DNA from: Thermoanaerobaculaceae bacterium
GTDB lineage: Bacteria > Acidobacteriota > Thermoanaerobaculia > Multivoradales > UBA5704
Direction of reading: 5' to 3'
DNA length: 64,000 bases
NCBI GenBank assembly: GCA_963712665.1
Contig: CAVQIV010000024.1
Location: 271,525-335,524, forward strand
Positions 1 through 64,000 of the stretch are shown here, in pieces. A model generated the notes under the pieces. That model worked only from the letters and a program-made list of their open reading frames with translations. It was not told the origin of the DNA and ran no database searches. Numbering within the stretch: the first letter of the stretch is position 1; the number at the start of each line of letters is the position of its first letter. Position numbers and translations under genes: made by a program.

Positions 1-1
1 G

Positions 2-298
2 ATCGTCATCCGTCCTTTGGCGGAGCGGGATCTCCTGGAAGCCCAGCTCTGGTACGAAGCCAAGGAAGTTGGGCTGGGTGAGAAGTTCCGTAGCCGCATC
101 GATGACGTTCTGAAAATCCTTGCCGAGATGCCATTGATCTTCCCGATCGCCCACCGCCAAGTGCGTCGAGCGGCGGTCAGAAAGCTCCCCTACATCCTCT
201 ACTACACAGTCCGGCAGCAGCGGGTGCTGGTCCTCGGATGCTTCCATGTCCGACGTGATCCGCGCATAGTCCTTCGCCGGATTGGCGGCCGGTCTTAG
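2..298 (+). CDS. ParE/RelE-family type II toxin, 5' end cut by window edge
   Basis: The frame is open from base 2. The sequence ...LYYTVRQQRVLVLGCFHVRRDP... is typical of the ParE/RelE C-terminus, and the size is about 95 aa. Confidence 0.7.
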   Translation: MVIRPLAERDLLEAQLWYEAKEVGLGEKFRSRIDDVLKILAEMPLIFPIAHRQVRRAAVRKLPYILYYTVRQQRVLVLGCFHVRRDPRIVLRRIGGRS

Positions 299-375
299 AG
301 CTCGCAGCAAGCCTGTCTTGAGCTTGCCTGCCCCCCTGGCACGCGTCGTGCCTTCAAACTCGCTGCGGGTGAACT

Positions 376-1068
376 TTGAAGTCGCACCGAGGTACCTACA
401 GCGAGGTCACCATCATGAGCCAGACCCTGACCCAGGAGTTGCGTTCTGTCGAGCAGGGACCGGTCGTGCAGGGAGTCGCCACCCTGCGGTTTCATACGGA
501 TGGCGGGACGTTCGACGGCCGCTTCCATGAAGCGCCGGAGGGACGGGCCGCCGTAATTTGGCTGGGCGGCGCGGCCGGCGGGTTGGATGGGCCGGCCAGT
601 GGGCTCTATCCCCGTCTGGCCGAGCGTCTCGTCCGGCATCGCATCGCCTCCCTGCGTCTCGACTACCGTCTGCCCAACGAGCTCGACGCCTGTGCCCTCG
701 ACACCTTAACGGGCGTCGTCTATCTGGAATCCCTGGGGCGCCCCCGCGTGGTCCTCGTGGGCCACTCCTTCGGCGGCGCCGTGGCCATCACTGCCGGGGT
801 GGAGACCGGGGAGGTGGTGGCCGTGGCCGCCTTGAGCAGCCAGACCTACGGCACGGGCGCAGTCTCCTATCTGAGCCCCCGTCCCCTGCTGCTGATGCAC
901 GGCGCCGAGGACGAGATCCTGCCCGCCGATTGCTCCAAAGACCTCTACAACCGCGCCCGGCAGCCCAAGGAGCTGCGCCTCTATCCAGGATGCCGTCATG
1001 GCCTGGACGAGTGCCGGGATGACGTGGACCGCGACCTTCTGGCCTGGCTGAAGAAGGTGCTGGCCTAA
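376..1068 (+). CDS. alpha/beta hydrolase (dienelactone-hydrolase-like)
   Basis: Nucleophile elbow GHSFGG, a later D and a C-terminal H (CRHGLDE), about 230 aa. An alternative start is at 415. Confidence 0.75.
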   Translation: MKSHRGTYSEVTIMSQTLTQELRSVEQGPVVQGVATLRFHTDGGTFDGRFHEAPEGRAAVIWLGGAAGGLDGPASGLYPRLAERLVRHRIASLRLDYRLPNELDACALDTLTGVVYLESLGRPRVVLVGHSFGGAVAITAGVETGEVVAVAALSSQTYGTGAVSYLSPRPLLLMHGAEDEILPADCSKDLYNRARQPKELRLYPGCRHGLDECRDDVDRDLLAWLKKVLA

Positions 1069-2033
1069 TCGCTGCTCGCCGGCGGCAGCACCTTTTCGAT
1101 CTGATCGAGCCGGCCGACGTCCACCGACAGGACGCCATCCGGCCGCGGCGGATTGAAGAGGCTGGAGAAGCGGGCGTTGCAGACGATCTCGTCCGCTTTG
1201 TAGGACGAACGGGTGTGCACGGTCTGCGAAAAGGTCTCGTCGATCCCTGAGAGCAAGACGAGCACCTCGGCCTGGGTCGCGATGAGGTCCTCCTGCGTGA
1301 GTCCCCGGAAAGGGCTCTCCTCGTCGATGGGATGGACGATCGTCCAGGAGAGGGGGAAGAATATGACCTTGTCGCGCTCCAGCTTCAGGGGGAGGAACTC
1401 CCGGTTGCCGTCCGGTTTGAGCCGGCTGAGCATCACGCGGGCTTCCACCTGGATGAGCTCGTTGTTGCGGGCGTTGGCGATGCGGAACTCGAACGCCGTG
1501 ATCCCCCGGTACGGAGCGATGACGGCGTTGCGGCTGAACAGGATCTTGGCCGTGGGCTGTGAGAAGCGGGCGAAGAGGATGCCGGTGGCGAGCGCGAACC
1601 CCAGCAATCCCACCAGCGACTCCAGCGTCACCAGCAGATTGGCGGCCAGCCCCACCGGATGCATGACGCCATAACCGATGGTGGCGAAGGTCTGGACGCT
1701 GAAGAAGAAGTCCTCCAGAAACTGGGCAGGGAGACTGATGGCCGTGGAGCCCGCGATCTGGCCGGGGCCGCAGGCGCAGTAGGCCGCCCCGAAGACCATG
1801 TTGACGACCAGGAAGAAGACGACCACCAGCCCCAGGAAGCGGGGCCAGGTGGTGGTGAGGAGGTACTGGTAGGGGCTGAGCGTCTGAAGGAAGCTCAAGC
1901 CCTCGCGCACCACGTTGAAGCTGCCGTCCCGGTTGAGCAGCCGCTTGCGGCTCTCCCGGGCGACGATGGGGCCGAACCCCAGGTCGCGGTTGGGGTCTTC
2001 GCTGGCGGGGGGCTTGGCTTCCATGAGGGCCAT
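1065..2033 (-). CDS. inward-rectifier potassium channel (KirBac-like)
   Basis: Two TM helices flank the selectivity filter TIGYG, followed by a Kir-type cytoplasmic beta-rich C-terminal domain. Confidence 0.85.
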   Translation of the reverse strand: MALMEAKPPASEDPNRDLGFGPIVARESRKRLLNRDGSFNVVREGLSFLQTLSPYQYLLTTTWPRFLGLVVVFFLVVNMVFGAAYCACGPGQIAGSTAISLPAQFLEDFFFSVQTFATIGYGVMHPVGLAANLLVTLESLVGLLGFALATGILFARFSQPTAKILFSRNAVIAPYRGITAFEFRIANARNNELIQVEARVMLSRLKPDGNREFLPLKLERDKVIFFPLSWTIVHPIDEESPFRGLTQEDLIATQAEVLVLLSGIDETFSQTVHTRSSYKADEIVCNARFSSLFNPPRPDGVLSVDVGRLDQIEKVLPPASSD

Positions 2034-2072
2034 GCGGCGGGAAGTGTAGCGCAGGTGCTAGGATGCGGGACG

Positions 2073-2825
2073 ATGGGCCTGCAGACCGCCGAGGCGCTGA
2101 TCCTCGACGTCAGGGATTTGCACGACCGCGACCGGATCGTCACCTTTCTCACCCGCGAGCATGGCAAGAGAAGCGGCGTGGCCAAGGGCGCGCGGGTGAA
2201 GCACAGCCGCTTCGGCGGCCAGCTTCAGCCGCTCGCCAAGGTGCAGGTGACCTGGTTCGAGCGCGACGGCCGGGATCTCGTCCGCGTCTCGTCCGTAGAG
2301 CTGATCCGCGTCGCCCAGTCGCTCCAGGCGGACCTCGAAGGGCTCCTTCTCGGCAGCTATCTCGCCGATCACCTCCTGGAGTTCGCCCAGGAAGGGGAGG
2401 CTTCGGACCACCTCTTCCGGCTGCTGGATTCGACCCTCCAGGCCCTGGCCGCGGGGGTGGATCGGGATCTGGCCACGCGCTATTTCGAGGCCTGGGTGCT
2501 GCGCATCGCCGGAGTCTTTCCCGCACCCCACGTCTGCCCATCCTGCGGCCGGCCGTTCCCGCCGGAGGGGGCAATGCTGCCGCGCTCGGGGGAGACCATG
2601 CTGTGCCTCGACTGCGGGGGACCTTCCGGCTTCGCCGTGGCGCCGGAGACGCTGGAATTCCTCTGCCGCATCGGCCGCGAAGCCCTGCCCGCTGTGGCCG
2701 GGAGGCCGCCAGGGCCCGGGGTGCTCCGCCAGGCGGAAGCCGTCTGCATGCAGGTGCGGCGCGCTTTCCTGCAACACGAGCTGCGCAGCTACGACGTCAT
2801 CCAGACCACGCTCGCCCGGCTCTGA
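2073..2825 (+). CDS. recO: DNA repair protein RecO
   Basis: N-terminal OB fold ([36 protein letters not shown]) and a C-x2-C...C-x2-C zinc motif. The upstream part of ORF 1659..2825 is antisense to the Kir gene. Confidence 0.85.
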
Positions 2826-2859
2826 TACGCTACCCGCTCTTCTACAACGGAAAGGACCC

Positions 2860-3758
<899 letters not shown>

Positions 3759-3778
<20 letters not shown>

Positions 3779-5894
3779 TCATCGAGGCGAATATCTGTTA
3801 GAGGTGCGGAGCGAGGAGATCCCGGCCCGCATGCTGGAGCCCGGAGTGCGCGAGCTGGCCACCCGGATCTTCGAGGAGCTGATGGCGCGAGGGATCGGTC
3901 CCCGCGAAGTGGAGACCGGCTTCACGCCCCGCCGGCTGGTGCTCATCCTCTCCGGCCTGCCGGAAGGGGAGCCCGACCGCGAGGAGCAGGTGATGGGTCC
4001 GCCCGTGCGTGCCGCTTTCGCCGCCGACGGCTCGCCCACTCCGGCCCTCCTGGGCTTCGCCAAGCGCACGGGTCTGGAACCGGAGCAGCTCGCCAGGGTG
4101 CAGACCGAGAAGGGGGAGTACCTCGCGGCCACGAAGAAGATCGCCGGCCGGCCCACCCGCGAAGTGCTGGCGGAGATCGTGCCCCGCATTCTCGGCGCCA
4201 TCTCCTGGGCCAAGACCATGCGGTGGGGGAGCGGCACCGGTCCCTGGGTGCGTCCCCTCCACGGCATCGTCTCGCTCTTCGATGGCGAGCTGGTGCCCTT
4301 CGAGCTCCTGGGCGTGGCCGCCGGCGATACCACGGAGGGACACCCCACGCTCTCGCCTGCTGCTTTCCGGGTGATCGGGGCCGAGGACTACAAAAGCCAG
4401 CTCGCCGCCCGCCATCTCGAAGTGAGACCGGCCGAGCGCCGGCGCGCGCTCCACGAGACCATGCGCGACCGGGCCGAGGCCCTGGGCGGCCGGCTGGTGG
4501 ACGATCCCGCCCTGCTCGACAAGCTCACGGCCATCTGCGAGATCCCCGGCGTAATGGAAGGGAGCTTCGGCGATGCCTTCCTGGAGCTCCCCGCCGAGGT
4601 GCTCGCCACCAGCCTGCGCGATCATCAAAGCGCCCTCACCGTGGCCGCGCCTGCCCCCGCAGATATCAACGGCAAGCTGCTGCCCTACTTCCTCACCGTC
4701 ATGGACCGGCCGGACGACCCGGCGGGCCGCGTCCGCTCCGGCAACGAGTGGGTGGTGGCGGCGCGCCTCGCCGACGCCCGCTTCTTCTACGGCGAGGACC
4801 GCAAGGTCGGCCTCGCCCGGCGGGCCGAGCATCTCCAGTCCCTCAACTTCCACGAGCGTCTGGGGAGCTACGCCGTCAAGACCCTGCGCCTGGAATCGCT
4901 GGCCGCGACGATCTGCGACCAGCTCGACTGGGAGGCGGAAAAGGTGTCCGCCGTCGAGGCCGCGCACCTGCTCAAGGCCGATCTCGCCACCGAGATGGTC
5001 AAGGAGTTCACCTCCCTCCAGGGGATCATGGGCGGCATCTACGCCCGCGAGGAGGGATGGCCCGAGCCGGTCTGGCAGGCGATCTACGATCAATATCTCC
5101 CGGCCTCGACCGAGGATCCCATCCCCAGAGGCCGCGTGGGCCAGGTCGTGGGCCTCGCCGACCGCCTCGACACCCTGGTGGGCATTTTTGGATTAGGGCT
5201 GATCCCCACCGGCAGCAAAGACCCCTTCGGCCTGCGCCGAGCCGCCCAGGGGATCGTGAGGACCTGTCTCGAAGGCGGATTGACCCTCGACCTCGAAAAG
5301 GTTGTGATCGCCGCCGCGGAGCTCTACGGCGACCGGCTCACCCGCAAGCCGGACCAGATCCTGGACGACCTGCGGCCCTTCCTCAACGATCGCATCCGCT
5401 ACCTCCTGGGCCTCGCCGGCTACGCCTACGACGAGATCGAAGCGGCCCTGGCCGTGGGCATTTCCAGCCTGCCGGACCTCAAAGCCCGGGTCCACGCCCT
5501 CCACGAAGTGCGGGAGTCGGCCGACTTCCTCACCGTCGTGCTGGCCGCCAAGCGCATCGCCAACATCGTCAAGGACGCAGCCGACCGTCCCTTCGACGAG
5601 GCCCGTCTGGTGGAGCCAGCGGAGAAGGACCTCGCCGCCGCCTTCGGTAAGCTGCGTGCCGACATCGAAGAGGCCGCAGCCGCAGGCGATTACGAGCGCT
5701 GCCTGCGCCGCGTCGCCGACCTCGCCCCCGTGCTCGACCGCTTCTTCGTCGAGGTGCTGGTGATGGCCGAGGACGAGGCGGTACGGAGCAACCGTATTGC
5801 TTTGCTGCAGGCGATCGGGCGGGCCGTCTCCCGGACGGCGAAGCTCACCGAGATGGTGGTGGACAAGGCGGAGGCTCGGGCGAAGGCGGGGTAG
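3759..5894 (+). CDS. glyS: glycine--tRNA ligase beta subunit
   Basis: 711 aa with a GlyS N-terminus ([14 protein letters not shown]). It directly follows and overlaps glyQ. The exact start (3759 or 3765) is uncertain. Confidence 0.9.
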
Positions 5895-5900
5895 GGCTGA

Positions 5901-6161
5901 TCACCCGAAGGGGAGGCAGGTTGCTGTCCGGATTTTGACCTGTCCCTGACGTCCTTTGCTCTGCTCAGCGTGCTCGAGGACGGCTTCGATCTGCTCGCGG
6001 GTCACACCCGGAAACCAGTCCAGGAAATCGTCCACGCGTGCCCCGTCTTCGAAGTTCTCGAACAGAGCTTTGACGGGCACGCGCGTACCCTTGAAGAGCC
6101 AGGCGCCGCTGACCCTTCCCGCATCCCTTTCAACCGCTGGACACTGATTCCAATCGAGCAT
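5901..6161 (-). CDS. DUF433 domain protein (antitoxin-like HTH)
   Basis: GAWLFKGTRVPVKALFENFEDGARVDDFLDWFPGVTREQIEAVLEH matches the DUF433 pattern. No PIN/DUF5615 partner is adjacent. Confidence 0.7.
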   Translation of the reverse strand: MLDWNQCPAVERDAGRVSGAWLFKGTRVPVKALFENFEDGARVDDFLDWFPGVTREQIEAVLEHAEQSKGRQGQVKIRTATCLPFG

Positions 6162-6307
6162 GGCTCTAGGATAAGGCTTGGGTGCGCACGACGGCAAGCC
6201 CCGGATGGCTCCTCCCCTCCGCGACCGCGTCTAGTGTTGACTACTTACGCGAGATCGGCCACCCCGATGCCCGCTACGCCCCTCCGGGATCGTGTAGGAT
6301 CAACGCC

Positions 6308-6571
6308 ATGGAACCTCCGAAGATCAAGGTCGTGGGTCGGCGCCGAGTCGAGACTCGGTCTCTGGCCGATACGGACCGTCTTCTCCGGACCGCTTGGGCC
6401 CTTCGTGGAACCCCGGCCCTCGTCCCCAAGGGGGTATATCGTTTCCGCAGCTTCGAGGAGGCGGACGAATGGATGACGAGGATGATGGCCAGGACTCACG
6501 TGCGCCAACGATCGAAGATCTCGCCAGGGTCTGCGACTCCCTCAACCGGTCCGAAGCCCAGTACATCCTGA
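6308..6571 (+). CDS. hypothetical small protein (C-terminal GVYRFRSFEEADEW motif)
   Basis: ATG start ORF. It overlaps the next gene by about 100 nt, so its true 3' end is doubtful. Confidence 0.25.
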   Translation: MEPPKIKVVGRRRVETRSLADTDRLLRTAWALRGTPALVPKGVYRFRSFEEADEWMTRMMARTHVRQRSKISPGSATPSTGPKPSTS

Positions 6572-6978
6572 TCGGCGGCTTTGCCGTCATCGCCCACGGC
6601 GCCGGCCGGACGACCAAGGACATCGATTTCCTCATTGATCCGTCGCCCGAGAACGTCGCTCGGGTCAAGGCAGCGCTCAGCGTCCTCCCGGACAACGCCG
6701 GCGCGCTCATCGCCGATACGGACGTCGAGACCTACAAAGTCGTCCGGGTGGCGGACGAGGTGGTGATCGACCTTATGGGAAGCGCCTGCGGCGTGTCCTA
6801 CCAGGATGCGGTCAAGGACGCAGAGGTCCTGGAGATCGAAAGGGTTCAAGTCCCGGTAGCCAGCAAGCAGACCCTAATCCGCACCAAGGAGACGATTCGT
6901 CCTTCCGACCAGATCGATCGGGAGTTCCTGGCAGCATTGATTCGCGAAGAGGGCGCAGAAAAGCGTCCACGCCGGTGA
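6469..6978 (+). CDS. nucleotidyltransferase-fold protein (GG..A...HG..R.T.DIDF motif)
   Basis: YILIGGFAVIAHGAGRTTKDIDFLIDP is typical of small uncharacterised NTase-fold proteins. Codon usage is coherent. Confidence 0.6.
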   Translation: MDDEDDGQDSRAPTIEDLARVCDSLNRSEAQYILIGGFAVIAHGAGRTTKDIDFLIDPSPENVARVKAALSVLPDNAGALIADTDVETYKVVRVADEVVIDLMGSACGVSYQDAVKDAEVLEIERVQVPVASKQTLIRTKETIRPSDQIDREFLAALIREEGAEKRPRR

Positions 6979-6992
6979 TGACGAGATCGACA

Positions 6993-7190
6993 GCCCCGGA
7001 GGGGCGACAGGCTAGAGCCTGGGGCGTGAGCCCCAGGAACGTTGCCCCATAACGATTTCAAGCCCCGAAGGGCCGGCAGAAGATCTCCAGGATGCGGTCC
7101 TCTGCCGCCCCCTCGGGGCTTTGGGTTTGTGGTGGATCCCTTCCTGGGGCTTACGCCCCCAGGCTTCACGCTGCCGCCCCCTTCGGGGGC
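6993..7190. repeat. cluster of at least 6 GC-only stem-loops of two alternating sequence classes (possible structured RNA or REP-like element)
   Basis: GCCCC-gga-GGGGC (6993), CCTGGGGC-gtga-GCCCCAGG (7018), GCCC-cgaa-GGGC (7062), GCCCC-ctc-GGGGC (7107), CCTGGGGC-ttac-GCCCCCAGG (7143), GCCCCC-ttc-GGGGGC (7176). Confidence 0.6.
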
Positions 7191-7274
7191 TGAGATTCGC
7201 CGCGCGCACCCGCGGGGCGTCTAGCGCGTCGGACCGAGGTCGCCGCCCCGGAGGGACCCATCCCAGGCCCCAAA

Positions 7275-7554
7275 GTATATGAACTTTCCCATCCAGTATA
7301 TGGGGCGGCAAAAAATCGAGCGGGTACGCTACTCTCCCTATATGGACTGAGAAAAATTCTATATGGATTGAGCCGTTGGGTGTATGAACAGGGCTCCGCG
7401 AGGGGTGGGGACACCCTCCGGGCAGGGGTGCGAGCGGCTCCCCAGCGTCTCCCGAGGGCTGGTCTATATGGTGGCTCGACGAGTCTATATACTTTGGGTG
7501 CTCCCCAGGCCCTTCAGACGCTCGCGGTATATGATTTTTTGGCGAAGGTATATG
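7275..7554. repeat. phased motif array 1: STATATG on an exact 21-bp lattice
   Basis: Motif starts at 7275, 7296, 7338, 7359, 7380, 7464, 7485, 7527 and 7548. All spacings are multiples of 21 and the spacers are unrelated. Confidence 0.85.
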
Positions 7555-7875
7555 CGGCGGCGGGCTGAGAGGGTGTCGGAGACGTGGCGATTCCGCCCGG
7601 AGGGAAACACCCTTTCCGGACGCCCTCATTCAGACAGGCGGCTCGCTTTTCCCCCTCTCGTGCACACAGTCTTATAGAGCCAGCCCATTAGGATCTGACG
7701 ACGAGTCGGAACCGAAGGATTTCTTGAAACGATGCTCCGGCGTGTCGCGCAGTGCGCTCTCCATTCGGCCGTTCGAGCCGGCAAGATCTCGCCGGCTCAG
7801 CAGCATGGCCCCAGGGTCCCAGCTCTCATGGGGGGAGCTGGCTAGGCCCGGTGGCTTAACTTTTATGGCAGGAGA

Positions 7876-8724
7876 ATGGAAATGACGAGAGTCAGAGGTT
7901 TGAGCTGTGTGTTGATGCTGTTGTGCGGGTTGCTGTCCATCGCCGCGAACGCTCAGGTGCTGCAGCCGCCAGTGAGCGATCACATCGTCTACACCCCGGT
8001 GAAGGGCGCCATCGTCTCCAAGGCCGGGAACATCATCAACCACGGTGGACCGGTGATCACCTCGGCCAAGGTGGTCTTCATCTTCTGGGGCCCGAACTTC
8101 GCCAACGCCGCCCATCCCGATCACACCTACGCCACCACGCTGCAGGCCTTCCGCAACCAGTTCGGCACCACCGGTGAGTACAACACCATCACCCAGTACT
8201 CCGGCATCCAGTTGGCGAACCTCGGCTCGGGATCGGCCGACTGGTTCGATACCTCGACGCCGCCGACCAACGTCACCGACTCCGCCGTCCGCTCCAAGGT
8301 CACCTCCTATCTGGCGACCCACACCTTCAACAACAGCACGATCTACGAGGTCGTCATCCCCAGCTCCTCGTACTCGTCGAGCGGCAGCAGCACCTCGTGC
8401 GGCGGGCCGCGCCTCGCCTACTGCGCCTATCACAGTCACTACAGCACCAGTGGCCACGACGTGAAGTACTCCATCGAGCCCTATCCGAGCTGCAGCGGCT
8501 GCAAGGTCTCCGGCTGGTCGGACGTGCAGAACCAGGAGCACTTCACCTGCCACGAGACCCGCGAAGCCGTGACCGATCCGGACCTCAACGCCTGGTTCGA
8601 CAGCAGCGGCGCCGAGGCCGACGACAAGTGCGCCTGGTCGCCCTCGCCGTTCATCGGCACCGGCGGCTACGGCTATCAGTACGAGTGGTCGAACCTGACC
8701 GGCTCCTGCGTCAGGACGCGGTAG
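7876..8724 (+). CDS. secreted cysteine-containing protein, weakly PHI-1/EXORDIUM-like (paralog A)
   Basis: Signal peptide ending ANA-Q. Motifs NHGGPVITSAKVVFIFWGPNF, AYCAYH and HETREAVTDPDLNAWF. SD-like ggagaa lies upstream. Confidence 0.8.
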   Translation: MEMTRVRGLSCVLMLLCGLLSIAANAQVLQPPVSDHIVYTPVKGAIVSKAGNIINHGGPVITSAKVVFIFWGPNFANAAHPDHTYATTLQAFRNQFGTTGEYNTITQYSGIQLANLGSGSADWFDTSTPPTNVTDSAVRSKVTSYLATHTFNNSTIYEVVIPSSSYSSSGSSTSCGGPRLAYCAYHSHYSTSGHDVKYSIEPYPSCSGCKVSGWSDVQNQEHFTCHETREAVTDPDLNAWFDSSGAEADDKCAWSPSPFIGTGGYGYQYEWSNLTGSCVRTR

Positions 8725-8752
8725 GAGCGCAAGTCTAAGAGGCTGAAGGAGG

Positions 8753-8785
8753 GCCCCCGTGCTCACGGGGGCTTTCCTCTTTCCA
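8753..8785 (+). terminator. rho-independent terminator candidate
   Basis: GCCCCCGTG-ct-CACGGGGGC followed by TTTCCTCTTT, about 30 nt after the stop of paralog A. Confidence 0.6.
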
Positions 8786-8982
8786 GGCAGGTGGCTCACT
8801 TTTGCCCCCTTCGCTGCACTCTAGTCTGGTGGAGCCTTCCTCGGGAAGAGCTCTGCTATCCATGCTGCGAACCTTCTTCGCCATCCAGCCGCTCAAGAGA
8901 CGGCGAGATCGTCTTGACGTCTCTACCACCCTGCCTCCAGGGGGCTCGTCCTTCTGGCGGCATCAATAGGAGTACTAGGAGG

Positions 8983-9858
8983 ATGCAACTGATGAGGAGC
9001 AGGAGATTGAAGACTGTTGTGGCGCTTTCGTGTGGTCTGCTGGCCATGGCCGCGAGCATCGCCAATGCCGCGCCCGCAGAGAAGGCGAAGAAGCCCTTCG
9101 CGGACGCCGATCATGTCATCTACTTCCCCGTGCGCGGGGCCATCGTGCCCAAGGCCGGCCAGAACCTGGTGAACCATGGCGGCCCGACGATCACCTCGGC
9201 CAAGGTGGTCTTCCTCTTCTGGGGGCCGAACTTCAGCAACGCCGCCTCCCCAGACTTCGTGTACGCCACGACGCTGCAGGCCTTCCGCAACCAGTTCGGC
9301 ACCACCCCTGAATTCAACACCATCACGCAGTACTCCGGCATCCTGCTCTCGAACCTCGCCGCGGGAACCGCCGACGGCTTCGACAGCTCGACGCCGCCGA
9401 CCAACGTCACTGACGCCCTCGTCCGGTCTCACGTCAGTGCCTATCTGGCGACCCATGCCTTCGACAACAGCACGATCTATGAGGTCGTCCTCCCCAGCTC
9501 CTCGTACTCTTCGAGCGGCTCGAGCACCTCGTGCGGCGGACCGAGCCTCGCCTACTGCGCCTATCATGGCCACTTCACGAGCGGTGCGAACGACGTCAAG
9601 TACTCGATCGAGCCTTATCCGAGCTGCGGCGGCTGCAAGGTCGCGGGCTGGACGGACGTGCAGAATCAGGAGCACTTCACCTGCCATGAGACCCGTGAGG
9701 CCGTGACCGACCCGGACCTCAATGCCTGGTTTGACCGCTCCGGCAACGAGGCCGACGACAAGTGCGCCTGGTCGCCCACCCCGTTCATCGGCACCGGCGG
9801 CTTCGCCTACCAGTACGAGTGGTCGAACGCGACCAAGTCGTGCGTCAAGACGCGGTAG
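8983..9858 (+). CDS. secreted cysteine-containing protein, weakly PHI-1/EXORDIUM-like (paralog B)
   Basis: AGGAGG SD then ATG at 8983. Signal peptide ends ANA-A. About three quarters identical to paralog A by eye, with the same 7 Cys. Confidence 0.8.
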   Translation: MQLMRSRRLKTVVALSCGLLAMAASIANAAPAEKAKKPFADADHVIYFPVRGAIVPKAGQNLVNHGGPTITSAKVVFLFWGPNFSNAASPDFVYATTLQAFRNQFGTTPEFNTITQYSGILLSNLAAGTADGFDSSTPPTNVTDALVRSHVSAYLATHAFDNSTIYEVVLPSSSYSSSGSSTSCGGPSLAYCAYHGHFTSGANDVKYSIEPYPSCGGCKVAGWTDVQNQEHFTCHETREAVTDPDLNAWFDRSGNEADDKCAWSPTPFIGTGGFAYQYEWSNATKSCVKTR

Positions 9859-9893
9859 CCACCATAACGGACGCAGTCCGGATCTAGCTGGAA

Positions 9894-9928
9894 GAGAGCC
9901 CCGGCGGCCGCCGGGGCTCTCGCTTTTC
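9894..9928 (+). terminator. rho-independent terminator
   Basis: Perfect 13-bp stem GAGAGCCCCGGCG/CGCCGGGGCTCTC followed by GCTTTTCTG. Confidence 0.7.
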
Positions 9929-9977
9929 TGCCTTCGCCATTCCCCCCCTGTCCTCCATAGGCGCTAACTTAGCTCCA

Positions 9978-10140
9978 GCGCTCCCCCGCCCAAGACCCTC
10001 ACCCCTGCCCCTCTCCCGACCACCCCATCCCCCTCCCCGGGCGAGGGGTACCCGGCTGGGAGGTCTTGCTGGTCTCCCTCTTCTCCCGGTGAGGGGGGTG
10101 GGAGGGGACGGGAGAAGAGGGCCGGGGTGATGAGGGCGCT
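9978..10140. repeat. composite palindromic REP/MITE-like element, copy 1 (short loop)
   Basis: The left arm CTCCCCCGCCCAAGACCCTCACCCCTGCCCCTCTCCCG and right arm ...CTCCCTCTTCTCCCGGTGAGGGGGGTGGGAGGGGACGGGAGAAGAGGGCCGGGGTGATGAGGG are nearly identical to copy 2 at 14371-14590. Confidence 0.7.
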
Positions 10141-13100
10141 TCTTCCCGCGCCATCCCTCGCTCGACCGCTTCGATGAGGCAGGAGCGCAGCCGCTCGGTC
10201 CTTTCCAGTCTCACCACTTCCAGGTTGTCGTGCAGGACGGTGGCGAAGACAGGGAAGGCGCTGCCTGGATCGCGGGAGACGTTGCAGAGGACGATCGGTC
10301 CCCGGAAGCTCACCACGGCGTGGCCGATCTCGGCGACGGATTCGAGCGGCCCCTGGTGCAGGGGCTCCAGATCGGCGAGCACGACCAGCGGCCGGTTGCC
10401 GCTGGCGGCGTAGATAGCCCGCGCCAGCTTCTGCGCGGCCCCAGGGGAGAGAATACTGGCCAGGGGCTGGGTCTCGAAGCCGACCAGGCACACGGGCCGG
10501 CCGCCCAGATGGGCGTCCCAGACCACGGCGCTCTCGCCGCCGCGCATGCCGTACCAGCGCTCCAGGGGCTCGTGGTCCTGATCGACGACCGCGGCCAGGA
10601 CGCGGCGGAGCTCGCTGCCGTGCGGGAGATCCCGAAGCTCGCGCTGCCGCGGGTCGCAGGTGGGAGCGGGCCGGGGGAAGCGCTCGCCCGGTGCCACGTA
10701 GGTGTGCTCGTAGTGACGCAGCAGGATGCGGCAGGCCTCGCCCAGGTCCTTCGCGAAGTACTGGGCCTCCCCGGCCGGCACGCCGCCTGAGCCGTTCAGG
10801 GTCCCTTCTGAGGTCATGACGGAAATCCCCCGCGTGTGCATGGGCACGGTGGCCTGGGCGATCCAGTAAGGCTGGATGCCGGCGTTCTTGCCCATCACCA
10901 CCACGTTGACCTCGCCGCCTCCCGCGCTGAATTCCACCAGCCGCCGCAGGACTCTGCCGATCCAATCCATGCCCTCCGTGCCGCCGGCACTCCCGGCACT
11001 CCCGGCAGACAAAGCGAACCATTCGAGAGGCACGCCCATCCCGGCCGCGAGGTCGAGCGCGGCGAGGAGCCGCCGGCATTCGGGCTCGGCCAGAGCGCCC
11101 AGGGCCTGGCTGGGATCGCTCAGCACGATCACCCGCGCCATCCCTTCGGGGTAGCAGTCCGTGAAGTTGCGGACGATCCCCACCACCAGGCCGGCCGTGT
11201 TGCCGCCGTAGGGGCGGTCCACGGGCACCAGCCGGCCGGAGGCGTCCAGGTCGTGCTCGATGAATTCGCCCTCCGGCAGGTCGGCCCGGGCGCTGCGCCG
11301 CGGGGGAGCCAGCAGCTTGATCACCTCATAGGGATAGGGGAGCCCCTGGCGGCGCAGGTCCACCACCCTCTGGGCATACTCCCGCAGGGGTTTGAGCAAC
11401 ACCTCCCTGGGCCTGCGGAAGCGCAGCACTGCGCCGCCCTCGCTGAGCCGCGAGATCTCCAGCACCCAGTCGCGCAGCTCGCCGCCTTCGGGATCGGGGA
11501 TGCGGCAACGCACGGCCACCTTTTCGAGCCCCAATCCCTCGGTGAAGGGGGCGAGGCGCTGGACGAGGCCTTCGAGCTCGTCCGGCCGCAGGTCCACGGG
11601 CGGCCAGGCATAGAGGAGCACCCGGTTCCACTGCAATCGCTCGGTGGCAGCGCGGCGGGCCTGGAAGCGCCGGATGCTGGCCAGAGTCTCCATCAGCATG
11701 TGCTCGAGCTGGGGGAGCTGGACGACGCGGCCGGCGGCGTCGCGCACCGGCGTCAGGTCCCGCACCTCGGCGATGGCGAAGAGCCGCTCGTCTTTAGGGT
11801 TCTCGTGCGCCACGCCGTGGAAGAAGTAGACCTCCTGGGGCGACGGGAGGCGCTCCAGGCGGAAGCTCTGAAGGCGCCAGAGCTGGAGCCGCAGGGCCAC
11901 CATGGCGTGGATGCCACGGTAGACCCGCTCCTCGCGGAAGGCGCCGAGGGCGTCCTCGTCACGGCGGAAGGTGAAGTTGCGCATGCCGCCGGGGAACGAG
12001 AGGGTCACGGCCACACGGTGGAGGTCCCGGGACAGGCCGGTGCCGGCGAGCAGCGCGGCGATCTCGTCCGCGGTGGCGTCGTCGTCTACAGGCGGTCCGG
12101 AGCCCCAGAAGTAGAGATCGGCCACGACCTCCGATCCCGGCGCCGCCCGTCCGGCGAGATCGCGCGCCGCCGCCAGAGCGGAGACCGGCCGCTCGCGCAG
12201 GGAGTGGGTGGCGATGAGGTGGACGTGGGAGCCCTGGTAGTCATAATCGCCGATGGCGAAGAGCTGGCCGTCCTGGGCAGGGTAGGTGGTGAAAGAGAGG
12301 GACCGCAGCTCGCGGATGCGGTAGTAGCGCCGCACCATGATCTCCAGCAGGGCCTCCCGCAGCTCGGAGCCGGCGCTCTCGAAGCGCTGGGAGAGGATGC
12401 GGTGGAGAGGCTGCGTGCAGTCCACCAGGGCGCGGATGCGCTCCGCCCGTGCTCCGGCATCGCGGTCGTGCGCCAAGCGGGCCAGGTCGGCCTCGGCCGT
12501 GGCGTAGACCCGCTCCCGCGCGGCCAGCAGCACGGTGCGATCGAACAGCCGGTAGCGCACCTCCCGGGCGAGGTCATGCACCGCAGGCTCGCTGCCCTGG
12601 GTCTCGGAGATCATCCTCTCCAGCAGGTCGCGGAAGCCGGGGCCGAGGGGGCGGTCGCCTCTCTCCAGCCAGCGCTCCAGCAGGGCCAGCACGGCCGGCA
12701 CTTCCTGGGACAGCCGCTGGTGGGAGATGGCGATGCGGAAGAGGCTCTCCTCCAGGTCCGGCGAGCGGTCGAGGCTGCCGACCCCATAGTGGGCCAGGGC
12801 ATGGCGGAGCTTGTCGAGGAAGGCCAGGGGCAGGCCGGCTCCCTGGGAGCCGGGATCCTGCAGATAGGTGAAAAGATATTCCACGGCGCTCTGGCGGCCG
12901 TCCTCCGCCCGCTGCGTGGCTGGCTGGCGGCCGAAGAGCGAGCAGACGGCCACGAAGGCGCTGAGGATCTCCTCTTCCCGGACGGGATCGCCTGGAGGCC
13001 CGGCCGGGCCGGAGAGGAGGCGCTCCACGACCTCGGGATCGACGTCGTAGCCCTGGATCAGCCGGCGCGCCTCATCCAGGGGGGAGGCCTCGGGAGCGGC

Positions 13101-14303
13101 CTCCAGCCCGTCGAAGCGCGTCCGGCGCTCGTCAGAGAGGGCTGGGGAGCGCGCGGCTCCATCCTCCCCCTGGTCGATGCGGTGAGGGATGCCGTCCACT
13201 TCCACGAGCCACCGGCTCCCCTCGGCAGCGAGAGAGACGCGCCAGCTCTTCTCGCCGCAGGCGAGGGTCCGGCCCGTGCGCCCGGGCCGGCCGGCCCGGA
13301 TCTCCAGGCGCCGGCCGGCCACCTCGATACGGAAGAGATCCAGGGCGAGGCGGGCGACGTGAAGAAGGTGTTTGTGGCCGCGGTGGTGGAGCTCTATGGA
13401 GCGGCCGATCTCCTCCGGCACCTCGGGCCGGCCGCGGGCCGCGGACTCGTAGAAGCGGGCCCGGGCCGCGGCCGACTCCGTCTCGTAGCCGGCGATGGCG
13501 GCGGCGAGCAGGGCCACCTCGGCTCCCCGGCGGGGGAGGTGCTCGCCGGAGTCCACCAACTGGTCGAGCCAACCGGGCTCCGCGTCCCCGTTCGTCAGCT
13601 CGGGCCGGTCGAGGACCTCGGTCAGGAATGCCTTGTCCGTGGTGCCGCCGCGCACCGCGACCTCGGTGGCGGCGAGCCCCCGCTGCAACCGGGTGAGGGC
13701 CTCGATGCGGGTGCGGCCGTGGGCGGTGACGCGGGCGATCCCATAGCCTGGAGACGCGGGGACCCCGCCCTCCTCGACCGCGGGATCGGCCCGCAGCCCG
13801 GCCCCGGCCGGAAGACGGAGCGATTCCACCGTGCCGGGGCGGGGGGCGAAGCCATCCTCGGGATCGAGGGCCGCGAGAGAGATCTGGAGGGCATGCCCCC
13901 GCGGCTCGGGAAGCTCGCCGTCGAGCGTGCCGCCGCGTGCGAGATGGGCCTCCAGGGCCGGCAGGTCCATCTCGTTCAGGGCTTCGAGCAGGGCCACGGT
14001 CGCGGGCAGGCCGGACGCCGTGCCCGCGAAGCGGTGATCCCCCTGGGCCGGATGGGCCAGGAACGAAACCGTGAAGGCGCCGGCCTTGCCCCGGGCTCCA
14101 GCGAAGCGGAGGGCTGCCTCGCGCAGCGCTCGCTCCAGCTTCGTGGGAAGGCCGGACGGTGGAGCCTCGGCGAGCACCGTGCGGTCGCCATGCCGCACCG
14201 TGACGTCGATCAACCCCAACGCCCACCCCGTACCCCGGCGATCCACCAACACCGGAGCCTCCAGCCGGCGGACGCCTGGAAGGTCGGCTTCGAGCGGGCT
14301 CAT
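9999..14303 (-). CDS. degenerate acetyl-CoA-carboxylase-like multidomain protein (partial biotin-carboxylase ATP-grasp, central region, carboxyltransferase-like C-terminus)
   Basis: Similar to the BC C-terminal half and the CT domain, but catalytic motifs are eroded, no AMKM biotinylation site was seen, and both ends run into REP elements. The start at 14303 (MSPLEADL) was chosen over 14396. Confidence 0.65.
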   Translation of the reverse strand: MSPLEADLPGVRRLEAPVLVDRRGTGWALGLIDVTVRHGDRTVLAEAPPSGLPTKLERALREAALRFAGARGKAGAFTVSFLAHPAQGDHRFAGTASGLPATVALLEALNEMDLPALEAHLARGGTLDGELPEPRGHALQISLAALDPEDGFAPRPGTVESLRLPAGAGLRADPAVEEGGVPASPGYGIARVTAHGRTRIEALTRLQRGLAATEVAVRGGTTDKAFLTEVLDRPELTNGDAEPGWLDQLVDSGEHLPRRGAEVALLAAAIAGYETESAAARARFYESAARGRPEVPEEIGRSIELHHRGHKHLLHVARLALDLFRIEVAGRRLEIRAGRPGRTGRTLACGEKSWRVSLAAEGSRWLVEVDGIPHRIDQGEDGAARSPALSDERRTRFDGLEAAPEASPLDEARRLIQGYDVDPEVVERLLSGPAGPPGDPVREEEILSAFVAVCSLFGRQPATQRAEDGRQSAVEYLFTYLQDPGSQGAGLPLAFLDKLRHALAHYGVGSLDRSPDLEESLFRIAISHQRLSQEVPAVLALLERWLERGDRPLGPGFRDLLERMISETQGSEPAVHDLAREVRYRLFDRTVLLAARERVYATAEADLARLAHDRDAGARAERIRALVDCTQPLHRILSQRFESAGSELREALLEIMVRRYYRIRELRSLSFTTYPAQDGQLFAIGDYDYQGSHVHLIATHSLRERPVSALAAARDLAGRAAPGSEVVADLYFWGSGPPVDDDATADEIAALLAGTGLSRDLHRVAVTLSFPGGMRNFTFRRDEDALGAFREERVYRGIHAMVALRLQLWRLQSFRLERLPSPQEVYFFHGVAHENPKDERLFAIAEVRDLTPVRDAAGRVVQLPQLEHMLMETLASIRRFQARRAATERLQWNRVLLYAWPPVDLRPDELEGLVQRLAPFTEGLGLEKVAVRCRIPDPEGGELRDWVLEISRLSEGGAVLRFRRPREVLLKPLREYAQRVVDLRRQGLPYPYEVIKLLAPPRRSARADLPEGEFIEHDLDASGRLVPVDRPYGGNTAGLVVGIVRNFTDCYPEGMARVIVLSDPSQALGALAEPECRRLLAALDLAAGMGVPLEWFALSAGSAGSAGGTEGMDWIGRVLRRLVEFSAGGGEVNVVVMGKNAGIQPYWIAQATVPMHTRGISVMTSEGTLNGSGGVPAGEAQYFAKDLGEACRILLRHYEHTYVAPGERFPRPAPTCDPRQRELRDLPHGSELRRVLAAVVDQDHEPLERWYGMRGGESAVVWDAHLGGRPVCLVGFETQPLASILSPGAAQKLARAIYAASGNRPLVVLADLEPLHQGPLESVAEIGHAVVSFRGPIVLCNVSRDPGSAFPVFATVLHDNLEVVRLERTERLRSCLIEAVERGMAREEAPSSPRPSSPVPSHPPHREKRETSKTSQPGTPRPGRGMGWSGEGQG

Positions 14304-14370
14304 GGAGCGGTCTCCATAGGACAGGAGTCGAGCATGGCCGGAGGATATCGCGTCCGCCCAGATTTGCCGT

Positions 14371-14590
14371 AGAGCTCCCCCGCCCAAGACCCTCACCCCT
14401 GCCCCTCTCCCGCCCCCTCGCCACCCCCCTCACCGGGAGAGGGGGCCCGGCTGGAGCTATCTTGCTGTTCGTCCTTGTTGTCCTTGCTGTCCCTTCTGTC
14501 CTTTCTGGCTGTTCTCCCTCTTCTCCCGGTGAGGGGGGTGGCGAGGGGACGGGAGAAGAGGGCCGGGGTGATGAGGGTCTTGGGGGGCGC
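14371..14590. repeat. composite palindromic REP/MITE-like element, copy 2 (about 65-bp imperfect inverted arms, loop with 9-nt GTCCTT repeats)
   Basis: The arms are reverse complements. The loop gttcGTCCTTgttGTCCTTgctGTCCCTtctGTCCTTtct has 9-nt periodicity. Confidence 0.75.
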
Positions 14591-14591
14591 T

Positions 14592-15287
14592 CTACCGCAA
14601 AGTCAGCGCTTCCCTGAACCCCCACAGCCGGCCCGCCACCTGGCGCGAGAAGAGGACGCCCTTGGCGTCCCCGGCGAGGCCGGCTGCCTTGAGGCGCCGG
14701 ACCGTCCACCAGTTGCAGGCCCCCGCCAGGAGGTAGTCCCCGTGCGCTGGATAGAACCGCCCCGGGTATCCCGATACGGGGGGATAGGGAGCTACGCGCG
14801 CTTCGGACGGCGAATGCACGAAGGAACGCTCGAGCTCTGTGAGCAGGGCGCGGAGCGTTGGCGCGTCCACCGTGCGGACGAACACCGCGTGCGCTCCGCC
14901 TCTCACCTGCGGGGGAGATTTCCGGCCTTCGAGATACATCACCGAGGCCGTGGGCAGGAAGGCCGTGGCGAAGAGCACGTGGGGCCGGTAGTCGGACTCC
15001 ATGAAGTAGCTCTTGTCCCCCCAGCCATAGTCGAGAAAAGGCGCGTCCTCCCGGCCCGGCGGCCCCAGCCGCCATCCCGGCGGCTGCTCGACGACGATGG
15101 AGGTGTGGTGCCCCCAGTCGGCCACGTAGACCCGGTAGGGACCGGGTCCGGGCACCGGGGGAAGGGCCAGGAGGGGCCGCTCGTCGTGCCTGAAGAAGAC
15201 ATAGAGGATCGGCCCGAAAATCAGGATCAGGACGATCAGGAGAGCGGCCCGGCCCGCGAGCCGCAACCAAAGCCGGCGGCGAGACAC
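14592..15287 (-). CDS. DUF2459 (TIGR02117) family protein
   Basis: N-terminal TM helix, then VYVADWGHHTSIVV...YGWGDKSYF...AGACNWWT, typical of DUF2459. Confidence 0.65.
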   Translation of the reverse strand: MSRRRLWLRLAGRAALLIVLILIFGPILYVFFRHDERPLLALPPVPGPGPYRVYVADWGHHTSIVVEQPPGWRLGPPGREDAPFLDYGWGDKSYFMESDYRPHVLFATAFLPTASVMYLEGRKSPPQVRGGAHAVFVRTVDAPTLRALLTELERSFVHSPSEARVAPYPPVSGYPGRFYPAHGDYLLAGACNWWTVRRLKAAGLAGDAKGVLFSRQVAGRLWGFREALTLR

Positions 15288-15301
15288 GACCCCTCGGAGA
15301 C

Positions 15302-15508
15302 TCAGAGGCCGTCGAGCATCGAGCCCAGGATCAGCAACAGCCCGGCGACCACCAGCGACCAGAACCCCACGGTGGGGGGCAGGCTGCTGGGCAGAGTGAT
15401 CACGTGCAACCCCGCCAGCAGACCGATCAGCCAGAGGATGATCGCGATGACAAGCGTCGCCTTCTTCGGGGCCTGCGTCCTGAATCCACCTCGTCTTGCC
15501 ACGGGCAA
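15302..15508 (-). CDS. small two-TM membrane protein
   Basis: 68 aa with two hydrophobic helices (LVIAIILWLIGLLAGL and FWSLVVAGLLLILG). Confidence 0.5.
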   Translation of the reverse strand: MPVARRGGFRTQAPKKATLVIAIILWLIGLLAGLHVITLPSSLPPTVGFWSLVVAGLLLILGSMLDGL

Positions 15509-15654
15509 TCCTCCAGAGTCGAGAGCTTTACGGATTCCCAGCCAGGCCGGCGATGAGGGCCACGGTCCGGGAGGCGATGACGCTACGGTCTCGTTGCGCG
15601 CCTGATGCTACACCCGAATCGGCGGCAGGGGTAGCGGGCCGCTGGCGGTCCACC

Positions 15655-15669
15655 TGGCACGGAGATTGC
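15655..15669 (+). promoter_or_regulatory. sigma-54 (-24/-12) promoter candidate
   Basis: cTGGCACGgagaTTGCc matches YTGGCACGrNNNTTGCW at all but the last position. It sits 47 nt upstream of the ATG at 15716. Confidence 0.5.
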
Positions 15670-15715
15670 CATCGTTGGGGAATGGCGGTCCGGATGGGCC
15701 CCAGGAGGAACTAAC

Positions 15716-16471
15716 ATGAGAATCATCCGCTGGACCAGCCTCTCGCTGGCACTCGCCGCCGCGGCCCTCGTCGCCGGCTGCGGCCCGATGTATTCGGACG
15801 GCGGCTACGGCCGCGGTCCCCGAGATCCCTACTACGACCGCTCCGGCAGCGTGCAGGGCACCGTGGAGAGTGTGAGCCCCCGCGACCGGCTTATCGTCGT
15901 CGATCCGAGGGCCGATTCACGCTACCTGCGCAATGACCGGGAGGGGCGGTACGACGGGCGCTACGGCGACCGGGTCTACCTCTACTACGACGACCGCACG
16001 ACCGTCGAGTACCAGGGCCGCACCTTCCGGCCCGAAGACCTGGAGCCCGGAGACCGCATCCAGGTCGGCGACCTGGACAACCGGGGAGACCGCCTGATCG
16101 CCCAGGACATCCAGGTCGTCTACGACGTGAGCGCCGGCGGCCCGGGAGGCTACGAAGGTCCATACGATCGGTCCAATCCGCCCGATGACGCCCGCGACCT
16201 GCGCGGCACCGTCCGCTTCGTGAACACCCGCGACCGCACCGTGGAGATCGAGGCCTCGGGCTCCCGCTACGACTCCGGCTTCAACACCGGCCGCTCCGGC
16301 GTCGTCGTGGTGCGCTACAACTCCGGCACCGCCGTCGAGTACCAGGGCCGCCGCTACGAGCCCGGGAACCTCGAGCAGGGAGACGTCGTGGAGGTCCAGG
16401 CGCGCCGCGACCCCGACGGCTTGCTGCTCGCCGAGCGGATCGTGGTGGTGGGGGGGAGCCCCGGGAGGTGA
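15716..16471 (+). CDS. lipoprotein with two internally repeated beta-rich domains
   Basis: Lipobox LVAGC. Two repeats of the form GTV.-V..RDR...-TAVEYQGR.-P..LE.GD.V.V. AGGAGG SD upstream. Confidence 0.75.
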   Translation: MRIIRWTSLSLALAAAALVAGCGPMYSDGGYGRGPRDPYYDRSGSVQGTVESVSPRDRLIVVDPRADSRYLRNDREGRYDGRYGDRVYLYYDDRTTVEYQGRTFRPEDLEPGDRIQVGDLDNRGDRLIAQDIQVVYDVSAGGPGGYEGPYDRSNPPDDARDLRGTVRFVNTRDRTVEIEASGSRYDSGFNTGRSGVVVVRYNSGTAVEYQGRRYEPGNLEQGDVVEVQARRDPDGLLLAERIVVVGGSPGR

Positions 16472-16502
16472 CGGCGCCCGGCTTCCCGGGTACAATCCTC
16501 TT

Positions 16503-17570
16503 ATGGCCATTCGGACATCCGCGATGGCGCTGAGGCTCGTCCTCGGCGGCTCGACCCTCCTCTTCGCCGCCGCCGGGGGCGCCCAGACCCTCCCGGCGGC
16601 CGGGCACGGTCCCTACTTTCCCGCCGATGCCCCGTGGTATCAGGACGTCTCCGCGGCTCCGGTCGATGCCGAATCCGCGGCGGTGATCAACTGGCTCGCC
16701 AGCGTGGGTGGCTGGGGGGGCGGCCGCATGCAGATCGACTTCTCGATCGAAGTGCTGGAGGCCGACGCCTCCGCTCCCTTCAAGACTTTCACCCCCACGG
16801 ACGACTTCTTTCCGGACGATTGCGATTTCGCACAGGTCCCCCTGCCCGCCAATGGCGCCCTGGAAGGGGAGTCCGGCTACCAGTGCGTCAGCGATGGCGA
16901 CTGCCACCTGTTGGTAGTCCACCGTCCCAGCCACCGTCTCTACGAGATGTGGCGGGCCAACGTCGTGGGCGGCACCTTCTACGGCGGATGTCTCGCGGTG
17001 TGGAACATGGACCTGACCTATCCTTATGGGGGCCGGGGCCAGGACTGCACCAGCGCGGACGCGGCCGGCTTCCCCATCGCGCCCCTGCTGTTCAACGCCG
17101 ACGAAGTGGCGGCCGGGCACATCGACCACGCCCTCCGTTTCATCCTCCCCAACAGCCGTATGCGGCACCTGGTCTACGTCCACCCGGCCACGCACTCCAC
17201 CTTCGCCACCAGCGGCCCGGCCACGGCCCCGCCCTATGGCACCCGGCTGCGGCTGCGGGCGGACTATCCCCTCCAGAATCTCCCCAACGAAGCGGCGCGC
17301 ACGGTGGCGCGGGCGATGCAGAAATACGGCATCCTGCTGGCCGACGGCGGCACCATCGCCTTGACCGCCCAGAGCGACCGTTTCACCACCGCCCGCTGGA
17401 ACGGCCTCCTCGGCCCTCTCGACCTGCGCGCCCTCCAGGTGACCGACTTCCAGATGGTGGCCGGCGGCGGCCGCTACAACTACACCGGCGACTGCGCGCG
17501 CACGACACCCCTCTTCAACGACGGCTTGGAGCTCGGCACGCTCGCCAAGTGGAGCGGCTGGACGCCGTAA
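16503..17570 (+). CDS. secreted hypothetical protein
   Basis: Signal peptide (LLFAAAGGAQT) and a coherent 355-aa ORF. No family recognised. Confidence 0.7.
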   Translation: MAIRTSAMALRLVLGGSTLLFAAAGGAQTLPAAGHGPYFPADAPWYQDVSAAPVDAESAAVINWLASVGGWGGGRMQIDFSIEVLEADASAPFKTFTPTDDFFPDDCDFAQVPLPANGALEGESGYQCVSDGDCHLLVVHRPSHRLYEMWRANVVGGTFYGGCLAVWNMDLTYPYGGRGQDCTSADAAGFPIAPLLFNADEVAAGHIDHALRFILPNSRMRHLVYVHPATHSTFATSGPATAPPYGTRLRLRADYPLQNLPNEAARTVARAMQKYGILLADGGTIALTAQSDRFTTARWNGLLGPLDLRALQVTDFQMVAGGGRYNYTGDCARTTPLFNDGLELGTLAKWSGWTP

Positions 17571-17573
17571 ACC

Positions 17574-20500
17574 TCAATTGCACGGCAGCGCCTCCGTGTC
17601 CAGCACCGGCGGAGCAGCGGTGCCCCTGGGGTTCGTATATGTCTTCGTGTGACCGTTCAACATGTCGGTCACCGTCACCTTCAACCCGACGTCCGTGCCG
17701 GCGGCGTAGAACACCCAGAATTTCTGATTGAACGAGCAGGCGTCGAGCACTTTGATCAGCATCTCCGGATTGTCCTGGCCGAAGAACCAGAAGAGGCCGC
17801 CGCGATTCACTCTCAGGTCGGAGAGTCCGATGGCGTTGCCCTGGCCGGATTGAGCGCTGGCGTCGAACGCGACCTGGACCTTGAAACGCTGAGCGATGCA
17901 CAGCGTGTGAGCGTCGGCCACGCAGGCGGTGCTGGCGTTGCCGATCGCCGGGCCGTCGTTCCCGGCAAAGCTGGTGGGGAGGCCTGTCACAGGAGCGGAT
18001 TTCCCGGCGAGCGCAATGTCGTCCTCCATGCAGGAGAACGCAGCCGTGTCCTGGATCGGCGTCGGGGCCGCGCCGTCCGGATTCGTATAGGTTTTCGTCT
18101 CTCCCGTCTTGCTGTCGCGGACCGTGAGGGTGACGCCGACGTCGGTGCTGGCGGCGTAGAACACCCAGAATTTCTGGTTGAACGAGCAGGCGTTGAGCAC
18201 CTTGACGAGGATCTCCGGGTTGTCGGGGCTGAAGAACCAGAAGAGGCCGCCGGAGCTCACGCCCAGGCGGGAGAGGTGGACGGGGTGGCCGTCGCCTGCG
18301 AGCCCCGCGGCCTTGCGACTGTAGTGGGCGGTGATCTGCCAGCGGCCGTCCCCGGGCTGGTCGTCGAGCGTCAGGACGTTGGGAGCGACGGTCGGATCGG
18401 AGGTGAGGACCGGTCCGGCGCTGATGTGATAGGTGCCGCCCGAGGCCCCGGAGCGGGCGTCTTCGACGCGGGCGATCACGGCATCGCCGCCGATCTCTCC
18501 CGGTTGCAGGACGAAGGCGAGGTAGCCGTTCTCCCGGGGTGAAATGCTCAGGTTTTCAGAGCGGATGAGCGTCCCATCCAGGCGATAGAGCGAGAGGATC
18601 GGGAACAGGCCGAGAACCCGTTCCGTCACGCGCACGGCGAGGGGCTTGCCGCTCGGAATCCCACGGATCAGGAAATAGTCGAGATCGCCGGCGAAAGTCG
18701 ATGCGGCCGGCGATCTTGGTGTTGTCGGCCGGCAGCGGGGTGCCGGTCGGGACGTTCGCATGATCGTCGTCGCCGCTCGCCGCAAGGCCGCTCACGGCGA
18801 CCTGGATCCGGGCCTCGCGCTGGAATTTCTCGCTCACCAGGACCTGCGGGGCTGGAGGGGGCTCGTGGCCGTTGACATCCAAGGCGGAGACGTAGCCCTG
18901 GCGGGCGAAGCTCGCGGTGCCTGCGGCGTTGTCCGCGCGGACGGTGATGCCATAGGTGCCGTCGGCGTCATAGCCGAGGACGAGGGAGTAGATGCCGTCG
19001 CCGGCAACGGCGTCGCCATCGCGGCCGTCGTCATGCAGGGCGACGGTCTCCACAGCGCCTTTGGGATGGGTGATGATGGCCACGACGTTCACGCCGGTGA
19101 TCCGGACACCCTGGCTGACCGTGGCGGTGAGGACGATCGGCTCCGGATAGGTCACGGTGCTGCCGCTCGCGCTCGCCGCCACGAGATCGTAGGTCCGCCC
19201 GATCAGGGGGATGGCATAGACGGTGCCGCTCACGACCACGGGAGCGTCGGAGTTGTTGTACGCGCTGAAGCTCCGGGCTCCGGTCGCGCCGTAGAGCTCG
19301 TTTTGCTCCAGACAACTGCTCGTGCCGTCGACCGACTGGCAGAGGGTGCCGAGCAGCACGGCATAGTACGGGCCTTCGTAGCTGGCCAGCAAGACCTGAG
19401 ACTTCAAGGTGTGGTCGGCCAGGTACGACGTGAGCTCCCCTTGGGATCTGGCGGGAATGCTCGCCGAAAACGACTTGAGCGTGACCATGGAGGAGACCGA
19501 GGACAGGGCGGAGAGGAACGCGCTCTGGATCTCTGAAAAATTCTTCGCCGAGGAGAAGAAGAGGCCGCCGGTGTCGTCGGCGAGCTTGCGCAGCACGCCG
19601 TCCGGCGCAAAGTCGCCATAGCCGAAGGTGATCAGCGGCACGCCGGCCGCCCGGTACTCCTCGGTCACGCTGCTCTTCGATTCCCCCGAGGAGTTGTCGA
19701 GGCCGTCAGTCAGCAGGAAGACGGCGCGGTTGGCCCGGGTCTTGGAGACCTCCCGGTAGTCCTGGAGCACGGTGAGCGCCTGGCTCGCCGCATCGAAGAC
19801 CGCCGACTCGCCGCCTGAGCTGATGCCGCCGATCGTCTGCTTGAAGCTGGTCCGCTGGACCGAGCCGAAGATCGACGTCATGGGAACGTCCTGCCGGACC
19901 TGGTCGTCGAACGACGCCACGCCCAGGACGGTCCGGTCCGCGGGAACGGCGTCGACTACGGTCTTCGCCGCGGCCTTCGCGGCTTCGAGAGGCACACCCT
20001 CCATGCTCCGCGAGCGATCGATCACAAGCTCGAGCTCGAGATCGTCCCCGTCCATCCATTCGATCTCGAGCTCGCTGCGGCAGCTCCCGTCCAGCAGCTC
20101 GCTCAGCCCGTCGGCACCGTGGGATTCCTTGCCGTCGACGTAAACCTCCCACTGGTGCGCGAGCGTGGAGCCGGAAGTCGCGGGATCGTCCAGCAGCTTG
20201 AGGTCCTGGCCGGGCCCCTGGCCGTCTGGAAAGACATCGCCGAAGACGATGTGCCCGCCCGGCACGCCGAACCCCGAAGGCGAAGCCCGGGGATGCTCCC
20301 GCTCGTTCCAGACGACGTCGGCGGAAGCGAAGGCTCCCCGGCGGAAGAGGCGCACCGTGCCGAGCTTGTGGGAGCCGCCGGATGCCTCACAGACGCCGTC
20401 GGCCCAGGAACGGACGATCTTCTCGTAGGCGGTCTGCTGCTCCGAGCCCTTCTCGATGCTCGGATCATTATCCCCGGACGGATCGTTGTAGAGGGAGATC

Positions 20501-20697
20501 GTAACGTCGAAGACGGTCGGCGACCGGACGGACTTCCTACCGGCGCTCAGCAGCTCGGCCGGGCGCTTGGGGGAACGCGACTTGGAGAACCAGGACTGAG
20601 CCGCTCCGAGCCCGCATGGCGCCAGAGTGGCCAGGATCAGGGAGAGCGCGAGCCCCAAGGCGGCTCTCCGCACCGGCTGGGATCCGACGGGATTCAT
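17574..20697 (-). pseudogene. large secreted vWA-domain protein with PPC-like domain and two C-terminal repeat domains, frameshifted as sequenced (one extra base near 18693)
   Basis: Signal peptide. vWA MIDAS region (DRSRSM...LLTDGLDNSS). DLDYFLIRG is PPC-like. A twin domain GGLFWFF..DNPE.L.KVL.AC.FNQKFWVFYAA.TDV occurs twice. ORFs 18556..20697 and 17574..18785 join at NTKIAGRIDF/AGDLDYF. Confidence 0.8.
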
Positions 20698-20859
20698 GGG
20701 CGATCCTTTCTTTCAGGGAAGACCCCCGAAGCTCATGACCTTCCAAGTGTTCTCGGAGACGTTGTACCAGAATGCTGCTACAGCATATTACGCCCGCAAG
20801 CTCTCGTGCAAGCGATGAAGTGATGGCATGAAAGACCTCGACTTCCGTCGGGGCTTTTC

Positions 20860-21311
20860 TGTCGCGACTTCCCCAAAAACGATGCACCTTGCCCATCGAT
20901 GCCGCAACATAAGGATGAGATACGACATCTTAACCATAGATGCCGCATTCTATGCATAGATGCCGCACCATAGCGATAATATGCGGCATTTCTAGCAAAG
21001 TTGTGCGAGAGAATCTTAGGGCGGGACAACTCTCCTAATTCTGCCGCAGACTGACTACAAGTGTCGCGTCATAAGTTCAGCATGAGGTATTCTGCTCGTA
21101 AATGCCGCAATATAATTCTATTTGTCGCAGAGTTCTTGCATTTGCCGCAGAACATCCGGGAAATACCGCAAATTTGCCTCCGTGCTCCGAGCTAACGGAA
21201 GGATGCCGCAATCTATGCGTCGGCTGGGGTTGCGGGCTGGACAAAAAGGGAGATTTCGGGATATTGTCGCAACCTGGAGACTTGTTGACGCATCTCTCGC
21301 CAGACGCCGCA
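20860..21311. repeat. phased motif array 2: palindromic TGCSGCA (TTGC-S-GCAA) sites every 20-21 bp
   Basis: Site starts at 20860, 20900, 20941, 20961, 20982, 21042, 21062, 21103, 21123, 21143, 21164, 21204, 21265 and 21305, which is 14 of 23 lattice points over 22 periods. The tract is AT-rich in a GC-rich genome. Confidence 0.8.
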
Positions 21312-21396
21312 TCATTCCCATCGAGGAGGCGTGGCAGCGAGAGGACGGACCGCCGTGGCGGAGCCCGTCGCAGCGTCTCCTCAGGAGGGAGCGCCG

Positions 21397-21897
21397 ATGA
21401 ATCCGAACCTCTCCGTGGCGCAGATCGTGACCGATCTGGAGACGCAGATCGCGCATTTCCAGAGCCAGGAGGCCTTCCACGCTCAGCAGGAGGCCTTCCA
21501 CCGGGAGCAGCGGGAGCTCAACGCGGCCGAGCTGGCGAGCGTACGCGAGCGCTACGAAGCCTTCAAGACCGCGGCGCAGGCGGTTTCCGAAGCCGCCGAC
21601 CGCGCCAGCCAGGTCATCCGCGCCCGGCAACTGGAGGAGGACACGAGCCTGCGGATCACCACCGTCAGCAAGCTGATCGCCCGCGTGGTGGAAGCCAAGC
21701 CCGAGCACGAGACCTTCGGTCCCACGGCCGTGGCTCAGGAAGTCAACGCCCGTTTCGGCAAGAAGCTCCGCCGCCCCCTGGACAGCCGCGCCGTCTCCGT
21801 CACTCTCCGGCGAATGGAGAGCGACGGGCGGATCCATCTCGTGCAGAAGGGGAGGGCGTTCCACGAGGCGGTGTACACGCGGGAACCCTCGACGTGA
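21397..21897 (+). CDS. hypothetical protein, N-terminal coiled coil plus C-terminal winged-helix-like region
   Basis: AGGAGGGA SD 7 nt before the ATG. The C-terminus SRAVSVTLRRMESDGRIHLVQKGRAFHEAVY resembles a wHTH wing. It lies directly downstream of array 2. Confidence 0.6.
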   Translation: MNPNLSVAQIVTDLETQIAHFQSQEAFHAQQEAFHREQRELNAAELASVRERYEAFKTAAQAVSEAADRASQVIRARQLEEDTSLRITTVSKLIARVVEAKPEHETFGPTAVAQEVNARFGKKLRRPLDSRAVSVTLRRMESDGRIHLVQKGRAFHEAVYTREPST

Positions 21898-21903
21898 GCG
21901 CCT

Positions 21904-22281
21904 TCAATCGGACAAGGAATGGCCGATTGTGATCCGGTGGCCGTCGACAGTGCGCAGCCCGAACTCGCGCATGTTCCAGGGTTTGTCCTCGATCTCCGAG
22001 AGCACGTCGGCGCCTTTGGCCTTGAGGTCGTGGTAGTAGGCGTCGGCGTCGTCCACCCGGAGGTAGGCGAAGTAGCTGTGGCAACCCAGCTCGCTCGGGG
22101 GAAGGTCGTCCGGGCACTCCCCGAGCATGATCATGCAGTGGTCCCTGGCCACGAAGACCCAGCCCGGAGGCTCGGCGACGATCCGGAAACCGAGCATCTG
22201 CACGTAGAACTCCGCCGACCGGCGGGCGTCGTGAACCGCGAGGACGTAGTGGTTTTGCAGGATCGTCGGCATTCCGCTCAC
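21904..22281 (-). CDS. VOC/glyoxalase-bleomycin-resistance family protein
   Basis: 125 aa with HYVLAVHDARRSAEFYVQMLGF...EFGLRTVDGHRITIG, typical of the VOC fold. Confidence 0.85.
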   Translation of the reverse strand: MSGMPTILQNHYVLAVHDARRSAEFYVQMLGFRIVAEPPGWVFVARDHCMIMLGECPDDLPPSELGCHSYFAYLRVDDADAYYHDLKAKGADVLSEIEDKPWNMREFGLRTVDGHRITIGHSLSD

Positions 22282-23081
22282 TCCGCAAGGATCTCTCGGT
22301 AACGCTCCGGTGCATGACGAGACGCGAGCAGACCCGTGGCGGCCTCCCTGTCGATGGCCTCAACCAGCACGTCTTCCTGCCCATAGGGTAGATGCGCCAG
22401 GCACTCACCCGACGGCGAGATGAGACAGGTCGCCGATTCCTGGTAGCGAAACGCATAGTTGACGCTGGCAAAATAGATCGTGTTCTCCAACCCGCGGCAC
22501 ATCATCGCCTTCTCGTAATAGGGCGCAGAGGGATCTCCCCATTGCGTCAGTTGCGGCCCTGTTCGATCACTCCCCGTGCAGTGCGGATGAAACACGACCT
22601 TGGCCCCTCGCGCCGCCGCCCATCTCACCGTCTCAGGATAACGAAACCCCTCATGGCAGATCGCCACGCCAAATTTGAGGCCATGGATCTCGAAGAGCTG
22701 CCGGGATTGTCCAGGCACGTACAGCGGCTCTTCGCTCGGATCGAGCTGATTCTTGGTCTGGACTCCCTGGATCTCGCCTCTGGCGTCCAGAACTACCGCG
22801 GCAATCTGCCGGCCCCCGTTCGCGAGCCATTCCATTCCCAGGATGGTGGCCACCTGATACGTCCCCGCCCACTCCGCCACGGCCCGAAGAGCCCGCTCTT
22901 GCTGCGTCACATCGAAGGGAGGTACTTCAAAATCCAGCCCCCGCAGACCAGGAAGGTAGGCTTCCGGGAAGCAGACGATCTCCGCGCCTCTGGCTGCGGC
23001 TTCGGACATGGAGTGCTTGATTTTGTCCAGGCCCTCCTCGACCGAGGAGGCGACGCGGGGGGAGGCTAGGGCGATAAGCAT
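22278..23081 (-). CDS. carbon-nitrogen hydrolase (nitrilase superfamily)
   Basis: E-K-C triad context: VCFPEAYLPG, KNQL and GVAICHEGFRYPE. The start was chosen at MLIALASP. Confidence 0.85.
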   Translation of the reverse strand: MLIALASPRVASSVEEGLDKIKHSMSEAAARGAEIVCFPEAYLPGLRGLDFEVPPFDVTQQERALRAVAEWAGTYQVATILGMEWLANGGRQIAAVVLDARGEIQGVQTKNQLDPSEEPLYVPGQSRQLFEIHGLKFGVAICHEGFRYPETVRWAAARGAKVVFHPHCTGSDRTGPQLTQWGDPSAPYYEKAMMCRGLENTIYFASVNYAFRYQESATCLISPSGECLAHLPYGQEDVLVEAIDREAATGLLASRHAPERYREILAE

Positions 23082-23251
23082 GGGGTGGCTACACCAGTAG
23101 TCGCCATGGCGAAATCCTACACGCACTGGACGCTACGGGCAAGCGCTCATTGCGAGAAACAAGGGGCTGTCCCGTTCTGATGGGCGGCAGGAACCTTACT
23201 TCTAGGGGACGGCGGCAGAGGGGCCGCCTGTCCCATCAGAGGGAGACCGGA

Positions 23252-24121
23252 ATGCCTCGCACTTCCCACTGTCTCACCATGGCTTGCCTTGCGCTGCTGG
23301 CCGCTGGAGCCAGCCGCGCTCAGGACCCCGTCTCGGACGCCCGCCTCGACCACTTCGAGGTGGTGCCGGTCCGGGAAGGGGCCGTGACCATCAACGCCTC
23401 GGTCGGGATCGCCGTCTGCGGTGCCGCGCACTCGTTCATGACGTCGCTGCAGCTTCTCAGGGACGGCGTGGTCGCTGGCGAGGTGCCGGTCGCGGTAGCC
23501 ACCGCGATCGGCGGCAGCTGTGGCACTACCCAGAACGGACACTGCAGCGGCGTCGTCTGCCCGGACGCGGTCGTCAACGGCAAAACGAAACATGGGACCT
23601 GCTCGAACGGCTCGGGCGGATATTGCGTCTGCGACTACGGAATCGCGAGCGCTGTCTTCGAGAACGTGGCGGTCGTGGCCGGCTCGTTCCTCGAGCTCGT
23701 GCTCGACGGCGGTCAGAGGGTGCAGGAGATCTCGGAAGCCAACAACTACGGCTCCGTGACCGTGGCGGCGGGCGGGCGCGCCGACGTCTATCGGCTCGAC
23801 GAACCGGCGACTCTGGAAAGTCTCAGGCGGACCGGGCTGATTCCGGCCGCTTCGATGGACGGGGTAGCGTTCACCGACGGCGGAATCGAGCAGACGGGCG
23901 ACGTCCAGAACGTCGTCCTCAGCGGCGTCGACGCCCTGGGAAACTGCCGTACGTGGGCGGCCGAGCTGATCGAGCCCGGGATCATCTCCCACACCACCCA
24001 CTCCTGTACTGGGAATCCTTGCAGCAGTTGCCAGTTCACCTACAACGTGCACCACCAGATCACCGGCTGCACGTGCGCCGCCCCGTCGGGGACTTGCAAC
24101 CATACCATTACCTCTGGTTAA
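23252..24121 (+). CDS. secreted cysteine-rich protein with CARDB-like segment
   Basis: Signal peptide LLAAGASRAQD. ELVLDGGQRVQEISEANNYGSVTV resembles CARDB. The C-terminus is Cys-rich (CTGNPCSSC...CTCAAPSGTC). Confidence 0.65.
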   Translation: MPRTSHCLTMACLALLAAGASRAQDPVSDARLDHFEVVPVREGAVTINASVGIAVCGAAHSFMTSLQLLRDGVVAGEVPVAVATAIGGSCGTTQNGHCSGVVCPDAVVNGKTKHGTCSNGSGGYCVCDYGIASAVFENVAVVAGSFLELVLDGGQRVQEISEANNYGSVTVAAGGRADVYRLDEPATLESLRRTGLIPAASMDGVAFTDGGIEQTGDVQNVVLSGVDALGNCRTWAAELIEPGIISHTTHSCTGNPCSSCQFTYNVHHQITGCTCAAPSGTCNHTITSG

Positions 24122-24134
24122 CGGTGGAAACCTA

Positions 24135-24260
24135 GGAGCAAGGACATAAAGGACAGCAAGGACAGAAAGGACGACAAGGACGTCAAGGACACGGGGGATC
24201 GTACCAAGTCCGGTATTTTGTCGTCCCTGCAGTCCTTGTTGTCCTTGCTGTCCTTTCAGC
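24135..24260. repeat. long hairpin built from 9-nt-periodic AAGGAC repeats (likely bidirectional terminator, related to the REP loop at 14461-14510)
   Basis: The left arm AAGGACataAAGGACagcAAGGACagaAAGGACgacAAGGACgtcAAGGAC pairs with the right arm GTCGTCCCTgcaGTCCTTgttGTCCTTgctGTCCTTt. It lies between convergent genes. Confidence 0.8.
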
Positions 24261-24272
24261 TTTTCTGCCCCC

Positions 24273-25626
24273 TCAGTCGATGACGCGCACGACCGCGGTC
24301 GAGGGGAGGTCCTTGGCCGACTTGTGGAGCGACATGAGCTGGCTCAGCAGATTCAGGGCGTGCATGGACCGGCCGGACTCGCATTGCACGGGCTTCGAAT
24401 CGGATCTTCCCTTCGTCGCCCTCTTCACAGGGGAGGGTGATCGCAGCCTGCCGCGAGAGGCGGAGGCACGGCGTAGCTTCCCTCTCCCGGAGTCCACCTC
24501 CAGCAATGGGTCCTCCTCGCAGCGGCCGGCCGGCAGCGCCACGAAGAGCGGCTGATCACTTCCCTGGATACAGACATAGGGGACCTTGGGCGAGTCCGTT
24601 CGATTCGCCAGCCGTGCTAGCTCGCCGAGGTAGTACACCAGCGCCTCGGGCGAGCGGAGCACAAAGGTGATGGCGAAAGGGGGTAGCTTCTCAGGGGCGG
24701 TCACCCCCATCTTTGCCTTGGCGTCGGCCAGGAGCTGATAGTAATCCTGCTGGCTCTTTTTCGTTCCACCGGCGAGCGTTTTCTGGTCGGACTTACCGCT
24801 ACAGTTCGAGATCCAATCGAGATTGTCCTGCGCTTCTTCCAGCCTGAAACGCCAGTCGGTCCGCAGGCGCTGGAGCTGATAGGTGTCTTTATCAGCAGTC
24901 TTAGCGAGGAGAAACCCTTCTTTGGCGATTGTACCATTGTCGACACGTCATTGACCGGGTCCTTCGCAAACGGAGGACCGACATCCTCCAGAACCTCCTC
25001 TTGGACGATCCTCGGCTTCTGGGCGAGGAACTCTGCAGCCAGCAGCCGAAGTGCTCGAGCTTGTGCGGGTCTTTATCGGGGTCTTTCTCGCTATCGGGAT
25101 AGTTTTCGAACACGAACTTCTTCCCGTCGTGTCGTCGATCTTCACCACGATCTCCACTCTTTGGACCAGAAAATAGAGCAGAAGCTCCGGCCGCCAGCCC
25201 TGGTCCCAGTAGTAGGCGAGCAGATTTCTTGCCGATCGGGTTGAGGAACCCCTTCATGAAGTCCTGCGTGTCGAGCACGGCGAGGCTGAAGCTCGGGTTG
25301 GCCGACAGTGTCGCGCTCGCAGAGGGGGTGAGGCTGCGGCCGATCGTGTCCGAGCTCCCCTTCAGGTGAGAATAGTTGCCGCTGAGGCTGCTGGAGAAAG
25401 CCGTCTGGAAGTTGCCGTTCAAGGTGGAGATGCCGGTGACGTACATGGGCAGCCGGTCTTTGGCGCGGAGAACGTTGAGCAGCAGCATCTCGTTCTGGGC
25501 TTTCTCCACCGTCAGGTTGAAGCTCACCGCCTGCGTCACGAGCTGGCGGTGAGCGCTGCATCCGCTGAGCGCGAGAGCGAAGATGGACATGATGATGACG
25601 ACGAGTTGCGCGAATCGTCGGCGCAT
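24273..25626 (-). pseudogene. lipoprotein of unknown family, multiple frameshifts as sequenced
   Basis: AGGAGG SD, MRRRFAQLVVIIMSIFALALSGC lipobox. Coding continuity can be followed through ORFs 24901..25656, 24948..25157, 24701..24946 and 24273..24710. Confidence 0.6.
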
Positions 25627-25755
25627 GGTCTCCTCCTGGTCTCCTAGTTTGAGCACAGCCTATAGGAAACCGGGAGAGCGGCCAATGTGTAGACTCTCGG
25701 CGTAGCGCATGGCGCGGGCAGAGGCCTTTCCACCCCGTCAGAGAGGATCGCGCGG

Positions 25756-26730
25756 TCAGCGGGCGAGCTTCCAGGCGAGATCGAGGAGGCTGGGATCGAG
25801 CGGCTTGCGCTGGGTGGCGACCTCGCGCAGAGGTGTGGTGGCGATCTGGCCGTTTAGCTGGCCTACCAGCACGCCCCCGTTGCCGTTCGCCAACTGCTCG
25901 ACCGCGGCGGCGCCGAAGCGCGTGGCGAGCAGACGATCGAAAGCCGTGGGCGTGCCGCCGCGCTGCACGTGGCCGAGGGTCGTGGCCCGCAGGCCGAACC
26001 CCAGCCGTTCACGGTTCTCGTCGAAATATTTCTTGAGCTCGTCGACGGCGAGGGGACAGCCTTCTGCCACCACCACCACGGCGTGCCGCTTGCCGCGGCC
26101 GTAGGCGTCCCGCAGCTCGCGGGCGAGGGCCTCGGGGTCGTAGGCGACCTCGGGGATGAGCACGGCCTCGGCGCCGCCGGCGATACCCGCCATCAGCGCC
26201 AGGTAGCCGCAGTCGCGCCCCATCACCTCCACCAGGAAGGCCCGGTGGTGGGAGGAGGCGGTCACCCGCAGACGGTCGATGGCCTCCAGCGCGACGTTCA
26301 AGGCGGTGTCGACGCCGATGGTGATCTCCGAGCCATAGAGGTCGTTGTCGATGGTGGAGGCGATGCCGACCACGGTGAGGCCCATGTCGGAGAGGGCCGC
26401 GGCCCCGCATTGCGAGCCGCTGCCGCCGATGACCACCAGTCCATCGACGGCGCGGGCCGCGAGCTGGGAGAGGGCCTGTTTGCGGACCTCCTCCTGCCGG
26501 AGCTCCGGGAACCGCTCGCTCCCCAGCACCGTGCCGCCCTGCTGGAGGATGCCGCCGACGGCGCGCGCGTCGAGGGTCTCGACGTCGCCGGCGCAGAGCC
26601 CGGCGAAGCCGCGCCGCACGCCGAGGACCTGCCAGCCCTGGGCGATGCCCATGCGCACCACGGCGCGGATGGCGGCGTTCATCCCCGGGGCGTCCCCACC
26701 GCTCGTCAGCACGGCGATCCTCTTGCTCAT
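25756..26730 (-). CDS. pfkA: ATP-dependent 6-phosphofructokinase
   Basis: MSKRIAVLTSGGDAPGMNAAIR..., TIDNDL, MGRDCGYLAL and GHVQRGG motifs. 324 aa. Confidence 0.9.
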   Translation of the reverse strand: MSKRIAVLTSGGDAPGMNAAIRAVVRMGIAQGWQVLGVRRGFAGLCAGDVETLDARAVGGILQQGGTVLGSERFPELRQEEVRKQALSQLAARAVDGLVVIGGSGSQCGAAALSDMGLTVVGIASTIDNDLYGSEITIGVDTALNVALEAIDRLRVTASSHHRAFLVEVMGRDCGYLALMAGIAGGAEAVLIPEVAYDPEALARELRDAYGRGKRHAVVVVAEGCPLAVDELKKYFDENRERLGFGLRATTLGHVQRGGTPTAFDRLLATRFGAAAVEQLANGNGGVLVGQLNGQIATTPLREVATQRKPLDPSLLDLAWKLAR

Positions 26731-26871
26731 AGTCTCGACATAGTAGAAGGTGAGCGGCCGGGAGTTCCACCCCTCGGGCCAGACGGCGCAGAGGTGCGGG
26801 TCCGGAGGGATCGTCACGATGACTTGTGTTATATAAGGAGCAGCCGCTGGCCGAGTCAGGGAGCCCCCGAT

Positions 26872-27529
26872 ATGAGAATCGTGATCGCCGACGACCATAC
26901 ACTGTTCCGCGACAGTCTGCGCAGCCTGCTCGAGCTCCCGTGGCTTCGACGTCGTCGGCGAGGCGAGGGAGGGGAGCGAGGCCGTGGAGCTGGCGCGCCG
27001 GCTGCAACCGGACATCGTGCTCATGGACCTCGCGATGCCGGGGCTCGACGGTCTGGCCGCCACCCGCCTGATCAGCGCCGAGATGCCGCAGGTGAAGGTC
27101 GTGATCCTCACCGGCGCGGACGAGGACGCCAAGCTCTTCGAGGCGATCAAGTCGGGGGCTCAGGGCTATCTGCTCAAGAACCTGGAGTCGAAGGAGCTCT
27201 TCGCCCTGCTCGAGGGGATCGGCCGGGGCGAGCCGGCCCTGACGCCGCTTCTCGCCGCCAAGCTCCTCCAGGAGTTCGCCCGTCCGCCGCGGCCGGCGGC
27301 CGAGTCCCACGATCCCGATGCCCTGACCGATCGCGAGCGGGAGGTGCTCGAGCTGCTCGTCCGCGGCGTCACCTCGAACCGCAAGCTGGCCAAGCAGCTC
27401 GGCGTGAGCGAGAACACGGTCAAGTTCCACGTCCGCAACATCCTCGACAAGCTGCACCTGCACAACCGCGCGCAGGTGGTGGGCTTCGCCCTGCGCCACG
27501 GCATCGTCTCGCCTCCCAGCGGGGCGTGA
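26872..27529 (+). pseudogene. NarL/LuxR-family response regulator, frameshifted as sequenced (extra base near 26935)
   Basis: REC domain MRIVIADDHTLFRDSLRSLLE / SRGFDVVGEA...DIVLMDLAMPGLDG, plus a LuxR HTH (LTDREREVLELLVRGVTSNRKLAKQLGVSENTVKFH). Confidence 0.85.
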
Positions 27530-27655
27530 GCCCTCACCCCTCGCCCGCCGGATCGGGTAGGCGGAGCCCACCCGTCAGCGTCAAGCTTCCCCTCCCCAGA
27601 GGCGTTTCTCCACCTCGCCGGAGCACGGAGAATGGTCCCTGAAGGAGGAACGATC

Positions 27656-28618
27656 ATGAACGCTACCTCGAAGACGATCGTCATCGGCACGTCGCTCTCC
27701 GACCTGAGCGACGACTTCGTGCGCACTGGAGTCGCCATCGCTCGGGCCATGGGCGCGACCCCCTGGCTGGTCCATACCTATACCCTGCCTGCCTTCCCGT
27801 CCGAGCTCGGAGCCGTGGACGCGGTGTGGCTCGACGAGTACACCCAATCCCTACGGGAGAAGCTCATGCAGCAGGCGGAGCAGACCGGGCTGGCCGGCCT
27901 GCCGGGCTTCAGGCCCAACCACCTCCACCTGGCCATGGGCGGCCCGGCCTATGGCGAGGTCGTGGATCTGGCGCGGCAGGTGCAGGCAGATCTCGTCGTG
28001 GTCGGAGCCGCCGAGGGCAGCGGCTTCCTGCGCCGGATCCTCGGCTCGACCGCTGACGGCGTTATCCGCCAGGCGCCCTGTCCGGTGTTCGTGGTCCGCT
28101 CCGCGTCCGCCTTCCCGCCTACCCGGGTGGAGGTCCCGGTGGATCTCTCGCCCATCGCGGCGAACGCTCTGCGCCAGGGTCTGGACTTCCTGGCTCAGAT
28201 CGGCGCTGGAAAGGCTGTGACGGAGATCCTCTTCGTGCTCAATCCCATGGAGGCCTCGGGCTCGCTGCACTTCACCGCCGAGCAGATCGAGCGCTTCAGC
28301 CTGGACGAGCTGCACCGCTTCCTGAAGGCGAACGGCGCGAGCTCCGGTCTGGCCCGGGTGCGCACCGGCTATCCCCCGGAGGAGATCCTGGTGGTCCTGG
28401 AGGAGAGGAAGGCCGATCTCGTGATCCTCGGCACGCACGGGCGCCGGGGCTTCGAGCGCTTCATGCTCGGCAGCGTCGCCACCGGAGTGATGCACCACGC
28501 CGCCTGCAACCTGCTGGTCGTGCCGCCGGGAGCCCGGCTGCAGCCTGCGTTCGAGGCGAGCGACGAGGAGTGGGCGAGGGCCGATGGCAGCTTCGTCGCC
28601 GACGCGGTCACCGTGTAG
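27656..28618 (+). CDS. universal stress protein, tandem Usp domains
   Basis: Two Usp modules, each ending in a G..G...lGS(T/V)a..V motif (VVGAAEGSGFLRRILGSTADGVIRQAPCPVFVV and ILGTHGRRGFERFMLGSVATGVMHHAACNLLVV). Confidence 0.85.
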   Translation: MNATSKTIVIGTSLSDLSDDFVRTGVAIARAMGATPWLVHTYTLPAFPSELGAVDAVWLDEYTQSLREKLMQQAEQTGLAGLPGFRPNHLHLAMGGPAYGEVVDLARQVQADLVVVGAAEGSGFLRRILGSTADGVIRQAPCPVFVVRSASAFPPTRVEVPVDLSPIAANALRQGLDFLAQIGAGKAVTEILFVLNPMEASGSLHFTAEQIERFSLDELHRFLKANGASSGLARVRTGYPPEEILVVLEERKADLVILGTHGRRGFERFMLGSVATGVMHHAACNLLVVPPGARLQPAFEASDEEWARADGSFVADAVTV

Positions 28619-28627
28619 GAAATCCGC

Positions 28628-30514
28628 GTGCCGGCCGTCATCCCGAGATCGAAGGGTCGCCTGCTAACCGGCGCGGCGCTCGCCGGGCTGCTGGCCGGAG
28701 GGGTGGCCTGGCTCGCGGGCGCCCATGGCATCGCGGAGGTGCTCTGGGGGATCACCACCGCCGTGGTGCTCGCCCCGCTGGCGTTCTCCGTGGCCGCCGA
28801 CCTGCGGCGGGGGGAAGCCGGGGTGGACGTGATCGCGCTGCTGGCCATAGCCGGCTCGCTCGCGCTCGGGCAGTTCCTGGCGGGAGCGGTGATCGCCCTC
28901 ATGCTCTCGGGCGGCCAGGCCCTGGAGGCGTTCGCCAGCGCCCGCGCCCGGCGCGACCTCGCGGCCCTGCTGGAGCGGGCGCCGCGGGTGGTGCACCGTT
29001 GCGAGGACGGGGACCTCACCTCTCCCCTATCGAGGGAGGTGGTCCCCGGCGACCTGCTGCTGGTCAAGCCCGGCGAGATCGTGCCCGTCGACGGGCTGGT
29101 GGAGGGCGAGCCCGCGGTGCTCGACGAGTCGGCCCTCACCGGCGAGTCCAGGCCGGTCGAGCGCTCCGCGGGCGAGCTGGTGCGTAATGGCACGATCAAC
29201 GCCGCCGGCCCCTTCGAGCTCCGCGCCGTGGCCACGGCGGCCGAGAGCACCTACGCCGGCATCGTCCGCCTGGTGCGGGAGGCGGAGACGCCAAGGCGCC
29301 GTTCGTGCGTCTGGCCGACCGCTACGCCTGGTCTTCCTCCCCTCACCCTGGTCGTGGCGGCGCTGGCGTGGGCCGTTTCCGGCGACCCGGTGCGGGCGCT
29401 CGCGGTGCTCGTGGTCGCGACTCCCTGCCCGCTGATCCTCGCGGCGCCGATCGCCATCGTCGCCGGCGTGTCGCGCGCGCCCGCCGCGGCGTGATCGTGA
29501 AGGGCGGAGGGCGCTCGAAGGCCTCGGCCCGCGCGCGCGTCCTGCTGCTCGACAAGACGGGAACGATCACCACCGGCGATGCCCGTCGTGTCCGATGTCG
29601 AGACCTTCGGCCACGAGACCGCGCGACGAGGTCCTGCGGCTGGCCGCCTCGCTCGATCAGGTCTCGCAGCACGTCCTCGCCGCGGCCGTGGTGCGGACGG
29701 CGCACGAGCGCGGTCTCCCCTCTCCTTCCCTACGGGCGTCACCGAGCGGCCGGGTTGGGGCGTCGCGGGGCGAGGTCGAAGGCCGCCGGGTCGCCTCGGC
29801 AGGCTCGCCTGGCTCGAGGCCGGCGACGGGCTCCCCGACGGCGTGCGCCGGGTGCGCCGCCGACGGCGCCTCGAAGGCTCGTCCAGCGTTTTCGTGGGCA
29901 TCGACGGCGAGGTCGCCGGCGCCTGATCCTCCAGGATCCCATCCGTCCCGACAGCCCGCGGGCCCTGCGCGCCATGCGCCGGGCCGGGATCGAGCGGGTG
30001 GTGCATGGTGACCGGCGACCATCCGGAGGTGGCCGACGACCGTGGGCGCCGGCATCGGCGCCGACCTGGTGCTGGCCGAGCGCTCGCCGGAAGAGAAGGT
30101 GGCGGCCGTGCCGGCAGAACGGGCCCGCGGCCCCGTCGCTCATGGTCGGCGACGGCATCAACGACGCGCCGGCCCTGGCAGCGGCCGACGTCGGGGTGGC
30201 GATGGGCGCGCGGGGCGCGACGGCCTCGGCGAGGCGGCCGACGCGGTGCTCACCGTCGACCGGCTGGACCGCCTGGGGGAGGCCCTCGCCATCGCCCGCC
30301 GCTCGCGCGCCATCGCCCTCCAGAGCGTGTTGGCGGCATGGGGCTGTCGCTCGCCGCGATGCTGATCGCCGCCGCCGGCTACCTCGCTCCGGTCGCCGGC
30401 GCCCTGCTCCAGGAGGGGATCGACGTGGCGGTGATCGCCAACGCGCTGCGCGCCCTGGGGACGGGGCGCTTCCCCAAAAGAGGGAGGAGGACGATAGAAT
30501 CAGAGGCCGTCTGA
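28628..30514 (+). pseudogene. heavy-metal-type P1B ATPase lacking an N-terminal metal-binding domain, heavily frameshifted (about 8 indels)
   Basis: TGES, a PCP transmembrane motif, [15 protein letters not shown] and [21 protein letters not shown] are found in different frames across ORFs 28628.., 29305.., 29595.., 30005.. and 30042... Confidence 0.85.
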
Positions 30515-30535
30515 GAACCTCTGAGATTTCACTCC

Positions 30536-32127
30536 ATGACCAGAGATTCGAGCCCGCGGCCCGATTTGGGAAAAAGATCCCGCTTGCAGGAGAGCAAGGA
30601 GCTACTCCAGGCGGTGCTCAACGCCGCCCTGGACGGTATCGTGCTCATCGACACCGCCGGCATCATCCGGCTGGTCAACCCGTCCGTCCCGAAGCTGTTC
30701 GGCTACGCGCCCGAGGAGCTGCTGGGACAGAACGTCAAGATCCTCATGCCATCGCCGTGGCGGGAAGAGCACGACGGCTACCTCGCCAGCTACCTGGAGA
30801 CGGGCGAGGCCAGAATCATCGGCATCGGCCGGCAGGTCGAGGGCCGGCGCCGCGACGGCTCGACGTTCCCCGTGGACCTCGCGGTGAGCGAGCTCACCTA
30901 CGACGGCGAGCTTTTCTTCCTGGGGACGCTGCGCGACATCACCGACCGCCTGCAACTGGAAGCCGAGATGCGCCAGGCCCAGAAGATGGAAGCCATCGGC
31001 CGGCTGGCCGGCGGCGTGGCGCACGACTTCAACAACCTGCTCGGCACCATCCGCGGCTACAGCGAGATGCTGCTCAGCGCGCTGCCGCGCAACGAGCCCT
31101 GCCGCAATCCCGTCGAGCAGATCCACGCGCGGCCCTGCGCGGCGCGCAACTGACGCGGCAGCTCCTCATCTTCAGCCGCCGCCAGGAGGTCCAGGCCCAG
31201 CAGGGTCGACCTGGAGCGGCTGCTGCTGGACGTGGAGGTCATGCTCGACCGGCTCATCGGCGAGGACGTCGAGCTGACCCGGCAGGTCGAGCCGCTGCTC
31301 GGCCAGGTCTGGGGCGATCCCGGCGAGCTGCACCAGGTCATCCTCAACCTGGTCGTCAACGCCTGCGACGCCATGCCCTCGGGCGGCGCTCTGACCCTCG
31401 CGTTGCGCAGCCTGCAAGCCGACCACGAGCTTGCGGTCGAAGCCGGGCGGCTCCCGCCCGGCCCCTACGTCGTGCTGCAGGTGACGGACACCGGCCTGGG
31501 CATGACCGAGAGGTCCGCAGGCGGATCTTCGAGCCCTTCTTCACCACCAAGGAGCCGGGGAAGGGCACGGGCCTGGGGCTCTCCACGGTGCACGCCATCG
31601 TCCAGCGCAGCAAGGGGGGGATCGCGGTGGAGAGCCGGCCCGGGCGCGGCACGACCTTCCGGATCTACCTGCCCTGCGTCAGCCCGGCGGCCCGTGAGGA
31701 AGCCGAGCCTGTCGTCGAGCCGGAGCCGCCGGCCCCTGCCGGCGGCGAGGGCAAGGCTCACGGCACGGTCCTTCTCGTCGAGGACGACGACATGTTTCGG
31801 GGGCTGTTGCGGCAGGTGCTGGAGAAACAGGGCTACCAGGTCGTCGCGGCCGAGAACCCGGCGAAGGCCCTGGACCTCGCGGCGGTCCACGGCGACAGCG
31901 TCCAGCTCCTGCTGAGCGACATTGTGATGCCCGGCGGCACGGGCGCTGATCTCGCCTACACGCTGGGCAGCCAGAATCCTGCCCTGAAAGTCATCCTCAT
32001 GTCCGGCTATACCGACGACGCCCTGGCCAGCCGGGACGCCGACATGACCATCGCCGACGCCTTCCTGGAGAAACCCTTCGCCACCCAGGACCTGCTGCGG
32101 TTGGTACGCGAGCTGCTCAACGGGTAG
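30536..32127 (+). pseudogene. PAS-histidine kinase-receiver hybrid sensor kinase, frameshifted as sequenced
   Basis: PAS ([16 protein letters not shown]...), H-box [13 protein letters not shown] boxes ([17 protein letters not shown]), and REC ([11 protein letters not shown]...[11 protein letters not shown]). Confidence 0.85.
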
Positions 32128-32130
32128 CCC

Positions 32131-32907
32131 TCATTTCCCCGCCTTCCGCACTCTCCTCCCCTTGGCAGAAGGCCGGGCGGGCTCGGCCGCCGGCTCGCCC
32201 GCAACAGGCACGGAGAGGTCGAAGGCGGGTCGCCCCCCCCGGTTTTCGGCGCGTAGCGAGCCTCCCAGGGCCCGCGCCAGCTCGCTGGCGAGCGGCAGCG
32301 CCAGGCTGCGGCCGCCGCGCTGCCGGACCGCTCGCACCCCGGGGTGGAAGGGCTCGAAGAGGGTCTGGGGCGTCCCGGCCGGAAAGGGCGCGCCGTCCGA
32401 GGAGATGACGACGTGCAGGCCCGTGGCGTCGATGTCGAGCCGGAAGAAGACCTCGGACTGGGCGTGGCTCACGGCGGCGCCGAGGAGCAGGACGAGGGCC
32501 TGCCGCAGCCGCTCCGAGTCGGTGTGGAAGAAGCGAGGAAGGGCGGGGTCCAGAGAGTCCGTGAGGGCGATCCCTGCCTCCCACGCCCGCGGACGCACCG
32601 CTTCCTCGACCTGGTCGACGAGCCGATCCAGCACCACGTTGTCGGGCCGGATCTGGATCCTGCCGGCCATCAGCCGCGCCAGCTCGGCCACGTCGCCGAC
32701 CAGGGACTGGATGTCCTGGGCCACCTCCCGCATGCCTTCGGAGTAGCGCCTCTCCTGGTCGCCGAGATGGCCCGCAGGGGCTTCGGCCAGGAGGTCGGCC
32801 AGCATGCGGAAGCTGGCGAGGGGGGTCCTCAGCTCGTGGGCGAACGCCGAGAGGAAGCTCGTCCATTGCTCCGGCGTCTGCAGATAGGTTCGGTCCTGGT
32901 CTTTCAT
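32131..32907 (-). CDS. soluble sensor histidine kinase (HisKA + HATPase_c)
   Basis: H-box FLSAFAHELRTPL and an ATPase region ending GRSLALPLASELARALGG. An alternative start is at 32943. Confidence 0.75.
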   Translation of the reverse strand: MKDQDRTYLQTPEQWTSFLSAFAHELRTPLASFRMLADLLAEAPAGHLGDQERRYSEGMREVAQDIQSLVGDVAELARLMAGRIQIRPDNVVLDRLVDQVEEAVRPRAWEAGIALTDSLDPALPRFFHTDSERLRQALVLLLGAAVSHAQSEVFFRLDIDATGLHVVISSDGAPFPAGTPQTLFEPFHPGVRAVRQRGGRSLALPLASELARALGGSLRAENRGGRPAFDLSVPVAGEPAAEPARPSAKGRRVRKAGK

Positions 32908-33002
32908 GACAGTGACGTCCTCGCGGTGCCCGAGGTTGGCCATTTCAAGATCATGTCGCCGTCTCTCCCGAGGGTGCAACGCACCGCCGAGTAGTAGGAA
33001 CC

Positions 33003-34984
33003 CTACCCGACGGGGTGGTTTTCGAGCTCTCCCAAGGCCCGCCGGATCTCCGGCTGGTTGGGATCGATCGCGAGCGAGCGGCGGAAGTCGCGGGCGGCGC
33101 CGGCGGGATCGCCGAGGCAGAGGCGGGCGAGGCCGGAGGAGGCGTGGGCCAGGGCATTGCGGGGAATTGGCGGGATCGGCGGCGGCCGCGAAGTCGGCGA
33201 GGGCCTCCTGGCATTGATGGCGCTCCAGGTGATAGCGGCCGCGCAGGAGGTAGAGACGGGGATCGGGCTTGCGCGGCGAGGGCACGGTCGAGGAGCCGCA
33301 AGGCCCGCTCGGCCTCGCCTTCCTTGGCGTAGGTCACGGCTCGGCCGGCGGTGTAGTCGATCCCGTCCGGCAGGCCGGCCGCCAGGGCGCGGATCAGCAG
33401 GTCGTCCGAGCGGTCGAGGTCCTGGCGCCGGGAGTGGAGGAGGTCGCTCAGGTTCCAGAGGGCGGCGGCGCTGCCCGGATCGAGGGCCAGGGCGCTCTCG
33501 AAGGCCTGGGCGGCGGCGTCCGTCTCGCCGCGCTCGCGCAGCAGCAGTCCCTCGTTGTCGTAGGAGGCTGCCGTGCGGGTCGAGCCAGTCCCGGGCGGAG
33601 TCGCGGTCTTCTCCTGCCGCGAGCCGATGTAGCCGAGGGCCCGGAGCTTTTCGATCTCCTCCTGATCGGCCTTCCTGTTTCCCCGCGGAACAGGAGCGGC
33701 GGGCCGGCGTCTGAGCCAGGGGCTGCGGTAGTCGACCAGGAGGGAAGGGGAGGCCTCGACGCCCGGCAGGGGAGGGCCGGCGACACCTCCCGAGGGCGGC
33801 ATGCCGAGGATGGACATCAGGGTGCCGCAGACCTGGAGGACGCCCCCGCGATCCCGGTTCTCCGACGCGGGCACGTCCGGACCCCAGAGGAGATAGATCC
33901 CCTCGTCCCGGTGCCACCGTCCCGCCGTGGCCGCCGCGGCGCTGGAGAGCTGGGCGGGCCGCCCCTCCTGCCAGTGGAAGCCGTGATCGGAGGCGATCAT
34001 CAAGACGGCGCCGGAGGCTGCGGCGAGCTTGCGGTAGTCGCCCAGCAGGCGGTCGACCTCGGCGAAATAGAGCTCTGGCACCTGGGAGAAACGCTGGAAA
34101 TCCTCAGAGGACACCGACTCCTGATGGGGCGGCGCATAGGGGGCGAAGACGTGGCCGAGCGTGTCCGTCCCCTGGAAATAGACGATGGCGAGGTCAGGCT
34201 TCTGCTTCGCGAGCCATGAGGTGGCGAGCGCGTGGTAGGCCCGGGTCTCGACGAGGATGCGCCGCAGCGCGCTCACCGGATGGGCGTAGGGGTCCGGCGC
34301 CGCCTGCCAGCGCTCATACTCGTCCTGACCGAGCCAGGGGAGGTAGGCGTGAAGGGCGTCGAAACCCACCGCCGCCTCGGTCTTCGCCAGCGTCTCCCGC
34401 GCCCACGCCTCCCGGTCCGGCGGATAGACGATGCCCGGGGGCGGCTGGTTGCGGGAGGTGAAGGAGGACAGGCGGTCCGCCACCAACAATCCGCGCACGG
34501 GCTCGGCCGGCCACGTCGCCCACAATCCGAACACGGCCACGCTCTTGCCCGCCTCGGTCGCCAGGTTCCAGATCGCCGGCACCCGCCGGTCGCCGCTGGT
34601 GATGGGCTCCAGCGATCCCGTCTGCGGATTGCGCCGGGTGAAGTCGAGGATGCCGTGATCGAGGGGCGAGGTGCCCGTCATCATGGTCGTCCACACCAGG
34701 GGCGAGAGGGCAGGGTGGATCGTGGTCAGCACCGCCGTGTGCCCCTCCCGCGCGAGGGCCGCGAGGTTGGGCATGATCCCCGCCTGCATGTAGCCGTCGA
34801 GCAGCTCCCAGTCCGCGCCGTCGAGCCCTACGAAGATCACCCGCCGGCCGTCCTCGCGCACGGCGCGGACGATCTCCGGCACGGCCGCGGTGGAGGGGCC
34901 GGCAGCCTGCGGCGCGGGCTCCGGGGCCTTCCGGCAGGCCAAGGCGGCGAGGAGGAACACGGCGAGGGGGAGGCGGATACGCAT
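33003..34984 (-). pseudogene. alkaline-phosphatase-superfamily (phosphodiesterase/pyrophosphatase-like) protein with C-terminal TPR repeats, two 3' frameshifts
   Basis: Signal peptide, VIFVGLDGADW...TTMMTGTSPLDHG...GTDTLGH...ASDHGF. The TPR region continues through frames 32131..33285 and 33003..33917. Confidence 0.75.
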
Positions 34985-35169
34985 GGAGAGGCGACAGCTT
35001 ACACGACAGGTAAGACGCTCGGAGCAAGCCCCCCTGGGAGCGCCGGCGTCCCGCCGGCCTTCTAACGCCGCTTTTAGTTAGTCTGAGTTAGTTGCCGGCG
35101 GGACGCCGGCGCTCCCAGGAGGGTGGCCGGCAAGCGACTTGCACCTCCCGCACCCCAGGAGGACTGCGT

Positions 35170-37015
35170 TTGGCCTACCAGCCCATCGAAAACTACGGCA
35201 TCATCGGCAACATGCGCACGGTGGCGCTCGTGGGCAAGCACGGGTCCATCGACTGGTACTGCTTCCCCTACTTCGACTCGCCGAGCGTCTTCGGCGCCAT
35301 CCTCGACGATACCAAGGGCGGCCGGTTCCAGATCTGCGCGCTGGACGACGAGGTCGCCGCCAAGCAGCTCTACTGGCCGGAGACCAACGTGCTCATCACC
35401 CGCTTCCTGTCGGTGGACGGAGTCGGCGAGATCGAGGACTTCATGCCCGTGGGCCTCGCGCCCGAGGAGGGGGGACGGGATCAGCTCGTGCGCCGGGTCC
35501 GGGTGGTGCGCGGCGCCGTCCGCTTCCGGATGGTCTGCCATCCGGCGTTCGACTATGCCCGAGCCCACACGAGACGGTGATCGAGAAGGATGGCGCGTGC
35601 TTCCATGCGCCCTCTCTGAGCCTCGGCCTGGCTTCCGACGTGCCCCTGACGCCGGGACGAGGCGGGCGTGACCGCGGATTTCACACTCAAAGAAGGGGAG
35701 GTGGCCTCCTTCATCCTGCGGCCGGTCGACAGAAACGGCTGCGGTCCGGCGCCGTCCACGGGCGAGACCGAGGATCTGTTCCATCGCACCGTGGCGTTCT
35801 GGCGGCACTGGCTCTCGGCCTGCACCTACCGCGGGCGCTGGCGCGAGATGGTCCACCGCTCGGCCCTGGCTCTCAAGCTCCTCACCTTCGAGCCCACGGG
35901 CGCCATCGTGGCGGCGCCCACCTGCAGCCTGCCGGAGCACCCGGGCGGCCAGCGCAACTGGGACTATCGCTACACCTGGATCCGCGATGCGGCCTTCACC
36001 ATCTACTCCCTGCTGCGCATCGGCCTGGCGGACGAGGCCACCGGCTTCATGTCCTGGCTCGACGCCCGCTGCGCCGAGGCCGGACCGCGACGCCGGCCTG
36101 CAGATCGTCTATGGCATCGACGGCCGGCGGGACCTGACCGAGCAGACCCTCGATCATCTGGAAGGCTATCGGGGCTCACGGCCGGTGCGCATCGGCAACG
36201 GCGCCGTCGACCAGCTCCAGCTCGACATCTACGGCGAGGTGATGGATTCGGTCTATCTCTACAACAAGCACATCTCGCCCATCTCCTACCAGACCTGGCT
36301 CAACCTGCGCGAGCTGCTCCACTACGTGGCCAAGAACTGGCAGCGGGAGGACGAGGGGATCTGGGAGGTGCGGGGCGGCCGGCGGCACTTCGTGTTCTCG
36401 AAGCTCATGTGCTGGGTGGCCATGGATCGCGGGCTGCGCCTGGCGGACCAGCGGTCGTTCCCCACCGACCGGGCGAAGTGGGGAGCGATCCGCGACGAGA
36501 TCTTCGAAAGCCTGATGAAGAACGGCTGGAGCGAGAAGCGCCAGGCCTTCGTCCAGTTCTATGGCAGCGACTGGCTCGACGCCTCGAGCCTGCTGATGCC
36601 GCTGGTCTTCTTCCTGGCGCCCAGCGATCCGCTGACGCTCAAGACCCTGGACGCCATCCGCAAGCCGCCGGACCAGGGCGGCCTCGTCTCCGACGGTCTC
36701 GTCTACCGCTACAACGCCGTCCACGGCATCGACGGCATCCAGGGCGACGAGGGGACGTTCAACATCTGCACCTTCTGGCTCGTCGACGCCCTGACGCGAG
36801 CCGGCCGCCGCGATCCCAAGCTCCTCGACGAAGCCCGCCTCCTCTTCGAGCGCGTCCTCGGCTACGCCAACCACCTCGGGCTCTACTCCGAGGAGACGGG
36901 CCTGCGGGGCGAGGCCTTGGGCAACTTCCCCCAGGCCTTCACCCACTTAGCCGTCATCAGCGCCGCCTACAACCTCGACCGCGAGCTGGGCAAGGAGAAG
37001 GCCGAGTGGCTGTAG
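35170..37015 (+). pseudogene. glycoside hydrolase family 15 (glucoamylase/trehalase-like), three frameshifts as sequenced
   Basis: AGGAGGA SD plus a TTG start. [39 protein letters not shown]..., [14 protein letters not shown] and TFNICTFW. Confidence 0.85.
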
Positions 37016-37059
37016 GAGAGTGTAGAATCGCTGGTAACGACAGAAGGGGACATGCTGCC

Positions 37060-37359
37060 ATGGAAGTTGCGCTGACCAAGGATCTCGAAGAGCTTATTGC
37101 CGAGCAGGTGGCGAGCGGCCGCTATCCCAGCCCGGGCGAAGTGGTACGCGATGCTCTACGCCTCTTTCAGGAGATGCTTCTGCTTCGCGAGCGGAAGCTC
37201 GACGCCCTGCGCCAAGACGTCCAGATTGGCATCCAGGCTCTCGAAGATGGCGACTATGACGAGTACGACGCCGAAGACATGCGGTCGTTGGCCGCCGAGG
37301 TCAATGCCCGCGGCAGAGAAAGGCTGAGGGCGCTCGAAAAAGAGCCCGTGGATGAGTAA
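37060..37359 (+). CDS. parD: ParD-type (RHH) antitoxin
   Basis: [36 protein letters not shown]... is typical of ParD. It overlaps parE by 8 nt. Confidence 0.8.
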
Positions 37360-37639
37360 GGTCAGAATCTCTCGCCCAGCCCAAAGAGATCTGGACGAGA
37401 TCTGGTTCTTCATCGCTCAGGACAGCCTGGCTGCGGCTGAGGATTTCATCAACGATCTGACCGACAAGTTCTCGCTGCTGGCGTCCTTCCCCCAGATGGG
37501 GCGGAGCCGGGAAGACCTGGGGTCCGAGCCGCAGCTTCCCAGTCAAGAACTATCTGGTGATCTACCGTCCCATCAAGGATCGGATCGAGATTGTCCGCGT
37601 CGTTCACACCGCTCGTGACCTGAAAGCCCTCTTCAAGTG
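37352..37639 (+). pseudogene. parE: ParE toxin, frameshifted as sequenced (extra G in GGGG run near 37520)
   Basis: ISRPAQRDLDEIWFFIAQDS...FPQMGRSREDLG / RSFPVKNYLVIYRPIKDRIEIVRVVHTARDL. Confidence 0.8.
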
Positions 37640-39268
37640 ACAACCGATCTTGCCGTCCCTACATGCACCCGCGCGCCGATGAGGTGGGTGACAACGGGCG
37701 GCTCTGCGCCGACGTGGAAGGCGCGGGCCTGCGTCTCGACGTCCCGGTCGGCGTGGGTGATCCGTTCGTGCTGGCGCAGGTGCTCGATCCAGGACTTGAC
37801 GAGGAAGACCTCGGTGTAGAGCCGGGGATCGGCCGCGTCCACGAACAATCCCCACTGCAGGGCGCCGTCGCGCAGGCGGATGCGGCGCACGCCACGCATG
37901 GCCGCCGCGAAGTCGTCGGCCCGGGCGGGATCGATCTCGTAGCGGACCTCCACCAGCACGGGGCCGCGCTCGGGCTCGAGATCGTGGGAGACGATGGGCG
38001 CCGGCCACTGGCGCGAGGGCGCGAGGTTGAGCCCCTCGCCGGACTTGAGGTGGATGCGGAAGGTGCCGGCGAGCCCCGCGATCATGCCGGCCGCCGAAGC
38101 CAGGAGGGCTCCTGAGAGTCCGAGGTGCTCGGCCACGGCGCCCCAGAGCACGCTGCCGCCCGCGAGGCCGGCGTAGAAGACCAGCATGTAGACCGACAAA
38201 GCCCGGCCCCGCACCCAGGAGGGGACCACCGTCTGCACGGCCACGTTGAGGCTGGAGAGCAGCGAGAGCCAGGCGCCGCCGGCGAGGAGCATGGCGAGCA
38301 GCAGCAGCGAAAACACCCGCACGTAGGCCAGGGCCACCGTGGCGCCGGCGAAGACCAGCGTTGCCGCCATTACCACGCCGTCCGTCGAGTTGTTCCTTTT
38401 GAGGCGGGGGAGGACCATGGCCCCGGACACCGCGCCCAGCCCCAGGGCTCCCAGCAGAAGGCCGTAGCCCTGCGCCCCGGCATGCAGCTCGTGATTGGCC
38501 ACCAGGGGCAGAAGAGCCCAGAGAGAAGCGCCGCAGAGCACGAACGTGGTGCCGCGCACGATGGGAGCGAGCACCTCGGGCGCATGGCGGACGTAGCGCA
38601 GCCCCGTCGTCATGGCGCCCAGGATGCGCTCGGCCGGGAGCATCGTCTCCTCCACGGGCCGGCGCCAGAAGAAGAGGACGACCACCACGCCGAGGAACGA
38701 GACGGCGTTGACCAGGAAGGTGACGTGCCGGTCCCGAAGCGGCCACCACCAAGCCGGCGAGCGCGGGTCCGGCGGCGCGGGCGATGTTGAAGCCGATGCT
38801 TCCCAGGGTGACGGCGGCGGGGAGGTCCTCCCGCGACACCATGTCCGGAATGCTCGCCTGCCACGCCGGACCGTTCATGGCCGCGCCGAGCCCCAAAAGG
38901 AAGGTGAAAGTGAGAAGGACCCAGGGCGTCGCGGCCCCCGCCGCCGTGAACGCCCAGAGGCCGAAGGCGGCGACCGTCATCCAGATCTGGGTGCCGATCA
39001 GCAACCGCCGCCGGTCGAGCACGTCGGCCACGGCCCCGGCCGGCAGCGACAGCAGGAACATCGGCAGACTGGTCGCCGCCTGGACCAGGGCCACCAGCGT
39101 CGGCGACGTCGTCAGCGTCGTCATCAACCACGACGCCCCCACGTTCTGGAACCAGGTACCGATGTTGGACGCTACGCTGGCGATCCACAGCCAGCGGAAG
39201 ATCGTATGGCGCAGCGGGCTCCAGGTGGAGCGGGCGGGGACCGCCTCAGCCGTCGTCACGCTCGCCAC
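37633..39268 (-). pseudogene. MFS transporter (MFS_3/EntS-like) with C-terminal ABM-like domain, frameshifted as sequenced (extra base near 38725)
   Basis: 12-TM pattern. FRWLWIASVASNIGTWFQNV, junction ...AASGPA / VTFLVNAVSFLG. The soluble tail is VEVRYEIDPARADDF.... Confidence 0.8.
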
Positions 39269-39305
39269 CCCGGATCCCTTGCTGCGCGACGCCGCTCATT
39301 GCGGG

Positions 39306-39665
39306 TCATTGTACCGAGGAAACCGCCGCCTCCCCGTACTTCCGCGCCTGCTGCTCGCGGGCCAGCTCGTAGGAGCGGCGGAGGAGGGCGACGGCGGCTT
39401 CGACGTCCTCTTTCTTCTTGATGTAGAAGCTCACCCAGCCGCTGTCCGGCAGGATGTGGTGAGGCTCGGCGAGGCCGGCGGCCACCACCTCGTCCCGCAC
39501 GGGCTTGGGGAAAGCGATGTCGAGGAGGCGGTCGCCGTGGATGTGCCCCACCTCTCGCTTGCCGAGGATGAATTCGGTCCCGCCGAACCGGTGCGGCTGG
39601 GACACCACGCCCGGCCAGGTCAGCACGACCTGCTCGATCCTGCTCCTCGCTCCAGGGACGGCCAT
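39306..39665 (-). CDS. luciferase-domain (DUF5519) family protein
   Basis: WPGVVSQPHRFGGTEFILGKREVGHIHGDRLLDIAFP...PHHILPDSGWVSFYI matches this family from memory. Confidence 0.65.
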   Translation of the reverse strand: MAVPGARSRIEQVVLTWPGVVSQPHRFGGTEFILGKREVGHIHGDRLLDIAFPKPVRDEVVAAGLAEPHHILPDSGWVSFYIKKKEDVEAAVALLRRSYELAREQQARKYGEAAVSSVQ

Positions 39666-39812
39666 GCGTTGCTCCTTTCTGGAGGTCCCGGACTCCAGGG
39701 ACCTGAGCATCACAACCCGGGAAAGGGAGAGGCGGATTTCCCCGGGCGTGCTAGACTCTGGTTGCGCTCCGACGGACCTCGTGGTCTAATGAGGTTTCCA
39801 GTTGGAGAAAGG

Positions 39813-40601
39813 ATGGCCCGTATGTCCGCGTTTCCTCTCCAGCGCGATGTCGAATACCCGGAATCCGACGGCCAGCCCATGGCGGAGACAGACCTCCATC
39901 GCGACGAGATGTTCGACCTGATCGAGGGGCTCGCCCTCCGGTACCTGAACGTGCCGGACATCTACGTCAGCGGCAACCTCTTCTTCTACTACGTGCAAGG
40001 GGACCCGCGGGCGGTCGTGGCTCCCGATGTCTTCCTCGTCCGGGGTGTGCCCAAGATGAAGCGAGGGACCTACAAGCTCTGGGAGGAGGGCCGCGTGCCT
40101 TCCCTGGTCATCGAGGTGACGTCGGACAGCACGAAGGACGAGGATCTCGACAAGAAGAAGTCGGTCTACCGGCGCCTGGGAGTCGAGGAGTACTTCCTCC
40201 ACGATCCCTGTCAGAACTATCTGAGTCCGCCCCTGCAGGGTTACCGTCTCGTGAACGGCCGTTATCAGCCTCTCTCGCCGCGCCCGGACGGCTCACTGCG
40301 CAGCCGGATCACGGGGCTGGACCTCCATGTCGAGGGCCAGAAGCTCAGGCTGGTAGATGCTGTCACGAACAAGCCGTTGCCCTGGGGAGAGGAGTTGACA
40401 GCAGCCTTGAACCGCGAAACGGCTGCCCGTGAGTTGGCAGAGGAGCGTGCCAGCAGGGCAGAGGAGCGTGCGAACCGGGAAGCCGCTGCTCGCGAGCTGG
40501 CAGAGGAACGCGCCAACCGGGAAGCCGCTGCCCGGCAGTCCCTGGAAGAGGAGTTGAATCGTCTGCGACGTGAGATCGAGGGGAAGCAGAGATCCGAGTA
40601 G
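39813..40601 (+). CDS. Uma2-family (DUF820) restriction-endonuclease-like protein with repetitive coiled-coil tail
   Basis: ESDGQPMAETDLHR..., VAPDVFLV and PSLVIEVTSDST..D...K...Y motifs. The tail repeats AARELAEERANREAA. Confidence 0.85.
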   Translation: MARMSAFPLQRDVEYPESDGQPMAETDLHRDEMFDLIEGLALRYLNVPDIYVSGNLFFYYVQGDPRAVVAPDVFLVRGVPKMKRGTYKLWEEGRVPSLVIEVTSDSTKDEDLDKKKSVYRRLGVEEYFLHDPCQNYLSPPLQGYRLVNGRYQPLSPRPDGSLRSRITGLDLHVEGQKLRLVDAVTNKPLPWGEELTAALNRETAARELAEERASRAEERANREAAARELAEERANREAAARQSLEEELNRLRREIEGKQRSE

Positions 40602-40631
40602 ACCGTACGCAGCATCGCGCCCTGACTTTCT

Positions 40632-41099
40632 GCTGCAAATCACCCTCGGCGGTCCATAGGCCCCGCTCCCTGGCTATCCCGCCTCCTCTCGTGTGCCGCA
40701 AGCATCGATCTCCCGATCGCCGGACCCGGCACGGCCTCCTCGGGCCTCGAGAAAAGTGTTGCAAATTCCCTTGATTGGAAGGCGGGTGGCCTTCTGTGAG
40801 CCGCAAGACCCACGAATTCTGTTGCAAATCCTCTCCATGAGAAGGCGAACTCACGGGGCGAAGTCGGCTGATCCGGGAATTTCGCGGCAAAATCCTGGGA
40901 TTTTGCGGAAAAAGCGAGGACATACGCGGCAGTTTACCTGTCTTTTGCGACAAAATACTAGAGTTTCGCAGCAGACTGGAAGGGTCGAGCTTCAGGACCC
41001 AAGGGTCTTGCAGCATAATCCATGGGTCTTGCAGCTCACTGCATGGAGCCCCATGGCTGACTTGGGGGATTTGCGGCAGATTTCTCACAGTTTGCAGCA
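40632..41099. repeat. phased motif array 3: TTTGC-N-GCAAA-type sites on an exact 21-bp lattice
   Basis: G(C/T)NGCA cores at 40632, 40695, 40758, 40800, 40821, 40884, 40905, 40926, 40947, 40968, (40989), 41010, 41031, 41073 and 41094. All offsets are multiples of 21 over 22 periods. The tract lies between convergent genes. Confidence 0.85.
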
Positions 41100-41188
41100 C
41101 ACAACCTCAGCCCGCCTATGGCAGTAGAACCCCAAGTCTCAGGGCTCAGGTTCAGAGATACTGGCTTTCGGATTCAAGGATCTGCTTG

Positions 41189-41524
41189 TTACTGGTGGCG
41201 AGGTGCTGAAAGGGTCGCGGGGGACTCCACCTCCGGGTGGGACAGCCCGAACTCTTCGCGGATCTCGCGGAGACGTTCCTCCCTCTCGTCCAACCTCTGC
41301 TCGAATTCCTTGAGGTTCCTCAGATCCTCCTCCGTCACTCGAGGGACGAGCTGCTGGGTTCGGCTATCCAGCGAAGCGAGGCGCTCCTGGTCTTCGGGAG
41401 TGAAGGTCCCGCCGCCGTGCTTTCGCGCCAGCAGCTCGAAGCGCTCCGAGTTCACGGCCGTCGCTTCGGCATCCTCGACCGGGCTTTTTTCTGGGAGATC
41501 GTGCCGCTGGCGACGGTGAATCAT
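41189..41524 (-). CDS. hypothetical protein (charged, coiled-coil-like), third gene of the RR-HK operon
   Basis: 111-aa ORF starting 21 nt after the kinase stop. No family recognised and no clear SD. Confidence 0.4.
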   Translation of the reverse strand: MIHRRQRHDLPEKSPVEDAEATAVNSERFELLARKHGGGTFTPEDQERLASLDSRTQQLVPRVTEEDLRNLKEFEQRLDEREERLREIREEFGLSHPEVESPATLSAPRHQ

Positions 41525-41545
41525 GGGGAAAGCATACCCCAGATC

Positions 41546-43119
41546 CTACGCTCCCGGCAGCACCACCTCGAACCTCGCCCCGCCCTCCCCGCGGTTTTCC
41601 GCCCGGATCGCCCCGCCGTAGCCCTCGACGATCGCCTTGGCGATGGCCAGGCCCAGACCGGTGTGGCCGTCGCGGGCGTGGGGCTCTTCGGGGCGGTAGG
41701 TGAAGAAGCGGTCGAAGATGCGGTCGAGATCGGTTTCGGGGATGCCGGGACCCTGGTCGTCGATGCGCACGGCGGCGGTGGTGGGGTCCCGGTCCAGGGT
41801 GACGGTCACGGTGCCGCCGGCGGGGGAGAAGCTGCGGGCGTTGTCCAGGAGGTTTTCGAAGACCTGGAGGAGGCGCTCGGGACGGGCGCGGACGGAGATG
41901 GGGCCGCCCGGCGTGTGGAGGGCGAGCTTCACGATCCGGATTATCGGCGCGCCGGCGGAATCCCTCGGCCGCTTCTTGCAGCAAGGCGTTCAGATCCACG
42001 ACGGTCGGTGCCTCGGTCTCCAGGCGGGCGTCGATCTCGCCGATCTCCCGCAAGCCGGTGAGCAGGCGCTCCATGCGGGCGACCTCGCGCTGGACCAAGG
42101 GCCACGAAGCGCTCGCGGTCTCGCGGGTCGTCGATCTCGGCCAGCAGCTCGGTGGCGGAGCGGATGGAGGCGAGCGGGTTCTTGAGCTCGTGGGAGACGT
42201 CGGAGGCGAAGGCCTCCAGGGTGTGCTGGTGCGCGGCGAGGCGGGCGGTGAGCTGCTCCAGGGCGCGGGTGAGGTCGCCGATCTCGTCCGCCCGGTGGGT
42301 GCCGCCGAAGCGCCGGCGCAGACGGCCGCGGCGGTCGAGGAGCTCGTTGGCCTCGTCGCGGAGACGCCGGATGGGATGGGTGATGGTGCCGGCCAGGAGG
42401 AGGGAGAGGATGGCGGCCACCACCACCGAGCCGAAGAAGACCTTGAGCACGTCGAGGCGCACCTGGTCCAGCTCGCGCAGGATGCGGACGGTGGACTGCG
42501 AGACCAGCACGGCGCCCACCACCGCGCCGTGGCTGCGCACGGGGATGGCGCTGTGCAGGGTGACCGAAGGGCGCAGCCGCTCGCCCCCCGTGGGCCGGAC
42601 CGTGGCGCCGTATTTTCCCGTGAGGGCCGTCCGGACCACGGCGGCGGGGTAGGGCTCGGGAGGCGGAGCGGGCCATCGCGTGGGCTGCGGCAGCGGCGCG
42701 CGCACCCGGCGGTAGAGCCGGTAGAGCCCGGCCGCGACCTTGTATAAGAGGTTGTCCCGCGCCTTGGCGGTGGACCGGGAGTCTTCGAGCCGGGCTCCTC
42801 CCGAGGGCCCAGCCGGCTGGAGTCGGCGAGGAGGGCGTGGCCACCGCCCGCAGCCCGCCCGAAGATCCGCAGGCGCGCCTCGGTGCGCTGATCGAGGCGC
42901 CGCAGCAGCGACTCCACAACCGGCGCGGCTCAGCTCTCCCTGCTCGCCCAGGGCAGCGGCCAGGAGCCGGCCCTGCTGCACCATGGAGCGCTCCTGATCC
43001 TCCAGGAGCTGCTGCTCGTAGACGCCCAGGTAGAGGAACCCCGCCACGGGAAAGAAGACCAGCAGGATGTTGAACAGCAGCAGCCGGATGGAGATCCGGG
43101 AGGGGAGCCTCAGGCGCAC
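41546..43119 (-). pseudogene. transmembrane sensor histidine kinase (HAMP-HisKA-HATPase), several frameshifts as sequenced
   Basis: N-terminal TM helix, HAMP (THPIRRLRDEAN), H-box FASDVSHELKNPLASI, ATPase LLDNARSF...GTGLGLAIAK. The pieces lie in ORFs 41941..43119, 41364..42917 and 41546..41932. Confidence 0.8.
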
Positions 43120-43122
43120 GGC

Positions 43123-43830
43123 TCACTCCGGCCGGAAGCGGTAGCCGAGGCCGTAGACGGTCTCGATGCTGTCGAAGCCCGGATCGGCTTCGGCGAGCTT
43201 CTTGCGCAGCCGCTTGACGTGGCTGTCGATGGTGCGGTCGCTGGCGTAGGCGTCGTGGGGGTAGCCCTCCTCCAGGAGCTGGGCCCGGGTCTTGACGTGC
43301 CCGGGGTGGCGGGCGAGGGCCTGGAGGAGGAGGAACTCGGTGACGGTCAAGGGCACGGCCACGCCGGCCCAGTGCGCCTGGTAGCGGCGCAGATCGAGAC
43401 GTAGCCGGCCCGCTTCGAGGATGCGCTCCTCGTCGCCCCCGGCCGGCTCGCGGCGGTGGGCGGCCCGGCGGAAGAGCACCTTCACCCGCGCCGCCAGCTC
43501 GCGCATGGAGAAGGGCTTGCAGAGATAATCGTCCGCGCCAAGCTCAAGGCCCAGCACGCGGTCGAACTCCTCGTCGCGCGAGGTGAGGAAGAGGATGGGC
43601 AGGCGCTCGGACAGGGCGCGCAGGCGCCGGCACAGCTCCAGGCCGTCCATGCGCGGCATGAGCACGTCGAGGATGACGAGGTCCGGCAGATCGCGCTCGA
43701 AGCTCTCCCAGGCCGCGAGGCCGTCGGGATAGAGCTCCACGCGGTAGCCCTCGCGGCGCAGGGCGAAGCCCACGGTCTCGCGCAGGCTCTCCTCGTCGTC
43801 CACCAGGGCGATGCGGGTGGTCATGGGCAC
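43123..43830 (-). CDS. OmpR/PhoB-family response regulator
   Basis: REC (IALVDDEE...LVILDVLMPRMDG) plus a winged-helix trans_reg_C domain (LTVTEFLLLQALARHPGHV...IETVYGLGYRF). Confidence 0.9.
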   Translation of the reverse strand: MPMTTRIALVDDEESLRETVGFALRREGYRVELYPDGLAAWESFERDLPDLVILDVLMPRMDGLELCRRLRALSERLPILFLTSRDEEFDRVLGLELGADDYLCKPFSMRELAARVKVLFRRAAHRREPAGGDEERILEAGRLRLDLRRYQAHWAGVAVPLTVTEFLLLQALARHPGHVKTRAQLLEEGYPHDAYASDRTIDSHVKRLRKKLAEADPGFDSIETVYGLGYRFRPE

Positions 43831-43976
43831 AATCTAGCGCAGATCCACGGCTCCAGGCCGGTCGCCACGGTTACGCCACAATCTTGTGGTTCTCCTCCCT
43901 GATCCGCCCGCGTGATTCCGTGTGGGCATTGTTGAATCCTCCCACAGAGGGTGTTCGAAATGGCGGCTGCCTTTCC

Positions 43977-44035
43977 CGTAGGGTGCGCTGTGCGCACCGT
44001 CACCGGCGTCGAAGGTGCGCACAGCGCACCCTACG
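43977..44035. repeat. perfect 22-bp inverted repeat with 15-nt loop
   Basis: CGTAGGGTGCGCTGTGCGCACC-gtcaccggcgtcgaa-GGTGCGCACAGCGCACCCTACG, in the divergent RR/creD intergenic region. Confidence 0.9.
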
Positions 44036-44078
44036 AGGACACCCGGCCGAATCACCGTAATTTTAAGGAGGGAGATCC

Positions 44079-44375
44079 ATGCTTCTCAAGAAGGCGATCC
44101 TCGTCGGTCTCCTCGTCATGCTGCTCCTCTCGCTGGGAGGGATTAGATCCCAGGTCTCCGAACGTCCGGTCCAAGCCTCGGCCTTTTCGATCCTGAACGT
44201 CCCTCCGGTCCGGCACGTCCTCTCCCGCATCCATCATGGGATCCGGCGTCGCATCCGGCGGCTGCGGTCACGGCTCCGCCACAATCTTGCGGGATTCCTC
44301 CATGGCGCTGCCCTCACCGTTCCCCGCGGCGGCGGTCCAATCCCTTCAGACGGCAACCATTCAAGGAGGAATTGA
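44079..44375 (+). CDS. hypothetical small protein with N-terminal TM helix
   Basis: Strong SD (TAAGGAGGGAGATCC-ATG) and a hydrophobic N-terminus. The Arg-rich C-terminal half looks non-native and may be frameshifted. Confidence 0.3.
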   Translation: MLLKKAILVGLLVMLLLSLGGIRSQVSERPVQASAFSILNVPPVRHVLSRIHHGIRRRIRRLRSRLRHNLAGFLHGAALTVPRGGGPIPSDGNHSRRN

Positions 44376-44378
44376 CCC

Positions 44379-45776
44379 GTGTTCTCAACCGTTCCCGACG
44401 AACCTCAGAAGCGCAGGCTCCGCGACTCCGCGGTGGTGAAGATGTTGGTCATCGGCGTGCTCATCGTCATGCTGCTCATCCCGCTCGCGATGGTGGGATC
44501 GCTGGTGTCCGAGCGCCAGGGCCGCCAGCAGGAGGCGGCGCAGGAGGTGGCGGACTCCTGGGGCCGGCCGCAGGTCCTCGCCGGGCCGGTGCTGACCGTC
44601 CCCTACCTGGTGCACTTCAAGAACGAGAAGGGGGTGGTCACCACCCAGACCACCTACGCCCGCTTCCTCCCCGAGGAGCTGAAAGTCGAAGGCGACGTGG
44701 AGAGCCAGCGGCTCAACCGCGGGATCTTCGAGGTCGCCGTCTATCGCACGGGCCTCAAGTGGTCGGGGACGTTTGCGCGGCCGAGCTTCGAGGAGTGGCA
44801 CGTGGCGCCGGAGGACGTCGTCTGGCGGGACGCCTATCTCGCGATCGGAGTGCCGGACATGCGGGGCATCACCTCCGGCGTCGATCTGACGTGGGGGAAC
44901 CGCACCCTGGGGCTCGCTCCCGGCGGCGGCGAAGCCGGGCTCTGGCAATCCGGCCTGCGGGTGCCGATCCCGGACCTCACCACGGGCAAGGAGGGAGAGG
45001 TGTACGCCTTCGCCTTCGACCTCGGCATCAACGGCAGCGAGAACCTCAGCTTCCTCCCCCTGGGCAAGGAGACCACGGTGGCCCTGAAGTCGAACTGGCC
45101 GTCGCCGAGCTTCAAGGGGGAGTTCCTGCCGGCCCAGCGCACGGTGCGCGGCACGGGCTTCGAGGCCTTATGGCACGTTTCCTGGTTCGGCCGCAGCTTT
45201 CCGCAGCAGTGGCGGGAGGGCGAGGCCCAGGAGCTGGCGCCCCAGGGAGCGCTCGACGGCTCGGCCTTCGGAGTGCAGCTCTTCATGCCGGTCGACGCCT
45301 ATCAGAAGACCGAGCGGTCCACCAAGTACGGCGTGCTCTTCCTCGTCCTCACCTTCCTGACCTTCTTCCTCTACGAGCAATTCAACCCGTTCTCGCTCCA
45401 CCCCGTGCAATACCTGCTGGTGGGCTTCGCCCTCTGCCTCTTCTACCTGTTGCTGCTCTCGATCTCCGAGCACGCACCCTTCGGCCTCGCCTACCTCGCG
45501 GCCGCGGCCGCCACCGTGCTGCTCATCGGCGGCTACTCGGCGGCCATCCTGCGGGGAGCCCTGCGGGCCCTGCTGATGACCGTGGTGCTGAGCACGCTCT
45601 ACGGTTATCTCTACGTCCTGCTGCAACTGGAGGACTACGCCCTGCTCCTGGGCTCGGTCGGCCTCTTCGCCATCCTCGCCCTGGTAATGTACCTGACGCG
45701 CCGCATCGACTGGTCGGCCCCGCGGCGGGGGAGCACGCCGCCGCCCCTGGTGACAGCGGCGGTTCCACAAGGGTGA
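44379..45776 (+). CDS. creD: cell envelope integrity protein CreD
   Basis: AAGGAGGA SD plus a GTG start. ERQGRQQEAAQEVADSWG..Q...GPVLTVPY and a C-terminal multi-TM block are typical of CreD. Confidence 0.85.
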   Translation: MFSTVPDEPQKRRLRDSAVVKMLVIGVLIVMLLIPLAMVGSLVSERQGRQQEAAQEVADSWGRPQVLAGPVLTVPYLVHFKNEKGVVTTQTTYARFLPEELKVEGDVESQRLNRGIFEVAVYRTGLKWSGTFARPSFEEWHVAPEDVVWRDAYLAIGVPDMRGITSGVDLTWGNRTLGLAPGGGEAGLWQSGLRVPIPDLTTGKEGEVYAFAFDLGINGSENLSFLPLGKETTVALKSNWPSPSFKGEFLPAQRTVRGTGFEALWHVSWFGRSFPQQWREGEAQELAPQGALDGSAFGVQLFMPVDAYQKTERSTKYGVLFLVLTFLTFFLYEQFNPFSLHPVQYLLVGFALCLFYLLLLSISEHAPFGLAYLAAAAATVLLIGGYSAAILRGALRALLMTVVLSTLYGYLYVLLQLEDYALLLGSVGLFAILALVMYLTRRIDWSAPRRGSTPPPLVTAAVPQG

Positions 45777-45886
45777 CGAGAGGGCTAGACAACGGCGGAG
45801 AAAGAGACTAACCTAGTCACAAATGAATTCGACCCGCTCCATCCCCACCCCCGCCGTACCCGCCCAGGTGCTTTGTACCTGTAGCC

Positions 45887-45920
45887 GGCGGATGTGACCC
45901 TCGGCGTCGCATCCGCCTTT
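45887..45920 (+). terminator. possible terminator hairpin downstream of creD
   Basis: GGCGGATG...CATCCGCC stem followed by TTT. The T-run is short. Confidence 0.35.
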
Positions 45921-46028
45921 CCTGATCTGACAATCCGCGATTGCTGAAGCCCCGCGACCCCCTTTTTGCGAAAGGGGACGCGGACGTGACAGGTCTGTCC
46001 CGCCCCTGGCGGGACGAGGAGGCCGTGC

Positions 46029-47663
46029 ATGCCCGAGAGAGGTCCAGAGACGGCGCCGCCCCCAGTAATTACCTGGGATCTGGTGCGCAAGCGCAACTTC
46101 GTGGAGCGCTTGAAGCATGAGAAGGGTGGCCTCGACGTGCTCCGCGACCTGCCGGCTATGATCGAAGCCGGTTACGAAGCGGTGCCGGAAGAGGACTTCG
46201 TGCGCATGCAGTGGTACGGCCTCTACCACGACAAGCCCAAGATGGGGCACTTCATGCTGCGGGTGAAGACCCCCGGCGGCGTGCTCACCCCGGCCAAGCT
46301 GCGGACGATCGGCGAGATCTCCCAGCGCTTCGGCCGCGGCCACGGCGAGATCACCACGCGGCAGAACTTCCAGCTTCATTGGATCGAGCTCGCCACGTCT
46401 GCCGGAGGTCCTCGGACTCCTCGAATCGGCGGGGCTCACCACCACCGGGGCCTGCGGCGACAACGTGCGCACCATCACCGGCTGCCCGGTGTCGGGGCTC
46501 GCGGCCGAGGAGCTGTTCCCCGTCCAGCCGCTGATCGAAGAGGCTACGGACTTCTTCATCCGGAACCGCGAGTACTCGGACCTTCCGCGCAAGCACAAGA
46601 TCACGATCGCGGCCTGCCCCCACCAATGCAACGCGCCGGAGATCCACTGCATCGCCTTGATCGGCGATCTGAACGCCGACGGCGAGCCGGGCTTTGGCGT
46701 GCGGGTGGGCGGCGGCCTCTCCACCTGGCCGCGGTTGCGCGGACGACCTCGGCGTCTGGGTGCCGGCCGGCGAGGCCGTGCCCGTGCTGCGGGCCATCGT
46801 GGACGTCTGGCGCGAGGACTTGAAGTACCGCATGTCCCGCGCCAAGGCGCGGCTCAAGTTCATGGTCCACGACCTCGGGCCCGAGGCCTTCCGCGCGCGG
46901 GTGGAGGAGAAGCTCGGCCGGCGGCTGGCGGACGGCGCCGTGCCCGAAGCACCCGCGGAGGAGCACGACCATACGGGCGTCCATCCCCAGAAGCAGGAGG
47001 CCAAAGTGTACGCCGGCTTCCCCGTCCATCTCGGATTGATGGACGGCGCCACCATGGTGCGGCTCGCGGACCTGGTGGAGACCTGGGGGGGCGACGTCCG
47101 TCTCACCCGGCGGCAGAACTTCATCCTCAGTCACATCCCCGAGGACCGGGTGGACGAGGTGGTGCAAGAGGTCGAGGCGCTCGGGTTCCCCCTCGACAGC
47201 ACGGGCCTCAGGGGCGCGGGCATCGCCTGCACAGGCGATCCCTTCTGCAACTACACCGTGGCCGAGACCAAGGGGAAGCTCCAGGAGATCGTCGAGCACC
47301 TGGAGCGCGTCTTCGGTGAGCAGGCCGCCGGCCTGCGGCTTGAACCTCGACGGCTGCCCCCACGCCTGTGCCCACCACTGGATCGGTGACGTCGGCCTCC
47401 AGGGCACCACCCTGCGCGAGCGCGGCCCCAACGGCGAGCGGCTCGACGGCTACGACCTCTTCCTGCGCGGCGGTCTGGGCCGGGATGCGGCCATCGGCCG
47501 GCCCGTGCTCAAGCGGGTGCCGGGCGGCGAGGTCCACGTCGTGATCGAAAGACTCGTCCGCGCCTGGCTCGACGGGCGTCAGGAAGACGAGCGCATCCAG
47601 CAGTTCTTCACCCGCCACGCCGACGAGGAGCTCGTGGCCCTCGGGATCGGCGCGGCTGATTGA
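46029..47663 (+). pseudogene. ferredoxin-type sulfite reductase (NiR/SiR family), three frameshifts as sequenced
   Basis: MQWYGLYHD, RVKTPGG, TTRQNFQLHWI, TGACGDNVRTITGCP, and C-terminal CTGDPFCNY...GCPHACA siroheme/4Fe-4S Cys motifs. Confidence 0.85.
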
Positions 47664-48523
47664 AAGGAAAGACGACGATGTTCGAGAGAGCGACCGCGAT
47701 CCAGATCGACTCCCGTGATTTGTTGGACGAGTTCGAGGCCGGGCAGCTTGCGGTGGAGATGGACGACGCCACGCCGCAGGAGCTCCTCGCCTGGGCGCTC
47801 GAGCGCTGGGGATCCCAGGTCGCCATTTGTACCAGCTTCCAGGCCGAGGGCATGGCCATCCTGGACATGGCCTGGCGGATCGATCCCGAGGTGCGGCTGT
47901 TCACCGTCGACACCGGCCGCCTGCCCCAGGAGACCTACGACGTGATGGAGACCGTGCGGCAGCGCTACGGCATCGACGTCGAGGTCTACTTCCCGGACGC
48001 GCGGCAGGTGGAGGCCATGGTGCGGCGCCACGGGCCCAACCTCTTCCAGCAGAGCGTCGAGACGCGCCTCCACTGCTGCAACGTGCGCAAGGTGGAGCCC
48101 ATCCGCGGCGTGCTCGAAGGGCTGGACGCCTGGATCACCGGCCTGCGCCGCGACCAGTGGGCGAGCCGCGCCAACATCCGCAAGATCGAGATCGATCACG
48201 ACCATGGCGGCCTGGCCAAGATCAATCCCCTGGCCGACTGGACGCTCGAAGAGGTGAAGGAGTACAACGTGGCCCATGACGTGCCCGTCCATCCCCTCTA
48301 TGCCAAGGGCTTCACCAGCATCGGCTGCGCCCCCTGCACCCGCGCCACCCAGGCGGGGGAGGACCCGCGGGCCGGCCGCTGGTGGTGGGAGAAGAACGCG
48401 CCCAAGGAGTGCGGCATCCACTGCCCCATCGAGACCGGCGCCTTCGAGCACGAGGTGGATGCCCTGGTGCAGTTGACCTCTTCAAAGGTGAAGCCGGCCG
48501 GGCCGCACAGGGTCACGGCATGA
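47660..48523 (+). CDS. cysH: APS/PAPS reductase (thioredoxin-dependent); CC...CxxC pattern suggests the Fe-S APS-reductase type
   Basis: RLHCCNVRKVEP, SIGCAPCT and KECGIH motifs. An alternative start is at 47678. Confidence 0.9.
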   Translation: MKGKTTMFERATAIQIDSRDLLDEFEAGQLAVEMDDATPQELLAWALERWGSQVAICTSFQAEGMAILDMAWRIDPEVRLFTVDTGRLPQETYDVMETVRQRYGIDVEVYFPDARQVEAMVRRHGPNLFQQSVETRLHCCNVRKVEPIRGVLEGLDAWITGLRRDQWASRANIRKIEIDHDHGGLAKINPLADWTLEEVKEYNVAHDVPVHPLYAKGFTSIGCAPCTRATQAGEDPRAGRWWWEKNAPKECGIHCPIETGAFEHEVDALVQLTSSKVKPAGPHRVTA

Positions 48524-48993
48524 GCACGACGACCGCTCCCGGCGCCGTCACTCTCGACGCGGCCCAGCAAGAGGTGCTCGGCGAGGAGCTCGGAGCCCTC
48601 GCGGCCTCGCTCCAGGACCCGGCCGCCCGGGTGCCCTACGAGGAGCTGGCCGCCGCCGTGGCCGCGGGCGAGGTGGAGGAGGATCTCCTGAGCCGGCTCG
48701 AAGGCATCCTGGAGATGACGCTCCAGACCGGCCGCGTCCGCCGGGTCTACGGCGCTCAGAGCGAGCAGGCGCTGCTGCGCCTCTTCCACCAGACCCCGCG
48801 GGGAGCCGCCGCCCGCCGGGCCACCCAGGCCGTCAACGATTCCCTCGCCACCCTGGCGGGGCAGACGATCGAAGGGATGCTGTTCACCGTGCAGGGGCCC
48901 GGGGTCTACCGCCTCGGGCTCCAGACCGAGACCTGCCGTCTGACGCTCGCGATCGACCGCCACGGCGTGACGGTCGAGAGCCTGGAGGTCTAG
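48520..48993 (+). CDS. hypothetical protein embedded in the sulfate-assimilation operon
   Basis: Its ATG overlaps the cysH stop (ATGA coupling). 157 aa with a coherent composition. No family recognised. Confidence 0.55.
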   Translation: MSTTTAPGAVTLDAAQQEVLGEELGALAASLQDPAARVPYEELAAAVAAGEVEEDLLSRLEGILEMTLQTGRVRRVYGAQSEQALLRLFHQTPRGAAARRATQAVNDSLATLAGQTIEGMLFTVQGPGVYRLGLQTETCRLTLAIDRHGVTVESLEV

Positions 48994-49000
48994 AAAAGCC

Positions 49001-49669
49001 ATGCAGCACTATCCGGTCTTTCTGAGCCTGAAGGGGAGGTCCTGCTTCGTGCTCGGCGGCTGCGCCCTGGCGGAAGAGAAGGCGCGGGGCCTGGTGGCGG
49101 CCGAAGCGCAGGTGACGGTGATTGCCCCGGAGGTCACCCGCGGCCTCGCCGAGCTGGCGCTCCACGGGCACATCGACCTCGTGGACCGGCGCTACCGCCG
49201 CGGGGACCTGCGCACGGCCTTCCTCGTCCTGGTGGTGAACCAGCCGAAGCCGGTGACCGACGGGGTGTGGGAGGAGACCCGGGGGAGAAACGTCCTGGTC
49301 AACACCGTGGACGACGTCCCGCACTGCGACTTCATCGCGCCCTCGATCGTCCGCCGGGGTGACCTCGCCATCGCCATCTCGACCGGCGGCAAGGCTCCCG
49401 CCCTGGCCGTGCGCCTGCGGCAGCGGCTGGAATCCGAAGTGGGGGACGAGCACGCCCGCTTCCTCGAGCTGGCCGGCCGTCTGCGTGCCCCCCTGGCCCG
49501 ACGCTGGCCCGACTTCGAGACCCGCCGCGCCCTCTGGTACCGGTTCGTCGACTCCGACGTGCTCCACCTGCTGCGGCGAGGCGACGAGGCCAAGGCCCTG
49601 GCGCGCTGCGAAGAGATCCTGGGCGTCCGCCCCGAGGTGGCCGTGGCAGAGGAGATCCTGGTGGAATGA
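49001..49669 (+). CDS. precorrin-2 dehydrogenase/sirohydrochlorin ferrochelatase (SirC / CysG N-terminal domain-like)
   Basis: YPVFLSLKGRSCFVLGGCALAEEKARGL Rossmann motif and ...DFIAPSIVRRGDLAIAISTGGKAPALA. Confidence 0.8.
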   Translation: MQHYPVFLSLKGRSCFVLGGCALAEEKARGLVAAEAQVTVIAPEVTRGLAELALHGHIDLVDRRYRRGDLRTAFLVLVVNQPKPVTDGVWEETRGRNVLVNTVDDVPHCDFIAPSIVRRGDLAIAISTGGKAPALAVRLRQRLESEVGDEHARFLELAGRLRAPLARRWPDFETRRALWYRFVDSDVLHLLRRGDEAKALARCEEILGVRPEVAVAEEILVE

Positions 49670-50683
49670 CGGGACCGGGGATCGTCTACCTCGTGGGCGC
49701 CGGACCCGGAGATCCGCGGCTGATCACCGTCCTGGGTCTCGACTGCCTGCGGCAGGCCGACGTGGTGGTCTACGACCGGCTGATCTCGCCTGCCCTCCTC
49801 GCCGAAGCGCCGCCTGAAGCGGAGAGGATCTACGTGGGCAAGGCCCCGGGCGAGCACGCCTGTCCCCAGGAGGAGATCAATGCTCTCCTGGTGCACCACG
49901 CCCAAGCCGGCCGCGTGGTGGTGCGCCTCAAGGGGGGAGATCCCTTCGTCTTCGGCCGCGGCGCCGAAGAAGCCCTGGCGTGCGCCGAAGCCGGCGTGGC
50001 CTGGGAGGTGGTGCCAGGCATCTCCGCCCCCGTGGCCGTGCCCGCGCTGGCCGGCATCCCCGTGACCCACCGGGAGCTGGCCGCAGGCTTCGCCGTGGTG
50101 ACCGGTCATTGCGCTCCCAAAGGGGATCAATCCGACCGCCAGGACTGGGCCGCCCTGGCCCGCGTCGAGACCCTCGTCATCCTCATGGGCCTTGACCCGC
50201 CTCCCCCAGATCGCCGCCGCCCTCCTCTTCCACGGCCGGGGAGCGAACACCCCCGTGGCGGTCATCGCCCAAGGGACCCTGCCGGAAGAGAAAGTCGTGG
50301 TCTCGACTCTGGGCACCATCGCCGGCGACGTGGCCTCAGCCGGCCTCAAAGCGCCGGCGACGATCGTGGTGGGGGAGGTGGTGCGGATGCGCGAGCGGCT
50401 GCGGGGCGTGAGGTCAGTGTTCCACGAGCTTCCGCAGTCCGAGGCTGAAGAGGGAGAGGAGCTCCCTGGTCAGGTTCTGGCGGACCGCCTGTTTTATGGC
50501 TACCAGACCGTCCGTCCCATAGTAGAGCGGTATGATGGCAAGACAGCCAGTGCTTGGCTTTTCGGGATGAACCCATGGTTTGGGGATGAGGCGCCCGCCT
50601 ACGTGTTGAGGCATAGTGATCGCATCGAGACCTGGGAAACGGTCATTCATGCCGCGCAGGATTTCGCGGAGTTCAAACCCTGA
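49666..50683 (+). pseudogene. cobA: uroporphyrinogen-III C-methyltransferase, one frameshift near 50193; ORF continues without a stop into a DUF2384-like antitoxin C-terminal domain
   Basis: VYLVGAGPGDPRLITV, RLKGGDPFVFGRG, VPGISA and GEVVRMRERL, then about 90 aa resembling the antitoxin at 57033..57614. Confidence 0.85.
50407..50683 (+). CDS. truncated Xre/DUF2384-type antitoxin C-terminal domain (possible internal GTG start, in frame with cobA)
   Basis: ASAWLFGMNPWFGDEAPAYVLRHSD..ETWETVIHAAQDF aligns with AQAWFFGRNSQLDGRAPAFALREGKDPEDWSFVVTAAKTF of the paralog. The HTH part is absent. Confidence 0.5.
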
Positions 50684-51525
50684 AGAGCGGAGACCTGGTC
50701 TGGAGGGTTGGGTATCATGCCGCTCCCCTAGAGTTCCCTCCGTATGAGCACTTCGGTAAAGGCAGGTTTGATGACCAACCGAAGATGTTTCGGACTCTTT
50801 ACTGCGCCGAAAGCCCTCTCACTAGCCTTCGCGAGACGCTGAGCCAATTTCGGCCATCTGTCGCAGCACGCAGAGACTTCGCACGCTTCGGCAGGCCGAC
50901 GTGGCCCGATGTCACGCTCGAATGGCGGCAGCAGAACGTCTTGGTCTCGGCAGAGATTGAAATCTCTTCCGGGAGTCTGCTCTCTCTCGGAGATCCAGGG
51001 TTGCTGGTATCTCTCGAAGTCGAGCTCGCAGACCTGTTGTTGGACCTGCGCATCGAGAACCTGACCTTGGGCGAGATTCAGGGAAAGAATCGGCAACTGA
51101 CGCAGGCGATCGCCCGCGCAGTTTTCGGCCGCGGAGCCGCAGGAGTTGTGTTCCCCTCACAGTTCGACGGACGCTGGTGTGCCGGTCTCTTCGAAGGCAA
51201 GGCGCGGCTTCTAGGGCGGAGCGCTCCGCAGTCTCTCGTGGAGGAGCAACCCGAGTTCAGAGAGGTCTGCGGAGAATATGGTTTGCACCCCTCCTCGCTA
51301 CTTCCTCTAATCATATCCGAGGAGTGCGTGCGTCGACGATGTCCCGAGCGGGCGTCCTGGAGGAGACTTGGGCAACTGATCTGTTCTCCGCAATCGAGAA
51401 GTCGCGAAGTGCAGCCGCAGGATTATCCGCGGCGATATAGTCGTGGATCTCGTTCAGCTAACGCTCCGCTTCTCGGTCCACCTTATCTTGTCCACGAAGA
51501 GATTCTCTGGCCCATCTCTTCATAG
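50680..51525 (+). CDS. RES-domain toxin (paralog 1); no canonical start before the conserved N-terminus, 3' end longer than paralog 2
   Basis: LKSGDLVWRVG...GRFDD..KMFRTLYCAESPLTSLRETL...GVVFPSQ gives the R-E-S residues. The first ATG (50785) would delete the conserved N-terminus. Confidence 0.7.
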   Translation: MKSGDLVWRVGYHAAPLEFPPYEHFGKGRFDDQPKMFRTLYCAESPLTSLRETLSQFRPSVAARRDFARFGRPTWPDVTLEWRQQNVLVSAEIEISSGSLLSLGDPGLLVSLEVELADLLLDLRIENLTLGEIQGKNRQLTQAIARAVFGRGAAGVVFPSQFDGRWCAGLFEGKARLLGRSAPQSLVEEQPEFREVCGEYGLHPSSLLPLIISEECVRRRCPERASWRRLGQLICSPQSRSREVQPQDYPRRYSRGSRSANAPLLGPPYLVHEEILWPISS

Positions 51526-51743
51526 CTGATCGTACGATCCTTCTGCGAGTCCTCAAGGCCACGCTCAATCATGCGAGCCAGAGCCAACTCGTGCAGAATC
51601 TCGTCGAAAGCGCTGTCGTCCGGTTGACCGTGGACAATTTTCAAGATTCGATCTTTGGCTGTCTCCCCTGATGATCGCCATGACTGACTCCCTTCGCGGT
51701 GACATCTCTTCAGCAGAGTAGCGGCCCGCTCGGTGAGCGTCAA
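51483..51743 (-). CDS. small antitoxin-like hypothetical protein
   Basis: 86 aa. The C-terminus FDEILHELALARMIERGLEDSQKDRTISYEEMGQRI resembles addiction-module antidote tails. Family uncertain. Confidence 0.4.
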   Translation of the reverse strand: MTLTERAATLLKRCHREGSQSWRSSGETAKDRILKIVHGQPDDSAFDEILHELALARMIERGLEDSQKDRTISYEEMGQRISSWTR

Positions 51744-51776
51744 GGCTTGGAGGTGGTGCGGCTGCGGGCCGTGCGC

Positions 51777-52480
51777 TCAGCGCTCCACGATCTTTCGCAG
51801 CCAGATCTCGAACATCTGCCGCACGTCCTCCACCTCGTCGGCTGAGAACCGCCGGCGGATGCGGAACTCCACCGCGTTGCCGTCGAGGAGGGGGAAGACG
51901 GCGGGGTCGACCTCGGCGGCGAGAGGGGAGCGGGTGGCTTGGCCAGGACCGGCCGCTCCGCTGCGTCCTCTTCGGACGGCTTGCGCGCCTCTCCTGTCCG
52001 CAGCTTCGCGTACTCCAGCGTCTCCTTGTACTCGCCCAGGAAGTCGTCCACCGAGTTCTCGTTGAATCCCTCGTCCAGGATCAGGGTCAGCCGCAGGGTC
52101 TGGGCCGAGGGCAGATCCGGCCCGTAGCGCTCCCACAGCCGGGAGTGGAGCGGGGGGAGGAGCGCCGCCTGCTTGAGCAGCCGGTCGCGATTCTCCGAGC
52201 CCTCCGGCTCGTCGAGCAGGATGCGCAGGGCCCGCCCCGAGAGCTTCACCAGCGTGTCCCCCTCCAGCAATCCGAAAGCCCGCAGAGCCGCGATCGTCTG
52301 CTTGCCGCCGCTGCTCTTCGGCGAATACCCCCAGTGAGCCGCCGCCGTCTCCGGTCGCGCCGCGTTGCGCTGCTCCGCCTCGTAGAACGCCCGCGCCCGG
52401 TCCAAGGCCTCCCGCAGTCCGATGAATGGGAACGACGGGCTGCGGACCTTCCTGCGGGAGCTTGTCTCGGAGTCGTCCAT
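51777..52480 (-). pseudogene. hypothetical protein, one 3' frameshift as sequenced
   Basis: MDDSETSS...FPFIGLREALDRARAFY... continues into frame 51777..52136 (...FPLLDGNAVEFRIRRRFSADEVEDVRQMFEIWLRKIVER). No family recognised. Confidence 0.5.
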
Positions 52481-52722
52481 GACTTTGTCATTCTTTATCT
52501 CCGGGCCGGAGATAAGCAAGGCCAGAGACAGACGATAAATCGGGAGACAGGCACGAGCGGCTGACACTCTGGGTGCGAGCGGCTTCGGTCCTCGGGAAAA
52601 CCCTGTGGAATACGGGTGGATATCGTTGTCTTGGGTGTTCCTGGAGCCTGTCGGAATGGTCTCCGTCGCCCGGCGATCTCACTGCCCGAGCGGCGTTCTG
52701 CTACACTCGCTAGTCGTAGCCA

Positions 52723-55700
52723 ATGGAAGCCTCACCCAAAAAGAAAAGGCCGCCCCCCAAGCCCGCCTCCAGGAAGCGCCGCGAGCCGCGGCAGCCGGAC
52801 GTGACCGAGCCGGCCGGCGATTCCTCGCACTACTCCTTTCCCATCGTCGGTATCGGGGCCTCCGCCGGCGGTCTCGAGGCCTTCCGGCAGTTGCTGCAAA
52901 ATCTGCCCGCGGACACCGGCGCGGCCTTCGTCCTGGTGCAGCACCTGGACCCCAAGCACGAGAGCATCCTGCCCGCGCTCCTCGCCCGCGCCACCACGAT
53001 GCCGGTGGACGAGGTGCGGGACAGCGTGAAGATCGAGCCCGACCACGTCTACGTGATCCCGTCTCACATGGACCTGGCGATCGCGGAGGGGCACCTGAGG
53101 CTCTTGCCGCGGACGGTGCCGCCGGACCGGCACATGCCGGTCGACCTCTTCTTTCGCACGCTGGCGGAGGCTGAAGGCGGCAAGGCCATCGGGGTGGTCC
53201 TTTCAGGGACCGCTTCCGACGGCACCCTGGGGCTCGAGGCGATCAGGGCCGCCGGCGGCATCTGCCTGGCGCAGGACCCGCAGTCCGCCGGGTTCGACGG
53301 CATGCCGCGCAGCGCCATCGCGGCGGGCTGTGTCGACATCGTCCTGCCTCCCGACGGCCTCGCCCTGGAGATCGCGCGGCTGGTCAGCGGCTCCTACCTC
53401 CGGCAGCCGCGCGGCGAGCCGGCACACGAGGAGCTGCTCGCAGCCGAGCGGGGTGGTCTCGAGATGATCTTCGCGCTGCTGAGGAAGGCCACGGGCAGGG
53501 ATCTCGCCGGATACAAGAAGCCGACGCTGTTGCGCCGCATCCGGCGGCGCATGGCGCTCTGCCAGAGCGAAGGGCTCGCGGACTACGCCAGACGTCTGGA
53601 GAGCCACCCCGCGGAGGTCCAGGACCTGTATCAGGACCTGCTGATCAACGTCACCTCCTTCTTCCGAGACCCGGAGGCCTTCGCCGCCTTGTGCCGGGAC
53701 GTGCTCCCGCGGTTGCTGCAGGACCGGCCCGCCGACGCGCCGTTCCGGGTGTGGGTGCCCGGCTGCTCGACGGGCGAGGAGGTGTATTCGATCGCCATCT
53801 GCCTCCTGGAGAGCTTCGACGGCCTCAACGGCGGGCCGCCCATCCAGATCTTCGGCACGGACATCCGCGACGGCGCCGTGGAAACGGCGCGGGCCGGGAC
53901 CTACCTGGAGAACATCGCCGCCGACGTCTCTCCCGAGCGCCTGGCGCGCTTCTTCGCCAAGGCGGACGGCCACTACCAGGTGATCAAGGCCATCCGCGAC
54001 GTGTGCGTCTTCGCCCGCCACGACCTGATCCGGGACCCGCCCTTCTCCCGCCTCGACCTCATCAGTTGCCGCAACGTCCTCATCTACCTCGAGCCCGTCG
54101 TGCAGCGGCGGGTGATGGCCAACTTCCACTACGCCTTGAATCCCAAGGGCGTCCTCGTCCTGGGAAGCTCGGAGACGGCCGGCGGGTCATCCGACCTGTT
54201 CCTGCCGGTCGACGCGAGCACAAGGTCTTCGCCCCGGTAGAGAGGGTGGCCCACAGCGTCCCCGGCCCCGGCGCGGGCACCTACCGGGAGGGGCCGTCTT
54301 CGGCACCCGGGCGAGCCGTCACCCGCGACGCCGGGGACCGCGGCGACGTGCAGCGGGAGGCCGACCGGATCCTGCTCAGCGGTACGGCCCGGCGGGCGTC
54401 CTCGTCGACGAGAACCTGGACATCCTGCAGTTCCGCGGCGACACCCATCCCTACGTCGAGCACGCGCCCGGCGACGCGAGCCTCAGCCTGCTCCGGATGA
54501 TCCCGAGGGTCTGCTGGCCGGGCTGCGCGAGGCGATCCAGGAGGCCCGGGCCACCCGCGCGCCGGTCCGCCGGCAGGGACTGACGTTCCGCCACCACGAA
54601 AGTTTCCGCAGCGTGGACATTGAGGCCGTCCCCGTCCAGGGGCGTTCCTCCGGACAGCTCTGCTTCCTCGTGCTCTTCTCGGAGCCACCAGACGTCCAGC
54701 GGGGACCGGAGCAACCCCCGCCGACCCTCCCCAGGCGAGAGGCGGACCGCCAGATCGCCCACCTGGAGCGCGAGCTGGCGTCGACCCAGCAGTACCTGCA
54801 GGCCGTCATCGAGGACCAGAGCGCCGCCAACGAGGAGCTGCAGGCCGCCAACGAGGAGATCCTCTCCAGCAACGAGGAGCTGCAGAGCCTCAACGAGGAG
54901 CTGGAGACCGCCAAGGAAGAGCTCCAGTCGAGCAACGAAGAGCTCAACACGCTGAACGAGGAGCTGCAGAACCGCAACCTGGAGCTGGACCTGCTCGGCG
55001 ACGACCTGATCAACCTGCTCTCCAGTCTCCACATCCCGGTGGTCCTGCTGAGCCCGGACCTGCGCCTGCGCCGCTTCACCCCCGCGGCCGCGCGGCTGAT
55101 GAACCTCCTTCCCGCGGACGTCAACCGGCCGCTGAACGACATCCGGCCCAACTTCGACCTGCCCAGCCTGGAGGTGGCGATCCTGGAGGCGATCGAGACC
55201 GTCACCCTGATCGAGCGGGAGGTCCAGGACCGCCAGGGGTGCTGGTACTCGCTGCGCATCCGGCCCTACAAGACCCGGGATAACCGGATCGACGGCGCGG
55301 TGATGGTGCTGGTGGACGTCGACGCCCTGAAGCGCGGCGCCGTGGAGGTTGCCGAGGCCCGCGACTTCGCGGACGCCATCATCGAGACGGTGCGGGAGCC
55401 TCTCCTCGTGCTGGACGCGGAGCTGCGGGTGGAGAGGGCGAACCGCAACTTCTACGACTCCTTCCGGGTGCGGCGGGAGGAGACGGAAGGCCGGCTCCTC
55501 AAGGATCTGGGCAACGGCCAGTGGAACGTCCCCGAGCTGCGCGAGGCGCTGCGGTCCATCCTCGCGGACGACCACGAGATCCAGGATTTCGAGGTGGAGC
55601 GCGAGATTCCCGCAGATCGGCCGCCGGACGATGGTGCTCAATGCCCGCCGGGTGCGGCGGGACGGTCGCGGAGCGGAGAAGATCCTGGTCGCCATCGAGG

Positions 55701-56965
55701 ACCGGACGGAGGTCAAGCGAGCGGAGGAGGAGCGCGCCCTGCTGGCCCGCCAGGCCGAGGAGGCCAGCCGGCTCAAGGACGAGTTCCTGGCCACGGTCTC
55801 ACACGAGCTGCGCGGCCCCTTGAGCGCCATGGCCGGGTGGGTCCACGTGCTGGCGGCGGGCCAGGCGGACGCGGCGACCCTCGCCCGCGGGCTGGCGGCG
55901 ATCGATCGCAACGTCCAGGCGCAGGCGCGGCTCATCGAGGATCTCCTGGACGCCGCCCGGATCACGACGGGGAAGCTGCGCCTGTCTCCTCGCGTGATCG
56001 ACCTGCTGCCGGTGGTCGAGGCGGCCGTCGAGACCGTGCGCGCGGCGGCCGACGCCAAGGGCGTCGCCCTCGAGCTCGCGCACGACGACGCGCGTCAACA
56101 CCGTCCTGGGCGATCCGGACCGCCTGCAGCAGATCGCCTGGAACCTGCTCTCGAACGCCGTGAAGTTCACGCCGCGCGGCGGCCGCGTCGAAGCCTGGCT
56201 GGGCCGCGTGGAGAGCTCGATCCGCCTGCGGGTCCGCGACACGGGCCAGGGCATCAGCCCGGAGTTCCTGCCCCACGTCTTCAAGCGCTTCCGCCAGGAG
56301 GAGAGCACCCCGGCCCGGAGCCAGACCGGGCTCGGCCTCGGACTGTCCATCGTGCGCCACCTGTCGAGCTGCACGGCGGGACGGTGTCGGTGACGAGCCC
56401 GGGGGAGGGACGGGGGGCGACGTTCACGGTGGCCCTCCCGGTCCCGGCGCTCCTCATGACGGAGCCGGAAGACGGGCAGCCGGCGAGGATTGAGACCGGC
56501 GACGGGCGGCCACTCGCAGGTCTGCGCCTGCTGGTCGTCGAAGATGAGGACACCGGCCGGGAGATGCTCGTCGCGCTCCTCGAACAGTACGGTGCCGAAG
56601 TGGTCGCGGCCGCCTCGGCCGAAGAGGCCCTGGCGGCGTTGGAACGCATCGTTCCGGATGTGCTGCTGAGCGACATCGGAATGCCGGGGCAGAGCGGTTA
56701 CGATCTGCTGCGCCGGGTGCGGTCGCTCTCCGTCGATCGCGGCTCCCGGGTCCCAGCCATCGCCTTCACCGCCTATTCCTCCGACCAGGACCGCCTGACC
56801 TCCCTCGACGCCGGTTTCCAGGCCCATCTCGCCAAGCCGGCGGACCCCGCCCGGCTGGTCGCGATGATCACCGCGCTCGCGCAGCGGGGGGGGGAGATCC
56901 GCTCCCGGGTGTATGAGCCGGTGCCTTCGGACCGGGATTGTACAAGCGTACATCGAGACATCTAG
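52723..56965 (+). pseudogene. CheB-CheR fusion / PAS / coiled-coil / histidine kinase / receiver multidomain signalling protein, about 5 frameshifts as sequenced
   Basis: CheB (IVGIGASAGGLEAF), CheR (VWVPGCSTGEEVYS), an NEEL coiled-coil repeat, PAS, H-box [20 protein letters not shown], and REC (LLVVEDEDTGR...LLSDIGMPG). Confidence 0.85.
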
Positions 56966-56978
56966 TTACGCACACACG

Positions 56979-57080
56979 CTGAAGAGCGGAGACGAGGTCT
57001 GGAGGTTGGGGTAGCCTCGGGCTGGGCTTGGGGTGGAAAATGGGGTAGGATTTCGATGGGCAAAGGCAGGTGCAAACGTG
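56979..57080 (+). pseudogene. relic of a RES-toxin 5' end (LKSGDEVWRLG-stop)
   Basis: 56979-57014 is 31/36 identical to 50680-50715, the start of RES paralog 1. A shared AAAGGCAGGT lies at a similar offset (about 80 nt). Confidence 0.55.
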
Positions 57081-57614
57081 AGGTGCAACGCCCGGAACTG
57101 GAGGCCAGCAGTGAGGACCGACAAGAGCACGCAGAGTGAATCCAGGCCGCCTTCGGCTGCGAGACGGGTGCTCCAGTCAAAAAGCCCCAAACCCGCGGGC
57201 CGGACGACGAAAGTTGCGGTGACGGGAGGCCCGGAAGAGGACCGGACGAGTCTGATCGAGCGTCAGGCTGTCACCTCGGACATCGCCAAGGTCGCCGGTT
57301 ACCTTCAGGAGCACCTGGGACAGAAGGTGACGGCCTATCTCAGCGGTGTCAAAGACGCGAAGCTCGTCGGACAGTGGGCTGCGGGTAAGGTCCAGCCTCG
57401 TCCGATGCCGAGCTTCCGTCTGCGGTCCGCCTATCAAGCGGCCCGCTACCTGGTCGATGCTTACGGCAGTGAGACGGCTCAGGCTTGGTTCTTCGGCAGG
57501 AACAGTCAGCTCGACGGCCGAGCCCCTGCTTTCGCCCTCCGGGAGGGCAAGGATCCGGAAGACTGGAGCTTCGTCGTCACTGCGGCCAAGACGTTCGTGG
57601 AGACGGTGCCCTGA
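57033..57614 (+). CDS. Xre/DUF2384-type antitoxin of the RES toxin (MbcA/ParS-like)
   Basis: HTH-like YLSGVKDAKLVGQWAAGKVQP plus a C-terminal DUF2384-like domain. The true start is probably the GTG at 57219, because the 5' part is toxin-relic derived. Confidence 0.7.
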   Translation: MENGVGFRWAKAGANVRCNARNWRPAVRTDKSTQSESRPPSAARRVLQSKSPKPAGRTTKVAVTGGPEEDRTSLIERQAVTSDIAKVAGYLQEHLGQKVTAYLSGVKDAKLVGQWAAGKVQPRPMPSFRLRSAYQAARYLVDAYGSETAQAWFFGRNSQLDGRAPAFALREGKDPEDWSFVVTAAKTFVETVP

Positions 57615-58246
57615 AGCGCGGCTTCCAGGTGTGGCGAGTCGGGCACGTCTCCAGTCCTCTGGGGTTCCCGCCGTACCCCGGATGGGGAAATCGATTCGAT
57701 GATCCCAGGAAGCGCTTCCGCACCCTCTACTGCGCGCGATACCGGCTGACCTGCCTGCGCGAGACCCTCGGCGAGCTCCGGCCGGATCTCGAAACCCTCC
57801 AAGCGTTCAGAGACCTTCATGACGAAACCGTCCTTGCCGCGGGACGAGTAGGCTGGGAGTGGAGGGAAAAGAATGCCCTGGCTCCAGCCCGTATCGAGAT
57901 CTCCCACGGTGAGCTCGTCCGCCTCGACGACTTGGAGATTCGAATGATGTTGGAGTGGGACTACTTGGACATCCTCGTCTCTCACGGAGTCAAGAGACTG
58001 GACATCTCGACGCTCCGGAGTAAGGAGCGAGCTGTGACGCAGGAGATCGCGGGGGCTCTTTTCGATCAGGAAGCCGCGGGGATCGTGTATCGATCGAACA
58101 TAGACGACCAGCTTTGCGTGGCCCTCTTTGAGGGCAGAGCTCGTCTCGTCCCCACCGGTGATCCCGAGCTGCTGACTGAGCCGGTCAGGGCACTGGGAAG
58201 AGTCTGCAAGGAGCTCGGCCTGATTCTGTCGCGTCATCTCGTCTAA
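57611..58246 (+). CDS. RES-domain toxin (paralog 2)
   Basis: VWRVG...GNRFDDPRKRFRTLYCARYRLTCLRETL...GIVYRSN gives the R-E-S residues. It begins at a CTG overlapping the antitoxin TGA, or at the GTG at 57629. Confidence 0.8.
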   Translation: MKRGFQVWRVGHVSSPLGFPPYPGWGNRFDDPRKRFRTLYCARYRLTCLRETLGELRPDLETLQAFRDLHDETVLAAGRVGWEWREKNALAPARIEISHGELVRLDDLEIRMMLEWDYLDILVSHGVKRLDISTLRSKERAVTQEIAGALFDQEAAGIVYRSNIDDQLCVALFEGRARLVPTGDPELLTEPVRALGRVCKELGLILSRHLV

Positions 58247-58277
58247 GAGAGCCACGAGGCCCGCATTTCAAATCCTC

Positions 58278-58292
58278 TGGCACTCCCTGTGC
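58278..58292 (+). promoter_or_regulatory. weak sigma-54-like -24/-12 element
   Basis: cTGGCACtccctgTGCAt, with one mismatch in the -12 TTGC. It sits about 50 nt upstream of the ATG at 58343. Confidence 0.3.
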
Positions 58293-58342
58293 ATTCTTCC
58301 GGGGACGTCGCAACGACGTGGGGCGCCGCCCCGGAGGAGACC

Positions 58343-60022
58343 ATGCCGCTCTCGCTCAAGCCGGAGCACCTGAAACGCTACAAGGACATCGCCCGCTTGC
58401 TGATCCAGCACGGGCGTGGAGACCTGGTGAAGTCGATCGACCCCGAGGATCTCGAGGGTCCCATCGCGGAGGAAGCGGGGGACGCGAAGGGCGATCCGGA
58501 GAAGCTCGCCAAGGACCTGGAGTCCCTGGGACCGACCTTCATCAAGCTCGGCCAGCTTCTCTCCACCCGCTCGGACCTGCTGCCCGGGCCGTACCTCGAC
58601 GCCCTCGCCCGGCTGCAGGACAAAGTCGAGCCCTTCTCCTTCGCCGAGGTGGAGGAGATCGTCTCGTCGGAGCTGGGCGTGCGGCTGTCCAAGGCCTTCC
58701 AGGAGTTCGAATCCATGCCCCTGGCCGCCGCGTCGCTGGGGCAGGTGCACCGGGCGCGGCTGAGAGACGGCCGGCCGGTGGCCGTGAAAGTGCAGCGCCC
58801 CAACATCCGGCAGACCATTCTCGACGACCTGGAGGCTTTCGAGCAGATCGCCGGGGTCATCGACCGCCACACGGAAGTGGGCCGGCGCTTCGCCTTCCGG
58901 GACATGCTGGAGGAGTTCCGCAAGACCCTGTTGCGCGAGCTCGACTACCGGCGCGAGGCGCAGAACCTCGTCGTGCTCGCCACCAATCTCAAAGAGTACG
59001 AGCGCCTGGTGATCCCCCGGCCGGTCGAGGACTACAGCACGGCGCGCGTGCTGACCATGGACTACGTGCGCGGGACGAAGATCACCGATCTCTCTCCTCT
59101 GGCCAGGATCGACATCGACGGCCGGATCCTGGCCGAAGACCTGTGCCGGGCCTACCTCGATCAGATCCTGGTGGACGGCTTCTTCCACGCCGATCCCCAC
59201 CCGGGAAATCTGATGGTGACGGACGACGGCCGGCTGGCCCTGCTGGATCTCGGGATGGTGGCGCACGTCGACCCCGTGATGCAGGAGCAACTGCTCAAGC
59301 TTCTCCTCGCCCTCACCGAGGGGAAGGGCCATGAGGCGGCGAAGATCACGGTGCAGATAGGCACTCCCCTGGAGGATTACGACGAGGCCCGCTACCGTCG
59401 GGCCGTTTCCGACATGGTAGGGGCCTACCAGAACGTCTCGGGCGAGCAGATCCAGGTAGGGCGGGCGATCATCGGTCTGGCCCGGCTGTCGGCCGAGAAC
59501 GGCGTGCGCCCCGCGCCCGAGCTGAGCATGATGGGCCGCGCCCTCTTGCATCTCGACGAATCGGCCCGCGCCCTCGATCCGCAGCTCAATCCCAACCAGA
59601 CGGTGCGGCAGTACAGCGACTCCCTGATGCGCCGCCACATGCTGAAGAAGCTCTCGCCCGGCAACATCTTCGCTTCGGCCCTGGAGCTCCAGGAATTCCT
59701 CCAGCAGCTCCCGGGGCGGATGAACTCGGTGCTCGACAACCTGGCGGGCAACAAGGTGCAGTTGAAGATCGACGCCTTCGACGAGACCCGGCTCATGGAC
59801 AACCTGCAGAAGATCGCCAACCGCATCGCCCTGGGCCTGGTGCTGGCGGCCCTCATCGTGGGCGCGGCGCTCTTGATGCAGGTGCAGACCCGGTTCCGCC
59901 TCTTCGGCTACCCGGGCCTCGCCATGATCCTCTTCCTGCTGGCGGCGGCCTGCGGCTTCGTCCTCGTCGGCAGCATCTTCCTCAACGACGACTGGAGGGT
60001 CTGGCGCAAGTCGCAGCGGTGA
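58343..60022 (+). CDS. ABC1/UbiB-family atypical kinase
   Basis: GPTFIKLGQLLSTRSDLLP, AAASLGQVHRA, HADPHPGN and DLGMV motifs, with C-terminal TM helices. Confidence 0.85.
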   Translation: MPLSLKPEHLKRYKDIARLLIQHGRGDLVKSIDPEDLEGPIAEEAGDAKGDPEKLAKDLESLGPTFIKLGQLLSTRSDLLPGPYLDALARLQDKVEPFSFAEVEEIVSSELGVRLSKAFQEFESMPLAAASLGQVHRARLRDGRPVAVKVQRPNIRQTILDDLEAFEQIAGVIDRHTEVGRRFAFRDMLEEFRKTLLRELDYRREAQNLVVLATNLKEYERLVIPRPVEDYSTARVLTMDYVRGTKITDLSPLARIDIDGRILAEDLCRAYLDQILVDGFFHADPHPGNLMVTDDGRLALLDLGMVAHVDPVMQEQLLKLLLALTEGKGHEAAKITVQIGTPLEDYDEARYRRAVSDMVGAYQNVSGEQIQVGRAIIGLARLSAENGVRPAPELSMMGRALLHLDESARALDPQLNPNQTVRQYSDSLMRRHMLKKLSPGNIFASALELQEFLQQLPGRMNSVLDNLAGNKVQLKIDAFDETRLMDNLQKIANRIALGLVLAALIVGAALLMQVQTRFRLFGYPGLAMILFLLAAACGFVLVGSIFLNDDWRVWRKSQR

Positions 60023-60079
60023 AGACCCTGGAGGCGCCGGGGATGGTGAGAGCCCCGGCGTTTCGGATATCGTTCTCCC

Positions 60080-60592
60080 ATGTTGGAGCATTCGAGGCTT
60101 TTCTGGACGACGGTCGCCCTGGGCTTGGTAGCGCTGCTCCTGGCCTGCGGCGAGGCGTCACCGCGTTCACGATCGTCGCGACGGCCGGCGGAGGAGTGGA
60201 GCCAGACGTCGCCGCCGGTCAACGTCACCCACATCTTCGAGGGGGAGATCAACAAGCGAGGCAAGCCCGTGGGCTTCCACTCCCGGCCCGGCGGACGGGA
60301 TCCCCAGGGCGCGCGGTTGGTGCGGATCGTGGACCGGCCCAACCGCGCGGGGGTCTACACCGCCGAGGTGGAGATCCGCTCCGGCTCCGACTGGCTGGGC
60401 AAGCGCTCGACCTTCTACCCTGACCGCCTGGACCGTGCGGTGGTGATCCAGACCGTGCTCCACGCCTTCGCCGAGCGCACCACGGGCGGCTCGGAGCGGT
60501 TCCGCGGCCCTTCCGGCCGCGGCTTCACCATCGAGGGGTACTATCAAGACGGCCGCATCAACACGGCCTATCCCATCTATACCCGGGACTGA
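60080..60592 (+). CDS. lipoprotein with bacterial EndoU-like nuclease (toxin) domain
   Basis: Lipobox LLLACG. THIFEGEINKRGKPVGFHS and GKRSTFYP resemble EndoU_bacteria catalytic His and K-S-T-F-P motifs. Confidence 0.6.
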   Translation: MLEHSRLFWTTVALGLVALLLACGEASPRSRSSRRPAEEWSQTSPPVNVTHIFEGEINKRGKPVGFHSRPGGRDPQGARLVRIVDRPNRAGVYTAEVEIRSGSDWLGKRSTFYPDRLDRAVVIQTVLHAFAERTTGGSERFRGPSGRGFTIEGYYQDGRINTAYPIYTRD

Positions 60593-60620
60593 TCGGCAGG
60601 ACGGAAGCGAGGAAGGAGCC

Positions 60621-60944
60621 ATGCAGCTCGAATTCTACTGGGACGGCGCCGGCGACCCCCGCGCCCGCTGCCTCGGCCCCGGGGCCGTGCTGGCCGGCTT
60701 TCTCGAGAGCGACGTCCAGGGGAGCGGCAAGCACGGCCGCGAGATCCTGCGCGCCATCGACCGCATCGAGGCCGGCAAGCTCGACCGCTGGGAGACGACC
60801 GGCAACGCCTACACTCTCACCCTCTCGCCCGAAGGCGCTTCGCTCGTCAGCGAGCTGGACGAAGAGGCGAAGCCCTACGAGGTTCCCCTCGCCCAGCTCA
60901 AGGAGGCCGTCGCCGACTGGACGGCGTTCGTGGATGAGGGGTAG
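60621..60944 (+). CDS. YacL-like (UPF0231-like) small protein, candidate immunity partner
   Basis: Starts 28 nt after the EndoU gene. RWETTGNAYTLTLSPEGASLVSEL..EE resembles E. coli YacL (...[21 protein letters not shown]...), recalled from memory. Confidence 0.45.
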   Translation: MQLEFYWDGAGDPRARCLGPGAVLAGFLESDVQGSGKHGREILRAIDRIEAGKLDRWETTGNAYTLTLSPEGASLVSELDEEAKPYEVPLAQLKEAVADWTAFVDEG

Positions 60945-60949
60945 CGACT

Positions 60950-61606
60950 TCAGCTCGGCGGCAGCATAGGGAAATCGAAGCTCGGCAGGCCTCCCGGGCC
61001 GGTCATGAGCTGGAGCAGCACCCCTTCGAGCTCCCGCAGACTGGGGGTCTCCATGAGCACCTGACGCTCGGCGCAGGAGAGGGGGATGGCGTGGGCGATG
61101 GCGGTGACGATCTCCGTGCCCGCCATGCGATCCATGATCGACAGGTCGACATCGGACTCGTTGGCCTCGATCCGCTGCCGCACCAGGTCTTTGAGCACGG
61201 GGAACTCCAGCGTCGAATCCACGGCGTCGGGATCGTCCACGAACTCCCGGTAATCCACCCGCACCCGCCGGTACCCCCGGTCGCAGGGGACCTCGCCGAT
61301 CACCCGGAAGCGGATGATGCCGCCGGCCAGGACCAGGTACTGGTCGGGCTCCGGCTCGTGGTATTCGCCGAGGTAGGCCAGACAGCCCACGGAGTAGACG
61401 GCGGGTTTGCCGGCGATGGGGGCCGCGCCCATGGGAGTCTCCAGGGGCTGGACCACGGCGACGTAACGGTCCGCGGCAAAGGCGTCGTCCACGAGATTGC
61501 GTCCCCCGGGGTCTTGGGTGAGAAACGGCACCACCGTCCCTGGCAGCAGCAACGGCTGCTCCAGAGGAAACAGCGGGAGGACGGTCGGCAGCTCTCCGGG
61601 CTTCAC
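60950..61606 (-). CDS. LON N-terminal (substrate-binding) domain protein
   Basis: LPLFPLEQPLLLPGTVVPFLTQDP... is typical of standalone LON_substr_bdg proteins. GTG start. Confidence 0.8.
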   Translation of the reverse strand: MKPGELPTVLPLFPLEQPLLLPGTVVPFLTQDPGGRNLVDDAFAADRYVAVVQPLETPMGAAPIAGKPAVYSVGCLAYLGEYHEPEPDQYLVLAGGIIRFRVIGEVPCDRGYRRVRVDYREFVDDPDAVDSTLEFPVLKDLVRQRIEANESDVDLSIMDRMAGTEIVTAIAHAIPLSCAERQVLMETPSLRELEGVLLQLMTGPGGLPSFDFPMLPPS

Positions 61607-61655
61607 GTGGCGCTTATGATCCCAGACCTCTCGCCGGAGCGCAATGAGGGGGGAA

Positions 61656-62339
61656 TCAGTTCACTGGCGCCCGCGAGTCGTCCGGAGTGGTGGTGAGGAA
61701 GTTGATGGCGAGGAGCGAGAAGAGCAGCTCCAGCAGAGCGCGGAAGTCACGGGCCTCGAGCAGGGCCTGCTTTTCCGCGGCAGCGAACGGCAGGGTCTGG
61801 GCCATCGCCCGGATGATCTGCCGCGGCGACATCGCCTCCAGCGACTTGAGGCCGATGGTCCTCTGCTGGTGCCCGATCTGGAGGAGGGCGGCCTTGATCT
61901 GCTCCAAGCTCCACCCCTCGATCTCCTCCGGCTCGGGCTCCAAGTCGGCCGCGAATTCCTGGTAATCGACCTCGGCGCGAGAGACGCCGCCGCGGTCCGC
62001 CTCGGGCAGCTCCCGCCGCACGCGGAAGCGGAGGAGCCCCTCGAAAATGACGTTGAGCCCCTCCTCCCCCCGCTCCATCTCGCGCACCCGCCCCAGGCAT
62101 CCCACCTCCTGGAACTGCCGCTCCCCGTCGCCCGTGCGAGGAAGGATGAAGCCGAGATATCCATCCTCTGCCAGCGACTCCACCAGCCCCGCATACCGCT
62201 TGTCCGTGATCACCGCCGGCAGCGTCGTCTCCGGCATCAGGATGAAGCGGTCGACGGTCAGCAGGTGGATGGTCGTAGGGAAGTCTTCGAGCCGCGGGTC
62301 GGTCGCCATGGGGAGAGATGATAGCAGGGGAGACGGCAC
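61656..62339 (-). CDS. LON N-terminal (substrate-binding) domain protein, tandem paralog
   Basis: The same architecture (IHLLTVDRFILMPETTLPAVITD...). An alternative start is at 62309. Confidence 0.75.
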   Translation of the reverse strand: MPSPLLSSLPMATDPRLEDFPTTIHLLTVDRFILMPETTLPAVITDKRYAGLVESLAEDGYLGFILPRTGDGERQFQEVGCLGRVREMERGEEGLNVIFEGLLRFRVRRELPEADRGGVSRAEVDYQEFAADLEPEPEEIEGWSLEQIKAALLQIGHQQRTIGLKSLEAMSPRQIIRAMAQTLPFAAAEKQALLEARDFRALLELLFSLLAINFLTTTPDDSRAPVN

Positions 62340-62650
62340 GCCGGGGCGGAAAATGGTCCTTGTTGGGGGCGACCTCCGGAGAGGAGTTGTAGACTTCTTT
62401 CCATGGACGAACTATATCTCGATGCAGACCCGAAGGAGCTGGAGCGCGAAGTTGCTGCGGCAGAGGCCGCCAGCAGATTCTCTCAGGGGAGCCGCGAAGC
62501 TTTAGATCGCGTTCTTGCCAAGGTTCCGGATGTTGAACCAGACCTCTGGGATCAGTGGATCTCAGACGAAAAGACCGGGACAAGGGCTAATCCCGGTACT
62601 CGTCTCACCGCCCCTCAGGACCTGAGCAGCCAGTCTCGGGGGCAGGAGAA

Positions 62651-62821
62651 CTATGGAGGCGGCGGGCAGAAGCACGGGGGATGGCAGCAGATGATGCACG
62701 AGCCATCGGGACAGCAGAACTTGGGGCAGGCAGCCGCGGCGGGAGTTGGCGAGAACAAGCCCAGGCTCGCACCGGCCAGGAGCGAAAGGACCAGAGCCAG
62801 GAACAGAACCTTCCTTCGCAT
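62651..62821 (-). CDS. 56-aa secreted cysteine-rich peptide
   Basis: AAGGAG SD 7 nt before the ATG. Signal peptide MRRKVLFLALVLSLLAGASLG..AAA, then CPKFCCPDGSCIICCHPPCFCPPPP (8 Cys in 21 residues). Confidence 0.6.
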   Translation of the reverse strand: MRRKVLFLALVLSLLAGASLGLFSPTPAAAACPKFCCPDGSCIICCHPPCFCPPPP

Positions 62822-62888
62822 CGTGGGACTCCTTTCAATGCACGGGAAGCTACACAAGCTCCCATTATAATAGGTGCCCGCCCGCGAT

Positions 62889-62928
62889 AAAAAAAGCCCG
62901 GCCTCACGGCCGGGCTTTCCGGGTTTTC
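62889..62928. terminator. bidirectional rho-independent terminator
   Basis: AAAAAAAGCCCGGCC-tcac-GGCCGGGCTTT, with an A-run and T-run on either side, immediately downstream of clpB. Confidence 0.75.
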
Positions 62929-62946
62929 AGGGGAGCCGGATCGAGC

Positions 62947-64000
62947 TCACGCCCCCACTTCCACCTCCGCCTCCTTGGGGTTTTCGATCGCGACGGCGAG
63001 CTGGCCGTCCTTGACGTCCACGCGGAGGAGGGCGCCGTCGTGGACCTCGCCGGCGATCAGCGCGCGGCCGATCTGCGGTCTCGACCTCGTGCTGGAGGAA
63101 GCGCTTGAGCGGCCGGGCGCCGTAGACCGGGTCGTAGCCCTGGCGGGCGATCAGCTCGCGGGCCGCCTCGGTGAGCTCCAGACGGACGCCGCGGTCGGCC
63201 AGGCGCTGCCGCAGGTCCTCGGTCTGCAGGTCGACGATCCGCTCGATCTCCTCGAGCGTCAGCGGCTTGAACAGCACGATGTCGTCGACGCGGTTCAGGA
63301 ACTCGGGCCGGAAGTGCTGCGCGCAGCTCGCGCCATCACGCGCGTCGCGCGCGTCCTCGGTGATCTCGCCCGTCGGCGTCGACGCCCTCGAGCAGGTAGC
63401 GGCGAGCCGATGTTCGAGGTCATGATGATCACGGTGTTCTTGAAGTCCACCGTGCGGCCCTGCGCGTCGGTCAGCCGGCCGTCGTCGAGGATCTGCAGCA
63501 GCACGTTGAAGACGTCGTGGTGCGCCTTCTCGATCTCGTCGAACAGGACGACGGAGTAGGGCTTGCGCCGCACCGCCTCGGTGAGCTGGCCGCCCTCCTC
63601 GTAGCCGACGTAGCCGGGCGGCGCGCCGATCAGCCGGCGTGACGGTGTGCCGCTCCATGTACTCGCGACATGTCGATGCGGACCATGTTGTCCTCGGAGT
63701 CGAACAGCGCCTCGGCCAGCGTCTTGGCGAGCTCGGTCTTGCCGACGCCGGTCGGGCCCGAGGAAGATGAACGAGCCGATCGGCCGGCGCGGGTCCTTGA
63801 TCCCGGCGCGGGCGCGGATGACCGCGTCGGCGACCAGCTGGACCGCCTCGTCCTGGCCGATCGACGCGCTCGTGGAGGATCTCGTCGAGGCGCAGCAGCT
63901 TCTCGCGCTCGCCCTCGACCAGCCGGGTCACCGGGATGCCGGTCCAGCGCGAGACGATCTCGGCGATCTCGTCCTCGGTGACCTCCTCGCGCAGCAGCGC
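62947..64000 (-). pseudogene. clpB: chaperone ClpB, 3' portion (continues beyond window), several frameshifts as sequenced
   Basis: NBD2 motifs in shifting frames: [50 protein letters not shown]. It ends ...AVAIENPKEAEVEVGA. Confidence 0.9.

Follow-up and report, generated by a model that had tools for sequence, protein, structure and literature searches.

The stretch of DNA described here carries a genuine and selected array of short boxes, phased along the helix, which on comparison with related genomes is a putative docking array for protein. It lies in a window of 64 kb, by which is meant the whole stretch that was analysed, and the flanking genes place this window in the Thermoanaerobaculia of the phylum Acidobacteriota. 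The reading favoured here, tentatively and with a probability of around 45%, takes the array for an extended VapB or VapBC operator, multivalent and of the ccdAB/FitAB type, which has been orphaned in this genome and presumably is still bound in trans.

The 21-bp lattice in the window

The nine-box lattice is real and non-random. When the sequence was re-read, the nine boxes listed in an earlier note on this DNA were found to be correct in coordinates and sequence, and all of them lie on the plus strand (Table 1). Only eight exact copies of STATATG exist on the two strands of the 64 kb, and seven of these are inside the array. Dinucleotide shuffles of the window gave a mean of 0.84 copies for the whole window and a maximum of four, and the counts of TATATG give the same picture. 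The lattice is therefore beyond chance, as had been claimed. If up to one mismatch to TATATG is allowed, all nine sites of the 280 bp fall in one phase modulo 21, and no other region of the 64-kb window behaves in this way. A Rayleigh test gives R = 1.0 at periods of both 21 and 10.5 bp (p < 5e-5 against random placement), so that the exact spacings of 21, 42 and 84 bp in the earlier description stand.

When it comes to the 14-bp spacers, their mean pairwise identity is 0.26, which is the random level. Modules of two boxes share at most 10 of 28 spacer positions (null mean 7.2); a recent duplication, for which such residual similarity was considered as evidence, was rejected since the similarity is not significant. 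The spacers are thus as dissimilar as first reported, and the array is not a decaying tandem duplication. The 84-bp gap is indeed GC-rich, with 76% G+C in its 63-bp core (7401-7463) against 56% for the array as a whole.

The pattern STATATG-N14-STATATG-N35-STATATG was scanned for in genome, metagenome and viral collections, where it matched 103, at least 120 and 9 loci, respectively. Nearly all of the matches listed are whole-unit 21-bp tandem repeats, together with a few three-site chance matches, and no relatives of the array are among them. Since the units of these tandem repeats are conserved, an array with random spacers is unusual by contrast. One further locus, L139, was considered as a similar array and rejected because the similarity is marginal (z = 3.5).

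Table 1. Features of the array and its surroundings, numbered by position in the window.
Feature	Position	Strand	Evidence or remark
AbiEii/DUF6036-like nucleotidyltransferase gene, current upstream neighbour	6469-6978	+	similar fragment before the array in L241
Whole conserved array, 14 lattice units of 21 bp, boxes in nine	7269-7568	+	homology to L104 from 7269; homologous arrays in L239, L241 and L240
Box 1, GTATATG	7275-7281	+	ATAT core unchanged in four-way alignment
Box 2, GTATATG, paired with box 1 at 21 bp	7296-7302	+	sequence reading, alignment
Box 3, CTATATG	7338-7344	+	sequence reading, alignment
Box 4, CTATATG, paired with box 3	7359-7365	+	sequence reading, alignment
Box 5, degenerate GTGTATG; CCATATG in L239 and L241; conserved GAAC..GGCTCC block 3' of the box	7380-7386	+	
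Box-free GC-rich (76%) filler of three lattice units; fastest-diverging part, length conserved	7401-7463	n/a	indels relative to L104
Box 6, CTATATG	7464-7470	+	sequence reading, alignment
Box 7, CTATATA, paired with box 6; spacer between boxes 6 and 7 is a short hairpin/palindrome in every genome	7485-7491	+	
Box 8, GTATATG; vapB-proximal pair in relatives (consensus GGTATATR)	7527-7533	+	alignment with relatives
Box 9, the last box, GTATATG followed by CGGCGRCGG	7548-7554	+	alignment with relatives
GC-rich repeat of 36 bp	7565-7600	+	94% identity to L104 471-506; single copy in the window
Junction segment (ACACCCTTTCCGGA), window and L104 only	7601-7632	+	marks ancestral loss of vapBC through DyP; synteny with L239
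Conserved promoter/leader of the downstream secreted-protein gene, outside the array	7633-7875	+	also in relatives without the array
Secreted hypothetical protein gene, current downstream neighbour	7876-8724	+	

Homologous arrays in related Thermoanaerobaculia

Relatives were found by using the proteins of the flanking genes as anchors. Homologous arrays are present in four further Thermoanaerobaculia contigs, here called L104, L239, L240 and L241, which gives five loci with the window. The closest array-bearing relative is L104, from a forest-soil metagenome. At a nucleotide divergence from the window of around 15% it has all nine boxes at identical offsets, including both degenerate ones. 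L239, whose GlyS falls in the same 90% cluster as GlyS of the window, has ten boxes at offsets 0, 21, 63, 84, 105, 126, 209, 231, 272 and 293. This is the plan of the window plus one extra 21-bp unit, with three boxes displaced by one base. In L241, where the boxes number about nine, a period of 21.15 bp fits best. Four of the genomes thus contain 8-10 YATATR boxes at 21- or 10.5-bp phase, and L240 has a short array of 4-5 boxes, the vapB-proximal pair included.

Conservation is concentrated in the boxes. Aligned four ways, the arrays show no variation in 32 of the 36 columns of the ATAT cores, compared to 75 of 264 columns elsewhere (p = 2e-12). The window and L104 do not differ at any of the 54 positions in the box hexamers, while they differ at 45 of the 246 other positions (p = 9e-5). 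The stretch conserved in each unit is merely 6-7 bp. The idea that the motif and its register are kept and the spacers are not is thereby borne out. The description of the motif as AT-only has to be revised, since the part conserved across the relatives is the ATAT core of a palindromic hexamer, YATATR. The earlier note had named loss of the register in related genomes, or a protein-coding heptad-repeat gene across the region, as findings that would speak against the lattice. The array survives both comparisons, as the relatives retain the register and L104 has no open frame running through the array.

The boxes of L239 and L241 vary among TATATG, CATATA, CATATG and TATATA, all of which fit the palindrome YATATR. 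Three boxes of L239 are forward, three are reverse and four are palindromic, and L241 is similar. Judged from these sequences, the box is a palindrome without conserved orientation, and the uniform direction is peculiar to the lineage of the window and L104. The distribution of the motif is also narrow. In around 155 kb of related loci 41 of the 46 occurrences of YATATR are inside arrays, and so is every pair of YATATR motifs 19-23 bp apart. Being nearly confined to the arrays, YATATR appears to be a dedicated cis element, which argues against a broad or architectural regulon.

Insertions and deletions have left the phase of the boxes intact. The filler of the window differs from that of L104 by indels of -1, +2 and -1, and the 84-bp distance from box to box is unchanged. 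In L239 and L241 the indel is exactly one 21-bp unit. In L240 a step of 32 bp separates two groups of boxes; here the period of 21 is lost (R = 0.08), while the phasing at 10.5 bp is kept (R = 0.99). Indels that are compensated or of unit length, together with the 10.5-bp phasing of L240, imply a constraint on one face of double-stranded DNA. The pattern points to boxes that all face one side of the B-DNA, as had been proposed from the spacing, and it would be unexpected of an RNA.

vapBC genes and the readings of the array

The array of L239, L240 and L241 is followed, in the same orientation, by vapB and then vapC, and the last box precedes the TTG start of vapB by 45-65 bp. VapB of these relatives belongs to PF09957. 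Its nearest solved structure is that of the ribbon-helix-helix antitoxin VapB11 (PDB 6a7v), a match that is full-length but weak (E = 0.018), and its partner is a VapC PIN toxin (NF047959). The last box pair of the three genomes has the consensus GGTATATR-N13/14-YATATRYGGCRAC, and no other AT-rich promoter-like element was seen between this pair and vapB in any of the three. No convincing sigma-70 promoter was predicted at the proximal boxes, and promoter prediction was uninformative. Upstream of the array the neighbours vary: a nucleotidyltransferase gene in the window, a TPR gene in L104, a TPR gene and a nucleotidyltransferase fragment in L241, and glyS in L239 and L240. In L239, L240 and L241 the adjacency to vapBC holds whatever stands upstream of the array. 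It is one ancestral adjacency retained in three lineages and not three independent associations. The earlier observation that no gene for a DNA-binding protein is adjacent to the array is therefore right for the window, but it does not hold for these three relatives with their ribbon-helix-helix antitoxin gene.

The window itself has lost vapBC. L239 is collinear with it and has the order glyQ-glyS, array, vapBC, hydrolase, unknown gene, DyP peroxidase, two secreted-protein paralogues and an ACC-like gene; the segment from vapB to DyP is absent from both the window and L104. No vapBC orthologue was found by tblastn in the 64-kb window, and the genes are absent in L104 as well. The junction sequence is common to the window and L104 and is found nowhere else among the fetched loci. 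As a shared derived character it indicates that the loss of vapBC was a single ancestral event, and the shared junction in combination with the lack of vapBC implies that the array has been orphaned since before the window and L104 separated. The boxes of the orphan array are nevertheless unchanged between the two despite the loss, and by this comparison they appear to remain under purifying selection. A purely cis-acting operator should decay when its vapBC is gone, so a binder acting in trans must be assumed. To our knowledge, no orphan VapBC operator retained under selection has been described.

Some further features of the locus were noted. One alignment suggested a remnant of a vapB leader 3' of box 9, a reading that was rejected. 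A DUF433 gene is found 1.1 kb upstream of the array in the window, and the only Rfam motif found, Acido-Lenti-1, is outside the array. The array was also considered as a regulatory module of the downstream 282-aa gene. This was rejected, since five loci (L105 and L226-L229) carry the gene and its leader without an array, and since the array of L239 is 4 kb and five genes away. Transposon ends or attP arm sites were rejected as there are no inverted copies and no transposase, integrase or tRNA genes. A replication origin was likewise rejected, as no DnaA boxes were seen when 6700-8200 was read by eye and the upstream genes point toward the array. The composition of the local genes accounts for a minimum in GC skew near 10-11 kb.

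VapBC and other type II complexes are autorepressors that act through palindromes or pseudopalindromes (PMC3384007, PMC5389673). The VapBC11 hetero-octamer displays two ribbon-helix-helix heads around 60 Å apart, as does FitAB bound to DNA (PMC6265470), and heads at this distance in a VapB4C4 complex would fit box pairs two helical turns apart. Within its 113 bp the ccdAB operator contains eight equally spaced imperfect GTATAC palindromes, each of low affinity. It is bound by a chain in which dimers of the ribbon-helix-helix protein CcdA alternate with toxin dimers, and this creates a switch that responds to the toxin:antitoxin ratio (PMC5389731).

We infer VapB or VapBC as the binder of the array, with a mode of binding and a present role as follows. 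Eight to ten short AT palindromes (YATATR; in the window STATATG), mostly paired at two helical turns, would be displayed on the same side of a DNA duplex, and this duplex would control a vapBC toxin-antitoxin cassette from its 5' end. Each box would be bound by one ribbon-helix-helix VapB dimer. VapC dimers would bridge the VapB dimers, as in the VapB4C4 hetero-octamers, so that each complex clamps one box pair. Several complexes aligned on the same face might then act as a multivalent track for repression, responsive to the toxin:antitoxin ratio as the ccdAB operator is. In the lineage of the window and L104 a deletion of vapBC and three more genes fused the array to the promoter and leader of the secreted-protein gene. 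The orphan array has presumably remained occupied in trans, for instance by a vapBC paralogue encoded elsewhere in the genome, and it may now influence its new downstream gene.

Besides the lack of a convincing sigma-70 prediction, the single origin of the vapBC adjacency and the absence of vapBC from the window, three points speak against an operator of this kind. The distance of 21 bp (around 71 Å) is somewhat above the 60 Å between the heads; a length of 280-400 bp is several times that of any toxin-antitoxin operator described; and the known VapBC complexes are closed hetero-octamers and not open chains (PMC6265470, PMC3384007). The orphan array is the more intriguing aspect. Intact orphan boxes would imply either trans cross-talk among toxin-antitoxin systems, or a toxin-antitoxin operator put to new use at an unrelated gene encoding a secreted protein. 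Both have been much discussed and are seldom demonstrated.

The main rival reading is a serious one, though on balance unlikely: an autonomous scaffold for some host protein other than an antitoxin, with vapBC, the nucleotidyltransferase and the TPR gene as interchangeable neighbours. This protein could be nucleoid-associated or silencer-like and read minor grooves that are flexible and rich in TpA, or it could be a dedicated transcription factor forming oligomers on one side of the helix. Such a scaffold would agree with the array being the sole constant feature of the locus, followed by vapBC or, after the deletion, by the secreted-protein gene. It would also agree with the strong purifying selection that seems to persist on the boxes without vapBC. 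The invariant part is just the ATAT core with loose flanks, which suits a readout of shape or of the minor groove, and the sites are phased on one helical face. However, it would be odd for a general architectural protein that pairs of YATATR are found nowhere else in the approximately 155 kb of related sequence. Wherever vapB is present, in three genomes, the last box pair is moreover as far from it as a promoter would be, and there is no protein to name as a candidate. Should the binder be something other than an antitoxin, the array would be a clean and tractable bait for a new DNA-organising protein of the Acidobacteriota, given its short length of 300 bp and the near absence of its boxes elsewhere in the genome.

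Two bolder descriptions of the array are conceivable, and we would not expect them to prove right. It might be a self-standing chromosomal track of helically phased AT boxes, coated or wrapped by a protein independently of vapBC and persisting in a Thermoanaerobaculia clade amid gene turnover on either side. Alternatively, it might be both the first and the longest orphan multivalent toxin-antitoxin operator, retained because it titrates or senses VapBC produced elsewhere and signals to the new gene.

A role at the RNA level is improbable, be it as a long 5' leader or a small RNA, with self-complementary UAUAU blocks that pair into conserved stems. RNAalifold does pair boxes 1 with 7, 2 with 3, 4 with 6 and 8 with 9, and 19 of the pairs are changed on both sides. 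However, the reverse strand gives equally many such 'compensatory' pairs (19 of 77), the covariation term is around zero, and TATAT is self-complementary, so that boxes pair by construction. The window also contains a perfect 12-bp inverted repeat, CCCAAAGTATAT (7269-7280) and ATATACTTTGGG (7487-7498). The hairpin in the spacer between boxes 6 and 7 differs in sequence between genomes (GGCTC..GAGTC in the window, GGTAC..GTACC in L239 and L241), and two of these spacer hairpins were flagged as terminator-like. The folding energy is nevertheless ordinary, with z = -1.6 for the plus strand and -1.0 for the minus strand, and the array has no Rfam match at E <= 1 or at the gathering score. Nothing about an RNA would explain why compensating indels preserve the 21-nt register exactly, or why L240 keeps 10.5-nt phasing.

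The systems proposed in the earlier note, which are plasmid-type iterons, a partition centromere (ParR, SopB, TubR) or head-to-tail filament sites (Xis/BldC), have very little probability left. They share with the array the many short sites on one face of the DNA at a spacing of two turns, and the ribbon-helix-helix centromere binders ParR, omega and ParG use comparable arrays. Against this, Pfam scans found no rep, par (parA, parM), tubZ, integrase or excisionase gene beside the array at any of the five loci. The context is that of chromosomal housekeeping genes, no tRNA gene is present, and no similarity was found to 72,556 plasmids or 50,697 phages. The head-to-tail geometry was suggested by a uniform orientation that is found only in the window and L104. 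The boxes of L239 and L241 are mixed, and their unconserved orientation excludes an obligatory head-to-tail arrangement. It likewise does not agree with Cox sites or with the oriented direct repeats of LytTR and SARP regulators.

It is hardly credible that the array is a functionless relic of a 21-bp minisatellite or a coding heptad repeat: 21-bp tandem repeats with STATATG abound in public genomes, changes in the array involve whole units and a 205-aa minus-strand ORF spans it in the window, but neutral decay cannot spare the boxes while randomising the spacers to 26% identity. The array is non-coding, on the minus strand as well as in the open plus frame. All six frames of L104 contain stops, G+C at third codon positions is flat (0.49-0.65, compared to 0.8-0.95 in real genes), and neither the 205-aa ORF nor the open plus frame has a Pfam match.

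Comparison with known systems

Sites for response regulators of the LytTR family consist of two 9-bp direct repeats with 12 bp between them (PMC6193735), and are like the array in having pairs of short boxes exactly 21 bp apart. They are, however, oriented direct repeats around 10 bp upstream of the -35 element and usually come as a single pair, whereas the array has 8-10 palindromic boxes of unconserved orientation. No LytTR gene was seen. Plasmid iterons have a similar period of around 21-22 bp and also lie on one helical face. In iterons the whole unit of 17-22 bp is conserved, compared to 6-7 bp in the array, and iterons are directly oriented and come with an AT-rich unwinding element and a rep gene; nothing of the kind is found here.

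The centromeres bound by ribbon-helix-helix proteins (ParR-parC of R1 and pSK41, the omega heptads of pSM19035 and ParG-parH) are closer in kind. They are arrays of short repeats, to which dimers bind cooperatively and form a superstructure that is displayed on one face or wrapped. These centromeres are always found beside the gene for a plasmid partition NTPase, and there is none here. Their repeats are furthermore contiguous, with periods of 7-20 bp and conservation of whole units.

The operators of VapBC and FitAB (FitAB-IR36, VapBC11 and C. crescentus VapBC1; PMC3384007, PMC5389673, PMC6265470) belong to the same antitoxin and toxin families as the genes beside the arrays of L239, L240 and L241. 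Like the array in these relatives, they are positioned directly upstream of vapB. The two DNA-binding heads of the hetero-octamers span around two helical turns, in agreement with the 21-bp distance within box pairs. These operators differ in that they comprise one or two promoter-overlapping palindromes or pseudopalindromes, whereas the arrays have four or five pairs over 300-400 bp.

The ccdAB operator of the F plasmid (PMC5389731) differs from the array in its spacing, which is around 14 bp compared to 21 bp with skipped positions here, and in its length of 113 bp compared to 280-400 bp. Its toxin is a gyrase poison and not a PIN RNase, and the array is chromosomal and found in Acidobacteriota. 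In the window the toxin-antitoxin genes are also gone, and binding is putative. The authors of the ccdAB study called its multivalent mechanism unique (PMC5389731). If VapB or VapBC binds the track, this would be a second, independent and much longer multivalent operator, belonging to another toxin family and to a poorly studied phylum, and sensing of a ratio by arrays of weak sites would be a more general design. Both the ccdAB operator and the array consist of many regularly spaced 6-bp palindromes of low information content with a TATA core. Both, in the case of the array in the relatives, are found upstream of a type II toxin-antitoxin operon with a ribbon-helix-helix antitoxin, and for both the likely operating principle would be multivalency rather than the affinity of the single site.

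Candidate leader of the secreted-protein genes

The two tandem paralogues downstream of the array encode signal-peptide proteins without a Pfam or NCBIfam family. In Thermoanaerobaculia soil metagenomes their family is represented very abundantly, and 2631 homologues were found. The region 5' of the gene (window 7633-7875) is strongly conserved, both in contigs with a homologous array (L104, L239) and in loci that have the gene without the array (L105, L226, L227, L228). It contains GGCTCGCTTTT..GCACACAGTCTTATAGAGCC and two conserved hairpins, GAGCCGGCG..CGCCGGCTC and GGCCCCAGGG..CAGCTCTCATGGGGGGAGCTG..CCCGGTGGCT, and a pairing of CTCTC with the ribosome-binding site is possible. No Rfam family matches window 7633-7875, and the region is a candidate cis-regulatory leader.

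Elements flanking the array

The Acido-Lenti-1 RNA motif is found between glyS and the array, where it scores over the gathering score of 37, and a weaker, inverted copy follows it. In two relatives carrying the array, L240 and L241, the motif is likewise located downstream of glyS, so its proximity to the 3' region of this gene is conserved. The DUF433 and AbiEii/DUF6036-like genes have a lower GC3 than the surrounding genes, and they look like a toxin-antitoxin-like pair that has been inserted between glyS and the array. In L241 a 58-aa piece of a similar nucleotidyltransferase is found 5' of the array. A GC-rich segment of 36 bp is 94% identical between the window and L104, and is found on opposite sides of the array in the two. 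Its behaviour is that of a small mobile repeat.

Features in the window and in other contigs
Feature	Location	Strand	Remarks
DUF433 gene	window 5901-6197	-	GC3 about 0.7
AbiEii/DUF6036-like nucleotidyltransferase gene	window 6469-6978	+	GC3 about 0.7
Acido-Lenti-1 (RF01687)	window 6992-7037	-	52.5 bits
Acido-Lenti-1, second copy	window 7143-7191	+	28.7 bits; just 5' of array
Acido-Lenti-1	L240 8150-8195	-
Acido-Lenti-1	L241 8434-8480	-
36-bp segment GAGAGGGTGTCGGAGACGTGGCGATTCCGCCCGG	window 7565-7600		downstream of array
36-bp counterpart	L104 471-506		upstream of array
Signal-peptide protein paralogues	window 7876-8724 and 8791-9858
AAGGACNNN, six copies	window 24139-24194		9-bp period
GTCCTTNNN, four copies	window 24218-24257		reverse complement of AAGGACNNN
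PAS-domain protein gene	window 54613-56163	+	N-terminal coiled coil; ATG16-like match, residues 32-135
CACCGG-GTATATG lattice	L092 (reverse complement), about 2644-2727; L224 (reverse complement), about 1602-1706		4-5 units, variable middles; partly conserved
Tandem CTATATGTCATAAAAGGAGGA, Treponema	L079 5864-6094	+	21-bp units
Tandem CTATATGTCATAAAAGGAGGA, Treponema	L095, about 5192-5527 of reverse complement	reverse	21-bp units

Other periodic sequences

At 24 kb the GTCCTTNNN block starts about 25 bp after the AAGGACNNN block, and the two blocks make up a long inverted repeat with internal periodicity. L227 (about 941-1060), another Thermoanaerobaculia contig, has a closely similar structure in an unrelated intergenic region.

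A second 21-bp-periodic region of the window (54772-54982; GAGCTG, CGAGGA) may be the other 'array' of the earlier note. It falls within the N-terminal coiled coil of the PAS-domain protein, and its periodicity is that of ordinary coding heptad repeats.

Lattices of 21 bp are found in other contigs as well. On the soil contig L139 (66% G+C), six (C/T)ATATG-like boxes with unrelated spacers lie 21-22 bp apart at 716-841. A short stretch resembles boxes 1-2 of the window only marginally (z = 3.5), and no vapBC is visible within the 1.4 kb of the contig; this row of boxes may be a distant member of the array type found in the window. The lattice of the Arhodomonas-type contigs L092 and L224 adjoins a gene end, and shares the heptamer GTATATG with the window array. 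Treponema genomes from termite gut contain 10-16 tandem CTATATGTCATAAAAGGAGGA units. Each unit reads as a Shine-Dalgarno sequence followed by ATG, one codon and a stop, the array thus being a row of minimal ORFs, and these arrays are unrelated to that of the window.

Follow-up and report, generated by a model that had tools for sequence, protein, structure and literature searches.

A directional array of short DNA sites (array 2), phased at 20-21 bp, lies upstream of a gene for a 166-aa protein with a predicted winged helix in the window, that is, the whole stretch of 64,000 nucleotides analysed here. The reading we favour, with some reservation, is that array 2 is the cis-linked binding array of this protein and that gene and array form a stand-alone "array plus reader" module. 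Dozens of uncultured relatives from soil show the same pairing, which points to what may be an undescribed protein-DNA module. The locus comprises the following features.

20860 to 21372, plus strand: array 2, with about 18 occupied positions on a 26-position lattice of period 20.25 bp
20860, 20900, 20941, 20961, 20982, 21042, 21062, 21103, 21123, 21143, 21164, 21204, 21265 and 21305: core sites of array 2
20880: weak on-lattice site of array 2, gATGCAcc
20921: weak on-lattice site of array 2, TACGACA
21286: weak on-lattice site of array 2, TGACGCA
21366: weak on-lattice site of array 2, CGTCGCA, 31 bp 5' of the ATG of the 21397 to 21897 gene
21238 to 21265, plus strand: candidate sigma-70-like promoter TGGACA-16-GATATT, within array 2, with lattice sites on both sides
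21383 to 21388, plus strand: Shine-Dalgarno sequence AGGAGG, 8 nt upstream of the ATG, seen in the sequence itself
21397 to 21897, plus strand: gene for the putative array reader, 166 aa, start fixed by the conserved MNPNLS

Array 2 is statistically real. The exact heptamer TGCSGCA occurs 8 times between 20860 and 21311 (452 bp) against 24 times in the remaining 63.5 kb of the window, which gives a lambda, the number expected in the array, of 0.17 (Poisson P = 1.5e-11). In 20,000 first-order Markov simulations of the region the mean number was 0.14 and the maximum 3. The gaps between successive sites are 40, 41, 20, 21, 60, 20, 41, 20, 20, 21, 40, 61 and 40, and the best period is 20.25 bp, with a phase coherence R of 0.996 for the 8 exact sites and also for all 14. 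Under random placement, R never rose above 0.983 with 8 sites (5000 trials) or above 0.84 with 14 sites (2000 trials). An earlier note on this DNA, which had described 14 sites phased every 20-21 bp and had named shuffled controls as the test, was thus right about the phasing: no random placement equalled the observed coherence and simulated site counts never exceeded 3. Its list of sites needed correction. A core-like heptamer is present at all 14 positions, but 3 of them fall outside the four forms that it gave, having been misread (TGTCGCG at 20860 and 21062, CGCCGCA at 21305), and the four weaker on-lattice sites at 20880, 20921, 21286 and 21366 had been overlooked. An unbiased phase scan by 5-mers, run over the entire window, reached R of about 1.0 at three places only, namely a coding heptad repeat at 54.5-55 kb, array 1 (TATATG, 21 bp) and array 2. 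The same 711 bp, with one substitution, are present in an independent assembly (Logan ERR11593391, L195).

The form of the sites was also revised. The cores of array 2 conform to (A-g-A)-T-G-Y-C-G-C-A-(a-c-a-T-A), and the palindrome first read into them does not survive closer inspection: 12 of 13 cores run in one direction, that of the downstream gene, 20982 alone being inverted; the centre base is identical in 12 of 13; the T variant is confined to core position 3, TGTCGCA/G being found 4 times and its exact mirror TGCGACA 0 times; and the flanks are asymmetric. The sole mirror-like site is the degenerate TACGACA at 20921. On sequence grounds, the array 2 site is a directional one. The spacers, which had been called unrelated, are so over most of their length but not next to the core, where A/g/A on the 5' side and T-A four bases past GCA are conserved; because these flanking bases are conserved too, the site is about 14-17 bp long. 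Plainly asymmetric words are found in the arrays of relatives, e.g. ACACCGCAAA.TC, TTTGGCGCAACGT and CCACCGCGACATAAG, and the family-wide anchor of the arrays is G-C-R plus a T four bases later. The core has a pseudo-dyad, which confounds orientation calls by an anchor regex. A resemblance to the KorB/ParB operator OB (TTTAGC-S-GCTAAA) had also been pointed out. The operator shares with the 7-bp core TGC-S-GCA a dyad symmetry centred on GC-S-GC, but the likeness is formal: KorB/ParB operators are isolated near-perfect palindromes (13-bp; 13-16 bp) whereas the sites of array 2 are directional and on a lattice, and Pfam and NCBIfam scans of the 166-aa protein and its neighbours detected no ParB/KorB domain.

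The position of array 2 in a divergent intergenic region is as originally described, with 699 bp between a vWA gene (Pfam E = 1.4e-18) and the gene preceded by AGGAGG, and the tract is indeed AT-rich (49-56% GC compared with about 68% in the window). Scanning array 2 for a promoter consensus gave 2 overlapping matches for 0.2 expected in shuffles; the element at 21238 to 21265 is promoter-like, a candidate by consensus match only. The vWA gene is an incidental neighbour, array 2 belonging to the downstream gene at 21397 to 21897, because orthologs of the latter adjoin PEMT/kinase, CHAT/Uma2 and other genes. An RNA element was considered and rejected: the only Rfam match, mir-322 at E = 0.044, is due to chance, and folding gave a z-score of -1.46.

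The start of the reader gene is fixed by the MNPNLS N-terminus, which is conserved in 42 homologs. The AlphaFold2 model of the monomer (pLDDT 86.9) predicts a long N-terminal helix at residues 7-83 (77 residues), a variable linker and a C-terminal winged helix, with the recognition helix at about 130-142 and the wing at 147-161. H28, H35 and R36 are invariant in the N-terminal helix of the family; H28 and H35 occupy heptad core positions inside a duplicated QEAFH heptad. This helix is better conserved than the DNA-binding domain across paralogs with differing DNA words. Foldseek retrieved generic winged-helix matches only (Fur DNA-binding domain, MarR/OhrR, RTP, Orc1 winged helix, DUF3253 2ns0), 2ns0 ranking ninth with E = 0.016. 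Pfam DUF3253 (PF11625) matched residues 90-154 only, at 22.9 bits for a cut-off of 22.1 (E = 1e-4), and a precomputed DUF3253 match exists in only 4 of the 120 homolog clusters listed. PADLOC returned only a weak AbiEi winged-helix match (E = 3e-4), and NCBIfam and PDB sequence searches gave none. Looking up the exact product with two alternative starts retrieved no record, and a literature search found no paper on DUF3253 and none joining Acidobacteria and iterons. A winged-helix DNA-binding fold behind a long helix, as predicted by the model, fits the role of an array reader. Two foreign origins were tried and rejected: plasmid, with nothing among 72,556 plasmids (blastn of the array, tblastn of the protein), and phage, with no relative in IMG/VR viral contigs and no PHROG match for the 166-aa protein.

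The reader family counts 121 homologs in 90%-identity clusters, and 449 clusters at 50% identity. It is confined to Thermoanaerobaculia/Holophagales (Acidobacteriota), its loci being found in 7-8.8-Mb chromosomes with 3-4 diverged paralogs each. The host lineage is uncultured and known from MAGs. A well-defined 20-21-bp array adjoins the gene in 46 of 70 loci, 41 times upstream, 3 times downstream and twice over the start, and this recurrence, amid unrelated neighbours and with a core word that varies from one protein clade to the next, gives strong comparative support to the earlier proposal that the downstream coiled-coil/winged-helix protein is a plausible binder. By a strict criterion, the array is upstream in 42 of 70 loci and only downstream in 3, and 49 of 8169 windows far from the gene (0.6%) score as arrays, nearly all of them GC-rich coding noise. 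The 46 well-defined arrays have a median of 9 sites (range 5-20) and a median span of about 380 bp. Of the 41 upstream ones, 15 stop at most 60 bp from the start codon. The majority of arrays precede the gene and share its sense, while a few (L065, L026) are inverted relative to it. About one third of the family loci have no clear array, and the clade with a KLVSI recognition helix (L028, L031, L034, L061, L063, L069) is mostly without a detectable one.

The array is physically linked to the gene family whatever the neighbouring genes. All-against-all clustering of 1011 neighbouring ORFs revealed no family common to more than 6 of 67 loci, and no NTPase motor (ParA, ParM, TubZ) or other partner gene is linked across these 67 loci. 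Comparison of orthologous regions, as the earlier note had proposed, showed that the register recurs. In L003/L004, a 76% identical ortholog with PEMT upstream and a kinase downstream, GATATGYCGCA is repeated upstream on a 20.25-bp lattice; L196 (81% identical) has kept the last three sites at 20-bp spacing. In the two closest relatives from the genome collection, L007 (74%) and L008 (67%), the array is downstream of the gene, between convergent genes. L033 and L065 contain true 20-bp tandem units. A scan of metagenome contigs for TGCCGCA-N13/14-TGCCGCA-N13/14-TGCCGCA retrieved at least 120 loci; among those listed, nearly all were coding 21-bp repeats of unrelated organisms and 0 encoded family members.

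The core word of the array differs between protein clades, as follows.

Recognition-helix signature ASD: core word CCGCAA / CCGCGA
Recognition-helix signature SVAATLRRW: core word TCGCA
Recognition-helix signature LSVCLRR: core word ATGCGGCATC
Recognition-helix signature VSAALRR: core word TTTGGCGCAAC
Recognition-helix signature VS[MV]HLRR: core word GTTGCAA

Paralogs within one genome (SMAG_U5499) have different words: ATGTCGCA, TTACCGCAAT, ACACCGCAAA and CTGCCGCA. This correspondence of word and clade could have arisen through joint inheritance of gene and array after duplication of the unit, instead of through direct readout.

A further array of the same kind is found in the window.

40631 to 41098, no strand assigned: array 3, lattice of 20-21 bp, between convergent genes
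40631, 40694, 40757, 40800 and 40820: left sub-array of array 3, plus orientation
40883, 40904, 40925, 40946, 40966 (queried), 41008, 41028, 41072 and 41091: right sub-array of array 3, minus orientation

A Uma2 gene (Pfam 6.5e-18) that ends at 40601 borders array 3 on one side, and minus-strand ORFs that end at 41189 and 41546 border it on the other. The recurrence of the array 2 site at this place had been noticed before and holds: matches to the array-2 matrix cluster only at arrays 2 and 3, with 19 matches of at least 9 bits at 20.5-21.5 kb and 8 at 40.5-41.1 kb in the window. Located 19.5 kb from array 2, array 3 is probably a second (orphan) target of the 21397 to 21897 protein. A tblastn search of the window found no family paralog beside arrays 1 or 3, and array 1, whose TATATG the earlier note had seen loosely echoed before several array 2 sites, is without the family-wide GCR anchor.

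In the proposed module, each winged helix would read one directional site of about 14 bp, combining the G-C-R anchor and the T four bases later with 2-5 variable bases on the 5' side. The N-terminal helix would pair or bundle reader subunits (the model being that of a monomer), and a flexible linker of about 20 residues would allow the two DNA-binding domains of a dimer to reach sites 20-21 bp (about 68 Angstrom) apart; we infer both the oligomeric state and the bridging of neighbouring sites from the model. The spacing being two helical turns, all sites would lie on the same side of the DNA, and about 7-10 dimers could cooperatively coat one face of about 500 bp. The same protein would occupy the orphan array 3 as well. 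Since the coat would extend over the gene's own promoter and leader, autoregulation would be an immediate consequence. Promoter occlusion could not be the whole function, because the arrays of L007/L008 are downstream and array 3 lies between convergent genes. The coated locus may serve purely for regulation or titration, may tether or pair chromosomal loci, or may sense a signal via the invariant His-lined helix.

Such a mechanism has partial precedents. Dimers reading direct repeats two turns apart are known from the P2 C repressor (PMC2995052), and BldC multimerises head-to-tail on direct repeats (PMC5859096). Cooperative reading of non-palindromic direct repeats is common to these systems and the proposed module, but they have 2-4 sites compared with 9-20 in reader arrays, their folds are different (a lambda-like HTH and a MerR-like domain, respectively) and devoid of a long coiled coil, and they are not organised as paralogous gene-plus-array modules. 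TubR and ParR are small centromere-binding proteins that coat arrays (tubC, parC) upstream of their own genes, thereby repressing them (PMC5016525).

In a serious though unlikely alternative, the array would act as a centromere-like or tethering element, the coated array being docked via the N-terminal helix to a shared partner or to another array; it would then serve segregation, anchoring or pairing of loci, in a pSK1 Par- or RacA/RocS-like manner. The arrays are up- or downstream of the gene, like centromeres relative to par genes. The orphan array 3 is bounded by convergent genes, a place in which an operator would have little to do; its sub-arrays are in opposite orientation, like split centromeres of the parC type (PMC5016525). 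The conservation of the N-terminal helix above that of the DNA-binding domain, across words, also fits a common partner. Against this alternative, neither the search of 72,556 plasmids nor that of IMG/VR viral contigs yielded a relative, chromosomes of Mb scale with 3-4 paralogs each have no need of further partition sites, no gene for a partner is linked, neither a membrane-binding nor a DivIVA-type motif was recognised in the reader, and there is no homology to Par, RacA or RocS.

The pSK1 par locus reportedly carries short direct repeats, arranged as an array, upstream of its own gene. pSK1 Par, a single-protein partition system of Staphylococcus, is like the reader in combining a winged HTH with a coiled coil, in having repeats beside its own gene and in lacking an NTPase, features in which the tethering alternative finds a parallel also with the related chromosome anchors RacA and RocS; all three are stand-alone winged-HTH plus coiled-coil proteins (PMC11500499, PMC4914108). 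Relative to these three, the domain order is reversed in the reader, where the coiled coil is N-terminal and the winged helix C-terminal. The reader family has no sequence or Pfam relationship to pSK1 Par (DUF536/C-terminal helix module included), no plasmid homolog and, unlike pSK1 Par-type systems, no C-terminal membrane helix; its modules are chromosomal whereas pSK1 Par is plasmid-borne, and its arrays form a 20-21-bp lattice with unrelated spacers whereas the pSK1 par repeats are contiguous units of 12 bp. The parC/ParR (R1) and tubC/TubR (pBtoxis) systems have phased arrays, form a cooperative filament or superhelix and repress their own operon; TubR is a winged-helix protein, and centromere arrays can be split into blocks (PMC5016525). 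In both, a repeat-array centromere adjoins the gene of a small DNA-binding protein, comparable to the adjacency of array and gene at the family loci. They are, however, always accompanied by a linked motor (ParM, TubZ), and none is linked at reader loci; ParR is a ribbon-helix-helix protein and not a winged-helix one; their repeat period is 11-12 bp and not 20-21 bp; and the reader loci are without plasmid context.

It is improbable that another factor, such as a nucleoid-associated protein or a global regulator, binds the array, which would then be an unusual promoter architecture of the family, unread by the encoded protein. The association is positional only, the comparison of recognition helices with core words gave a clade-level correspondence and no residue-to-base specificity code, and arrays 1 and 3 have no adjacent family gene, all of which would suit such a factor. 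However, a single factor cannot explain that the words of paralogs differ within a genome and follow the protein clade, and the adjacent gene encodes a DNA-binding fold. Moreover, because some arrays lie downstream of the gene, they are not simply promoter architecture.

Iterons (P1 RepA incC/incA, RK2 TrfA, lambda O) are direct repeats spaced about two turns apart within AT-rich DNA, next to the gene of their binder; their specificity differs among related replicons, and in P1 incC/incA the arrays stand on both sides of the gene. Array 2 resembles them in its period (20.25 bp, R = 0.996), in its AT-rich tract beside a winged-helix protein gene and in the adjacency of gene and array in 46 of 70 loci, while arrays before and after the gene recall P1 and the 20-bp units of L033 and L065 are true tandem repeats. 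Iteron-type replication control, in which the array would be an origin or handcuffing site of an integrated or cryptic replicon and the winged-helix protein initiator-like, is nevertheless very unlikely. Where a Rep protein would have the WH1-WH2 fold, the reader has a single winged helix plus a coiled coil, and searches of Pfam, NCBIfam and PDB gave no Rep family match; conservation is limited to a core of 7-14 bp; an array can have as many as 20 sites, and there are several copies per Mb-scale chromosome; no plasmid or phage homologs turned up among 72,556 plasmids or in IMG/VR viral contigs; no replication, partition or mobility genes are linked at the family loci; and the GC3 of the 21397 to 21897 gene is host-like. 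It is hardly credible that the array acts as an RNA element, a repeated motif of a long transcribed 5' leader, or that it is a minisatellite in decay and without function: most arrays are upstream of the gene in the same sense and some relatives have true tandem repeats, but the fold energy is ordinary and no Rfam family matches, the period of 20-21 bp is two turns of duplex DNA, the core is kept while spacers diverge, which argues for selection on the sites and not slippage, array 3 holds both orientations and sits between gene ends, and a few arrays (L065, L026) are inverted relative to the gene.

To our knowledge, coating of a repeat array by a small DNA-binding protein encoded beside it has been described almost exclusively for plasmids and phages, where such arrays serve as centromeres and iterons. 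The reader family would use the same coating logic in a stand-alone form, without motor or replicon genes. It has multiplied so that one chromosome holds several paralogs, each having a DNA word to itself, and its acidobacterial hosts are uncultured and little studied. More tentatively, and with the odds against it, the modules may represent a new class of chromosomal sequence-addressable nucleoprotein elements, private "locus tags" unlike ParABS, plasmid iterons or ordinary operators. Every paralog would build a separate filament, about 0.4 kb long, on its private array and on orphan arrays elsewhere; the His-lined core of the N-terminal coiled coil could be a shared metal-, haem- or redox-sensitive oligomerisation switch, or a docking surface, and the cell could tether, pair or silence a set of addressed loci upon one signal. 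If the pairing is confirmed, the family would offer a natural set of orthogonal protein-DNA address pairs on a simple two-turn lattice, of possible use in synthetic biology, a tractable case for the divergence of winged-helix specificity, and possibly a new way for bacteria to tether or silence loci. The hypothetical proteins of the family (the 449 clusters at 50% identity) and the DUF3253-like winged helix would also gain a role that is concrete and testable.

Array 2, a series of short phased sites, lies in a 699-bp intergenic region (20697-21397) between divergent genes, as the earlier note had placed it:

18556-20697, minus strand: vWA gene (Pfam VWA, E = 1.4e-18)
21397, plus strand: ATG of the gene for a 166-aa putative array-binding protein (the reader), preceded by AGGAGG

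The region was rightly described as AT-rich, its GC content being 49-56% against about 68% window-wide. A heptamer of the type T-G-Y-C-G-C-A was found at all 14 positions listed in the earlier note under four forms, but three had been mis-transcribed (20860 and 21062 read TGTCGCG, 21305 reads CGCCGCA). Exact TGCSGCA occurs 8 times in 452 bp (20860-21311) against 24 times across the other 63.5 kb (0.17 expected in the 452 bp, P = 1.5e-11), and Markov simulations of the region itself gave a maximum of 3. The claimed 20-21 bp phasing was borne out, with a period of 20.25 bp and a phase coherence of 0.996, compared with at most 0.983 for 8 randomly placed sites (5000 trials) and 0.84 for 14 (2000 trials). 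Walking the lattice revealed weaker sites at 20880, 20921, 21286 and 21366; the array extends to 31 bp from the start codon and about 18 of 26 lattice positions are filled. In an independent assembly of a different sample (L195) the 711 bp are identical bar one substitution. With these small corrections the observation is confirmed.

The site is directional and not, as had been proposed, a palindrome. The core centre is C in 12 of 13 cases, the sole inverted site being 20982, and the C-to-T variant is confined to position 3. Nor are the flanks symmetric: A-g-A lies 5' and a-c-a-T-A 3' of the core; the spacers, previously described as unrelated, are so apart from these conserved bases. The likeness to a KorB/ParB-type operator is formal only.

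When every 5-mer in the window was scanned for phasing in an unbiased way, only array 2, array 1 and a coding heptad repeat stood out. Array 1 (7277-7556) carries (G/C)TATATG(R) on an exact 21-bp (21.0 bp) lattice within a 1-kb non-coding tract, without the GCR anchor typical of reader-family arrays, and no reader-gene paralog was found near it. Array 1, the features beside it and further repeats of the window are as follows:

5901-6197, minus strand: DUF433 gene (E = 1.7e-13), just before array 1
6394-6978: weakly AbiEii-like nucleotidyltransferase ORF (E = 1e-4), just before array 1 and, like the DUF433 gene, of toxin-antitoxin type
6992-7037, minus strand: Acido-Lenti-1 sRNA (Rfam RF01687; 52.5 bits, gathering score 37), immediately before array 1 and a pointer to an acidobacterial origin
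7040-7260: several GC-rich hairpin-like repeats following the sRNA
7277, 7298, 7340, 7361, 7382 (TGTATG), 7466, 7487 (TATATA), 7529 and 7550: array 1 sites
14471-14507: four GTCCTTGnn units, similar to those at 24137-24258, flanked on either side by inverted G/C-rich arms (14400-14440 and 14520-14555)
24137-24258: six tandem 9-bp nnnAAGGAC units, about 25 bp, then four inverted GTCCYTGnn units, forming a long imperfect hairpin, a repeat type different from the phased arrays
54796-54986: coding 21/42/63-bp tandem repeat, consensus CTGCAGGCCGCCAACGAGGAG, encoding the heptad repeats of a coiled-coil protein; with its perfect 10.5/21-bp phasing it will register falsely in any scan for phased motifs

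Array 3 (40631-41098) matches the array-2 matrix, in agreement with the claim that the same site recurs there; its left sub-array is plus-oriented and its right one minus-oriented. A Uma2-family gene (39.7-40.6 kb) borders array 3, and another (4939-5712) borders the downstream array of an ortholog locus (L005/L008), possibly by coincidence.

The reader protein has 121 homologs in 90%-identity protein clusters, and those with a name all derive from MAGs of Thermoanaerobaculia or Acidobacteriota. Searched with a profile, 1.84 billion representatives yielded 305 clusters at E ≤ 1e-10 and 449 at the looser E ≤ 1e-3, almost all of them 160-175 aa long with the same architecture. Scanning one genome per species gave 68 loci, none outside Thermoanaerobaculia, Holophagales or Acidobacteriota; 3-4 paralogs are present in many genomes, and several of the loci lie in chromosomes of 7-8.8 Mb. 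The AlphaFold2 model (pLDDT 86.9) comprises:

residues 7-83: long helix
following segment: linker, low confidence
residues 90-100 (helix), 109-120 (helix), 130-142 (recognition helix) and 147-161 (wing): winged helix

Foldseek against the PDB retrieved generic winged-helix DNA binders only (best E = 3e-3; Fur DNA-binding domain, MarR/OhrR, RTP, Orc1 winged helix, PadR and the DUF3253 structure 2ns0). A PDB sequence search gave no match, NCBIfam and PHROGs searches gave nothing, Pfam DUF3253 barely passed its threshold (22.9 bits against 22.1), and PADLOC matched the winged helix weakly to AbiEi (E = 3e-4). Our literature search found no mention of DUF3253 or of iterons in Acidobacteria. Invariant family residues are S6, H28, H35, R36, S134, R139, G152, A158 and Y160. 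His28, His35 and Arg36 sit in the two N-terminal heptads QEAFHAQ-QEAFHRE, which are encoded by a 21-bp tandem duplication in the gene (21466-21510) and whose E25 and E32 are not invariant. By our heptad reading H28 and H35 would fall in the core, in phase with V7, L14, F21, V49, F56 and V63, which may point to a coiled-coil core that binds metal or haem or is special in some other way.

Arrays were called strictly when at least 6 exact copies of one 5-mer showed a coherence no lower than 0.95 with a period of 19.5-21.5 bp. One was found within 700 bp upstream of the reader-family gene in 42 of 70 loci and only downstream in 3, against 0.6% of windows lying over 1.2 kb away from it, and nearly all of these distant hits are GC-rich coding sequence. 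A matrix-refined caller defined 46 arrays well (41 upstream, 3 downstream, 2 over the start), with a median of 9 sites (range 5-20), a median span of about 380 bp and periods grouping at 19.8-20.3 and 20.7-21.0 bp. The clade with recognition helix KLVSI(V/T)L(R/K)R (L028, L031, L034, L061, L063, L069) mostly has no detectable adjoining phased array. Related genomes contain further phased non-coding arrays, either distant from the family gene or next to truncated copies of it, namely AAAGTCC spaced 20-21 bp (L044, 1489-1676) and ATCGTCKCGATGGACRCTCAC repeated in tandem as ten 21-bp units, which lie about 500 bp upstream of a fragment of the gene (L073, 1837-2090).

Comparison of orthologous regions showed the register retained: a 76% ortholog (L003), with a PEMT gene on one side and a kinase gene on the other, keeps GATATGYCGCA on a 20.25-bp lattice, and an 81% ortholog (L196) still has the final three sites, spaced by 20 bp. 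Neighbours differ from locus to locus; among 1011 clustered flanking ORFs no family was common to more than 6 of 67 loci, hence no linked NTPase or other partner gene was found. Since the orthologs keep sites while flanking genes vary, the array travels with the reader gene and not with the vWA gene.

Consensus core words of the arrays, by locus in the window and in related genomes
window, L007: ATGCCGCAAC
L003, L008, L030: ATGTCGCA
L014, L015, L053: ATGCGGCATC
L038, L047: ACACCGCAAA
L055, L059: TTTGGCGCAAC
L057, L062: GTTGCAA
L033: CCACCGCGAC
L036, L049, L066: AAAGTGACGCGAC

Most words share the anchor G-C-R, then T four bases on, with variable bases 5' of it. Read by eye from the list of consensus words, the YGCRA anchor is gene-sense in about 36 arrays, inverted in 2 (L065, L026) and ambiguous in 4; automated scoring of orientation was confounded by the core's pseudo-dyad. 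Word classes track clades defined by recognition-helix sequence. A cognate protein-site pair would show this pattern; co-inheritance would also produce it, because gene and array duplicate together. No residue-to-base code could be derived from the helices and words. Linkage and clade-tracking words support, without proving, the earlier proposal that the downstream protein is the cognate binder.

The two-turn lattice of directional sites is real and shows specific linkage to a family of winged-helix genes, its word co-varying with the protein clade. We infer that one winged helix reads each site, that the long N-terminal helix oligomerises the protein and that the linker lets a dimer bridge neighbouring sites, which are about 68 Angstrom apart; with two turns in 20-21 bp, the sites would all share one DNA face and a cooperative coat would form over about 0.5 kb. 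Autoregulation of the reader gene would be the most direct consequence, given a promoter-like TGGACA-16-GATATT inside array 2 and the many arrays reaching the start codon (15 of 41 upstream arrays end within 60 bp of it). It cannot be the whole story, because the arrays of the two closest genome-collection relatives lie downstream of the gene between convergent genes, and array 3 likewise lies between convergent genes. This independence of position leaves room for the main alternative, a centromere-like, tethering or pairing role, as does an N-terminal helix conserved more strongly than the DNA-binding domain. Binding by some other factor is unlikely, core words being paralog-specific and differing even between paralogs of one genome. 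Against an iteron origin stand the lack of a Rep fold in the reader, the several copies per chromosome, and our finding neither a plasmid or phage link nor linked replicon genes. An RNA element or neutral minisatellite fits poorly with a fold z-score of -1.46, no Rfam family, cores conserved while spacers diverge, and the mixed orientation of array 3.

The proposed coating of an array by a protein encoded alongside recalls ParR/parC and TubR/tubC, whose centromere-binding proteins coat repeats adjoining their own genes (PMC5016525). Like the putative reader, the single-protein system pSK1 Par and the anchors RacA/RocS pair a winged HTH and a coiled coil (PMC11500499, PMC4914108), the domain order being reversed in the reader relative to Par and RacA. 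In its direct-repeat sites and proposed mode of working the module resembles the P2 C repressor, which reads direct repeats two turns apart (PMC2995052), and BldC, which multimerises on direct repeats (PMC5859096). It shows no homology to these systems, no motor and no plasmid context, and its lattice is of 20-21 bp with unrelated spacers; it belongs to none of these families. The proposed module would be a chromosomal, stand-alone, paralog-diversified array with a putative reader, a pattern that is clear-cut, widespread within one lineage, undescribed and directly testable.

Follow-up and report, generated by a model that had tools for sequence, protein, structure and literature searches.

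Between two convergent genes in a 64-kb stretch of DNA (hereafter the window), short palindromic sites with the core TGC-N-GCA recur on an exact 21-bp lattice of 23 points, 14-15 of which are filled, forming an element referred to here as array 3 (40626-41108, assigned to neither strand). The tract is non-coding, and array 3 is probably an orphan platform of about 15 sites that is bound in trans by p167, a small protein with a predicted winged helix encoded elsewhere in the window, or by a close paralogue of this protein. Array 3 matches the arrays associated with p167 and its homologues in core, lattice, two-orientation layout and AT enrichment, and since the same syntax is found beside genes of the p167 family, it is read here as an orphan array of a protein-array module. 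Of the features that characterise this module, array 3 displays at least seven copies of the core on a 19.7-21-bp lattice within a non-coding, AT-enriched tract, and it lacks a directly adjacent p167-family gene. What is new here is the link of phased arrays to one specific protein family, which is conserved and uncharacterised.

Lattice, arms and surroundings of array 3

The array extends from 40632 to 41094, which is 22 x 21 bp, the 22-period span that an earlier sequence-only reading of this DNA had claimed, and in total it covers about 460 bp of non-coding DNA within a 587-bp gap (40602-41188). All core positions listed in that reading are present. The expression G[CT]NGCA has 12 matches in 40550-41200, 11 of them in phase 0 modulo 21 from 40632; the sites at 40905 (GCGGAA), 40947 (GCGACA) and 41031 (GCAGCT) deviate by one mismatch, and the site at 40989 is weak. 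When at least five of the six bases of TGCNGCA are required across the gap, 15 positions are obtained, 14 of which share one period-21 phase, in agreement with the lattice originally described, and no other period between 15 and 29 yields more than four in-phase near-matches. The same reading had called for a periodicity test against shuffled controls, which was run: the 14 in-phase sites compare with a mean of 2.1 and a maximum of 5 when 2000 shuffles that preserve dinucleotides are each scored at their most favourable period. The Rayleigh lattice score of array 3 (z 11.0) likewise exceeds the maximum of 5.1 in a background of 3173 windows (191 kb) drawn from the same loci, and a Rayleigh scan of the window places array 3 first and array 2 (described below) second, with the rest far below.

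A motif-agnostic scan of the entire window, covering all 3+3 gapped words at periods 15-35, found at least five in-phase copies solely at period 21 and in three places: array 1 (TATATG, 7276-7549), array 3, and a coding NEEL repeat at 54.8 kb, which sits in a CheB/CheR-PAS kinase region. Tandem-repeat detection with TRF reports just two short fragments of array 3, because the units have little in common outside the core, and identity at lag 21 within the array is about 0.40.

The filled units have the consensus AATTTTGCGGCAAAATCCATG, with 1.3-2.0 bits of information at the core positions G, C, G, C and A and near-zero information at the centre base and most flank positions (0.1-0.4 bits in the flanks). 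Each site is a 7-bp pseudo-palindrome, TGC-N-GCA, extended to GGGWYTTGCRGCA, and the GC content of the tract is 0.52-0.57 versus about 0.70 in the coding DNA around it. The sites are arranged in two arms of inverted orientation, a feature missed by the sequence-only reading. The left arm (40626-40835, minus strand) holds five sites with cores at 40631-40637, 40694-40700, 40757-40763, 40799-40805 and 40820-40826; their plus strand reads GCYGCAA...CCC, the reverse complement of the right-arm unit, and half of the lattice points of this arm are empty. The right arm (40878-41108, plus strand) holds about ten sites reading GGG(A/T)(T/C)TTGC(R)GCA, with cores at 40883, 40904, 40925, 40946, 40967, 40988 (weak), 41009, 41030, 41072 and 41093. 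Two empty lattice points separate the arms (40836-40877, no strand); the GGG/CCC ends of both arms point toward this centre, and the four right-arm sites nearest to it have near-symmetric A/T flanks. Under a position weight matrix built from the flanks of the right arm only, all five left-arm sites score 5.5-14 bits better as the reverse complement. In addition, a 32-nt inverted repeat, I1 (40796-40827 and 41008-41039), is 84% complementary.

Array 3 lies between the stop codons of a Uma2-family endonuclease gene (39840-40601, plus strand; Pfam Uma2, E = 8.7e-18), whose 3' end abuts it, and a gene for a 111-aa hypothetical protein, p111 (41189-41524, minus strand), which is the last gene of a response regulator-histidine kinase (RR-HK) operon and falls outside the element. 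These are the flanks that had been described before, with the Uma2 gene ending at 40601 and the 111-aa, HK and RR genes on the minus strand. The C-terminal tail of Uma2 is itself a 42-bp coding repeat out of phase with array 3, and an origin of the array as an extension of this repeat was rejected, the offset being 3 bp. The earlier view that array 3 is not a promoter element holds as well: it is non-coding, helically phased and multi-site, and is no operator for a neighbouring gene. A scan of the tract returned no sigma-70-like promoter and no intrinsic terminator, and a sigma-54 or sigma-70 promoter reading of the unit was discarded on that result and on its GG-to-GC spacing of 6 nt, not 12.

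The p167 family and its phased arrays

The closest counterpart within the window is array 2 (20893-21312, plus strand), which comprises 12 sites of the form (A/T)TGCCGCA(A/T) with a period of about 20.25 bp (R = 1.0; Rayleigh z 9.9), nearly all in one orientation. It occupies an AT-rich gap upstream of the p167 gene (21397-21897, plus strand) and ends about 85 bp before it. The likeness between arrays 2 and 3 that the sequence-only reading had pointed out is borne out for the common TGC-S-GCA core and not for the period, which in array 2 is not 21 bp. Its further suggestion, that three lattices form one system, holds for arrays 2 and 3, which are joined through core, syntax and the p167 family; array 1 has a different motif, and nothing ties it to p167.

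The p167 protein is 166 aa long. An AF2 model built on a 43-sequence alignment (mean pLDDT 88) predicts one long, uninterrupted N-terminal helix over residues 7-83 and, at the C-terminus, a winged helix made up of three helices and a beta wing. Pfam DUF3253 (PF11625) matches residues 91-155 with 22.9 bits against a cut-off of 22.1; this model leaves out the N-terminal helix, and a few homologues carry a precomputed match to it. In a Foldseek search of the PDB, the DNA-binding domains of Fur, Mur, Zur and PerR come first, followed by PadR, ArsR-type, eS25 and Orc1/Cdc6 winged helices; the DUF3253 structure 2ns0 ranks 42nd, and no partition protein appears among the top 50. The PADLOC model of the AbiEi winged helix matches p167 with E = 3e-4, and a profile search of the PDB gave nothing better than E = 0.08. 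Within the family, His28 and His35 of the long helix are invariant, as are R131, L137, R138 and R139 of the putative recognition helix.

At least 195 homologues of uniform length were found, and a profile search groups the family into 449 clusters at 50% identity, which are named only 'hypothetical' or 'DUF3253' and point to Thermoanaerobaculia/Acidobacteriota. The literature yielded nothing on DUF3253 or the p167 family, and searches with the motif strings returned primers only. By tblastn, p167 has no match in 72,556 plasmids or 50,697 phages and no second paralogue in the window, so that the gene at 21397-21897, 19 kb from array 3, is the sole member there.

The DNA around seven homologues, ranging from 76% to 45% identity to p167, was examined together with the locus L347 and the window, giving nine loci in all. 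In eight of the nine (L365, L367, L369, L372, L376, L377, L347 and, with array 2, the window), a 19.75-21-bp lattice of TG(C/T)NGCA-type cores adjoins the gene, and the Rayleigh z of these p167-adjacent arrays is 6.6-15.9 against the background maximum of 5.1; in the ninth, L374, the lattice is weak and the motif has drifted. As the cores in the homologue loci are degenerate and a strict lattice finder based on exact 6-mers misses them, the Rayleigh score on loose cores was used. The arrays vary in detail: L365 has GATATGYCGCA at 20.2 bp, L369 mixes ATGCCGCA and TTGCGGCA sites at about 20.8 bp, and L372 carries at least 16 GTGCCGCR sites spaced on a lattice of exactly 20 bp, its left arm being inverted. 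In L376 and L377 the array lies upstream of the p167-family gene; in L367 it lies downstream of the homologous p164 gene, with the 3' end of a Uma2 gene on its other side. Apart from the p167-family gene, no neighbour of the module is conserved. Its frequent neighbours are toxin-antitoxin or defence-like genes, namely PIN, PemK, CHAT, TIR, Uma2 and SNF2.

The locus L347 was picked by its DNA pattern alone, through WTGCNGCA x3 at 21 bp, and encodes a p167 homologue of 35% identity (tblastn E = 8e-22), upstream of which about 30 TTGC(N)GCAA sites extend over 700 bp; these include TGTTGCAAATC and TTGCGGCAAAAT, both of which are found in array 3 too. This pattern was one of two censuses, WTGCNGCA x3 at 21 bp being applied to viral and metagenome contigs and GCNGCA x4 at 42 bp to genome contigs. 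Among the census matches listed, most are coding Ala-Ala heptad repeats or high-identity minisatellites; the coding repeats among them include phage fibre-like, H1-like KKAAAPA and CheR NEEL repeats. Degenerate 21-bp lattices occur in L092, L066, L026 and L081, and within the 8-kb blocks around the degenerate lattices of L026, L066, L074, L081 and L092 no homologue of p167, Uma2 or p111 was found.

Across the nine loci, the putative recognition helix appears to co-vary with the array motif, a suggestive pattern at the level of sequence comparison. Window p167 and the L377 protein, 44% identical overall, both carry SRAVSVTLRR and both have arrays of ATGCSGCA; the helix variants VAAT and VAAK (L374, L376) go with GCGACA/GTCGCA, and AASLFLRR (L347) goes with TTGCWGCAA. 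This apparent covariation may grow into a recognition code. Together with the co-occurrence of gene and array and the predicted winged-helix fold, it suggests that p167-family proteins bind the array sites, and we infer that p167 would be the binder of TGYNGCA arrays.

In the proposed mechanism, one winged helix would read one core, and a spacing of two helical turns would put all sites on the same face of the DNA. Coiled coils may form between the N-terminal helices of protomers, whether neighbouring or distant, and such pairing would lead to cooperative binding and a continuous nucleoprotein coat of the kind formed on plasmid centromeres. Array 2 would autoregulate p167, and array 3 would act as a second, gene-less platform that either titrates p167 or is bridged to array 2; alternatively, it may block read-through between the convergent genes, between which no intrinsic terminator was found. 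How the protein would sit on the DNA is guesswork, since the two winged helices of a classical dimer would not fit on a palindrome of only 7 bp. Furthermore, the preferred site of array 3 is TTGC(G/A)GCA(A/G), with flanks that differ from those of array 2, ATGCCGCA(A/T), so that its true partner could be a paralogue encoded at another place in the genome.

Other explanations of the orphan array

The absence of an adjacent p167 gene could also mean that array 3 is the decaying remnant of a cassette of p167 paralogue, array and Uma2 as in L367, from which the gene has been lost and in which the array is now inert, an explanation that we regard as possible but unlikely. The L367 Uma2 gene is 55% identical (E = 1e-70) to that of the window and shows the same 3'-end adjacency, and there the array and the p164 gene stand together 3' of Uma2, at the homologous position. 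The array 3 locus may therefore descend from a cassette of Uma2, array and p167 whose protein gene was replaced. Decay would also fit the half-empty left arm and the surroundings of the array, which bear the marks of a recombination hot spot. In the metagenomic relatives L001 and L002, the RR-HK operon is 88% identical at the DNA level and has no array; an HNH remnant and a truncated Uma2 take its position, and in more distant relatives the HNH gene at this place is intact. No array lies downstream of the p111 homologues in L001-L004, and the identity of p111 to its homologues vanishes after residue 72, which fits a breakpoint inside the 3' end of the p111 gene. As judged from these sequence comparisons, array 3 is not conserved at its position and the locus is recombinationally active, and since the array is missing in an 88%-identical relative, it is either dispensable or recent. 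Against a remnant, however, the register of array 3 is held over 462 bp with no indel, and its five core positions retain far more information than the flanks, which points to continuing selection on the cores; moreover, p167 may act in trans from its gene 19 kb away, whose own array shares the 7-bp core. Should array 3 nevertheless be only a relic, it would still document the movement and decay of arrays in variable islands rich in toxin-antitoxin genes.

It is improbable, though conceivable, that array 3 is a platform for a different protein, either a p167 paralogue encoded outside the window and belonging to an L347-like TTGCWGCAA class, or the adjacent response regulator of OmpR type. Array 3 has flanks (TTGC..GCAA, with GGG upstream) that are unlike those of array 2 and like those of the L347 array, and the response-regulator operon adjoins it. 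The flank argument is weakened by L369, whose array mixes ATGCCGCA and TTGCGGCA sites and whose recognition helix nearly equals that of the window protein. As for the response regulator, its operon (RR-HK-p98) occurs in L001/L002 at the 88% identity noted above with no array, and sites of the OmpR family are direct repeats at a spacing of about 10-11 bp, not 7-bp palindromes at 21 bp such as those of array 3.

The sequence-only reading had also considered a transcribed multi-site 'sponge' RNA; this idea, like that of a structured RNA, has become very hard to maintain. Array 3 does fold better than its shuffles (z = -3.5 on the plus strand and -3.6 on the minus strand), and its location downstream of two convergent genes makes read-through transcripts plausible. 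The extra stability, however, is equal on both strands, and the inverted arms suffice to explain it; a long RNA hairpin between the arms was rejected, the complementary segments not being collinear. Further points against an RNA are that the tract has no Rfam match at E <= 10 in addition to having neither promoter nor terminator, that a palindrome with a 1-nt centre forms no hairpin alone, that an exact two-turn spacing matters to duplex DNA and not to RNA, and that the sister arrays lie in promoter regions beside the gene of a DNA-binding protein. Two weak Rfam matches in 40000-41700 fall outside array 3, far below their gathering scores.

A heptad-repeat protein, which the sequence-only reading had named as the finding that would speak against its own interpretation, or a neutral minisatellite of coding origin, is scarcely credible. 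In its favour, 21 bp equal seven codons, the array can be read through in two of the six frames, and most 21-bp GCNGCA lattices among the public matches listed are coding Ala-Ala heptads. Against it, GC content across codon positions is flat in all six frames (0.52-0.60), GC3 is 0.59 versus 0.77-0.94 in the neighbouring genes, a search of 5.8 billion proteins found no homologue of the 144-aa translation, Pfam has no family for either open frame, and lag-21 identity is low, with conservation limited to the core. In the open plus-strand frame, furthermore, the variable centre base of the site falls on codon position 2 and the conserved G on position 3, the opposite of the pattern expected from coding constraint.

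Relation to plasmid centromeres and operators

The suggestion of a nucleoprotein-filament or centromere-like element in the sequence-only reading was the right idea as to class; taken literally, as a genuine plasmid centromere or iteron origin, it does not fit the surroundings. These are ordinary chromosome: the window belongs to a 981-kb contig and has genes for sulfate assimilation, PFK, glucoamylase, a CreBCD-like system and chemotaxis-type kinases; toxin-antitoxin and nuclease genes are present as well. Among the subset of its open reading frames that was scanned, there are no rep, par or phage genes, no ParB-like gene and no rep-like Pfam family, and in a Pfam analysis of the window neighbours and eight homologue loci no NTPase is conserved beside the p167 family. 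Array 3 thus fails as a plasmid centromere or iteron origin because it is chromosomal, because par and rep genes are lacking among those scanned, and because p167 was not found on plasmids or phages.

The type II and Ib centromeres, parC/ParR of R1, pB171 and pSK41 and parH/ParG, are tandem phased short repeats, often in two blocks, which a small dimeric protein of the ParR/ParG type coats cooperatively to form a continuous superstructure and which double as an autoregulatory operator. The arrays described here resemble parC/ParR in having phased short repeats, which array 3 sets in two arms, and, at array 2, the gene of a putative small DNA-binding protein beside them. They differ in that ParR and ParG are ribbon-helix-helix proteins working with ParM or ParA, unlike p167 with its predicted winged helix, and in that parC and parH repeats are contiguous and 10-20 bp long, whereas the p167 arrays set a 7-bp core in a 21-bp frame. 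When array 3 is compared with a partition centromere, no ParA, ParM or TubZ gene is adjacent to it and it is not on a plasmid; the repeats stand beside a small DNA-binding gene in the case of array 2, and array 3 lies 19 kb from p167. Iterons are 17-22-bp repeats at a spacing of about 21-22 bp, bound by winged-helix Rep proteins, and clusters of them away from the origin titrate or handcuff Rep. Their spacing is like that of the p167 arrays, and the class of their binder is that predicted for p167, but Rep has two winged-helix domains and about twice the size of p167, with its single winged helix after a 77-residue helix, and iterons are conserved over most of their length, unlike array 3, in which conservation is confined to the core.

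Two plasmid systems come closer in composition. In R388, stbS consists of ten 9-bp repeats in two helically phased sets, and its binder StbA also binds smaller arrays at other promoters, combining segregation without an NTPase with repression (bioRxiv 10.1101/2022.04.29.490116). Like stbS/StbA, p167 and array 2 pair a small HTH-type protein, its gene directly behind a large phased array, with no dedicated NTPase, and like StbA at its several arrays, p167 would bind both array 2 and array 3. In contrast, the stbDR repeats are direct, 11 bp (one turn) apart and plasmid-borne, whereas the p167 arrays are chromosomal, with two-turn spacing, palindromic sites and, in array 3, inverted arms; StbA, moreover, has its HTH at the N-terminus and no long helix. 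KfrA of IncU/IncP plasmids is an alpha-helical coiled-coil protein with one DNA-binding domain that controls its own expression through an iterated operator, the repeats of which run in both orientations, oligomerises via its helical tail and aids plasmid maintenance (PMC7783346). It shares with the p167 system a helical protein with a single DNA-binding domain and iterated sites in both orientations. It differs in its length of about 355 aa, in the reverse domain order (N-terminal HTH, C-terminal tail), in an operator of five contiguous 9-bp repeats as against 10-30 sites at 20-21 bp, and in being plasmid-borne with the partners KfrC, KorB and IncC. No homology of p167 to StbA, pSK1 Par or KfrA emerged from the profile search of the PDB or the listed Foldseek top 50, nor any relationship to StbA in sequence or fold. 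By analogy, the p167 arrays would work like plasmid centromere or operator arrays and are a member of none of those classes.

A bolder and rather doubtful extension would regard p167 and its arrays as an undescribed, NTPase-less chromosomal nucleoprotein system of Thermoanaerobaculia that serves chromosome architecture. A coiled-coil winged-helix protein would polymerise on 10-30 sites two turns apart, and its long helices would bridge the home array to gene-less arrays such as array 3, giving defined loops, anchors, insulators, or transcription roadblocks between convergent genes, in what would be a bacterial counterpart of plasmid segrosomes.

Quite apart from this extension, the proposed orphan-platform reading has several consequences. 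About 450 clusters of 'hypothetical' or DUF3253 proteins receive a candidate role, the binding of TGYNGCA cores on a two-turn lattice, and the cis-element concerned is exceptionally large and clean, up to about 30 sites standing in phase. The lineage is poorly studied: Acidobacteriota abound in soils, and very little is known about how they regulate genes or organise their chromosomes. A home array combined with an orphan array would also offer a simple, non-plasmid system for work on cooperative coating, titration and DNA bridging.

At the level of the single site, a further likeness concerns the KorB operator O_B of RK2, a 13-bp palindrome, TTTAGC(G/C)GCTAAA, recognised by a ParB-family protein. 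O_B sites are single and dispersed, unlike those of array 3, which stand on a lattice; the array form TTTTGC(G)GCAAAA nevertheless resembles O_B in its central S base and its A/T-rich ends.

Setting and conserved histidines of the p167-array modules

The modules that pair p167, a 166-aa protein (21397-21897) with a predicted long N-terminal helix and winged helix, with an array of TGYNGCA sites, which it is inferred to bind, tend to lie amid genes of toxin-antitoxin or defence type, both in the window and in the comparison loci L365, L367, L369 and L374. Their neighbours encode VapBC/PIN, PemK, Phd, HicB, CHAT, TIR-TPR, AAA_23 ATPase, SNF2 helicase and Uma2 proteins, and this company suggests that the modules are located in variable genomic islands. 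Within the protein itself, the motif QEAFHAQQExFHREQR (residues 25-36) is kept throughout the p167 family. It places two invariant histidines, His28 and His35, on the long helix at a spacing of seven residues, and these could bind a metal or another ligand, or could mediate contact between helices.

Further 21-bp arrays in other genomes

A distinct 21-bp array occurs in a relative, on a contig from a farmland metagenome (L003), where about 17 tandem units of GTGGCATTCGTCACGAATGGC with the palindromic core CATTCGT-N-ACGAATG occupy positions 2650-3017, approximately 2 kb from a homologue of the 111-aa gene that ends the response regulator-histidine kinase operon beside array 3; the source annotation places this array at the end of a 142-aa gene. 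Degenerate 21-bp lattices were additionally found in MAG AM-2014_bin-1020 (L092, 5-361; L066, 2771-3044), in MAG MFD09495.bin.2.10 (L026, 5401-5897; L074, 1611-1943) and in a member of the Thermoanaerobaculia (L081, 430-745). Conservation in these five lattices is confined to a core containing GCNGCA, as in units such as CTGAACGCGGCAGCC (16 copies) and GACGACGCGGCATAAG (13 copies), and the extended core ACGCGGCA is common to two arrays of one genome. The 8-kb blocks around these lattices hold no p167 homologue, and some of the lattices may be coding, for example that of L026, which overlaps a 433-aa ORF.

Genes flanking array 3

Directly upstream of array 3 (40626-41108), a 42-bp repeat (EERANREAAAREL-like; 40400-40560) codes for the C-terminal tail of Uma2, and its phase is 3 bp off that of the array 3 lattice. 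An Actinomycetota contig (L061) likewise carries a 42-bp GCNGCA repeat just past a Uma2-like gene.

On the other side, the adjoining histidine-kinase gene (41546-43119, minus strand) is apparently split across reading frames: a 392-aa ORF, the middle of which appears out of frame, carries the sensor, HAMP and HisKA domains, the HATPase_c domain lies on a 128-aa ORF, and an overlapping 517-aa ORF occupies a third frame. Its orthologue in L001 is intact (525 aa), and the split could reflect frameshifts, a pseudogene or an assembly error.

Array 1 and the 9-bp repeats

Array 1 (7276-7549), unlike arrays 2 and 3 in motif, consists of TATATG sites in a single orientation, starting at 7276, 7297, 7339, 7360, 7465, 7486, 7528 and 7549, with all offsets multiples of 21 and TATATA replacing TATATG at one site. 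Toxin-antitoxin-like genes lie upstream, namely a DUF433-like ORF (5901-6197) and a nucleotidyltransferase-like ORF (6394-6978), and a secreted-protein gene (7884-8724) begins roughly 330 bp downstream; no partner protein was found for this array.

The window also contains shorter repeats of 9 bp, comprising six copies of AGCAAGGAC (24137-24191) followed by four copies of its reverse complement, GTCCTTGCT (24223-24255), which occurs a second time as an array at 14471-14507.
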